From Laetmonice hystrix (taxonomy: Eukaryota): DNA of 64,000 bases. Numbering within the stretch: position 1 is the stretch's first letter; the number at the start of each line of letters is the position of its first letter. This document shows, one piece after another, positions 1 to 64,000 of this stretch. The position numbers and the translations under genes were made by a program. The stretch lies in NCBI GenBank assembly GCA_965235115.1, contig OZ249436.1, forward strand, positions 35,280,001 through 35,344,000, given 5' to 3'. Below the pieces are notes generated by a model that had not been told where the DNA came from, searched no databases, and saw nothing but the letters and a program-made list of their open reading frames with translations.

Positions 1-246
1 AGCCTGAAAACAATAATGAAAAGATCACTACTCCATTATGAAATTATATATAAATATAATTAAATATTCTAGTAGAGCGTTGAACGTTTTTCTCTTTTAT
101 GGCCTAGTTAAACAGACAGATGCTCATTACTTTTTAATATCAAGAAAATATTTAGCGATCAAAAATTAGGTTCGAGAGTATAAGGGGACTCCCTCCCTTG
201 ACCTAGCCTCGTTCTTGTACAAAGGGTATCCCCAGGAAGTAAACAT
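1..246 (-). other. Probable 5' end of an unidentified gene divergent from IDNK, running off the left edge
   Basis: Minus strand: ATG at 246, donor-like ag|gtcaag at 203/202, strong acceptor tattgttttcag| at 4/3. Too short to identify. Confidence 0.3.
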
Positions 247-411
247 GCAGTTTCGAGCAAGTGTTTTTGGACAAAAGCCGGCGTGTTCTGCTTGAGTTAT
301 TTGAAAACCAAGATCCGCTGTGGAATTATCGTCCTGCGAATTTATTAGCAAGTAACGGTCAGCTAAGAGGAGAGAATAGTATCGCGCATCAAGTGACAAC
401 GAAGCTAAACG

Positions 412-3400
412 ATGATTATCGTAGTGATGGGCGTCAGTGGGAGTGGCAAGTACGTACGTTTGTACACCATCGTCGACCGGCGTCGCTCACACTCTGCACC
501 GCAGCACTCACTGCATCTCCTTCGAGCAACCACTCTCGCCTACATTATTACAACGAGATTAACGGCCGTCTAAGAACTTGTCACTTATAGATTCATTTTT
601 ATTACGTCCATCAAAATGAAACCATAAATATGGCATAAAAATGCCATACGCCAAGCAGACTTAACTGTACTTAATTCATAAACTTAAACTAGTTAAAGTT
701 AGGTTAAACCAGATTTTAAAACCTACTTTATTTTATGGTAGTGGCTATTTGCCCTGCAGCAGGGTGAATTGGAGAAGAAGATCAGCTATCCACCACACAA
801 TAGGGTCAATGGGAGACTTGAGACGCATGCGCAACGGCGCATTCCAGTAATATCCACGTGGCGGCAGCACTGTCGCCCCGGTCCTCTCAGCTGCAAATTA
901 GCATGACGTTATATAGGACGACGAAATGCTAATCTGTGACAGGATGCATTTAGACTATTTGTTATGAAAATTAATAACTCGATAAGCTTCGCCATGTTGA
1001 ATAGCTCCTAAACGCATCATAATATTTCATAACAAATAGCACTACGGCACCCAGCTACAGATTAGCATTTTGTCATCCTATCTAACGTCATACTAATGTG
1101 TAGTCATACGGGACCGAGGCGATAGTGCTGCCACCACGCAGAAAAGACGGGAACTCCATTATTTCGAGTCTCCCATTGCGGAAGCAGATCTGGGTCCTGC
1201 TATGTGCCTAATTAGGCTAATGGCAGCTGGGCACTAAAGTTAACCCAAACCTTACCTTAACCCTAACCCACTCTGAATAACCTTTGTACTTGTAAATTTA
1301 AAACACAGCCTTTTTAAAAAAAAGAAGAAAAAGTATGAATGATTCGGCTGGCTTTTGAACCCGTGCCACCCATGCCACATGCATGGTCTGTCACACATGC
1401 TCCCCACTTCACTAATGGAGCTGTTGCGATATTTGGTCCTACTGGGCTGTATACTAATGTCATGAGGTTGATATGGGGGACACGTGGCTAGAATCACATG
1501 CATTCATTGGTTCATCGTTGCTGTGCAGCTTTCATAAGCAAATCTGCAATGCTTATTCGCACAGCTGTGGGGCAAATAGCCAGTGCCTTACTTTATTTAG
1601 CCTAAATTTGATCTAAGTTCTAAATATATCGGAGATTAATACTGATAGACATAGACATTTTGCCTGATGGTAACTTCCCCCCCCCAGCCCTGGTTTTAAG
1701 TTTGGAAACCGACAAGTCTTAAGATTCAAATCTTAAGACTGAACTCTTGTTTCAGAGCTTCTGATTGGTCCTTCAAATGAAGTCAGCAAATGAGAGACCA
1801 TAACACAAGTCAGCCTTAAAATTCCAGTCTTAAGATTGGTAAAATGACGAACTAAAAATCGGGCCCAGGGCACAATGCTAAATTGTTTCCTTTTTGCCTG
1901 GAAATAACGCTTGAAGTTTTGACCAAGGTTTTTGAAATGACTTTTATTGATCATTTCGATGTTTTAATGCGACTAGTCGACCCGAGTGTGTGATTTCATG
2001 ACCCTGGAAATTTATACCCCCATGACCTTGGAAAGACAACGTGCCCCCCGCCCCCTTGGCCCTTGCATAGGCCTCTTCCCCCCTTCTCAACCACCCAGGA
2101 TTCCTGGATTTGCAACGGATGATCTTGATATTGTATACAGGGGCAAATACTAGCCTTAGATTTTGAGTTAAACATATATTTGTGTAGTATGATACTGAAC
2201 AAGAGATGGTGTAATCATGTAGGTTTATACTGAAATGTTAATGTGTTTTTCTCCTACAGGTCTACCATAGGAGATGCGCTTTCCAAGAAGGCCAGTATAA
2301 TCTTCTACAGGCAGGGCGAGCCTCGCTAAATATGCAGTTGTTGCATTTGTATTCCTTTTTTTACAATATAAAGTGTTAAATTGTGACAAGGGAAAAATTT
2401 TCACTTTTTCAAAACCTTTTGTTTGTAGTCGTGGGTAAAAAGACTTCAAATCTTGGTAAAAACAGCAATTTAGATGTGACAATGTTTTTTGTCAACTATG
2501 TTTATTATAGTATAAAGGGGGAAGGGGTAGCTATTTTTAATTCTTTCTGTACATGCTCATTAATCCAATAAGAGATACAACATAATTTTAGCTTTGTAAA
2601 CCATGCCTGATTACTTTTTGCAAAAAGAATCAAGAGACCAAATATTAGCAAAAATACACAATGGGACACTCAGCCTATAGTATGAGAAACTACCAGTAGG
2701 TGGCTAAAAGTAGTGTTCTGCCACCAGGGGTTAGGAGTGTGCCAGGAACAGTGAGCAGCTCCTTACTGACTACATGTACTTTATTTCTGATTTACAGTTA
2801 AATTGTGCTTTTGCTGAAGCAGACCAATACCATCCAGATTCCAACAAGCAGAAAATGAGAAATGGAATTCAACTGTCAGATGAGGTAAGGACTACATCCT
2901 TAAATGTTAATGGCAGTTGATTTATCATTTCCTTACATGAAGTTGCAACAATGTCATTGAAAACTGAGTGTGTATTTTCACAAACTTATTTTTCAGGACC
3001 GATGGCCATGGCTACTACAGTTGCATGACATAATTTACAGGTATTTAAAAAAAATGATAGAGGATAGTAGCAATTTTAAAATGACAAGTTCTAAATGTAG
3101 GATTATTTGATCTGATAGAGAAAATGATAAATTGTGATGGAAAAATATTTTTTAATTTTTGTCACGAAAGAGTTAAAGACTCGGAGACTACTTGAATTTT
3201 TTGTCTGAAGCAGAACAGAATGATACTAATTTCACTTAAAAAGTACACTCCCCATTTAGTCCCAAACAGTAAGAGGGCCTAATTAACAGTGACTGGGCTA
3301 TACCACCAGATAGGACAGTCTTATAATACAACACTATGCAGCTGGGAAGTTCAGTGCTCCACATGAAAAGAATAGATTTGGGCCTTTTTTCAGAAGTGAG

Positions 3401-3903
3401 CTATGAGAAACATAGACTGTAATATCAATTATATTCTGCTTATTAATTTGTGCTATTTCAGCTTGTATGAAGCTGGAGCCATGGGTGTGGTAACGTGTTC
3501 AGCCCTTAAGAAGATATATCGCCAAGTACTTGTGAAGGGACCCGCTATTCTTGGCCAGTCTCCAGGCAACTCTCACATATCACACAATGTCACAGATGAT
3601 AGTCTTGGTGCCAGTGGAGGGTCCTTAAGTGCATCAGCAAATGACAATACTGAAGCATGTGCCAATTCTGTAGTCTTTGTCTACCTGAGGACGAGTGAAT
3701 CGGTGCTGAGATCGAGACTGGAGACAAGACAAGGTCACTACATGCCAGCTTCATTACTGACGTCACAGTTGGAGATGCTTGAGGAGCCAGGCAACGCTGA
3801 ACAGCACATCTCTATCACTGTAGGTGACAGATCAGTACAGGACATTGTGAAAGAAGTGGAAGACAAGTTAAGGCAGATCTACGGCCTTAGACCTGACCAA
3901 TAG
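412..3903 (+). CDS. IDNK: Gluconokinase (GntK/IdnK family), 5 exons: 412-449, 2260-2290, 2798-2884, 2997-3040, 3462-3903; 213 aa
   Basis: Spliced translation: MIIVVMGVSGSGK/STIGDALSKK (P-loop), LNCAFAEADQYHPDSNKQKMRNGIQLSDE, DRWPWL, CSALKKIYRQVL, RLETRQGHYMPASLLTSQLEMLEEP. Exon lengths total 642 nt in frame. Intron 2 requires a GC donor at 2291. AATAAA at 4611-4616. Confidence 0.93.
807..1178. mobile_element. Foldback/MITE-like element with long imperfect inverted arms in IDNK intron 1
   Basis: caatgggagacttgaga at 807 pairs with tcgagtctcccattg ending 1178. Inner blocks also pair (gtggcggcagcactgtcgcc / ggcgatagtgctgccaccac; aaatgctaatctgt / acagattagcattt; ctatttgttatgaaa / tttcataacaaatag). 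Confidence 0.8.
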
Positions 3904-4091
3904 CAAAAGCACCCAATATGCACAGATATAGGGGGGTAATCTACATTGTACTTCAAAAAGCCTAATATTGCTGTTGACAGAAGGTTTATTTCTATGAGTA
4001 TGAATCGAGGTTTGTTTATTGTGCTTTACACCACCAAGCTTCAATATGTTGAAATTACATCGCAATATTGTAACGGCACTCCGTCCCATAA

Positions 4092-4483
4092 GGCCAAAAA
4101 AAAAAATAGATTCGTTTCTTGTCCCCGCGCGCGTCACCTAAAAACCCCCGCGTCAAGTCTTTTTTTTTCAAATCCAACTGCTTCATATGGTGGGCAGTGT
4201 AGCGCTGTGACAGAACGTTGCAACCGTTCTTTGGCGTTGGCGTTTTTCTGTTAGTCTTGTTGATTTTATGCGAGTTTTACACATTCTAAAACATTGAACA
4301 TCATTGCATTAGTCTTTTCTTCAAGATTTATGTACCCAACAGCAATTGCATTCGAAAAATCGGCCGTTGTCTAGTTTCATCCCCCCAAAAAAAAGAAAGA
4401 TGAAAAAAAAAAAAAAAACCGCGTCACCGCACCAATTTTTTTATATGAAAGGACAAGAAACGAAACTTTTTTTTTTTTTGGCC
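4092..4483. mobile_element. Tourist-like (PIF/Harbinger) MITE in IDNK 3' UTR
   Basis: TIRs ggccaaaaaaaaaaa...ttcgtttcttgtcc / ggacaagaaacgaaa...tttttggcc, flanked by TAA on both sides (4089-4091, 4484-4486). Confidence 0.8.
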
Positions 4484-6483
4484 TAACCTTGTTTCAATAT
4501 TATTTATGAATTTTAGACATGGGGAGGGTGAAGGAAGATAACCCAAAGGATTGAAAGATTGACATTTCTACTGAGTTCACTCATTCACCGTGATATATAT
4601 CAAATTTCGAAATAAAGATACTTATTTGAATTTAGCCTGCAATGACTCGTGTATATAAAGTGACTGTAGGTACGTCAAAATATTGTTTCATTTTAAGACC
4701 ACCAGTAAGAAGAACATAAAAATGGCATTGTGAAGCAAAAACAATAGTCAGCATGATATTCTGACAGAAGTTGTTACTCATTGTTTTAAGGTTAGAAGTG
4801 TTTTTTGAGTGACTTTATACAGCTTTATGGTGTACAAAATACAGTGGTTACAACATTGATCTGTTGGAAAATTTGGGCTTGGAATATGGTATAAAAAGTG
4901 CAAGAAATTGATGTCGGGGACATAGGGCTAAAATGTTTTGCTCATGCCTGCAACTAATTTTAGGCATACTAAGTCTCCCTTTTCGTTAAAATACATTAAA
5001 TGGAAACGTTTGTTTGGCAAGACGACTCATTGACTTCAATAGCCCAAATAATGCTGTCTTTAATAGTTAAAAACGTGAGAACTTTTAGGAAATTGTAATA
5101 TTATTAGTGTAAGCACAAGGACCAGTATAAACTGCATCCCAAGGTGGGTTCCTGTCGTGTACTCAAACAATTGTATTTCAATTTATATTGTGTAGTTAGC
5201 ATTAATTTCAGGGAAATCCTTGTGTAAAAGTGTTAACTTCAGTGGGTCACTTTGTAAACTCATGGCATAATTTGTATTAGCCAAAACTTGGATGCCTGCA
5301 TGGAATTCAGTGACTCTGATGCAACAGTGTATGGATTTATTATAATTTGTGGAGGCAGTGATGAAGGTCATACTGCTAAAATCGCGAGGGGTGAAGGTCA
5401 ACGGTAGGAGGGCACTTTATTTTCTATATAATTTCACTCTGGGGAAAAAAATAAAGTCAGCACATTACATCTTTAGTGTGGTAACCCTACTGTAGAAATA
5501 CACTCTGACATAAAAGCAACAAAAGCAACTAGGATAAATCTTCATTGACAAAACCTGCGGCCTTGCACTGCAGAGTTTCTAAGTTTTTCTTTAAAAAATC
5601 TATGCAGCATACATTTGGGAATGCACTTTCCACTTGAAGAATATAAACTGCATGTCAGATAATTTATCCATGCATTCCAAAATTGTATCAATTGTTATTG
5701 TGCAACATGAGACTGCATTACTGTATTTGAGTCTAGTCATGCCTAAGGAAAACCAAGCCAAATGTACCCATAAAAATATCTGTCACTTACCGAAAAAACA
5801 CTTTCGTTGAAGATTGTACTTATCTCTTGAGTGGTTGTATAATCAAACATATCACATGCAAAAAAGTATATAAAGTGTCCTAGTAATAGATATATGGCGG
5901 ACAACCTCGTATTACCTGTAGGCCTACAAGCGAAGAGTCTAGACTTACAAGCCACGGACTCATGACCTTTACACTTGTATGGTACAGTTATATATGACTG
6001 ATAGGTCAGTATTTTACTGGTGGCATCAAGATTAACAGGCCAGTATTGCTTTTCCAGTACATTAGGGTGAAAAAGGAATGAGGAAGAAATGATTTACAGA
6101 TATACGAGTGTACAATCGTTCGGGAGATGACATGGAAATAGGCATCGATAAGTATGTGACAAACGTGATATAGCATCAGATCATATGTCTGGTCTATTTT
6201 CCCAGGGTTGTTGGGTGCCCACATACATCCATTTCCTGTGTTCATTAAATTGTATTGTCAAGCTCCCCATAGTTCTATGGTCTTCTTTGATTCTGATGTT
6301 CGTAAACACCGGATAGATGATAGCCGCATTGAAGGCCCACCTCCATTGGCTCCAAAGTCGTGGCCCTAAGGACACCGTTAATTGCTCCACTCGCCAGCAG
6401 GGGTCACTTAGGGACACGTGCCACGTGACGTGCTGGGACCAAAGGAATAGCCCGAAATTTGCACATAGGGCCTATAACACATG

Positions 6484-6890
6484 CAGTGGCGGATCCGGGG
6501 GGGGGGATACAAAGGGCACTTGGGGCGAGATGGGGTGCCGCTGCGCACCCCCTGCACCCCACCCCCCACCGCCTATGCAGCTTTTATTCGACTGTTTAGG
6601 CTACTCACTGGGGCCTGGGGGGAGCGGTTTGAGAAAGTGCCCTTCTATAGCAACCCCCCCCCCCAACCGCCCACCCCCCCCCCCGTCTTGAAAATCTTGG
6701 ATCCGCCCCTGTATCAGTGGGCCTAGAAAGCTAGATACAGGGGCGTAGGAAACTGGGGGCAGAGGGGGCTGCTGCCCCCCCAATATTTATAAAATGACCG
6801 CATGGCTCAATGCTAAAGCATAGGCGTAAGTCATTGTGACGTCACTTCTGCCCCCCCCCCCCCCATATTTTTTTCTTTCCTACACTACTG
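6484..6890. mobile_element. Two adjacent poly-G/poly-C MITE-like elements (about 6484-6711 and 6738-6890)
   Basis: TIR pairs cagtggcggatcc / ggatccgcccctg and caggggcgtaggaaa / tttcctacactactg, with G and C runs inside. Confidence 0.65.
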
Positions 6891-7464
6891 CTATATGCAG
6901 TGTAATCCTTGGTGTAACTGTTAATTTTCATTATCCCAACTACATTCGAACTTGATGTGAACACATATCAATAGGCCTATCACAAAGACTTTTTTTGCGT
7001 GGAGTGGATAGGCCTACAAAGTCAAAGCAAAGGCGGATCCAGGGGGCACGGGGGCACGTGCCCCCCCCCCCTTTACTCTTTAGTTTAGGCCTAGCTGCAG
7101 AGATCGAGCTACCGCCATGCAGAGGAAGAAAATTTGCGAAAAAAATAGCCACTTAGGCTAAGTTGTCTCAACTTTATTATGAATCTTGCAAATTTTAGGG
7201 CAGTGGCAGAACTGATCGAGGGGGTCCAACCCAATTATTAGTCATTCATTTATTTAGTTATTTTATTTATCTACTAATTTTGGTGGGTTTCAGGGAACCC
7301 GGAAATCCCCCTGCCCTCGCTACACCCTTGCCCCATGACGCCAACATAGCCTACATGTAGACATCTATAAAAAAAAATAGCTACTCATTTTTTTGTGCTG
7401 GCAATTTACAAGTCGTTCCTCGTGGTAGGGCAAGCAGCATGTCGTAGCAGCATGCCCACTGTTC

Positions 7465-7474
7465 GTCACGTGAC
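7465..7474. promoter_or_regulatory. Palindromic extended E-box GTCACGTGAC (USF/MiT-TFE CLEAR-type) just upstream of the PSMC3 start codon
   Basis: Exact 10-bp palindrome about 30 nt before ATG 7507, in a CpG-containing stretch. Function is inferred. Confidence 0.45.
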
Positions 7475-7506
7475 CCTTTCCTCGAGGACCGGTGCGAGAA
7501 GACAAC

Positions 7507-13237
<5,731 letters not shown>

Positions 13238-13974
13238 GGACAAATACTATGCTGGCACTTGTGGGTGGGAAAGGAAGGTAACTAATTGTAGGGATTAAAC
13301 ATTCGTCAGTCAAATATGCCAGATGAAAGGACAAGACATGCAGGATCAGTTGATGGGGAAGTACCCCATTGAAAGAAGATTCTCTACAGAGCTGTTTGAA
13401 TTTTGAAGAAAAATTATGAATTGGAGCATGGAGAGTATCATTACCTCTGCAGCAGCAGTTTGATATCACTAGTTGTAATGTTTAGTACATCTATTTGACC
13501 AGCATATTCTAATGGTTTAGATGTATATATGGAAGGTCTGTCATATATAAATTAATAAATATCATTTTCTGCAACGATGCTGCATCAGCGTTTGTTATTG
13601 GTGAATATTCACTGTGACATGTTCTAAGATTGTGCAGGCTGCTAAGTTATTGGGAATGTTGAAGAGATTCCTAAAGCAAGTCCCGACTTCGAGAGTTAAA
13701 CAGGGATTATTAATTTCATGACGTCATTCTGGCCTATAAAATCCTGAAGGTCCCCTGAGAATGTTACAGTCGACTGTCAACTGCAGCCTACTTGGTCTCA
13801 TTAAAAATCAGCTGACTTCCAGCAAAGCTTCAGTTTTACCTTCCCCCAAAAAGGCAACCTGTGATGATTTACTTCTGCTTATGCCAATCACTTCTCTATT
13901 ACGGCCCCAAAAGGCAATATTAAACTATACAAAGCGACTGTCATATTGAGTTAAGACCTTGGTTTAACGCTTAA

Positions 13975-14258
13975 TCCCCCTTGGTAACTTCCATTCCCAG
14001 GGGCCCGTTACACGACTGTCTGTTCGTTAAAATTGTCATTGAAAATACATGCGGAAATTAACGAACGGACAGTCATGCAACTGGCCCCAGACAACATTTC
14101 TGGGTAAGGGTTAGGGTTAATGTCATGGATAGGGATAGGGATGTTATGTCTTTGGGAGGTGTATTGACAGAGTTGTAGTAGTTAGGGATAAGGTCAGGGC
14201 TACGGATCTTTACTTCCGACAAAGTTTCGTCAGTTTGAAGTTACCACGGGGGATATAC
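13975..14258 (+). mobile_element. Dispersed repeat with (t)aggg-type internal microsatellite, carrying a nested 87-bp MITE (14001-14087)
   Basis: Aligns by eye with 37165-37352 (ggtaacttcca.tcccag...tgggtaagggtt.gggttaa...ttatgtctttgggaggtg...gttagggataaggtcagggcta...aagttaccacggggga). The insert is palindromic and flanked by CAG/CAG. Confidence 0.8.
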
Positions 14259-17200
14259 CGGTTTAACCCATCCCTAAACTTAGTGTATTGCTAGAAGCCT
14301 CCCAAATCCTCCCCCTCCCCATGTTTAATGAATATGAACTCGCTTCTGAATTCCTCTTCGTTTTATTTTTTCACTTTACGTCACCTCACATTTCCGCCGT
14401 TATAATAATATATCGTCACGTACAGCCACTTGTGCATCAAGAAGAGTATCTGCAGCATTGGACTTTTGAAATACAGTACACATGTACTTCGATGGCAAAG
14501 GGAGTACAAATTATAAACCTAGTTCAGACTTTTATATCGTAACCTTGCATTTTGTAACCACCTACATGTACACGCCAGTGTGTAACCAGGTAACAGTATT
14601 AACAGATTTGTTTACCCCTCTAGATCATAACAATATATACAGAACAGACAAGGTCAGATTAATGTTCCCACTGTCGCCAAATGAATCCGCTGACCCCTTA
14701 CATCAATGTGCTATGGCATCTTGAAAAGCAACTGTTGGGACTTTCTGTCGACATCTGGAATTATTTAAAAATAGAACCTTTAAATGAAGTTCAACAAATG
14801 TCATTACTAGGGATTATACTACACAAATATAAAAAAAAACCGACTGGCAAATCTTGCCAACATATATAATACAGTCAGCAATCCTGTCTTGCAAACATTT
14901 GTTAACACACACCTTTTCCTTTTGTTCTAAATTATTCTAAATCTAGTCTGTTTAACAAAAGTCGTCCAAAAGGACATCTGTGCAATAGCCACGTCGACTA
15001 CCTTTCAGTATGTTCTGTACAAAAGCATGGACCATTGTAACGTCTTCTCTACACGGAAATGATTTACATATTTGTAGAATGCAACAAATGGCGGGGCATG
15101 CACTATAAAGGTTCCCTGCACAGAAATGATTTGAAGACTTTTTAGTGAAATTTTATGCAGTATGTATGCCAAACATTATCTGTTACTGTTACAGAAGGGC
15201 GACATATCTTTGCCAGTGGGATGGAGTAGTACCTAGTCTCGCGCCCTTATCAACAATCTTTTGCTCTTTTCTTTTTTAACAATTAGCAAATGTTAGTCAA
15301 GATACTATTTTCAGTGCTGAATCCTTTTTAAAACGTCACTAGTCGTGCTTCTTAATTTAATTGGGTTGGTGCACTATGGTAGGAACGTCTTCACTAAAGG
15401 CTTGTCAATGAAGGAGGCTTCTCCCTCAACCAGCGACTGTCATGTCAAAACTCCAAAATGCAGACAATGGGACGGGCTGACTCCAATACACTGTACTTTA
15501 GCAGCACCCTATTTTACCATCGATAACGATTTACACAATAGCTTTCGACAGGCAATAACAAATTTCAGAGTTTATTTACATATACAAGTGTTCAATTACC
15601 ACACGCTCCTTTACTGGACAGACTTCAATGTGATCTTCAAAATACACAGTATAAAGACACAAGGAATAATAAACTACCGGGTAATCTTCTCTTTTACATT
15701 TCTTTAGAATTCTACCAACCTTTTTTCAATTGTTCACATCTCAGTGCATTTGTATACTGGTAGTAGAACCATTTTTAGGAACCAAAAGAAATTCAATTAA
15801 CATTTTGCATACCTATTTTCTTCTCCAGTTGTGCTAATTATGATGTATTGTAGGAGTGAAGAATGCATATGAAAGAAATCGTCACTACCAGGGTCGTCTA
15901 GACCACGTGAAAAAAGGTCGATTAAATCAGTAACCACTAACAGTCATCATACCGTATAACCTTCAAAAGCCAAACCAATACAGGGTTAGATCTCCTAGAT
16001 GCATTACCGGTAGTCTTTTCCTTCAGAAAATGTGTAAATACATGAATAAAAATTGTTTCTTTACACAACAAGACTTGCCTGAGAATTATACAGACAAATA
16101 TCACAGAATTACCGATACAATAGGTCAGAGTTGGGTCATGTCATTTTGAACAAAATTCTTGCAGTCTACATAATAAAAGGCCACTCCTATAGAAATAATA
16201 TAATCTTCATACGAAGAATACATAGGCCTAGTGAATAAGTCTCATACAATAGTCTGCTTGAATCCCCAGCAACTTCTGTACACCATACATGCTATGTTTG
16301 TATGTCGTATTAAGTTCACCGACCAATTGGTACATGCCGAGGGGTGTAGTTCATTCATTATTCACCTCGGATGGCATGTCTAGAACAAAGTTCATGTAAA
16401 ACTGTATAACTCATCATGGTTGAGAGCAGAGGCGATACTAGTATCTGCATCTCATAGTTACTAATATCATACTGAACTTAACACTCCCCTCCCCAGCAAA
16501 CAAAGTAAAAAAACAAGTTCATAAAGTACAAGCATTTTTTAGGCATAGAAATGAGACTGTGTCAATACAAGCTTTAAAATGTCTATTTCTAAAGCAAATC
16601 TTTCTTTTCTTTTACAAATAAAATACCTGTAACGATAACCTTTTTCTGTAACGTAAATTCTAGACTGTGCTGATAAATAATTATAAGGCAAGAGGCATGA
16701 ACAAAAGTCAGCTATAAACGGTAATTTACTTCGGGCACAAGGGAACATTTTCTGATGACATAACTATTGTGGTAGAGAGGTCCTTAAAGGATATACCATA
16801 GTTCCTGTAGATAGGCTCAGTAAACAACCATTTTTGTCTTTAAGTTTAAAAACGTGCTATAATTGGATATGAAAACATGTTGTAGCTTTCCCTATCAAGA
16901 AGGATAATATAATCGTAGATGTGTTGAAGAACTCAGATACTACACTTTTAATCACAAAAGTTCTCACTCTAATGCTTGCAGGATGCAATTCAATGCAAGG
17001 TAGTCCACTACATAGCGAAACATGTTTTAATATGCAGGTTACATGCAAGTCATATCATGCCCCCAGTATCAATGACTTGCCATTAATCTAAAACTGGGGG
17101 ATCTATACAGGGTACATGTTGAACAGATACATAATACCACCTCACATGTTCCAATGGTTTTTCTCTAGCCCCACCTACTTGTTGTACTGACATGACAAAC

Positions 17201-18130
17201 ACTGGTGCATCTTGAGTCCATTGATATCACATTTGATTACATGTGTGGTATGACTAGGATACACTGTTCACACACAGAGAGACACATAGAATCCAACGCA
17301 TTAGCAACATTTTATTTCTTTTGCAGCCTACATCATGTTGCCACACGGTAAACAAATATTTGGCTTTGCCGATGACGAAAACTTTCTTTGGAGCCCTTCT
17401 TCCCAACCATCACTAGTTTTGTTTCTGACAGATGGGTATATCGACATGCATCTATCCAGATATGTTAGTATCCCATTATCACGTTATTCCCATGTGGTGG
17501 ACTCGACCATTTCACAGGCTAGCAATAAAAATCCATTGAGCAACGTTGCATTTTCTGTCAGGTTTCCGTTTTAAGCAACAATTGAGTGCCCAGTATAAGG
17601 TGCGATCAACTTTAATGTGCTTTTTCAACCAAGTTCAATCAAGGCAGGCTGTTTATTATGGGGCCCAATAACACTTTGTGCACTTTAACACTTGTGGTCT
17701 GTCCTTTAGAGATGGCATTTGGTTCCATCATGTTCCCCTCATTCTGAACCTTCATCAGCTACAGCAAACTCAAAGCATGATCAGCATTGATGTACTGCAC
17801 ATAATATAAAGTGATCCTCTCTCATGACGGAACCTCATGAAGGTTCTAATTATCACAAATTCCCGCTCCCTACAAATGCATTCTTTCTGGTAGGTTTGCA
17901 TGAAGTACATCTGTAACCACACGACAAACTGATGACCAATATCCAAGTCAGGCATGCATGCATATGTGCACAGTCAATTGCATGGATGCACATTCACACC
18001 TTGGCACTAGTAACCATAATATGCTTTCATCCAAAAGGGTCCTATTGAACAGTCTATGATAAAATTACCTCAGTAGTCAACAAGTCAAAGGCATTGGCTG
18101 TCTGTGTACCATAGGGTTCGGCTGACGACC

Positions 18131-21100
18131 TCAGCTACTCGTCAATAGGTCAAGGGCCTTGTTCTCGTCGAGGTCGGAGGACAATAGGGCCGGCTGGATG
18201 TTCTCCTCACTGAAGCCGATCTCCTTGAATCTGGCTAGTAGAGTCAGGTACTGGATGGCCTGTTCAACAAAATGATGGTCAAGTCTGAGATGTAGCTAAG
18301 TGACCATAATCTGTAGCACTATAGTTTGTAATACCATATCAGCCCCTAAAAAATTTTAAGTTAACATTACTATTTCAATACATAGACTTACTCTAAGTCA
18401 GGGACTGTTTACCCCCATCTTTGATGTAAATTGCATATGTGTACTGAAATCTACAGCCCGTCTCTGTTTTTTTGGGTGTGATGTTTTTGTTCTTTATAAA
18501 ATCGTTTTTCCGATGAAACTCCCCAGGATAGCCCTTTCAACTTCATGTTCCTGCAGGATGAGATCTTCGGACTTACTTTCTCTTCCTTGTTTTCACAAAG
18601 ATGTATGGCTGTTTCGGCTTCATCTACATCATACCCTTTGTCTGCGACACGACTCACTAAACACAGGTAGTCTACCACCTACAAGGAAACAAGACAGAGA
18701 ACACTTATCCTTGGAAGGCAAGTACAGGTCACAGTACCAGAACGGACTCAATCCAGTTTACCATTACACAAGGTAACCAGGATGCTAATATCAGAATACA
18801 ACTGACTTTGAAAAAAAACCCACAACATTCAGGATAAGCTATCAGAAATGGGACACTTCAAAATCATGATGAAACTCATAAAAATAGTCCATGTTCTTCT
18901 AAAGGATTCATCTGACTTTTGGCCCAGGTAAAAAAGATTCTGAAAGTTAGGCCTGATAGTAATCGCACATTTTGGAGAAAAACAGCAGCCAATGTGTATA
19001 CCTGTTTGTCGTCTTGTCCATGCTTCTCAACGGCCCTTGCCACACGTGCTCGGGAGAAACCCATGTCTGCTATGTTTTCAACAAACCTTTGGTCTTCAGG
19101 TTTAAGACTGGAGTAAGGATCAGGAAGCTTTGAAGAGGTTTTCCGAGTACTATTATTACTCCCTGGCTTGGATGACGTCGACCGGGGCGAGTTCTCATTT
19201 TGACTTGAGCCTGGTGTAGAAGGGAGGATCCTGTAGTGATTCCAGTCCTGAAATGCCATTTTGACACAGAATGTTATCACGTTTTCCTCATCTTCACCGG
19301 ATTGTCTACCTATTTTTACCAACAGGAAGAGAGAGCTTTTCTTTTATCAGAAAAATGTTCACGATCTGTCAGTTCTGACTATTAAATTTTCTTACCTAAC
19401 ACTTAAATGCCTATAAATTTAAAATTGGAAGTTTTACCCTCTTTTGATACCTTTTTTCCTAACATTAGGCTACTCAGAAATGGGTGACGGTCTGGTTCAT
19501 ACTGAGCAATACTCATGCAGGTATGAGATATAAATTTCAAAAATCAGTGAAATAAAGTTTGGGTGCATCCACCACCAGGCTAATGTTTTACATGCCAAAC
19601 CCTTCTTTTTAGAACCTACTAACCACATACCCGGTACATATTTATAAATATTATCTAGTGGTGAAGATATCCAAGCATACCGCAGGTGAAAATATGGAAA
19701 TCAATTATAATTTTAGGCAGGATTCAAAAAAAGGGTGTGCACTCACCCTGTGACACGCTATAATACTACATGGAGTATGGCTTTAGCTATCGGTTTTTAA
19801 TCCAGAGTAAAAATATTGGTGCCGTTTTTCTAGACATGGCCTTGGAAAACCTCACTGCACAGCTTGCTACCTAAAACACTGGCATCAATTCCTTATCATT
19901 TCTTCACAAGAACTGTATTCTTATGATTTTGTTGTAACACAGTTTCCATGGAGGGTTTATCAATTTCTATGCCAAACTAAACCCTAATAACTTTTGAGTA
20001 TCACAGCTACTGCTTCAGGCATATTCCTTTTGGCTTTTCTTCACATAGTGTGCCTACTGCAGTACTGCTTTACATAACTTATTCATGCCATGATAGAATG
20101 ACCTGCAAGTTGCATGGTTACACCCATAATAATTGGGAAATTATTCTCAATTTGTTGTACATAATTCTAAATCATTAAAGTGGTACCTCAAATACTTACC
20201 TTTGAATCCCAGGGACACAAGCAAAAGTATTTTAAAAATGGAGTTATGTGAGGGCTCCATGTTACCGTTCGACCAGTCCGCTATTTTGGGTTGGGAGCTG
20301 GCGGTAATCTATTTATAGATCATTTAGTATGTCCAAATATGGCAGCAGAATCAGAGCGGAAGCCAGGAGGGAAGCAGCGACATATTTTTCCATTTTTAAA
20401 ATACCTTTTCTTACCGCTCGAACCTGAAATTTTAACATGGTGTCCCTGGGGTTACCTTCCACTACTTCTCATCTCAACCAATTCATTTTGACAGCAACTC
20501 ATTCTGTTAACATTTCAATATAATATTATCTTAATTATTATCTTAAAAAACTTCTCATTTTTGTTAAGTTTAAGAAGTTTCCTAAAGAACAAAAGTTAAT
20601 ACTCAAAGATAAAATACATAATCACAGGTATATTAATATTGCAAACATACCAGCACCTTAAACCCATACATCTATTAGGGGAGACCGGAGCCAGTACATA
20701 GGCTACACTCATGACTAAAAATTTAGTCAAGGTAGCAGCAAAAAAAAAGACAAACCTTTCTCCTGTGATCAGCAGTTGCTGTTTGGCTTCAAAACAATAT
20801 GACGGAGAGGGAGTATGGTAGTTATTCCCCAGGTGCATGCATGGCAACAGCTCAGTCACATGACTTCTAATGTTTTGGCAAACTGCAATGTTTCAACTAA
20901 CCCCACATTGCAACTAGCCCCGGTCTCCCCGATGTAATCAGACATCACCAGTCATGCAAGTGTCATGCTTAAAGGGACCACATAAAGCCATTACCCATCA
21001 GTGTTCATCACCTTGTCAATCATGTCAATTCTGGCTAAGAACTGAACCTGTAAGATCAAGCCCCCCCCCCTCCCCCAAAGGAGGAAAAATAATTAACTTT

Positions 21101-24100
21101 AACTTTTTTGCGATATAATAATGTATAATTTCGAACATTTTGCAACACCCATATATAATGACAAGAATGAAATATGCACGGGAAAAATCTTCAACCAATT
21201 GATTAAATTTCAGGCCCTGGTGTGATGGGTCAATACAGTTCACAATAAAGGTTTGATATACAACTCTTTGTTCCATGAGCTTGCAATGACACTTTGACAA
21301 GGTGGAAAAACACAAGTTCCTTGACATCAGAGTGACGGTAGAGGACATTTACCGCATCTTGGGTCTGGGGCTCAAGTTCAACCTATTCACAATATAGGAA
21401 AAGGCAAATCATTCAGCTGCATTTTACACATAATCGAATCAATAAACTACATTCTAAACACTGTATTGCCAGTTATTCACATTAAATTGATGACGAATGT
21501 CAATCCAATACACCTGTTACTGTTACTTTCCTGTTATACTATGCTATACTAAGAAGCTTGGAGTAATGGTCAACAAAAGCGATTCCTACCAATTCCTGGG
21601 ATTAATCACTGTTATCCCTCGCAGCAGGATGCCTAATACAAGCACACTGAAGTTTACAACACTTTAAAATGCAATAGAATTAGTAAAGAAAACTATACCT
21701 GCTGAGACGAAGGCCTTGGGGGAGGTGATCCTGACTGCTTGTATCCACTGAAGAGATCTCCTCCTGGGGGAGGGGTATGGGAGGAGGGTAGAGCCGCTGG
21801 CAACCGCTGATCCTCACTGCTGGATATGTCTGGGGTACTTCGCACACTACGCAGTGGGTTTAACGGTGGAGTTTCTCTACCACTGGAATAGGCAAGTCCC
21901 TCTTCTGCACTCGACACTACAATACCGTTTGGCACTGCTTGCAGAGAATGTCTACTGTAAGGACCACCTACAGGCATATAAACTTTCTCACTAGAGCGTT
22001 TTGCATAGGAGACTGACAGGGGTGTAAAGGTCAGTGATTCCTTAATTTGTCCAGAGTTAACGGTCTTAGAAGGACTAGCAGGGAGACCGGTGTTCTTTTG
22101 TTGGATCAGATAGTTTGAGTTTGGAAGGGGTGGGAGTGCTACTCTACCAAACAGCCCACCTGTCTCCTTCACATTTGTTTGTACATTGTAACTTGAACTA
22201 CTGGTAGTTTTTGGTACCGTCTGATATACTTGGTGAGAATTTACAGAACTAAAAGCTTGGTTATGCTGGTACAGGGAACATGGAACGGATTGCTGTTTAG
22301 AATTGGATTGATCAGCAAACTGGCCAGAATCGTACGAGTCCAGATCTGGGTAAGCAACATCCTTGATGTTAACAGGTGCCCCTGGTGGGGGCTGCCCAGT
22401 CGTCTGTATGCTTGCTGGACGTACACTGCCACCTTCGGGCTGAGTATGAATACTTTCAGTTATGTCTCCAGCCAATGCTGGCCCGCTCTCACTTTCTGGT
22501 GGCCCTGCTGTGCTTGGCTGTGCCCCAAATATCATTTTATTTAATTCCTCACGATCGTTTAACACCTTTAACTCCATATTTTCAAATGGATCTTGTTCAT
22601 TTTCAAAGTCTCTTAGATCAATCACTCCCGTCTTTCCATTTGTTGTTGCATTGTCTTCCACTTTCACTCCTGTAGCAATAGGAACTGGTGTCAGGATATC
22701 CGAGCCAAGGTTCATGAATGGTGTAGGTTTGGGAGCCACAGAAGGCTGCTGTGTACCACTGCCATTTTGTCTGTTCCATGTGCTCTCTGTGCCCTCATCC
22801 TCATCAGTGGAGGCTACAGGGTCTGCAGACTGATCAGTCCCTGTAGGCCTTGAGAACATTTCGATCGAGTCTCCCACACGCTCAGTTTCAGCTTTATTCA
22901 TAGCCTGCTCAGTCTCCCTCTGGGATTCTGTCCACTCCAGTATCTTTTCCTCCAGACTGAAGTCATACTGCAAGGTCAAATAGTACAGTGTACAAGTGGG
23001 GCAATAAATCAGGGTTTATACTGAGGTTACGCAAATATTCAGGACTTTTCAGGACATTTCCAAGTTTTTCCAGGACATAACGCACCTCTGGTAATGAGTG
23101 CTGACATGACCCAAGCTGGAGGTTGTTAGTCAGTGCCACAGATTATATAGACTGATTGTACTAGACACGTTTCGGGAGACGCGACGTTAACTATGGGGCC
23201 CTGTGGAAGGAACATGTATTACAAATTACGCAATTGACTCCATTCTGTGCACTCATAGACTTCACCATTCTTTTGTGCTCTTACAGTCTGCTATTAGGGC
23301 TATAACAGCTAAAGGATTTGGCAAGATTCTGAAATTCAAAGACTTTTCCAGGACAAAACTGGCTGGTATAAAAGCTCCATTTTTCTAGGTTTTCCTGGTC
23401 TGGAAATTGCTTTGTCAAAAAGTAAGGACTTTTCCAGGATTCTTTTAAATGAGGATGACTCCATACCTCTAAGAAGAGAACCTCTGAAGGGTTTCCCGGT
23501 TCATAGTCTAATGGTAAGGTCACCTGTAATATATAAACTGATCACAATCATCACACTCTCATGGCATAACAAAGTGTCTATCTCACTATCTCACCTGCAG
23601 AACAACATCTCACAAGTCTCACAACAGAATTTTGAGTAGTTGCCACTCTAAAACTATAAACTTCTAAGTTTAATTCTTTCTTAGGATACCGGTACCAGAT
23701 GATCCAGATCTAAGCTCTTGAAAGTTACCAAATCGAGACAACAAATTACATTTTGTATAGTTAGTTATAATCAGTAATATGTGTTACCTTAGCTGGGGGG
23801 ATAAGTTTTTCGTTGAGCTTGATGGCTACACCATCTATGGCAGTCACACCACAGCCTGTAAGTGCAATTCACACATTTATAAATTAAACTATAGTCTGAT
23901 AGACACTGTAGATTGGGTTATTTTCGCAGTGGTTTTTTTTGGGTGCTTATTGCGCAAATTATATTAACGTAAAATTAAGGATGCTACCAAAAAATGTAGT
24001 GCTATATGGCATCCATGCTGGCCAGCCCCAGCATGAATTCAAGCACAACACGAAAGGCCCTGAAAGAAAAACGTGTGAAAATTGCGCTGCACAAAAATAT

Positions 24101-24267
24101 CCCAATCTACACTACAGTATTTGGCTTGAAACTAAGAGACATTCACATTACAAAGCCATGAGAAAAACACTAAAAAATATTATTCATCTACAGCCATAAT
24201 GAACATGAAATCGATCTCCCTTACCACTGCCCTGGCTGGCACTTCTGTAGTGACTAGGGTAGGCCAT
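18131..24267 (-). CDS. UBAP1: Ubiquitin-associated protein 1 (ESCRT-I subunit; N-terminal UMA domain, C-terminal SOUBA), 7 coding exons: 24267-24225, 23855-23788, 23523-23467, 22967-21699, 19247-19002, 18678-18577, 18259-18131; 637 aa
   Basis: UMA motif AIDGVAIKLNEKLIPPAK/VTLP.../YDFSLEEKIL; middle motif IDLRDFENEQDPFENMELKVLNDREELNK; three UBA-like units (ADMGFSRARVARAVEK, ADKGYDVDEAETAI, FKEIGFSEENIQPALL). Splice phases are consistent and total 1914 nt. Confidence 0.92.
20677..20930. mobile_element. MITE-like element in a UBAP1 intron
   Basis: TIRs ggggagaccggagccagt / actagccccggtctcccc. Confidence 0.65.
23903..24119. mobile_element. Tc1/mariner-type MITE-like element in a UBAP1 intron
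   Basis: Left end ctgtagattgggttatttt, right end aaaatatcccaatctacactacagta. Superfamily inferred from the CTGTA/TACAG-TA ends. Confidence 0.55.
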
Positions 24268-25844
24268 GTTGGGGGCAATAATCCAGGAGTTAAGACTTTG
24301 ATATCTGTAAAATAAGCAGCAAGTGGAAAATTCCAGCAGTGTCTATTGCAGGTGTGAGTTGTTAAGAGACATTTGAGACCAACTGCAAATGACCTTTATA
24401 CAAAATTTTGTTAATACATTAATATTATCAGGGATCCGAGCCATTAAAAAAAAAGTGATGAACGGCCGCAACTAAAAGCCACAGATATTTAGAATTGGCG
24501 AATCTACAAATTGTGCCTCTTTAAATACCGTGCCCACAACAGCAATAAAGAGGTCATGACATGATTTATGATTAGAAACCTTTTACACAGGCTACAGAAA
24601 AGAAGTACATTTGTCACAGGCCTCGAAAAATCTGGCCAAAGCATGGTAGCCCACTGGGATACCACTCTGACTTATGGTGGTAGCCCAATATTTTTGCTGC
24701 TGTGATACAAAATTAATAAGCGAATTAAGTCTGGCAGAAATTTGACGATAACTCCCCTCTCATCTGCCCATTTCATGCAACTAACGGAAGGGGATAATTT
24801 GGGGATAAAAACTAAAAATCTATCATCTGACATCTATCTCCTGAAAAACTTATCCTGACTCCTATCCCTATCCCTAAACTTTCCTGCCAATTTTGTAGTA
24901 ATGTTACCATGGGGGAATAACCCAGGCAGATTATAACACTTCACACATATTACAGGCAGGGGAGGGTGTCCACAAATCCACCCTTACCTCCCCAGCCCCA
25001 TCTATTACATAATGAAATGTGCCAGGACGGGACTGGTGACTGATTCAGATGCCAGTGCATGGGTTCATGGGTTTTCCCCACGGCTACCGTAGCTGTCCCT
25101 GCCTACCGCTCCCCTAACCAGCTTATCCTGGTTAGCAGCCGCAGAGGACAAATTGGCCTCCGTTAAAATGAAACACGCCAGACATTACTGATTTATGTCA
25201 GCAATGTCCAACGACTTTTCGCTTCGGCTGTTTCAGTTCATCTCCAAGCTAAGTGCAAAAGGACAGAGCTAGGGTTGGTAGCCCGTTCAGGCACCTCCGC
25301 ATCATCACATGTCATTTTAGACAGGTCTGGTAGCCCGACGTAAATTTTGGTTGTCCCGGGCGTCCGGGTTCCAGATTTATCGAGGCCTGTTGCTGTGTCA
25401 GTTCTTGTCTTTTCCACACGTTTCAATTTGTAAATAAATTCGCATATAACTTCAATCAAGCCAAGGATGTGTTGCAGCATTCACTGCCTAATAAATAATA
25501 ATAATTATAATATCAAGAAACATAAGACAGGATACAATGTCAGCATGCACCTACATTTCTTGGAGAGTCTGATTGAATAAGTGTCGGTCAACTCAGTCAA
25601 TACGTGACACATCACGGTATCAGAGTGACATCATATTATAGGCCTAATGATTATGATCAGTGACAGACATACACACACTACAGTCCCTCGGTGACAGTCA
25701 CAGACACACAGTCAGTGTCACTGTCACTGTCACTCACGACTCACTCAGTCGAGTCAGTGCCAGTGGCAGTGGGCTGGCTGGGCTGGGGCGTACTTACACA
25801 TGCTTAGAGTTCATTATTAAAATGAGCATGATCTATATGCGCTT

Positions 25845-26130
25845 ACCTCTAAAACACTCAGTTTCAACTCTGTGTATTCCGCTTTGAATGAACAAATAAA
25901 TAATACTGCTGAAGTTCCAACTAAAACCAACCTCCAACCATTTCTTTCTGTCATATGTGCATGACCTCACTTCCGTTTCCGGGTACATTGATAGGAGTGA
26001 CATCTGTCGTGAAGTAAGAGAACTATAATAGATTCTACCTTCAAGTCATTTGGGCCTGGCAGCTGTTTACAGCAGAAACCACCTTGTTTCCGAATATAAA
26101 AGAGGTAGGCCTAATTTCTTCGGCAGGTAA
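25845..26130. promoter_or_regulatory. Putative bidirectional promoter / first exons shared by UBAP1 (-) and the UMA-only paralogue (+)
   Basis: Minus-strand donor (gag|gtaagc, about 25845), plus-strand donors (gag|gtaggc about 26104, cag|gtaatg about 26126), and tandem ETS-like motifs cacttccgtttccggg at about 25968-25983 between them. Confidence 0.5.
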
Positions 26131-26828
26131 TGCTTATCATAACAAGTAGAAAATCCGCAGATACCGAGGCCTAGGGAGGTGGGTAACACGGTGACGGTAG
26201 ACTAGTCTAATGGGAGCAGTAGGTACCCGGTACAAAAATGGTAACGGTGTTACTGTTAGCGTTAACAGGTTAGACTTATTTCTAGGACCATTGCTAGACC
26301 AGTTACCTAGTAACTTTCTATCTGCATGGTTTCACCAGCGATCTTCCAGACAGGCGTTATGTTTAACTCAGTAGATATAGACTCAATTTTAATTGTAGTA
26401 ATTAGATGCATTGCTATTTAGGCCTAACAGGCAAAGAAGGAAGGAAAATGGCCATTTCTGATTAATATAAATCGCAGGTTTAACGATAGGTGTCGCCACT
26501 GTGGATGTCCTTTTTGCTGCATAGTTTAGGCCTAGAAATTAAAGCTAAATAGTAAAAGTTCCTTATAATATTTTGCTGTTTTTCAGTTGCTATTTAAGGC
26601 GGACGACGGTGATCAGGGGGGTTAGAGAATGTATTGGTAAGATCGTTTTCTTATCTAAACCATCTATAGGCCTAGCTATACACTGATAAAGTCTACTAAG
26701 AATACCGTACTCAATATCGTTTGCAAATGGAGCTTTCATAGTTTTATCTTTTACTAAATTATTTTACACCTCTTTATTTTTAGAATGTTGGCCAGGCCTG
26801 GCCATCCAGTGAATAGCCCTTGAATATT

Positions 26829-27034
26829 GGGTGTGACTAATTACCGAAATCTATAACTGATGCATCCTTTTACTTTACATTTGGGGGCGACTTCGGTAAC
26901 TAAAGTAGAGCTCGATTTCGCATTTCGATAATTCAAACCCGTTTGGGGGTCGATTTCAGTATAGATTTCAGTACCGGGGTATCTTATTTAGATTTTGATA
27001 ATTCCAATTTAGATTTCAGTAATTAGTCACATCC
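26829..27034. mobile_element. MITE-like element with internal ccgaaatcta-type repeats
   Basis: TIRs gggtgtgactaattaccgaaatcta / tagatttcagtaattagtcacatcc; more degenerate units continue to about 27180. Confidence 0.7.
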
Positions 27035-28726
27035 TTTTGGCCTTAATACTTTTAACAGCATGATAATTACCGAAATCTTCAATAATCTACCAAAATCTAA
27101 ATAAGAATTGCCAAAATCTACTGAAAACTAAATAACTAATAAGAATCTACCAACATCATCCCCAAATCTACCAAAATCCAAAGTCAACCTCTACTTACTG
27201 AAACGAACGTAGCGGTTGTCCATGCCAGGTCAACGATTTTGTCAACAACCAGCCATAAGCCAATCGCTTCATAGGAACAACAGGCAACTGGAATGTTGAA
27301 TTTCATTAGATTTCTCTGTTTCTGTGGATATATTTACTGATTTATAGTCTGAGGTCTTATCTAACCTAACACTAACAGCCCATGTCTTCATTTTGGAGTC
27401 ATTGAACTAAGAGATAATCGTGAATGGCTTTAAGTTTTGACCACTTAGAATTTTTCAGTTTCAGTTCATATAATGCCATGTGCATAATGTATTATCAGGA
27501 TGGCTATTTTGAAAAGAAAATAAACCATAAAAGCTTTTCAAATACAGCTATTATGCAGTTCTCTAACACTTAGAATATCTTTGCAGGCAGTATTTTGACT
27601 GGTAACAGAGTGAAGAACGAAGACTGAAGTCAATATCTGCTAAGAAACTTACTGAGTGCAACAATTTCTGGGAAAGAAAATCGCAATGTACAACGGGTAC
27701 CACACATCACCAACAGAAAACCAAGCATTAGGTATGATATATATATCAAAATACAGGCAATAGAAAATGTTCCTTTTTTATGTAATGCCGCATTCAATTT
27801 AAAGATTTTGGGGGGCACTATGGTTGTCCACAAGAATTTCCAGTAGTCTGGAATTGTACCATATGAAATAAAGTAATGCCAGTCATTTTGTAAACAAGTC
27901 ATTTCGTAAATGAATTTCCGGTCATTTCTTAAACAACACTTATTATTTACTTCCTGGCATTGTTTGTGGATGTGGAGGTGTATGGGAGTCTGTGTTACAA
28001 GTGTATTAGAACTTTATAGTATGTTTTTTCACCCAGGAAGTAGGCCTAACTTTTAGATTACAATTTAATTTCAATGGCCAGCCCTCTGTTAACCCCACCT
28101 GCTGGTCCACCCGAGCATGCTAAGGTGAGGCCGGCTAGCCACCAAGCCCCCATCCCAGTCACATGCTAACTACAGCCAGGTGAGGCCGCAGCCACAAACC
28201 CATGTCCTCGGTCACTTGAATCTGGCAGGCATGGGCTTGGCAGCCAGTAGTTAGCAGGGGCAGTTCACTACATGCCAGCCATGACGGGTTTACAAAACGA
28301 CTTTTACAAAATGACTGGATACCATATAGCATACAGAGACCTAATACATGTACCAGCAAATATTGTCAGTGCAATCTGATTTGAATTAGTCAGCAAGCAG
28401 GCTGTTCCTAACCAGGATTTTTTTTTTAAATTGTCAAAAAGGTAGAGTTGTCCAATAGTATTTAGGTTGCCTGGGACAACCAGAGAACTGCTTAGCACAA
28501 ATATTGTAGTGCATTAGTTTAGTTCAATAGTAAGATTTGAAGCAATGGAATTAACGTAGAGAGTCATGCCTCCTTTGAATTTTGATGGTATATATAATGA
28601 TGGTTGTATCACCATATCCCATGCAGTTTTAATTGCCATGCCATTGCATTTGAAAGGTACCATAATCACAGGCTACATTCTAAAATCTGGTAACTAAAGA
28701 CACTACTGGTGGTGATTTTTTTACAG

Positions 28727-29652
28727 GAGAGGTCCAAAGTAGTTTGGTTACTTCTCACCCAGAGTTGGAAGGTGTCACAGTGAAGGTTGCAGACAAGTAT
28801 CAGTTCTTAGTTAAGGTGAAGTGTTTTGTGTTTTTTTTATTTGTGATGCCGATGGTATTAGCTTCATTCATGTAGACTGTACCAACAACACACATTGACA
28901 ATGCAGATTTTCAATTTTTGTGTATTAACAATTTGTAAACCACTGAAACTGAGCAAACATTATGGTGTTGAAAAATGAACAACACAAGGATTAAGATGTG
29001 CTTTTGCATTTATTGGCATACACATATTGACAATTGATCAAGTTGATGCATTGATAGAACAGCCTTAGTCAGATGGTATTTTAGTAGAATAGTCGGCGAC
29101 CATTCGTACCCTACTCCTTTTGTTTGAATGTCGATAGGAGGAAAATTTTCAGTATAGATCAAATGTACATTTAGTAATATGTATACTAAGCACCTTGCGA
29201 CGAATCACAACCTCTACTCTCTACTCAGATTGTCCTGCCCAAAGACGTGGAAGACAGAAAAAGAGAGATAGAAAAAGCTTTCAATGTAAGTTCCTTTCTT
29301 TAAACTTAATCAAAGCATGATGAAAAACAACGAAATATATGTTTGTAGCTTTCGCAATAGGACACTTTATTTTCAAAATGAATGAGACATTTGTTACAGT
29401 TCTACCCATTAAAATGGCAAGTAACCCCAATCATTACTGTTAAGTTGTAAACTATCTATCATTAAAGATCATCTGAAGTCATAGAATGGACTTTGAAACA
29501 TAATTTCAAACAGTACTTTCTTTCTCAAACAAATGCTACATCAGTAAGTGCATGCAGTCTTAACTTTATCCTATAAACATAAGGTGGTTGCTTTTCAGTA
29601 TGACTTTCATCTAGAACGCCAGGTTCTTCAAGAGGCAGAGATACATCACTGA
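28727..29652 (+). CDS. Small UMA-domain-only protein (UBAP1 N-terminus paralogue); core exons 28727-28815, 29229-29285, 29599-29652; start exon unresolved
   Basis: Spliced translation (G)EVQSSLVTSHPELEGVTVKVADKYQFLVK / IVLPKDVEDRKREIEKAFN / YDFHLERQVLQEAEIHH*. Clear acceptors (tttttacag, ctactcag, ttttcag) and donors (gtgaag, gtaagt). Same intron positions, phases and 57-nt middle exon as the neighbouring UBAP1 UMA region. Confidence 0.8.
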
Positions 29653-31179
29653 AAGGTATGTAGATTAAGATGTATTTCTCGACTGTGATGAATATTAATT
29701 ATTAACACGTATCTAGTTCTACTTATTTTGTACTATGCATACTTTGCAGCACTTGGTCTTGATATTCTAAGAAACTATTGTTTATAAACTTAGTGATTAC
29801 ACACAAGAAACAACTAATTTAGCAGTACTGCTGCCATTTGATTGTGACCACATATGGCTCCAAAGCCTATGTAAACTTTAGTTAAGAGTGATAGTTTTAG
29901 ATTTTTTTAATTCTGTGTACATACAAGAAGTGTCGAAGCACCCTCCTTGTGGCAAAAATAAGTTTAAAATATTGTAAAATGTGTATGGAGAAAAATCGAT
30001 ATTGATTTGCAGTTTCCATTGCTACATTAATGCATGATCACAATCCCTTCCATGGTAATACTGAACGACACTTGTATTACCGTATATGAGGGCAACAGCC
30101 ACCGATAGGACCTAGTGACAGAAAAATATCAAAACGTTCTTTTACCTCCTACATTTAACTGATTTATTAAGAGTTAATATAGCAGTCTCATTACTGGTGA
30201 GTCAGTGGTGGTTACAAACATCACAAAGTTCTTTCACTCACAAGATATGCTTTCAAAAATGTGACAACCCTGAACTCTTATAAAAACTTGGAATGGATCA
30301 ATGGAATGGGTCAATGATAGTGACAGAATACATGTACATGTACAATGTACTCGAATACTTGATTATGTTTTATTAAAATATTATGATCATGTATTAGCAC
30401 ACAGGATAGCCTTTCAAGCTGACATTTAGTATTTGAGGTTTTCTGCTGCAAGGAGTACCTCCAGATATGATTCTGTTTAACTGTTTCTCCCTTATGATGC
30501 GAACAATTTGATCAATACGTGTACGACAAAAGTATGAATATTGCTGCAGGTTACAACGGATCTGATTTCTGAAACCCATCTCATCACAGTTTTAATATGA
30601 CCATTTAAAGGCAAGATAAGGAGACGTATTTATATCTACTTGAACTTCATGACCAGTTGACCACCGACTTTTAAGAAATATATGGTTAATGTACTGTACA
30701 TATTGGTACAAAATAAGAGGTCCTTTAAAAAATGGACCTGCAACGTGAGATCACAGTTGGGGTTTTATCATCAACTTCCTTGCCAAGCAGACTTATAACC
30801 TTAATTTTAAAAATTGGAAACTCGTCTTTTTCCCCAACTACTTGAACATGCAATTACATATTCAGCTGCAGTCACTTTGGTTTTAAAGCAAGAGTGAGCA
30901 ATCAACTAAATCTTAGCGTGGCGTATTCCTATACATCTTATCATTTACATCGACATCCAGGGTGCTGGTAATAACCACCAGACCTTTTAACCCCATCATT
31001 GGGCTGTACTAAGTTCCATCACTGGGGGTACCGGTATATTTAATTTAGCAGTATTTACAAGGTCCTCGGCAGAATAAAGTCGGTTGATAGACTTATTATG
31101 ATTTGGTAACCCCAGGTTCTCTTGATGACTTGAATTATTTGTTATCACCTTCAGTGGCAGACCTAAACTAGTCTGGTTA

Positions 31180-34100
31180 TCAATTTCCATTTCTGTCAGT
31201 TACCGGTACCTCTTCATCTGAATTAGAATTGTACGTTTCCCTCTCTTCTTCATTCCCTAATATTTCATCTTTATCGTTCACCCCAGCAGTAACTGCTGCT
31301 GTCGGCTCTACAACAGCCACAGTGACTTGTTTGGTGGAGTCGGGTTGGCCGGGTAACCCAGGCGGTTCTCTTGGTGTGAACTCGGGCTCCTCCTCGTTAT
31401 CCACAAGACATGCCTTGTCGTGTGTTGAGAGGACGTGCCTGGCGGCCTCCGGAGACGGTTGTAGGATGTGGTGATGTCGGGAGTGGTCTATGATTGTGGG
31501 CGCCGACCGGCTCGTCCGGAGGGTGCCCTGCGGTGGGGCAGAATGCAGCGTCTCGTACGAATGCTTTCCCAGGGTGGAGACGCCGCTACCGGCGTAATCG
31601 GACAGGGCGTTTGGCCGGCCAGTGTCCTGCCTGTGGACCGATGACGTGCCCGTTATAACGATCATGTGTGCCTCCGTCTCACGACTGGTGCCCAGACATG
31701 ACCAGAAGTTGAAACAGTCGTCTGTGGGTGTCACTTGAAAGATGACGCCGTCAGTCACAGGAGCTTCCGGCTGACGTGTGGATTCTGGTTGTTGTGTGGA
31801 TTCTATGGAGGAGAAACCTAGAGTCAGCCCAAGCATAGACTGTGTGAAGGCCCCATCCTGTTACACGGAATTTCTTCACTGTACCTGCACTAAGGACCAA
31901 GTCAGTCACCCAGCCATAATATGGGCCTCAATGTGCAAATTATGCAACACAAGTGTCACCATAAAAAATAGACGTACCTTGTTTTCTAGTGACTCTATCA
32001 AATTTATACAATCATCTACCCAAGGACATGACAGAATCGGACTTCAAGCACTGATGACATTCAGTAAAATAGCATGATAACCATTTTATAGCGTCACCTT
32101 TTAAAAAGACATGTTGAACTGCAGCCTACCAAGCGTTTTGGTCAGAAACTACAGCAGCATGTGTACTTACCTCGTGAGCACCTGAGTCGGCCGACATTCA
32201 GTGGGATGAGGGTGAGGAGACAGAGAAATGCCAAGCCCACCGCCCCGCCCCCTACGAAGGGCAGAACGTCACGGTAGAAACTCTCAGCACACTGGCTATC
32301 GTCATGCAACCTGGAGTGAAACCAGGGAAGGGACATAGATCAGGAGCCCTGGCTTTGGAAATTTCAGCATATCAAACATTTTGATAAATAAAATTAGTGA
32401 AGCAAGATCAAAGATGTCAAGTGGAGTCAAGATTTTTGTTCTTGTTAAGTCCTACGGTTCAAAGGTAGATGTAGCTGTGTTCGTCTTGGCTCAAACAGTC
32501 AAAGTTTGGTGTTCTTTATTATTGACGTTATCAGCTCTGACAAGCTTGTCTAAGAAAAATCGATAAGCTCAAGAATACTTACATGCAGTTATTAGTACGC
32601 TGAATGACCATAACTGCAATACCTAGGACAACCTTGTCCAGGAAAGACAGCGTTGAAAATACAAAGGTAGCACCATCCTGAAAGAATAACCAAGGCAGTA
32701 TAGAATGGAGGAAAATGAATGGTGGACGTTTTTGAAATGGTTAAAAAGTAAAGATTATCTATTATCTATGGGATTCATAATTATTCTTTCGACTTAGAAG
32801 TGAATTCTCTATGATTTGACGTTGTAACACTCCCTGCAGATAGCAGATTCCTGCGAGTTGTTCAAGGATTGTTTTTAAGATATAGATACCTGGATTTCTA
32901 ATTTCTCTTTTATTTTTGGATATAAACGAAAAGCGTTCAGCGCTTACTGTTTACATACACTGCAGTCGCTGACAAGGGCTGCGATCAGTCCCAGTTCAGA
33001 CACAATGGCGACAGCACCGCCGGCCCCGAGCAAAACGGCTATGACGAATATGTATAGTTTGTAAAGTGACCATGAGGATTGCAGGTAGTACATCCAGGCC
33101 ACTGCTGCGGCTACTAATACCAGACCAATCACTGTAGTGATCTGTTAATATTAGAAAGAAGGATATAAGTGGAGTAATTCTGTTTGAGGGGAAAACAAGC
33201 AATATAATACCCAAAGTTCATGAGAAATGTTAATTAAGGCATCACACCAAAATACGTTATCTAAACGGTTGACCTTTCTTAAGGTGTAGGGTGGGTGTAA
33301 ATCGTTTCAATGAAATCTGGCCAACTAAGGAGGTTTTCTATAGAACTAAATATAAGAAAAAAAACAGGTTGTCTCCTGACACATTTAGAAAGCTAGAAGC
33401 AGAGCTAGATTATCTTATTTTGATGAATAGTCCTGAATTTGAGGTCCTTATTTTGTCGTGTACTAGTACACCTGAACTTTTACTGCCTCCTGTGAAGTGA
33501 TATTTATTCTATGGCCAGTAATTCCGGCCAGGGAAACACGATATTTGATTTCAAAAGAAGATTACTAACCTTGTTGCTGGTATACCTGCCGCAAGGCCTC
33601 GCTACGAATGGCACAATCATGGCTCCGAGAAATGCCACCAGCGGGACAGCCGCCACGTAATCCTGGAAGAATCAAGAATTTCTTCTATCAAATTCTTAAA
33701 ATTTTGAATTCAAGCTACTGTTGGTGTTAAAAATACCTTTGTATCAGTACCTGATCAGCTGCGTTAGGAAGTAGTCGCGAATTTTATTGTAAAATTAATT
33801 TCCTAGTGTGAGAAAACTTGCACTTACTTTTTCCAAATGAAGTGTGTCTGTCAGGTAAATCGGCAGGTACATTTGTGAAACACTGACAGCGAGGGAAGTA
33901 AACACGTAGAGTATGACTGCCTGTTGTGGAATAAAGGGTATTTAGGACTGCGTATTGCGGAATAGAGTAATTTAGTATTTGTATGGAGGGGTGTAGGTGT
34001 GTGTATGTAATTGCAAGTGAAACAAGCTTATGAAGCTTACAGCCCCCAACAAGACCTATTTCTTGAACATAGGATGATTGTCGCATATGAAACTACATGA

Positions 34101-37100
34101 TCTTCAATCTATCCATCACAAAGAGTAGTTATGCGGTTATAGTTTTGAAGGTACAAGCTTTTTAGGAAAGGTCAAAGAATATGCCCCGCTACGTCATCGT
34201 TTTCCCAATCATGTTTGTATACATGTATTACTTACATGTATATGATTTCCTGTACATGCTTAGGTATAGATCTGGTAATGACGTAATATGACCAATTTAC
34301 GTCATGCTACATAAAGAACAGTAGTGTTAAACGAAAGGTCAAATACCCATTCATATCTGTCAACAATAGTAATTACTACTTTATCTGGCGCCATTTTCAA
34401 GATGTGAGCCAAAATAGTGTTATCATGTGGGTCAAAAACAAATATGGCCGTCATATTGCCATATTGGATCTAGCCAGAAATAAATGCTTTTCTTTGCTCC
34501 AAATTTGAACGAAATCGGGATCGTTTGGTCCGAGTTATTGCTCGAAACGTATCTATATCTAAGATAGCTGTCAAGCGGCCATTTTGAATGATATCAAAAA
34601 TCTATTTGACGTGCATCATCCTCAGAGCATCCCAGACAGGGGCGCCGGAAGCAATTTATTATTGGGGGGGGGGGGGGGCAAGAGAGCTGAAGCGAAAGTC
34701 ATAGGCTACAACATGTTTAGTAAAGCAGGGTCGGAGGCCCTCTCCAAGAAAATTTTAAAAACTACACACCCTAAAACGCTTTTCTACGCCATTGTAGGGC
34801 AGGATTTTTTTATGTTTTGAAGGCGTGAATGAATAAATTACAATGTATCATTAGGACAATCGACCCAGTCTTTGACGCACCCAAGTCATGGTTTTAACAG
34901 GCCTACTGTATGTGGAAAAACCTGCCTTTTTTCATTCATGATCACAGATTATTGGGGGGGCGATGCCCCCCCAACCAGATTATTGAGGGGGCGGTTGCCC
35001 CCCCTGCCCCCCCCCCCCCCGCTTCTGGCGCCTATGATCCCAGATCATTGAGAAATCGTTGTATACGGACGTACAGACGGCCGAGCGACGGAAGTAAAAT
35101 TAGAAGCCCCTTTGGATTGGGGGCTAACAAAAGTAGACATGTTAACTGCGTAAAAGAAAGAAGAGATATTCAACTAGAGTTCACTGCACTGATTAAGTAA
35201 TGAGCTGGCACTGTCTTTTCAACTCAGTTCTATCGAGCAATCCTTCTGAATAATGGAGGCGATTCTATATATAGTGATACGGGAAAAGAAATCCAACATG
35301 CCAATAGCCTGCTTGAAGGATTTTATTGCAGGGTTGCGTTTTTAGTTGGCAGGCCAGTTACAACATTTTAGAATTGCCTTTATCACTATTTCTCAACTTT
35401 CCACAGATTGGCAATTAAGCCTGAAATGGGCAGCGAGGAGGCGAACCTTTTGGAAGCTTTTATACATTTGTTATTAATGATAAATAACCAATGTGGCAAA
35501 CCTGGTAGAATTGTGGCTCCCTGAGCCAGTCGCTCGGGCCGAGGCGTTCACAGCTGACTGTCGCCAGACCCAGGCTGTCTGGGTAGGTGTCGTAGGACTG
35601 CTCCTCTGTGCCCACTTGGAATACAACGGCACACACTAGTCCCGTGACGAGTAGGGTCAGCACGAGAGCCTTCACAACATCATATTGATAAACATGTTAT
35701 CTATATGTCTAAGAAGATCAGATAGCATAGATTAAACAAGACAAATATTGAAAATTTAAATATTTAAAATTGAAAGAAATGCCATTTGTTCTGAATATAC
35801 AGGATGGTTAAATTTGGAAACGGAATATAGTCATGTGGTAAATTGAATAATAGTTTGGTGTGAGATAGGTAACCTACGCTGGGGTGGGGTTGTACGATGA
35901 AAGTAGAACAACAGACATTCGGATGAATCTATTATATACGCGTATATGGATGAAATACCCCCCCCCCCCCTCCTCTCCAAAATTCCCGGGTCCACCCCGA
36001 GTGGGCCTACATGCCGTAGGCAGGCCTACCTATGTAGTTATGGAGAGGGGCGGATGATTTTCTATGGATGGTGAACTTACACGGAACCAAGATGCGTATG
36101 CAGGGCCGATGGTTGGACCGTCGGCAAGCGTCATCATCAGCCATGTGATGCTGTAGGTGGTTATCCCACAGAGTATACCGAAGGTGTACCTGTTAGGGAA
36201 AGTGTATACCTTCTGTATGGCGATCTGATTCAGGACAGGGGGGTATTCGGTAAGAGACACAGGGGCAGAAAGTCCACATAGGCCTACGCCCCCTAACCTT
36301 TGAATGCAACTCATATTGGCCATTGATTGTGTATACATGTAATAAGGTCTCCTGTTGGCAAGGAAGACCTATGCCTGATGTACCTCTGTGCCATCCGAAG
36401 AACATGTACGGTATTAAAGTATTGACTACATAATGGTATAAGTCACCGAATTGCAATGTTAGGCATTTATACACCGTAACGTACACTGAACTCTACATGC
36501 CGAAGGCTCTATATAGATAGAATGTATAATTTCTCATTAATGATAATTGATAATGAATGATATGTATAATGATAATCAATTTCTAAAGACAACATGGCCC
36601 AACATGGCGGCCGTTATCATTTGTCGATCCAAGCATGCAGCAGCAGTGCAGCAGTGATCAGTATCACCATAGATGTGTAGTACACATCTATGGTATCACA
36701 TACCTGACTGTGTTGAGCTCCACCCTTTCTGCCTCGTTGTGTGTGATCTCAGGAATCAACGCCAGATGCGAAGTTTGTGTGGTGGTCCACCCAATTTGAA
36801 AGACGACCATAAACACCGTGTAATAGATCAATTGTTTCCACTGCACCACGTCCTGGCAGTTTATACATTGCATGAAGAGAAAGGGTAAACTGATCGCCAC
36901 AAAAACTGTCCCTGAAAACAAGAACACGCGTCATCGTTGAAACATGTAGACAACCAAGGCATGGCGAGGCCTTTAAATCACACCAGTATAAAATATATCA
37001 GGGTGGACTTATTGCGGACTGTTAGGCCCTATATAGTAAATCGAACGTAGACTTTGATCTATAATATCTAAGAACTGTGGGCATGGATCTTTACACCCTA

Positions 37101-37690
37101 CTCTGTATTGATCCACCTTAAAATATCATAGGCCTACGTTAGGAAACATTCAGGGTTAGGCCTATTCCCCCATGGTAACTTCCAGTCCCAGACACAATTT
37201 TTGGGTAAGGGTTCGGGTTAAAGTCTGGGATAGGGATATTATGTCTTTGGGAGGTGCAGGGACCGAGGTTAGGAGTTAGGGATAAGGTCAGGGCTATCGA
37301 TCTTTATTTATGACAAAATTTCGTGGGGGTTAAGTTACCACGGGGGATATATACCACATTCAGCTGTTACAAATCACGGTAAATTCATAACCAGGCCAAA
37401 TGTCACTCACCAAAAAGATGCCAGCTTTTCCTTTTGGTGTAGCGAAAGCAACCGTTGGTGTGGTCAGAAACGTGGGTTATGAATGGTTGGGCGAGGGCCG
37501 CTAGAACAAGACCGACGATAACCATGCAGCCAACGTACGTGTGGTTGAGGCCTACTACTTTGTACATGTAGAGAAGTATGTAGCTGAGCCACAGCGGTCG
37601 GCTCAGGTCATTGAGCACATGACCTATCCCGTACGTTATTCTTTTACTGAGGCAAGGCAGCCGATAGGACGGTGACAGCAAGTCGTCCAT
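31180..37690 (-). CDS. MFSD12: MFSD12-like major facilitator (GPH/MelB-like) transporter; exons 37690-37411, 36911-36704, 36189-36081, 35669-35502, 33920-33828, 33662-33570, 33141-32959, 32677-32583, 32310-32171, 31817-31180
   Basis: Family motifs YGIGHVLNDL, KRKSWHLFGT, FQIGWTTTQTSHLALIPEI, ERVELNTVRYTF, WLREPQFYQ, SQMYLPIYLTDTLHLEK, FVFSTLSFLDK. Splice phases are consistent. It may be a divergent paralogue rather than the orthologue; the last exon is least certain. Confidence 0.85.
34637..35034 (+). mobile_element. MITE family copy 1 (in an MFSD12-like intron)
   Basis: TIRs aggggcgccggaagc / gcttctggcgcct; internal sequence closely similar to 38805-39155. Confidence 0.85.
37165..37352 (+). 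mobile_element. Second copy of the 13975-14258 dispersed repeat, lacking the nested MITE
   Basis: Reads ...ttccagtcccag|acacaattt..., i.e. the empty insertion site. Confidence 0.8.
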
Positions 37691-38134
37691 GATTGGGGAA
37701 TGTTTCCGTCTGTTTGGTCGAGTCAAGCAATTTGTGATGTCCACTCAGGCGACTGGCAGTGTCAGAATCGGCATGACTTTTGGTACTGTTATTGCAGATA
37801 GCCCTTTTCGAGATTCTGAAAATAAACCCAGAAATTTACATGCGTGAGTTAACTATGCCTACCGTTAAGTATAGCATGCACAGTTCTGTAAGAAGGTCGA
37901 TCTATACGATAGTGATTAAATGTTGTCATAATTATATCTACAGATTTACAGGTTGCCACATAAAAATGCCCATATAAAATTGTGCAAAATATCAAGTTCG
38001 TTAATAATTTTATGGTATATGAATCAGTGGCGGTTTAAAGGGGGGGGGGGGGTTACTGGGGTGCCCGCCCCCCGTTACGAAGTAATGTTTCTTTTTTTCT
38101 GCTTGAAAGGTTCACACAAAACATACACAACAAC

Positions 38135-38377
38135 ATGCGCGTGTCCAGGGGGGCTCCCACAGAGCATAGATTTTTTCTAAGAATTCCCGCCGTTTTGAAC
38201 CCGTTGAGCGATTCTTTCTAAGCATTCCCGCCGTTTTGAACCCGTTGAGCGATGAATCCACAAAATTATAATGCCCTAAAATGGCCCCTAAATGACGGGG
38301 AATCGCGTCTCAGAGCTACTAATTTTTAAGAATTTCCTGAGTCCCCCCTCCTGCTGAAAATCCTGGACACGCGCCTG
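38135..38377 (+). mobile_element. MITE (ca.gcgcgtgtccag family), apparently nested in a larger element at about 38025-38640
   Basis: TIRs catgcgcgtgtccag / ctggacacgcgcctg; internal tandem duplication of ttcccgccgttttgaacccgttgagcgat; inverted copy at 49186-49461. Confidence 0.8.
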
Positions 38378-38804
38378 AACAACCCCCCCCCCCTCCCTTT
38401 GGCACCCCAGAACCACCTGATGAATGGAAATCTTTTTTCATCGTGCACCTTAGTATGGATGTTCGCGGGAGACTGGTGCTGCTTCTGGCGGCGACGGTGA
38501 TGCATTAGACAAGAATTTGCCTCCCCTTTACACGTTTTTATGTATAGAATTATCAAAAAAGGAGGAAATAAAAACTGTGCAAAACTATATTTTATGGTTG
38601 TGAAAAAGGCAGGCCGTTTTGCTTTTAGAACGCCGCCATGCATGCACTGCCTACAGTATATAGGCTAGCAGGCCATTGGTGAGCGCGAAATCTCTGGTTC
38701 ATGATATTTCCATTGACTCTGATCCCGCGTGTGTTATCATGCAGGCGTACAGCCCTGCTAGGGAGTTAATAGGGCTACAGAAATTTGCTTCCTGGTAAGT
38801 AGGG

Positions 38805-39155
38805 CAGAGGCGCCGGGAGCAAATTATTATTGGGGGGGGGGGGGGGGCAAGAGAGCTGAAGCGAAATTTTGAAAACTACACACCCTAAAACGCTTTTCTA
38901 CACCATTTTGAGGCAGTATTTTTTATGTTTTAAAGGCATGAATGAATAATATATCATTAGGACAATCGACCCAGTCTTTGACGCCCAAGTCATGGTTTCA
39001 ACATGCAGGCCTACTGTATGTGGAAAAAGCTGCATTTTTTTCATTCAAGATCACAGATTATTGGGGGGGGGGGGGGGCAATGCCCCCAACCAGATTATTG
39101 AGGGGCGGTCGCCCCCCCTGCCTTACTCCTGCATATTCGGCCGCTTCTGGCGCCT
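38805..39155 (+). mobile_element. MITE family copy 2
   Basis: Shares ggcaagagagctgaagcgaa, aaaactacacaccctaaaacgcttttcta and tcattaggacaatcgacccagtctttgacgc with 34637-35034, with an internal deletion. Confidence 0.85.
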
Positions 39156-42039
39156 ACGAAGTATACGGGCTATTATAGTTTTATCCGATTTAGGCTAGTG
39201 TCGATTGGGACTATAACAGAGGGTCTGATGCCAGTGATGGCCCCCCCCCCCCCCCCAATAGTTTTTAATTTGCCGAGGCGCGATCGAGTTACTGACAAAG
39301 GCATCCATCCAAATCAAATAACCCGGTATACAGCAATATAGGCCTAGGGTAAGCCATGGGACATGAACACGCTACGGCGTTCCTTATAATATTTCCATGC
39401 CCCCTGATAGTTATACAAGCCCGAGGCCTACTTACCCGTAGACTCTATACACGATCCAGGAAGCCGGTTCCTCCTACGCCATAATCCGATGTAAGGTTAT
39501 ATTCCAGTCAGGTAGTCGACTCGTGCCTACTATCCAAGATGTGCCAAGTAGAGGAGGCGGAATCACATGCCCGGTGAAGATCATATGACATACCGTCCGT
39601 CATGTGACATGCAGTCAAACACGACCTTGATATGTAGTGAGGAAACTATCGGCAGTCAGTACGGGTGTCCGTACAGTTGTATACAACCGGCCCGTAGAAA
39701 GACTATACTTGTGATATGGCAGTGTCACAGCTAGTGATAACAACCTCGACAAATAATGGCAGTCCCCAAACTATATCAGCTTCGCTTTTTTGGGGGCTGC
39801 AAGGGAATGTTAATTGTCCGAATCTCACGGGTCAAATAGGTGCACAGTCTGGTTTGGAGCCGTAGTTATTGTGAAAGGTTTCGTGCAGCACGGTGCCGAA
39901 CGCTGGGTCAGGGTACGAGTTCTCGGGCTGCCTCTCTGCTGGCCGGATATGCATGAGTAACACTCGCCAGTTGACCCCTCGCTCATATATCGGTCATGGT
40001 GTGTGGGGATCCCTGCAGCCAATAGGCCTACATGGTCTGCCGTCACACCACGATACCCCTGTAGTAGGTTCACAATAGACTGAGGCTGCACCTAGTAATA
40101 CGCCGGTAGCGTGACAGAAAGATTGAGCGATTCGTTCTCAACTGATTTGTTATTAACGATGAACGTATCTATAGAGAATCCTATTCTAAATAAGAAAGAT
40201 TACTTTTATAGGGCCGCCGTGTGCAAATGCCTACGAAAAGTTATGGTGCATTCCGTGCATATAGGCATGCGTGAGCTCTACGTAATAGGCCTACGTAAGG
40301 AGCCGCCTATTCCCAGAAACGTGACTGGATGGTTCTGATCTGCTGGTCCATCACCATTTGACTGCCTTGCCATGCATCGATAGATCCTGCGCAGCCCAGA
40401 TGCAGATGCTTATAAGCCCCCACCCCCAGCTTAACTCCAGGGTTACCATTTTGCAGTGTCTGTATACGGCGCACCTATAAGAGGTTTGATACATACATCA
40501 AGCCCATGCACCCCCCCCCCCACCCCCACCCCCAGTTGCAAAATCCTGGATCCGCCCGACAACTAGCAGGGTGAGGGCGCTCATTTCTAATCGCTGTGCC
40601 CATCCTGAATATATATCAGCATCTGCAACCTTTCTCTGGAACCCTCATGGCACTTATATCGAAATAAGTCGGACTTATCATCTTATCACGATGATAAGTC
40701 GGACTTATCATCTTATTACGATGTGCGGGTTCCTTAATTTCATACTCCATCGTCATATAGCTATACCGACAGGGTAAACATTGCGGCATATATCTGTGGA
40801 TGTTACAGAATATAATCTTTGTAACGTGGGCCTACCAGTACGATATGTTTGCAGTTACCGTATCTACCAGTCCGAGTCTACTATAATTTTTTTATTACCG
40901 GCATTTACTATATATGTTGTATTTTGGGCTAGAGCCAGTGGTATTTTCGGCAAGAGTTATTGACGAGAAAACAAAAGAAGCAATCAATTGTCGCGTTATT
41001 TAACATCGATGATGGTCGGACACACACACGTGTCATAATGTTGCTGGGTGCTGGTACGTTGTTTACCATTGGTGTACAGGGGATGCCATCATGTTGAATC
41101 AGCTGGAGGGACAAACACTGGCACGACCACATTCATACCAGGTCTTGCTCCATTGTCACTTCTCGACGTCCGTCGACTTGTTGTGCGTGGGCCGAGGCCA
41201 GAAAACTGTTCTGCCTGTCGGCAGATTTATCAAAACTGCGCCTTCGTTAAACAAACCTAAAAGTGCCAAATCGGAGAGAGCCAATTGTGGAAATTACAAG
41301 GTAAAGTTCACACAATTTTCTTCAGTAAAGATATTGTGATATAGGCCTACATTAAGACCCTATATGTACATTATTATAGGCCTACTTTCAGGGAGACTTG
41401 AGACGAGACAAGTAAAGCTTTGTTGCTCTGGCAGGCCAATATGTTTCAAACAAAGTCTAGACTATAATCGGTCCAGTCTAAATTCTACCAGTGTCGTTTC
41501 GATTAGATTTCTGCTGTAACTATGGGATGAGATGTGGCATTAATGTGCTACGTCAGTAGCGGATGGGGGGGGGGGGGGCTCCAGGACCCCCCCCCCCCCC
41601 TTGGCGTCAATTTTCCTCTTTTTCCCATAGAGCTTTCTGAATTAACCGTGGTGGACCCCCCCCCCCTTCCAAATTCCTCCTGTACGTGCTTTCCGTACCC
41701 GGATGTTTGAGTCACGTTCGCCATTGTCTCTATGTCAACAAGAGACCGAAGAACGACCGGATATTCTATTACGCGCGTTTTCTTTCCCGTTTGTCTCCAA
41801 TTTCTCTCCTTACAATTAATGTATAGCTACATCTCGTTCATACATGGATACATCCAGATACACATTCTTAGTATAATCAGACATGTAGCTTATGCATGTA
41901 AGCATGGCATCTTTCAACACATGATTTCCTCTTTTCAGAAACACTCCAGGCATGTTGATTTGCTACGTTGGACCTCATAGTATACTGCCCTAAAAGGTTC
42001 CGCGTGAAGCGTATTGAGACGTTGAGGAACATTTTCATT

Positions 42040-42900
42040 ATGAGAATCATAAGTATCCCTGGTATCCCTCATAAAGATGACGAACTTTTGGATGCAATAA
42101 CGCAGGGGCATTTGGGGCGAGTAAAGCAGCTCGTATCGAGTGGTATTTTTATCAATACGGTACTTCACAGCAAAACCAGACATGAAAGTGCTACTCTACT
42201 CGGTACAGCTGCTTATGAAGGTAAGACAAGCATTATGGCATTTCTCATCGAGTCCAAAGCAGCTGTCAACTACAAGGACCCATGTCTCGGCCGCTCTGCT
42301 CTCCAGTGGGCGTGTATAGGGGGACACCTCGCAGCGGTGGAACTGCTCCTCCAATACAAAACTGACGTCAACTGTTCAGATCGCGATAATGTGACACCCC
42401 TCATCCAGGCTGCCATGTTTGGTAGGCTTGAAATAGTAGAAATGCTCATCGAAAACGATGCCCAAGTCGACCAGGTGGACAGACTGCATTCGTCAGCCCT
42501 TCACTATGCGTCGTTTCATGGCCACAGCTCGATCGTGTCGGTTCTGATACGTGCAGGAAACACGTTGAACAATGCTGTGATTTTTGGACAGGGAACGCCA
42601 CTGGCCAACCTGGTGTATCAGGGAGACTTTGTAAACTGCAGTTTGCTACTGGAGGCTGGGTACAGTTTGAAGGAGGATTCCTGGATCCTAAACCATACCT
42701 GCCAAGATGACAAAGACAATAGTGGGCATCTTGTGCTCTATCTATTGCGGGAGTATCGCAACCCACCTTCGTTGTTCAGGCTGAGTCGCATTGCTGTGCG
42801 GAAAACTCTCGGGGCTACAGCAATAAGAAGAAAGATTTTCATGTTGCCACTTCCGAAACGACTGTTGCAGACTGTATTACTACAGCGAGATGTACTTTGA
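42040..42900 (+). CDS. Ankyrin repeat and SOCS box (ASB-like) protein, single coding exon, 286 aa from the first in-frame ATG
   Basis: Ankyrin repeats (TLLGTAAYEG, SALQWACIGGH, TPLIQAAMFGR, SALHYASFHGH) and C-terminal SOCS box PPSLFRLSRIAVRKTL...LPLPKRLLQTV. In-frame stop upstream; likely 5' UTR intron 41301-41938; AATAAA at 43791. Confidence 0.9.
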   Translation: MRIISIPGIPHKDDELLDAITQGHLGRVKQLVSSGIFINTVLHSKTRHESATLLGTAAYEGKTSIMAFLIESKAAVNYKDPCLGRSALQWACIGGHLAAVELLLQYKTDVNCSDRDNVTPLIQAAMFGRLEIVEMLIENDAQVDQVDRLHSSALHYASFHGHSSIVSVLIRAGNTLNNAVIFGQGTPLANLVYQGDFVNCSLLLEAGYSLKEDSWILNHTCQDDKDNSGHLVLYLLREYRNPPSLFRLSRIAVRKTLGATAIRRKIFMLPLPKRLLQTVLLQRDVL

Positions 42901-42974
42901 CGAGTAACTATGTTCATAGAGAAGTTCATTTAATCTGTATTTATGGGATACCAATCAATTGGCTTCATACGACC

Positions 42975-43024
42975 TAGGCTGGAGGCAGCCCGACTGAGCA
43001 GAGCACCATCCTGGCTCCAGTCTA
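42975..43024. mobile_element. 50-bp miniature TIR element with 9-bp flanking direct repeat
   Basis: TIRs taggctggag / ctccagtcta; catacgacc at 42966-42974 and 43025-43033. Confidence 0.65.
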
Positions 43025-43299
43025 CATACGACCTAGCCTACGTAGTAAGCCTTGTGCCGAGCCAACAAGGCTTACAGGCAATGGCTTAAATTCCTGGCGG
43101 GCCAGACCACACCCAGGCCAGACCACCACCGCTTGCACTGATCAACTCACCGGCATCCATTTATCTCGACAGTAAGTGTGTGGGGTCATGAAGCAGTGTT
43201 TTTAAGGGTACAACGTCAAATTCATGTCTAGATCACCCGTTTAACGGCGTTTTACCGGCCGCCATGTTGCCTTTGATCCCAGCATGCATCTCTCCGACG

Positions 43300-43375
43300 C
43301 ACTCTCCTACGCAGAGTCTCGCTTACTACTGTGTGAAGCGAAAGCGAAGCGGAAGTAGCTCTGCGTTGGAGAGTG
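43300..43375. mobile_element. 76-bp Mutator-like MITE
   Basis: 17-bp TIR cactctcctacgcagag / ctctgcgttggagagtg (one mismatch); perfect 9-bp TSD tctccgacg at 43291-43299 and 43376-43384. Confidence 0.8.
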
Positions 43376-44905
43376 TCTCCGACGGTAATGGCGGCACTCA
43401 ACGAGCATTGAAATTTCTCGGTTCAAGAGATGTGACTGTCTTTATTTTGTCGCATCGTGCTTTTCCAGCTTGCAGATATGAGAGATAAGTTATTTTGAGT
43501 TTATTCATCACTTTTTCATCAACATATAGAGACAAGGGAGGGCTTTTCATGGCAGACAGAAGATTTGTCCGGGTACGCTCGGAAATTCTGAACGGCGATC
43601 TTCGGCTCTGTACAGAGCACAGAGCCGAATTCTTTGGCTACATACGACCGTGACATAGGGTTCATGGTGTCATCTTGGGCGTTTACTGTTTGAAATGTCA
43701 TTGATTGAAGAATATTGGAATATCAGACTGTGCATGCAAGGGCAACTGACTTTGTTCTTATTCTTGTTCTTTTAATAGAAGTCTGACTTGAATAAATGTG
43801 TTAATGTACAAATACAACGTACTAATGCAATATAAATGTTCTAGATCCTAACGATATGAGGAATCTAATTGCAACAAGCATCCGCCCTTTATTCGCTTAC
43901 AAAAGGAATAGTCAAGACATGTAAATATGTAAGTTTTCGGTTTTCCTGCACGGCTCCTTCAGTCACCACAATTGAAGTAATTGTGCCATAACCCATTACC
44001 AACACCGTCGATCATTTTCAGCAGTTTCTCTTTCGGCGTGACATAGAGTGCTGTTTAAGGTGCATTTCCTAGGAATGATTTCGAAAAACAAAATACACAA
44101 CTGTTCCACATTCAATGCCTTGTAGTATTCCACCGGTGAACGCGGGACCAAAGCCCTTCCCATAATCTATGTCCACGATTATAGGCCTAATGCCGATAGC
44201 AACTTCGATCGGTGCCACAATGCCAAATAAACCATTTAAAATTACACTGAGTTTAATGTTAAATTTACTTTAAGAGAACGTTGTACCAAGGCTGCAAGAA
44301 TACACTTGTGAAGGGACAGCGCAGTGAACGTGAGCAAGACCTGGGCCCGGTTTCTCAGTCACACTTATTGAGACCCCAAAATAGTCACCGGCACTATAAA
44401 TGTATAGGCCTATACATGCATGCTCTGAACACCCAAGGTCAGAACCCATTCTGATATTGGCACACCGTTGAGTTATTGGCGGCATAGATACGGTAATCAG
44501 TGGAGGATTCTCTTGCCTATTTTCTATGTTTCATGCATAAAAATAATGCAATTTCGTTGACAGATTTGGGAGAAATTTCTATTCTATATGTTCAGAAAAC
44601 GCATCTCGGGCGTTCCTGATTTTTGGGGAGACCCCGAAAATGGGCCCCCGATATCCACCAAAAGGTGCCCCCTCCCTCCTCTCCTGAAATGCTGGATCCG
44701 CCACTGGTAATCAATCCTAGCCGAGGCCTATTGTTATTGTTACTTTTTCAGATTCAGCCGACAGCGGCGGGTCCTTGGCGCGCAACACGCCAACCACATC
44801 GTCATCGTCGTGCCTGCGCACCTCAAGGCCCAGAACCCGTGCCAGGCGAAGTGTGATCTCGATCGACGTGTCGGGGAGAGTAGGCGAGGATCGGGGGCAC
44901 GTAGT

Positions 44906-47900
44906 ATGATTGTGTACCAGACGATCTGTGTACAACTGTTGGTGGTCGGCCTCGTATTTGGTATATTCCCTGCCAGCGGACAGAATGACCGACCTATCAT
45001 TGGTAAGTATAGGCCTATGTAGGCCTATCGCAGGTGAAAGAAACTTCACACATAGTCCGACGGTATAGATCACATAGGCCTTTACATTGCACTCTGACCT
45101 TCGACTCAAGCAGTTCACCTTGGGTATGTAGGCCTATACTGCATGGGCTTATAATGTAAGCGGTGAAGGCCAGTAGGCCAGTAGGCCTATAGGTGGCGCC
45201 AGATATCGGCAAGTCATAGTTGGTCTACAGGTTTTTCAGAGGCCGTTTATAGGATCAGGATCATTAAAATACACGTAAGCTCCAGTCAGAAATATAGGCC
45301 GGTTAATTAGGGTACGTGTGCAATCGTAGGCTGTTGGGCCTATAATATGTAAAATGTATGTATTATATTTCCTTATAACTCTGTGTCAGAGTCAAAGTGC
45401 CCTGTCATGTCCTATTGAATTTAGTGTCACTAGGCCTACATGTGCGCCGGTAGGCATCACTATGCTGCCCTCATGTCATAGCGGCATGTTAAATTCGCCA
45501 AAAGGTTACCTTTTGTCCTCAGCAACACCCTGTTAAAATTTCATGTTTAAACTAAAGTTGAGTGAAAGTTGAAGAAGTAGAAAAATGACGCCATATGAGA
45601 GGGAATTCCCCTATGTACAACCGACAAGTGCACACAGTACTTTCGGTATGGTCATATTTATATTTAGGGCAATCGGGGGACCCGTTTAGGCCGAGCCTCA
45701 CCTCGCAGATAGCAGGTCCAAACGCTAACCGGATGGCCAGTTATAGGCCTATCTTTATTTCTCTATACTTACAGTACACTCATCGTTCAAACATGAAATT
45801 TTAACATGGTGTTGATGAGTATAAAAGGTAACTTTTTGAAGAATTTAACATGCTGCAGCTTTAATAATCCATAAGGTGTGCTGGCCCAGGAGAGCCCGCA
45901 TCGACTGGAGAATTATGGCGACACGTACTTCATGGCGGCCTATGTAAGCTACATCCAGATGGCGGGCGCAAGGGTCGTCCCGGTTAGGTCAGTGTCTTGA
46001 TTGACATACGAAACTGGAGGGAATCATTTCAAGTTGCATGTCGGCCTAACTATAGTCTTCAATACGGAACCAAGATTTGTATACCAGTTGTCAGATAATG
46101 ATTATGATTACATAATGTTGCACTCAACATTTTGTTTTCAGAGTAGGAATGCCGACGGAGTATTATTTGAAGATATTCAGCAATATAAACGGGTAGGTCG
46201 AAGGAATCGTCTTGTTGAACCCGGAGGGTTGGTTTAGCGCCTGATATAATGGTTCTCCGATTTAGCATGCACAAGTTTGCGTCAACGGTTCAAATTTATG
46301 TTTCATATAGACAGAGGCCTATGTAGAGAACATTTTACAATCAGTGGATTATTTTTTAGGTTGATTTTCCCTGGTGGCGGTGTAAACTTGACGTCTTCAT
46401 TGTATGCCAAAGCTGCACGTCAGATGTATGCGCTCGCAATCAAGGTACTTCAGTGACATCGGCAATACACCAATCCCCGAGATATCGTATGGTTTTTAAA
46501 GAAAGATACAGCAGCCCTAATACATAAGACCATCCCTTATTCGACTGATCATAGAGTTGTTACTATCTCGCAGGCCAAAGAGAAAGGTGACTACTTTCCA
46601 ATATGGGGTACTTGTCTCGGATTTGAACTGCTCCTGGTGCTAACGTCGAGGGATACCCTCTTAGATCGTTGTGATGCTGAAGATTACATGCTTCCACTCT
46701 CGTTCACATCTGGTAAGTACACACTTTACAACAGATCGGTAAAATATCCAAGCAGAAGTAAGGTAGGCCTACTATGACAACTGTCAGTGCATACTCATAT
46801 TGGTGCATTTATACATACAATAAGAGAAAGACTTTTTTTTATAAATATTGTATTGAGTAGACCATCAGCAAGAATTCGATATGTGTATATAGGGTAGTGT
46901 GCATTGTCAGCCATATGATACAGATCATATCTTTTGTCGCTTACTTCTTTCACAGAATTGTACAATATGTACCGGTAACGTTAGTGGGCTTAATTAAATT
47001 ACTTAATTCTTAAAAATATTCACCTATTTTAGATGGACTACAAAGCAGACTAATGGCAGACGCCTCAAAGGAATTGGTGAATACAATGGAAAAGTACAAC
47101 GTAACTGCCAATTACCACAAAGAATGTATGACACCAAAGGTAGACCTTTATGTCGTTTGGTACCAGGGCACTAGTAAAACGCACTGCCTCAATATAGCCA
47201 AGTCTGATGTGTCATATGGAAACAGAAAAAGTGAAGTTGTTCATCAAAGCGACATTTTTGGGGGTTAAAAATCGATGCAAAGTCTCAATCTGTAGGCCTA
47301 AACAAAAAGGAGTATCTTTTTAGAATGTTCTCCCTGTTGTTGGTTTGTACAACGTAGAAATGTTAATTCTCCCCCTAACCGGTCTAGGCCTACTTTGCTA
47401 TCCACCAGAAACCCTACTTGAGGGGTCGCATGTAAGATGATGTTGGTTTTTTGATGCAGAATTTTACGAAAAATGCTGCCCTCAGGTCATTTTATCGTGT
47501 GATAGCCGTCAATAAGGACAGGAAGGGGAAAGAGTTTGTGTCTATGGTTGAAGGTAAGAGGTTACGAGTATATAAATATTTGTCGTATTGTGCTATTTTA
47601 TTGATCTGAATTCCAAAATAGCGACATTTGTCATTTCCACATAATTACTGTGTTTATTTGTCAGCCCACGAGTATCCTTTCTACGGTAGCCAATGGCATC
47701 CAGAGAAAGCTATCTTCAGCTGGGATGTCCGCAAACATTTGACACATTCCACAGGAGCCGTCCTTACTTCACAGTATATGGCAAACTTTTTCGTAAACGA
47801 AGGTACGAAAGTTTCTCTAGGTATACGTAACTATTTCACGCTATTTTCCGTAATTAATCATACAGGATGTCGACACCTTATGCTATGCGAATAGGTGCAG

Positions 47901-48248
47901 TAATCTTAGGGCCTGGGTTCGATTCCTGTAGAGGACTATACAACTTTTCTCTTTAGGGACATTGTCAAAGTAATTGGGTTACCCCTGATGCCCGTGCATT
48001 TCAAAAGAAAAATACAGTTATGGACAGCGATTGGTTTTTAACCACATTTAATCTCCTTTGCAGCGAGAAAGAGTAAACATCACTATTCAAATATAAAAGA
48101 GGAAGGAGCTGCTCTCATAGAAAATTATCAACCAGTCTACCTTGGGCCGCCATCTTTTGAGTTGGACTACGTCTTCAACCTCACGTCTTCGAGACAGCGG
48201 AACAGACGACTGAACCAAAACGACGTCTTAAAATATGATTTGAAATAA
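44906..48248 (+). CDS. GGH: Gamma-glutamyl hydrolase (peptidase C26), 9 exons: 44906-45002, 45876-45987, 46142-46192, 46360-46444, 46574-46712, 47033-47139, 47460-47553, 47665-47802, 48064-48248; 335 aa
   Basis: Signal-peptide-like N-terminus then NDRPIIGVLAQE, AAYVSYIQMAGARVVPV, INGLIFPGG, FPIWGTCLGFE (nucleophile Cys), YPFYGSQWHPEK (His-x-Glu), QYMANFFVNEARKSKH. Total 1008 nt in frame. Confidence 0.95.
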
Positions 48249-49185
48249 TCTCTCCAGGGTTAGTCAGCAATAATGTTTAATAATTTTGGGATGGACGGGA
48301 GAACCATATTTGCATAGGTGTAGGAACCGGGGGCAGGTGGGCATCAGCCCCCCCAATATCAAAAGTGATAGGGAGGGGCTTAAGTGTGTTTTACCCCCAC
48401 CCCCACCCCCAACATTTGGGTAGGCCTACCGGAGTTGGGAATAATCAGTTATCGCCGGCTGAGAATGAACCCGCCTCGACCAAGAAACCACCTAGACCGA
48501 GATGCAATGTACCGATTAAGAATTGACCACCTACTATTCTAGGCAAATAACAAACGATATAATTTCATTTTTATCAATACATCGGAATACATCTGTAGGG
48601 AAACCCCAAATTTAGGACGTGTTACTAATATTAGACTATTGTAATTTTAATATTATTAAACATTCGCTTCAAACTTCACCCCCCCCCCCCCCCCAACCAA
48701 AAAGAGCTTTCTACGCCCCTGATTTGAGGACAACTCCCCCAAGAGCTCGGCGGCTAAGGTCAAGCGTACCGTGAGCGCTCGATGGTACAGCCCCGTTTAT
48801 GGAATCAGGGAATCCAGATAGACATACACGTACAAGCAAGTTCATTAAGGCCTATAGGCCTACCCTTAAGAAAACATGGATGCACCTCCAACAGTTTGTT
48901 TCCAAGCGTACTGTTAGCCAACGAATCGACTCAAGTACATGTATGTTTTAATAAAGTCTTATAAAGAGGCCAACGGTAATGGTATAGTTCCATTCAGTTC
49001 AATTTAATTCATTCTTGATTTGGGACTCATCTTGTTCTACGAGCGTACCGAAGCTATAACATGATAATAGCAGGAGTTTGAATTTGCCTCTGCTCTCCGA
49101 AAGGGGCGCTGCAAATGACGTCGAACAACATCCCATAATAGTCCTAAGTCCTGGGGAATCCCATGTTAACTTCTGGTATCGCTCC

Positions 49186-49461
49186 CAGGCACGTGTCCAG
49201 GATTTTCAGCAGGGGGGGGGGGGGTCTGAGATTTTTTTTTTAAATTAGAATCTCTGAAACGTGATTCCCGCCATTTAGGGGCCATTTTAGGGTATTATAT
49301 TTGGTAGATTCATCGATCAACAGGTTCAAAACGGCGGAAATGCTTAGAAAAAATCGCTGAACGGGTTCAAAACGGCGGGAATGCTTAGAAAAAAACTATG
49401 TTCTGCGGGAGCAGGGGGGGGGGTCCGGACCCCCTGGACCCCCCCTCTGGACACGCGCCTG
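49186..49461 (-). mobile_element. Inverted copy of the 38135-38377 MITE
   Basis: Contains the reverse complement of the same internal blocks (ggttcaaaacggcgg.aatgcttagaaa twice; atttaggggccattttaggg). Confidence 0.85.
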
Positions 49462-50799
49462 GCTCCACCATAGTTGATCATCATCATACGCGTGCTTTGC
49501 CTCTGAGGAAACGGGCTTTTAAGCGACGAAAGTCGATGTCTGCAACAGAATCGGCTAAAAATCTGAGAAAGAAGAAGTTGGACAGAAGACGCGAGAGTGC
49601 CCGTGTGTCGGCACTGAAATGGATCGGTGGATTGCCCTGAAACCGCACGCTCCGATCAGCGTCAACTTAGAGGCGTGTGAAAAACGAGCTTGGGTGCTCG
49701 ACAGGCGCACATCAGGAAATTCCCCTGTTGCCCCGTTGTCCAAAATGGCCAAGCGGTTCGAAGATAGAACGTTACGGCGTCAGCTGAGCCTTTTCACGTT
49801 ACATTTGGTTGCCCCCCTTCAATTTGAGTACGTTTCTGTCAGCTTTGAGAAGCCTAGAGTCTGTTTTTCATAATATTGGATACGTATTGCAAAGTTTGTC
49901 TGGTATATCTGGTATTGTAATTCGCTATACTGGAATTTTCGCATAGTATTCGTATTGTTACGGATAGATCCTCACCTAAATGTATTTCATATCTAAGGGA
50001 TGTATATTCATGTGTGATAAGTCATGTGTTTTCTTATTGGATGTTCCTTCATCTTCTGTTTGTTAACGAGCCGGATTAGTGTTTGTGATAAAGCCGCCAA
50101 CCGCTGGCCACGTCTGGCCAGGCGGACACCTTTGAAATGTTAAGGGTGTGAATGCCTTCTGGCTCCATCCTTACTTGTTCTGCTGACAGTCAGCTTTCTA
50201 TGTTTAACTGTAATCTGTATTCTTGGATTCATTTGTGTTAGGACTGTCTCCCTATGCAATGCTATGTAGCTCCGGACTATATAAGAGTCAAGTTAAGTTT
50301 GAGTTGGGGATCAGTTGGACAACAACTATCACTCAGCTAGCAACTTGAAATAGAGTCCGTTGGAATCCCAATTGCTCTACCATTTGCCATTATTGTACCT
50401 GAACCGAAGAAGAATAGTAAACCATCGTCAACACAGCAACCAACTAGTTATCGTTCCGAACGTTCTGGAATACCAAAAATCAAAACGGTGACAGTTGTAT
50501 CCTACGTTCGCTCATAGCAAAGAGACCATTCAGTCTTCACTATTTAAGGGGCATCGAAGTATTTCTATATCAAAACCATGTAATATGATTACTTCCATCT
50601 GTTGGCATTGTACCAATATCGTGTGCTTCTTGAAAGTATTCAAAATACAGGCCAGTCAATACCGTTTCGGGACGAAACCGGCCCGGATAGACGAAACGTA
50701 TGGCCTGCCTTCTGGACAATAAAGGCATGGAAACATGAAACATGAGGCGTCCCTATATTACTGGCTACTGTTGTATTCAAGCAAACGGTACAGGGAGGG

Positions 50800-50945
50800 C
50801 AAACAGTACAGTGAGGAATCGCTACAAGGTACTGGCTGGCCTAGCACCCCAGCGAACACTACAGTGAGGCCAAAGAGTACAGTGAGGCCAAACAGTACAC
50901 TGTGAGGCCAAGCAGTGTGGGAGGCCAATCAGTAGAGTGAGAAGT
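50800..50945 (+). repeat. Degenerate minisatellite (about 19-bp unit, aaacagtacagtgaggcc)
   Basis: Repeated tacagtgagg / gaggccaa motifs. Confidence 0.7.
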
Positions 50946-51344
50946 GCCTACATCTTACCGACTGGCCTAGTAGCCATGCAAACACTAGAGTGAGGTAGTG
51001 GAAATGAAAGGTACTGGCGAGGAGCATCTAATGTTAAAATCTGGAGAAGATACTCAAATGGGAAGATACACATCACAACCATAGATCTATATCTGTAGCG
51101 AACGATACGAGACCTATACGTTTGACAGTTACTCATCTGGCCTAAGAATCATAACTTTGGGGGGCGTAGTTTCAATTTGACCATAAGTAGGCTAGCCTAT
51201 CAAGTTAGAGTCCTACAAACTGTATTGTCTGGGAGGGACATTGATTTTGTGTATCAGCGAACTGCGCAAGGCAAAAGTAGGCCTATTATGCATCGGGCAT
51301 TTTCGCGAAAAAGCCTATAGATAGTGGGGTATAAAAATGTAATC

Positions 51345-52226
51345 CCACAGGATTTCTGTGCTAAAAGTGATTTTTTGTTTGCTTTATCTGGTCGATTTAG
51401 GGTCATGTTATCCGAAAATGATGGGGTTCAAATTTTCCGATTCCCGACGCCCCCCTCCCTTTTGGGGGGAGGGGGGGGGGGCTGTCCGTCTGGGAACCCC
51501 CAGACTGACCCTGCGCCTATCTTAGTCAATTATGATCCTATTTTCACAATCTTAGGATCATTTCGGGGGTTTTCGATGATGCCATTTATGACACCTTTAA
51601 AGCGACCGGAAGTAGCTATCACTGACTTCCGGTCCTAAAATAGTTCCCTAGAATGTTTGTGGTAAAATTGATTTTTTTTTGCTTTATTGGGTGGATTTGG
51701 GGTCAAATTATAGGAAAATGATGAAGTTCAAATCTTTCAACGCCTGGACCCCCCTATGGGGGGCCATATCCGTCCTAGGCCCCCCGCCTCACCCCAACTG
51801 CGACTGATCCTGCACCTATCTTTGCTAATAATGGACCTATTTCTACGATCTTAGGGTCGTTTTAGGGAATTCCGATGATGCTGAGTCAATTTATTCACTT
51901 TTATATCGATTGGAAGTGGCTTTCACCGACTTCGTGTGTGACATGACGTGTTCTGAAAATAGTTCCCCTAGGATAGCTATTGCTAAAATTGATGAAGTTC
52001 AAATCTTTCGACGCCTCTACCCCCCCCCCCCCCTTGGGGGGCCCTATCCGTCTTGGGGCCCCATCCCCACCCTACCTCACCCCCACCGCGAATGATCCTG
52101 CACCTATCATTGCTAATAATGAACCTATTTTTAAGACCTTAGGGTCGTTTTATGGATTTTCGATTATGCTGAGTCCATTTTCGTCATTTTTAAAGCGACG
52201 GGAAGTGGCTATCACCGACCTCCGGT
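51345..52226 (+). repeat. Three diverged tandem units of about 300 bp
   Basis: Each unit has tgatg..gttcaaat.tt.c, facing C and G runs, ga.cctgc.cctatc, ttagg.tc.ttt and ggaagt.gct.tcac.gac.tc. Confidence 0.85.
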
Positions 52227-52419
52227 TACGATTGCTGTCAAGGTCATTATCATGGTTACGTTATTGGAATCACTGGGGGGGGGGGGTTGTTTTTATGGGC
52301 GTGGGTGCAAGTGGGGGTTTCGGGGTGTGGGTGTGGGGATCTGTGTGTGTGCCTGTCAATCATGATGATGAGGTTCGTTGCCATTTCCTCTGCTCTTTCA
52401 CATGGACCTATAGGCCTAC

Positions 52420-53850
52420 AGAGTCCAGATACGGTTGAGATCTACAACGACGTCCAGTCCTGGTACTCCGGAAATCTCAAGCCACATGAAGGAGAAGAAG
52501 ACATTGGAGAGCTGGATCAGTTTCTCAAGCAGTACCTCGAGCAGGTGGGAACCCTTCTGCATCTCATCAGCGCCTGCCGCTTAGGTGACTACGAAGGTTT
52601 CTTGGCTGCATTAGAGAATATTTCTTTGCACGCGATCTTCTAATCTAAACTATGCTGCCCTGATTCCAGTCCATCTCGCTCAATGACCGCTCTGAAACGG
52701 GATGATCATTCCTGCTACATGCATGGGAAGCACTGAAGTCAGGAGATTTGTTTTGGCAAAATCAGAGGTTCCTTTCACTCACCTGTTCATCGACCAGATC
52801 CTTGAGCAGGAGATCAAGGACTGAGTCAAGATGAAGCAGCTGTGGACCGACTTGTTACCACCAAACCTTCTCTCGCTTATATAGTGAAGCAGTAGGCTAC
52901 CTCAACAGCTTCCCTCAAACCTCCAAGTCGTCTGAACAAAGTGAACACTACCACCTCTCCGGAGATGTTGCTGTGAGATCACGAGCAAGTGCTCTTAGCT
53001 CCGTCAGTCCATTAAGTTGCATTGCACAGGCAATCCGTTCACAGTGATGTGTCCTTTGAAATCTTATCAAATCTTGTACCAGAAGATGCAAAGGATGACC
53101 TTCTGCACTTTGCAGAGAAGGGCCAACAGCGCTCTGAGGAGTTGCTGCCCACACCAACACTCCGTGTTCGGGACTCAATAAAGACGCTCAAGATGAAAAC
53201 CTTCTCGAACTGGATGGAGAAAAACCAAAGTATACACGTAGGTGACAAGGTAATCAAATTGTGTGAAGAGCGAGAACTTCTCTGCCGATTTCTCATCATC
53301 CAAGGAAACCGACCTGAGCTGGTGACTAAACTGAGACTATCGGTGAGTATGAGATGTCAGTACGGAGTGTTGGTGTGGGCAGCAACTCCTCAGAGCGCTG
53401 TTGGCCATTGCTCTGTTGATGGCTCTCTCTATATAGGCCTATCCTGGAGGATAAAACCAGTCTGATGCACGCGGTTGAAGAAGCCAAAGCTTTAAATCTG
53501 GCCTTCCTGTCGATATAGCACCCGCTGTGCTTCAGATCATGAAGAAAACACCCATCATGCGGAAGCTCTTTGACGTTGAAGAGGCATTCAACATTCGCAT
53601 TGAGTTGATGATGGTTGGCTACAATAAGGGTAGAGTGGCCTTTGACCGTTATCTTGATCAGCCACTAAAGAACAAGACGCATCAGAAGAGAGCAGCGACG
53701 TCCCCAGAATTTGAGATTCTTCGAGAAATTAAGAATATAGGCCTAAGCTCACCATGCCTCTCAAGGAGCTTCTATCTGCCTCAGCGACCAAGATTAGCCG
53801 GACTTCTATGTACGATATTGATGTCGTGGAGCGAGTGCGAGTGATTGGAC
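52420..53850 (+). pseudogene. Decayed, multiply frameshifted transposase-like coding remnant
   Basis: Protein-like fragments in shifting frames (QYLEQVGTLLHLISACRLGDYEGFLAALE; FTHLFIDQILEQEIK; IKTLKMKTFSN; RVAFDRYLDQPLKNKTHQKRA), no introns, many stops. Resembles, from memory, repetitive TE-derived hypothetical proteins of marine invertebrates; family not established. Confidence 0.6.
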
Positions 53851-54550
53851 CTCACAAATGTCAAGGGCTCATTGGACTCCCCAGGCCTAATTAGCCCCCC
53901 CCCCCCCTTAACATGGTACTGCTAAAGGAGGAATTGGCTATCGGGACCAGGGACGGATCTAGGGTCTACATTCAGGGGGAGGGGGGCCGAGGGGGGGGGG
54001 TCCAGCATAAAAAGGGCAAATCGAGGGGGGGGGGGGTCAGTTGTAAAAACAATAGGCCTACTTTGGGTTATAAAAAATTAAAGTTTGGCAAATTTGAGGG
54101 GGGGGGGGGTCCGGACGTCGCCGACACCCCCCGTGGATCCGCCTATATGGGGACCATGGGTGCTTTCTAAAAAAGGCCTAGCCAGGGGAGCTAAAATTAG
54201 GTTTACGGAGGGTTTCGTACAAAATACATGGTTGGGACCACTGCACATTGTCCTAGGCCGGATACTGCCCGACGGCTTGGCTGGAGACCTGCCCATGCAT
54301 GCAGGGCTGCTGCTGCCCTCTACCGCCGCACCCCCCAACAAACTGCCACCAGGGCGCAGGTCTCCAGCCAACGTGGATCTGAGCCAAACCCAACGGCCAC
54401 TGCCTCACTTTGCTCCACAATCGGAACGTCCGAGGTCATTTCATTTTCGGTTGAGCGAGAGATGTTGCGATTGTTTGCTCGAGTCGTCCACGCTCTGCAG
54501 GACAGGCAAACAGCACGTGGTCAAACCTTTTGCTCCAAGGCAAGTCACAA

Positions 54551-54565
54551 GGCGCGAAATTTGAA
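54551..54565 (+). promoter_or_regulatory. E2F/CDE-CHR-like tandem element
   Basis: GGCGC + 4-nt spacer + TTTGAA (also reads as the E2F site GGCGCGAAA), about 40 nt upstream of ATG 54604. Confidence 0.55.
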
Positions 54566-54603
54566 ATCTCGCATAGAACGAGAACTTACGAGACGAGCCT
54601 GTC

Positions 54604-54933
54604 ATGGCCGACGAAGGTGGAGAGGGGCACAAAGACCCCGAAGGAAATCATTTGTATAACGGTGTTTCAAACGGTATAGCACCTGGCAACGGTGAGGGTG
54701 TGAATCCAGATGAATCAGATGTCCAGAGAGTTGAAATAACACAGACAGACCATCTGAATAAACGCCTGCTGTCGTCATTCCTGGACCGATTGAACCAGGT
54801 TGGCCCGGAAGGCGGATTTCCCGTGGTGGGCCGAATCGACACGTCTGACCCCGAGGCCGATATCGAGTATGAATACGCCCCGTCTTCAAACAATCAGAAC
54901 GTCGGGGATGAGCTCATTGTACCTGATAAATAG
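54604..54933 (+). CDS. 109-aa uncharacterised acidic protein, single exon; probable first cistron of the NMRK transcript
   Basis: Good Kozak context (gtcATGg), protein-like composition with a helical core ITQTDHLNKRLLSSFLDRLN, splice donor cg|gtaagg 14 nt after the stop. Confidence 0.65.
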   Translation: MADEGGEGHKDPEGNHLYNGVSNGIAPGNGEGVNPDESDVQRVEITQTDHLNKRLLSSFLDRLNQVGPEGGFPVVGRIDTSDPEADIEYEYAPSSNNQNVGDELIVPDK

Positions 54934-55930
54934 GTCAGATCACAGCGGTAAGGGGTTGGACTGGATGGGAAGACGTCCATGATCGCCACCTTCCTGTCGA
55001 AAGGAACAGTTTGAGTTTCACTTGTCCGGGAGAAACGAGTGAACTCGAGTCGAGACCACTGCCTGGCTGTGCTGCCCGTGATTCGGCGTGAAGCGCTGAA
55101 CTGAACTGACTACACAGGGAAACTGACGCAACCGGTCACAGTGTTTAACGCATACATTCTAGAAACCTGGCCTCATAGTCATACTCATAGTCTCATTCTG
55201 AGTATATAACTGACAGTGACAATGCAGTACTCGCAATGGCATTCATGACACAATACACCTGCTTTGCCTTTGCTTTGCTTAGTTTGTATGTACCGTACCT
55301 AACTGTCTTTACAACTAAGTTACAGTTTACAGTACAGTTACAAATACAAGGTACAGTCAGATCTCGTTAAACCGTGCTTCTTTAATCCGAATACACTTTC
55401 TGGTAATCTCTTCTACCATTGTCTATTTAAAATGATTCACAATCTGAACACATTTTAACGGGCAGCAAGCTGTTCAGATAAACAAGGTCTGACTCTACAC
55501 ACGATATGGCAGATCGATATATATTATTAGTGTTTGAACCTCATGATAAAAACTAACAAAACTTCAAAATCAAACACCTGGCTGTATATCATTGCAGTCA
55601 TTTATAGTCTATAAACAAATGTAAAAGGTGCAGTCTGTTTTTTATTGACCATCATTGTTCAGGACTTGATTGGCTCAGAATCAGAGGCGGCTCTTCTGCC
55701 TCAGCCTACAGCCCTAGTTATAATATCACTTTGTATCGGATGTTATGACCTAAACAATTGAATGGCATCTTGAGAGAGTACACCATGAAACTCATTCAAG
55801 TATATTTACACCAGATCCATGATGTTGAACTTTGATCTTTTTAGGTTGAATCTACACAGTAGTCGAGACAACCAACAACATCATTACATACAAGATTAGA
55901 CAATTGGATTTGTTGTATTCCAAAGGCATC

Positions 55931-58159
55931 ATGTCAAAATATTTTATCATTGGAGTTTCAGGGTATGGAACAGGTTTATCACAATATCATTATCCCAGTT
56001 AAAACCTGGTGGATGTGCACTAATTTGTAAGTGGTATGCAGTTCACAATTTTTGCATATACTTAAATAAGCTCCTGCCAGGATTGTAATATTCTGCCTGC
56101 CTGGACGACTTTCTGTATCAATTGTCTAATTGAAAAATGTTTTTAGGACTTTCTGAGATATTGACATTCAATAATAACATTTAGACCAGTTGTTTGTATG
56201 GCTGGACCTTGCTACATGTCGACATTCTATGTCAACTCTCGCTAATTCATGCTGTTCAAAAACCATATAAAGATGAAAAATTTCTGGATACGGTTTTCAA
56301 AATGTTAATTGTATCAACTGAAGGATGGTATCTTTTGACAGTGCTACCAATGGGGGTAAGAGTACACTTTGTCATCGTTTGTGTCAACATTTCAAAAAGA
56401 CAAGCTGTATTTGTATGGACGACTATTTCTGGGTAAGCGATTCCTTAAAAATGAATAAAGATTGACTCGTATTTCAGTCATTCAAAAGCTGTCTCTAAGT
56501 TGATTATTTTCGAATTAAACTAGAGGATTCAATTCCTTAAACAAGGACAAAATATTCACCTAGAAACATTACGACATACATGAGGAGTTCACCCAAAAAA
56601 ATCCAGTCTGATTCACCATAATAGGAATCAGTAAAAAATCATTCCTTCAGTACATGTCGGGCTGTCCTGTATATTATATTAATCCTTATTTTAGGATCCT
56701 GACAGTGAGAACCATACAGTGACAGGAAATCTGAACTACATAAATTGGGAAGGTGAGAATGAACATCCAATGAAATTCCTTTTCTTTTTTTTTACATGGA
56801 AAAGAATGGGATGAAGTCAGTGGCATCAGATGTAATCTGTCATTGCTTTAGATAAAATAGTTTCTAAGAGCTGTTGAACGACGATTAGAAACTTTTAGGC
56901 TTTGCCTGATTAAATTTTGATTGTGAGAGCTCTACTCGGGGTACGAAAAATCTAACTTTTGGCCACTATCCCAGATGTCAAAAATACAGCTCTGTATGAG
57001 GAACATCATCAAAAGCACACAATGCTGTCTATTCCTGGCATTATTCTCTCCGGTCCTGCATGACCACGAAACCTACAAATTCAATTTCTCATTTTATCGG
57101 GACGTCCGTGAGATAAAAGGGCACATCCGTCAGACTAGTATAATGCATTTGCTTGGCTCTTGGGGGTGGTCTGACCCGAAAAAACGCTAGTCCCTGGCGT
57201 CCCAGATTTTTTTATCCCTGGCTACTGTAGTTTTTTAAATTCAGTTTCTGGTGATGTGATTTATTTCAGTTGTTACAGCAGTTGACTTTCAAAAGATGCT
57301 TGCCGATGTCAAAATATGGATTGAAGAGGCAAAGTCCAATACGACACAAGAAACGCCACTTCTCTTCATTGAAGGAATTGTCATTTTGAACTTCAAGTAG
57401 GTACCTGAAATACGGTTTTACAATTCTTAATTAAATATAATATTGACATGTATCAGTAGTTGATAGAGGGGGTGGGTATCACCTTGGGCAACAAAATTCT
57501 AAGTCCATTAAAATATTGCAGGATACACCTTCATTTCACCACCTGCAAGTTGATAAATATGTGTGTTTCAGACCTTTAGAGCCTTATTTCTCAAAAAAAT
57601 TCTTCCTAACAATGCCCAAGGACGTATGCTGGAACCGCAGAAAGTGAGTTACTGATGGCCTACTAATATAATACATTGATTCAGAAAATGGCTAAATGGC
57701 TGACCAGCAATATTTATCTTGACATTTTATTGTTCTTATATTTATTAAGAAACAAAAATAACAAAAGCAAGTTTCTCTATTCTTATTCCAGGCTAAGAGT
57801 ATACGTTCCTCCTGATCCACCTTGCTACTTTGATGCGATTGCATGGCCAATGTACTTGAAGAACAAGGAAGAACTCTCAGAACAGACAGACCTCGGTAGG
57901 TGTCTGCTCTCCTAGTCATACTATATTAAAGACCCCCTGAGGTCATCCTCATTGAAAATTTAGTGAAGCGAATATCATTTTTCAAGTTAGGGTAAAACTT
58001 GTAGGAACAATTCTTTAACTTATATTCTGCCTTTCTAAGTGTCCACTCAGACGTAAATCTTTATATATTTCAGTGTATATCGATGGATCTGGAGATCAAG
58101 AGAAAATCTTTGAAGAGGCAGTCGAAGAGATCCAACAATTGTTGGCACAGCGTAGCTAA
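55931..58159 (+). CDS. NMRK1: Nicotinamide riboside kinase, 7 coding exons: 55931-55962, 56342-56432, 56695-56752, 57270-57396, 57572-57643, 57792-57895, 58074-58159; 189 aa
   Basis: MSKYFIIGVSGATNGGKSTL (P-loop), CMDDYF, LLFIEGI, RRKLRVYVPPDPPCYFDAIAWPMYLK, VYIDG. Total 570 nt in frame. Likely co-orthologous to vertebrate NMRK1 and NMRK2. Confidence 0.93.
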
Positions 58160-58213
58160 GGCCAATCGTATAAAGGCTCAATCAGATTATCAGCAAAGAC
58201 TATGAGATTATCA

Positions 58214-58950
58214 AGACTCTTTCAGGTAACCTGTAGACAACAGGTATTGCTAATAAAGATGCAAGTCCATAAAAGTCGTTTTCCATATTTTAATGGATTC
58301 AAACCTAGGAAACCTTATAAATAAAAGATAATGTTTCTCATTCTCACAAGGTGTCCCCTTGTAGTTTTCATAAGATGAAATGCAGAAATACCACACTATA
58401 ATTTGTATGATCACTAATCCAAATCCAATCCTTGTAAACAAACAAGTCCTCTCCTCTGCTGATTTGGGGTCTGGTGCCCTGCCCCCAGTCGCCCACCTTT
58501 TAACAGCATCGCAAAAAGTCAATATTGTTCATGCAGAAAGAAATAAAATAAAAAAATTACTGCTTTGCCATGATTTCTTTTTCGTCTTATTAGAACAATA
58601 TTTTGTTTTTTGACACTGAACTTGTCCTCTGACATTTTGGTATCTGTACACATTTGTTTTCAAAAAAAGGATTACAAACGGTGAAACTACTTTCCTTCTG
58701 GGGTGCAAATTGTTGGTGAAAAGTCCTTTTCAACGTTGGTAACTTATTTGGTGCCCATGATTCAGTAACTAAAATCCAGTTCTTTCAAATTTGCACGACA
58801 AATAATTAGCTATTAAAACTTTGGGCAGATCAGAAATCACATGTTCTGACGGTAGTTCCTTCTCACGTCTCTCTGTCCCAGCATGAGACTCTTTCAGGTA
58901 ACCTGTAGACAACAGGTATTGCTAATGCAAGTCCATAAAAGTTGTTTTCC
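58214..58950. repeat. Direct repeat of about 65-70 bp (58214-58284 and 58886-58950) between convergent NMRK and DCP2 3' ends
   Basis: agactctttcaggtaacctgtagacaacaggtattgctaat[aaagat]gcaagtccataaaagt.gttttcc present twice. Confidence 0.9.
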
Positions 58951-58992
58951 TGTAGAGAGGAAGGATTCGAAGATATCCGTGTCTAACTGACG

Positions 58993-61900
58993 TTATAACA
59001 TGGAGTAGGCTGACATGACAGCATCAATGTCCAACCTGAAGTTCATCCATGTCTCAGAACCAAACGGTCCCTCCCGAGTCTTCATCACAGACCTTTTTAA
59101 GCCTTGTCCACCTCCATCACTAGTACCTGCAAGCAAAACAATAAATTCAAAATATCTGGTGGATCGAGCGAAACTCAAGATCGTAAATCTACAACATGAA
59201 CCTCTGCTTTGTGATTACATGTGCTGTGGACAGCCATGAAATTGGTCCATAAGATTTTACCGATTTCTGTTCTGGGTAGTGAAACTTGTTTATCTTTTAT
59301 CTCTGCAATGCAAAAACGTATTCGGATAGTACAATACATCTATAATATATTTGGACAAAGCGATACTTTCTATTAAACTGTGCCGACAGTGACTTCCTCG
59401 GCGTTGAACCAGATGTTGTGCCATCTCGTTTAAGGATCTGCAACTGTTTTTTATGCTGTTTTGGTGAAGAAACTTGTGACCGACCATGACCCTTTTGATT
59501 GTGAGCAGACGGAGATGCTGATCTTGTCCTTTGATCTTTGCTTCCTTTCGGTGTTTTGAGGTTCTTGCAGCTCATGTACTCTAAGAAATCATTCTGGATC
59601 TGGAAACAGATCAATTGTAGACAATGATGCACAACTTCTTGTCGAGACCCTAGCAAACTGAACTTTCACAGAAACGGCTCCATAAGTACATTACCATTTG
59701 TTTTTTAAATGTCCGACATCACAACAGTCCGAATTGAACCTCCACAATTACCATGTATGCTGCAGCCGTCAATAAAACAAAGGAATTAGTTGCTCCTGAA
59801 GTATGTTAAACTAGTAAAATAACCTATCCTATAAATTGAGATCACCTGTTGTTGGAAGTGCTGTTGCTGCTTCTGCCGCTGCTTCTCTGTGTTTGCTGAA
59901 GGATCCGATGATTCCGCACACTGGGACTTGGAACGTTGCCGTCGAGAAGACGCTCCTTGACTACCATCTGCCTCCCCACTTTTGCTTCGCCCTCGAAAAC
60001 TACCACTCAAGCTTGAATCTGACTCGCCAAGCTCGGGAGTCCGTCCCAGTCTCCTGGCTACCCATTTTCTTAGAGGCCTGCACAGGTTGAAGTTAGCATA
60101 TACATGTATGTGATTCTAACTGTTGGAAACTTTACATCGGTACTCAAATTCATGGAACAAATAACTGAATCCTGGCTCATGCCAATGAAATCTATTCCTG
60201 AAGACCTTGTAGTGATCAAAACTCTCAGGTAACTAGGGGAAAAAATTCTTCAATCAACACTGTTGGACTATTACAATATTACTCACAATAAAAAACCCCT
60301 ACTTTAAATTCACACTGAACATTTCAAATGTATGTGAAGTTCTAATCACTGACAGAACAATGTTATTCAGCTAATGTGTTTCATACCTATTTACAAAATT
60401 ATAGACCCATTTCAGCTTAGATATGAAATCGATATACAATGTATTTTAGATTAATTCATACTTACTTTACAAAAGGTATCACCATGAAGAATGCATTTGG
60501 AGGCAGGTTATAATGTGTTTTGCAGGCAATATCCTTCTTGTGTGCTGGAATTTGATCTATACGGAACCAGTCGAGTTTCTTGAATACAGAATATGCACAA
60601 CATTATAAACCTTCCATCCATACTTGAGAATGTTTTCCTTAATTAAGATTGTTGGTACACAACATTATAAACCATCAATACTTGAGAATGTTTTCCTTAA
60701 TTAAGATTGTTGATATTGGTATTTCTAAGGACAGATTCCTTTAATTTAGGAAGAAAATAACGTGCTTGTAATTCACAATTCATATGGCATATTTCAGTCA
60801 TGTACATGTAGTATAATTAAATGCATGTAAAACTTTATCTTTACCCTTATTTCTTTTCTTGTTCTTGGAGCAAACTTTGTTTCCATAGAGACACCAGGTA
60901 TGATATACAGCCGACTAATTTGTTCATTCATCTTGAATTCTATATACTCGTCTTTGTCAATCATGTTGCTGATATCAAATCCAGTTTCTTCAAATACCTG
61001 TAAACGGAAGGCACAGACTATGATATATCCTAGTGCATGTATCTGCATTCCCCTTCCATTAGTTTACTTTCAACCTATTATTATTTGTTTGGTGAAGCTT
61101 TTTTTATGAAATTACAAAATGTATAATAGTCGTTTGTATTTTAAAGGATTCTATTTTATCATGTTCAAATATTGGGAGACTTAACTTTCTTTACTGACAT
61201 GTTCCTCAATTTCAGCAACAAATTGGTTGTTCAGGAGATTACATTTGTATCATTCATCAGTACCATGACATTCCTTCACTCCTTTTCAGTAGGATTTTGA
61301 TGTAAGCAGAATGAGTTAACTGTATTGTAGTTACCTCCCGTATGGCACAGTCATACGACACCTCATCCTCGTTGACCTTCCCCTTTGGGAAACCCCAGTT
61401 AGCCTTTGACCAGTAGCCCTGAACTAGGAGACACTGCAAACACACCACATATTATCATTACTCTAACATTATCTGACTAAACCACAGCATTTTAAATACT
61501 ATTTGTGCACAGGCAGACAATGCAGCCAGTAGAACACCACCTTAACAGTGGATTTTGACACTGGGTAAGTTTTACATAAACGGGGGAAGTTGGCCGAAAG
61601 TTGAGAAAGAAAACACTCACAAATTGAAGTGAAGGGTCCAGCATGATGGCTCCGTATGTGGGAACAGCCATTTTGTATCCCCTCCATGATTCCAGTATCT
61701 TATCAACATTATCAGCATGGACAATAAGTGTTGGGCAGTGTCGGAAAACTTGGAACAATTAAGGAAGATAGCTGCACTTTTTAACACATTATGTAGAACA
61801 ACAAAGTACAAAGTAAAACAAAGATACAACTTGACAACGTGAACTCCAGCAATCCTTTTTTTAACCGGTATCCCATTCACACTCAATTTGAATGCTATTG

Positions 61901-62772
61901 AGACACACTTTGCATTTTTCAAGACAATCATTCACAATAACAATTTATCGGGAGTTTATAAAAGGATACTTTGTGCTGAGAAATCTTTAATTCCACAGGC
62001 CTTAAGTGAAGGGGTTTCTTGGCAGTAGAAGTCAAGATAAAACCAGTGGGCAAGTTCTATCTGGAAGAATATGCGTATCAGGTCCTGGCGTTCTTCCTCG
62101 GGTATGTTGATGATGAAGCGACTAGGAAAGAAAAAGCATCCCAATACTTGCTTAAACAGCACAAAGTATACAATATAAAGACAAAACTTAGTTAAAGATG
62201 CTGTTAATTTAAATGAATACTGGACATGCTGTCGCGTTCACACCTAGGGTCACCTAGGGTCCCTGGACAGTCCTAGCTGCTGGGATTCTGTGATGATGTT
62301 AGGCCTATAGTAGGCTTTTTTTCCCCTGGGTCTTGGGCCCAAAAAATAATACTGTGTATTATACCTGATAGCGTACTATACATGATCTTTTACAATAATA
62401 TAATGCATGTGAAAATTCCGCAAATCTAGTAAAATGTAATACTGTTAAAAGATGTTCAGTTGAATCCACTTAAATATTTGCATTCTTTACTGGACTAAAA
62501 TGATGATTACGGAAAAATATGTCATTATAATTACATACCTCAAAGTTAGTCTGGCCTTTGACAAATGATAAAGAACAGCTTCCCTAAAATAAAAGAAGCC
62601 CTAGATCCCAGCCCTGGACTGGTAGATTTTCTCTAATATATAACTTTCATTACCTGCACAAGTCGTCAAAGACATAGGTCGGAATCTGGAAGCCGGACGG
62701 TTGTGACTGGGATCCATTTGGGGTTAATGCTGAAGCTGAAGTCGAGATAGGTCTTGTAGGTGTGTGGCTCAT
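58993..62772 (-). CDS. DCP2: mRNA decapping enzyme 2; exons 62772-62654, 62121-61970, 61748-61621, 61433-61335, 60997-60845, 60578-60466, 60077-59846, 59599 to about 59367, last exon about 59125-58993 (final junction unresolved)
   Basis: Box [49 protein letters not shown], Nudix box [45 protein letters not shown]-terminal [17 protein letters not shown] motif. Confidence 0.95.
60596..60712. repeat. Tandem duplication of about 58 bp in a DCP2 intron
   Basis: cacaacattataaacc...atacttgagaatgttttccttaattaagattgttg occurs twice. Confidence 0.9.
61749..61969 (-). other. U12-type (minor spliceosome) GT-AG intron in DCP2
   Basis: 5' splice site GTATCCTTT (61969-61961), branch site TTCCTTAAT about 9 nt before the 3' splice site, no polypyrimidine tract; reading frame preserved. 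Confidence 0.9.
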
Positions 62773-64000
62773 CTTGGGAATTTTAGAAGTTCTGTGATTC
62801 TGCTAGACTGAAAATAAAAATATTTTGAACTAGAACATCTCTATTCTAAGGCCTACCTAACTTTCAGACTATCATGTGCCAAAATATTCATTGCCGGCAG
62901 CAGCACAAGCTAAAGCTAGGTGTCGACTTGTCTTTAGACAGATTTCTATATTTGGGTTATTATAAACATTTTATTTTCTTAAAATTAATAAAAAAAAAAT
63001 TGTGATGCACCCTCTCCCAGACCAAATGTGTCCCATGGATGCAAACAGCCTCCAATTCAATGGGCTTACCAGCTAAAAGGTGCGACTTGCCGCATGGCAA
63101 CTCCTAATTTGACACCCTGGGGTACATTCTGACTGTATACCTGCGCGACTGGTGCAATCTTTTGAATCTAATACTTGCAGGTAACGCAGTGTTTTTTTGG
63201 CAGGAAGACGGTAACATTCTTGAACAGCTATTCTGCCAGAACGATCCCTTTACTTCTGGTGTGCGTGTGCACTTATTACAGTTGTGGACTTAGAAATGTT
63301 TCCTTCATTTTCCTGCCTGCAGGCGTTCAACACACACTATTGTGCCGGCATTACGGTCAGTCAGGTTGGGGGGGGGGGGGCACTCAGTCGTCGGGGGCTT
63401 TGCCATGGGCCTCAGTCGGGGGGGGGGGGGGTCAAGGGGGCTCAGTTGGGGCGGGGGGGCTTAGTGCCAATTTTGAGTTAACCCTCCTGATTTTGTCGTG
63501 ATGAGATCCTGGGGCCGGTTAAATATACTAATGGCAGTGTTCTCGCACTCTGATGTGACGACACAATGTTGACACCAGTGCTGAGATGAGCCCATCTCGC
63601 ACTCCCAGGGAAGTAGTCCTAATGACGACGCATATCACATGTAAACAAAAGCCTCATTGTGTGTCATCAAGTAGTGCCACACACAGATACTCTCACAAAA
63701 TCTGTATTTCTCACGATTTATTTTGCATATCATACAAAAATCTAATAAAGGCTATTAAAGTGACTTTGCAACGTCGAGAGTGAGGGACGGGTCAAGGAGT
63801 TTTGTTGTCACATCGTCTTTGCTGGCCTCCTACTGCAACAATGGCACTTGTCCAAAATTATTGTGACGTTACAGTATCTTAGTGATGACAATACAACTGT
63901 TCCGTCATAATAAGGTAGTCATTCTAATAGAAACCGCGCCCTGACGTAACAATGGCCCAGAAACCCTATGCGTAGTAATATATATTGCACAATGCTTAAC

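Follow-up and report, generated by a model that had tools for sequence, protein, structure and literature searches.

A conserved small protein encoded upstream of nicotinamide riboside kinase in Laetmonice hystrix: a candidate bicistronic locus of animals

Our analysis points to an ancient transcription unit of animals that encodes two proteins, a small one as the first cistron and nicotinamide riboside kinase (NMRK) as the second, the two being kept together by a shared promoter and not by a pathway. We regard this as the probable reading of a locus in the window, by which we mean the whole 64,000-nucleotide stretch of Laetmonice hystrix contig OZ249436.1 that was analysed. The first cistron would be a small, acidic, disordered protein whose conserved amphipathic helix docks, we infer, on a partner; coding constraint and the helix are the shown part of this proposal. 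In relatives, NMRK would either share the exon of the first ORF, starting 4-91 nt after its stop, or follow an intron that has its donor behind that stop, and is most likely reached by ribosomes scanning past the first start. In L. hystrix, the ORF transcript would continue into NMRK exon 1, with the sampled RNA unspliced over the spacer. Because nothing but the small protein can be made from the unspliced form, the source of the kinase would then be a spliced form that is minor or condition-specific, an internal promoter, or both.

Four runs of one sample (X1-X4) cover the stretch. Splicing is visible in X4 only, and X4 was taken as RNA solely from its six GT..AG joints. The two genes and their features are as follows.

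54604..54933, plus strand: upstream cistron, a single-exon ORF of 109 amino acids, member of an uncatalogued eukaryotic family
54742..54798, plus strand: conserved amphipathic helix, residues 47-65 (AlphaFold2, column conservation, hydrophobic moment)
54869..54910, plus strand: internal ATGs at 54869 and 54908, both outside the ORF frame and in the NMRK frame if the acceptor at 55925 is used
55931..58159, plus strand: nicotinamide riboside kinase, 189 amino acids (six GT..AG joints in X4, translation)
55931-55962, 56342-56432, 56695-56752, 57270-57396, 57572-57643, 57792-57895 and 58074-58159, plus strand: the seven NMRK coding exons, separated by six introns
58252..58325, plus strand: two AATAAA signals past the NMRK stop; downstream of the ORF, only that at 56454 is a canonical signal lying before them

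The upstream protein and its family

The first-pass annotation had described a complete 109-codon ORF with a strong start and a short helical core in acidic disordered flanks, and both descriptions hold. The ORF opens in the context gtcATGg. Its product is acidic (22 D/E versus 7 K/R) and disordered outside a single helix. In the AlphaFold2 model of the 109-aa protein, residues 47-65 form one helix with a pLDDT of about 90, while the flanks are of low confidence. The helix has the consensus T-Q/L-T-D-H-L-N-K-R-L-L-x-S-F-L-x-R-L-N and a hydrophobic moment of 0.40.

Searching with the single sequence returned 14 matches among 15 candidates, and searching cluster representatives returned 55, a few of them low-complexity; a profile built from 48 sequences then recovered 448 homologs. 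Organism names accompany nine of the 120 best of these 448 profile matches, none with a function. Across the searches, named members belong to a hemichordate, two annelids, a gastropod, a sturgeon and teleosts. There is no tetrapod among these nine organism-named matches, which neither show nor exclude a human member. None of nine pattern matches in a viral collection and none of eight in a prokaryote collection was confirmed as a relative. Pfam (0 families), a PDB profile search and the Atlas (searched twice) gave no usable match for the ORF, nor did Rfam for the ORF or the window. The family is thus uncatalogued, seldom named, and hundreds of members strong while being absent from Pfam, PDB and the Atlas representatives. 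In three members (P0015, P0021 and P0077) the helix occurs in two or three tandem copies.

Conservation is restricted to a 19-residue block, near-invariant by column conservation over 117 distinct 24-mers. About 45 residues separate this block from the stop, and the C-terminus varies freely. Core dN/dS was 0.00-0.10 in 10 of 17 pairs, the other pairs being saturated. An ORF without conservation, which the first-pass annotation had named as evidence against its proposal, is therefore not what was found: there are 448 homologs, and core dN/dS is at most 0.10 where measurable. From these homologs, the near-invariant helix and the low core dN/dS, we read the ORF as a real gene whose protein, as with the upstream ORFs of known bicistronic mRNAs, is conserved and subject to purifying selection. 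A chance ORF or assembly artefact would fit the lack of Pfam, PDB and Atlas matches, but it is opposed by the homologs, the selection, the conserved position of the ORF and the agreement of three other runs, which cover the ORF with no listed difference. We consider it ruled out by the homologs and the core dN/dS. A second haplotype, in X2 contig 11, carries seven differences, all in the spacer and none in the ORF.

Position relative to NMRK in other genomes

The first-pass annotation had proposed that homologs of the ORF be sought 5′ of NMRK in other taxa, and there they were found. Of 30 family loci, 8 (L001-L005, L007, L008 and L020) have NMRK as the next gene in the same orientation; together with the window they form six groups with ORF identities of 25-44%. 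From ORF stop to kinase start, the spacer measures 4 nt in L005, 13 in L002, 32 in L001, 91 in L004 and 179 in L003, where the link is through exon 1 alone. The ORF and kinase exon 1 lie in one exon in L001 and L002. L004 and L005 are intronless contigs with the ORF plus the whole kinase, and L005 terminates just past an AATAAA. Both ORFs thus lie on one mature mRNA in these four relatives, as represented by assembled contigs and not single molecules. A longer spacer, of 0.8-3.3 kb, separates the two genes in L007 (linked through exon 1 and a weak exon-2 match, iE 0.006), L008 and L020; a donor lies 13-37 nt past the stop and the kinase ATG comes soon after an acceptor, which is the design that the first-pass annotation had proposed. 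A donor soon after the stop is seen in L007, L008, L009, L020 and L030, and GTRAG occurs within 45 nt of the stop in none of the 19 other loci tested. In the window and in all eight linked loci a stop precedes NMRK, giving two separate ORFs and no fusion.

The downstream gene is an NRK by its full-length similarity to NRK1, which is well above that to uridine kinases. The window kinase is 45% identical to that of L004 over 184 aa, and the L004 kinase matches human NRK1 with an E of 1.4e-37, versus 2e-7 or weaker for uridine kinases. The NRK-like genes at L007:4675-5590 and L008:1192-1775 have an N-terminal P-loop region that is altered relative to the other kinases. A convergent SCAMP gene follows NMRK in both L001 and L002. 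In the window, a gene with a DCP2 Nudix exon (60797-61000, minus strand) converges on NMRK; farther away are an ASB-like single open frame that combines ankyrin repeats with a SOCS box (41959-42900, plus strand) and a UBA-like domain match that is weak and falls short of the curated cut-off (18876-19343, minus strand).

NMRK is absent downstream in 5 of the 30 loci with 4.3-9.9 kb visible (L006, L014, L019, L026 and L029, a fish-like copy among them), and in 16 loci with less than 2.8 kb downstream there is no NMRK within that stretch. L030 has TIPIN where others have NMRK: at L030:2545-4063, the member's donor lies 26 nt past its stop, and an intronless TIPIN/Swi3 ORF follows 313 nt downstream. 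This is probably a second, independent bicistronic pairing. Neighbours were assigned by a Pfam scan of 128 locus ORFs, most of them selected from 357 listed. Upstream, a START-domain gene lies just before the ORF on the same strand in L021, L022 and L023, at 0.6-1.5 kb, and a divergent TSSC4 was seen in L026. Because of the five long loci without NMRK, the TIPIN of L030 and the unrelated upstream ORF of the fly NRK described below, the ORF-NMRK link is not obligatory.

These neighbours bear on two other readings. The small protein might be a subunit or regulator of NMRK, with co-transcription setting the ratio of the two, and the retention of the linkage in six groups, the window included, is in line with this. 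We nevertheless judge it improbable: the five long loci keep the family without an adjacent NMRK, the partner is TIPIN in L030, the helix is built into a CDC123 and joined to a PAH-domain protein, and the fly NRK follows an unrelated hydrophobic uORF. Alternatively, the ORF could act in cis, as a conserved-peptide uORF whose stalling of ribosomes adjusts NMRK to a metabolite. Its 5′ position, the short spacers and conservation at the peptide level would suit such an element, but the conserved block is central, ending well short of a C-terminus that is free to vary; it is also conserved with no NMRK downstream and within other proteins, and the downstream gene varies. Neither the C-terminal conserved block nor the fixed downstream gene that would mark a cis-acting uORF was found, and we hold this reading to be very improbable. 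For the preferred reading, a two-protein transcription unit, the bicistronic ORF-NMRK design is well supported across animals and is unproven in L. hystrix.

The spacer in Laetmonice hystrix and access to the kinase

The region between the two genes carries the following features.

54934..55930, plus strand: spacer or predicted intron, 997 nt, with 16 ATGs, no AATAAA or ATTAAA, TATAAA at 55610 and a high-copy repeat near 55350-55465
54945..54953, plus strand: predicted 5′ splice site (54947/54948), from sequence and from like-placed donors in L007, L008, L009, L020 and L030
55822..55844, plus strand: predicted acceptor 1, giving an intron of 897 nt and a 100-nt ATG-free leader
55903..55925, plus strand: predicted acceptor 2, giving an intron of 978 nt and a 19-nt ATG-free leader

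The splice sites that the first-pass annotation had named do exist as sequence. The donor-like GCG|GTAAGG, 14 nt past the ORF stop, fits the consensus as well as the six RNA-confirmed NMRK donors do, and the chance rate of a GTRAG at most 20 nt from a stop triplet is 2.6% in the window (88 of 3395). Acceptor-like sites end at 55844 and 55925, both predicted intron lengths are frame-preserving, and no ATG lies between either acceptor and the NMRK ATG. A donor-like site inside the ORF, at 54798, gives no in-frame fusion with NMRK, as had been claimed.

Use of the donor is another matter, since the junction from 54947 that the first-pass annotation had asked for was not seen in X4, the RNA-like run, where contigs run unbroken over the donor and the acceptors. 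X4 contig 25 (54608-55151) reads straight through the donor. Contig 26 (55677-55962) does the same through both acceptors and ends at the first NMRK donor. In bins 54638-54871 and 54872-55105 the X4 depth equals exactly that of contig 25, which leaves none for a junction contig. A joint from 54947 is also absent among the 15 X4 joints shown, 12 further joints falling outside that listing. Assembled contigs drop rare variants and show no transcript starts or ends, and short-read contigs can merge overlapping transcripts; because rare variants are lost, a minor spliced form may exist alongside what X4 shows. No listed X4 contig bridges 55151-55677, and a single transcript is for this reason not established for L. 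hystrix. An X4 hole at 55628-55676 starts at a heterozygous site and was excluded as evidence of a transcript end, and depth differences among X4 contigs were not taken to rank isoforms. Co-transcription, as first proposed, is therefore supported in the relatives, through 8 of 30 loci, short spacers and intronless contigs, but not as a spliced mRNA in X4, where the spacer is unspliced. Judging from the 16 ATGs in the spacer, unspliced spacer RNA could give the small protein alone.

Unspliced RNA was also seen at NMRK intron 1 (55963-56341), which is skipped by a joint and partly covered by the X4 contig 56140-56370. NMRK intron 2 contains an AATAAA (56454) that could terminate an ORF-only isoform. 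Short high-copy repeats at about 53940-54170, 54400-54460 and 55350-55465 flank the ORF and lie within the spacer, at depths 100- to 1000-fold above their neighbours in X1-X3.

Leaky scanning predicts that out-of-frame ATGs are lost from the first ORF. By within-gene codon permutation, the nine linked ORFs hold 10 such ATGs versus 20.1 +/- 2.7 expected (P about 0.001, for related members and a linked/unlinked split decided after the loci were seen). The corresponding counts are 43 versus 39.3 expected in 14 unlinked ORFs and 26 versus 21.7 in three NMRK coding sequences that served as a control. None of six control triplets is depleted in the linked ORFs, and six one-per-lineage subsets gave P values of 0.006-0.014 for the ATG depletion. 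The unlinked set is 14 of the 22 non-linked loci, omitting near-duplicates (L013, L016, L024, L027), the fused L006, the truncated L017 and the ambiguous L009 and L030. Wherever the start of a linked ORF is visible (eight cases), its first ATG has a strong context, with a purine at -3, and only modest leak-through is to be expected. Given the depletion, NMRK is most likely reached by ribosomes scanning past the first start. Spacers of 4-32 nt would also permit reinitiation, to which we prefer scanning with some confidence. The first-pass annotation had named both routes; the linked set as a whole shows the depletion, but the window ORF, the least depleted of the set, does not (4 versus 4.75 expected). 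The four out-of-frame ATGs of this ORF had been overlooked. Frames from those at 54869 and 54908 end at a TGA just past the acceptor at 55844, and two of the four open frames of 9 and 6 codons in weak context. ATG depletion of this kind offers a measurable mark for the gain or decay of bicistronic mRNAs.

The state of the window locus could also mean that an ancestral bicistron has been uncoupled in L. hystrix, leaving a long unspliced ORF mRNA and an NMRK promoter within about 55600-55930. The unspliced spacer with no junction in X4, its 16 ATGs, the TATAAA, the window ORF without ATG depletion and the monocistronic form that fly CG12016 has from an alternative promoter (PMC4528330) would all agree with this. 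Against uncoupling, both acceptors are retained together with a strong donor 14 nt past the stop, with ATG-free leaders and frame-preserving introns; the spacer has no canonical poly(A) signal, and the evidence comes from one sample. We see uncoupling as a possible but rather unlikely outcome, and retain the two-protein unit as the preferred reading.

Functional leads and comparison with known systems

An invariant amphipathic helix in variable acidic flanks, repeated in some members, would have the anatomy of a docking motif. P0052, from the choanoflagellate Stephanoeca diplocostata, is the C-terminal half of a CDC123 with two in-frame copies of the helix, which sit between segments matching 8PHD_A 175-297 and 313-345. 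In P0126 the helix is followed by the same CDC123-like tail, recognized by a pairwise match to P0052, PDB having given low-complexity matches only. CDC123 joins the subunits of eIF2 during its assembly. A role for the small protein in CDC123-dependent eIF2 assembly is our best functional lead, which we put forward tentatively, and the CDC123 insertion makes it a concrete and cheaply testable one. A broader version, about which we are more doubtful, would have the family be a eukaryote-wide one-helix adaptor for CDC123/eIF2, mostly free-standing, built into at least one choanoflagellate CDC123 and hidden in the leaders of NMRK and TIPIN, where its own initiation would gate the downstream enzyme.

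The argument from the CDC123 fusion is not exclusive, because the helix also forms the C-terminal part of a 790-aa PAH-domain protein encoded by one long open frame (L006:99-2480). Among 8000 scored candidates for longer fused forms there was one match, a fish model without a Pfam domain, in a search insensitive enough to miss P0052. Complex prediction with the P0052 CDC123 C-lobe and the ORF core scored 0.00, for a cross-species pair with the alignment not used, and speaks neither for nor against an interaction. The ORF as a CDC123/D123 member was rejected: it has no ATP-grasp PF07065 and 0 Pfam families, and only the helix is common to it and P0052. The swapping of downstream partners weakens the case for a functional tie to NAD salvage.

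We found no paper on a bicistronic pairing of NMRK or TIPIN with this family, on its CDC123 link or on its motif, most subscription papers and bioRxiv supplements being outside the scope of the search. NMRK is absent from the main text of PMC13303939, and NMRK1/2 and TIPIN occur in expression tables only across its 11 supplementary files, one of them incomplete. Candidate fly TIPIN genes do not appear in the FlyBase polycistron file.

The closest parallel is in Drosophila, where the NRK gene CG12016, listed as NMRK1 in a table of PMC8664455, is an annotated dicistron with CG42456 and starts 93 nt past the stop of that small conserved ORF (PMC2276209); a monocistronic form from an alternative promoter is also recorded (PMC4528330 File S1). 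NRK is thus the downstream cistron after a small conserved ORF in the fly as in the loci studied here. However, the 81-aa fly protein is hydrophobic and, compared by eye, has neither the helix motif nor the acidic make-up, for which reason it was rejected as the same protein. Presumably it is DPM2-like. Because the fly uORF is hydrophobic and without the motif, NRK has, judging by sequence, two unrelated 5′ partners in animals. Partner swapping in our family (NMRK, TIPIN or none), together with this alternate fly partner, offers a natural experiment on the origin and decay of bicistronic mRNAs.

With CDC123/D123 (PF07065; PDB 8PHD), the likeness is the helix itself, present twice in the S. diplocostata CDC123 and once in P0126, but the family profile matches no solved CDC123 chain. 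In green algae, polycistronic mRNAs have short inter-ORF distances, as here, and leaky scanning is favoured, the mechanism having been tested by altering the first Kozak context (PMC7896298). In contrast, scanning at ORF-NMRK loci is argued from ATG depletion, and the first-ATG contexts are strong.

Human mRNAs of the same general design are ASDURF-ASNSD1, PYURF-PIGY, MIURF-MIEF1 and STREMI-SLC35A4, each bicistronic with a conserved uORF protein (PMC13303939). They resemble the ORF-NMRK pair in having a conserved protein of about 100 codons 5′ of an unrelated main ORF, with partners from once independent genes (PMC13303939). The proteins differ, and the ORF-NMRK pair is known here from sequence and assembled contigs. 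To this known kind, our study would add a deeply conserved bicistronic locus of animals.
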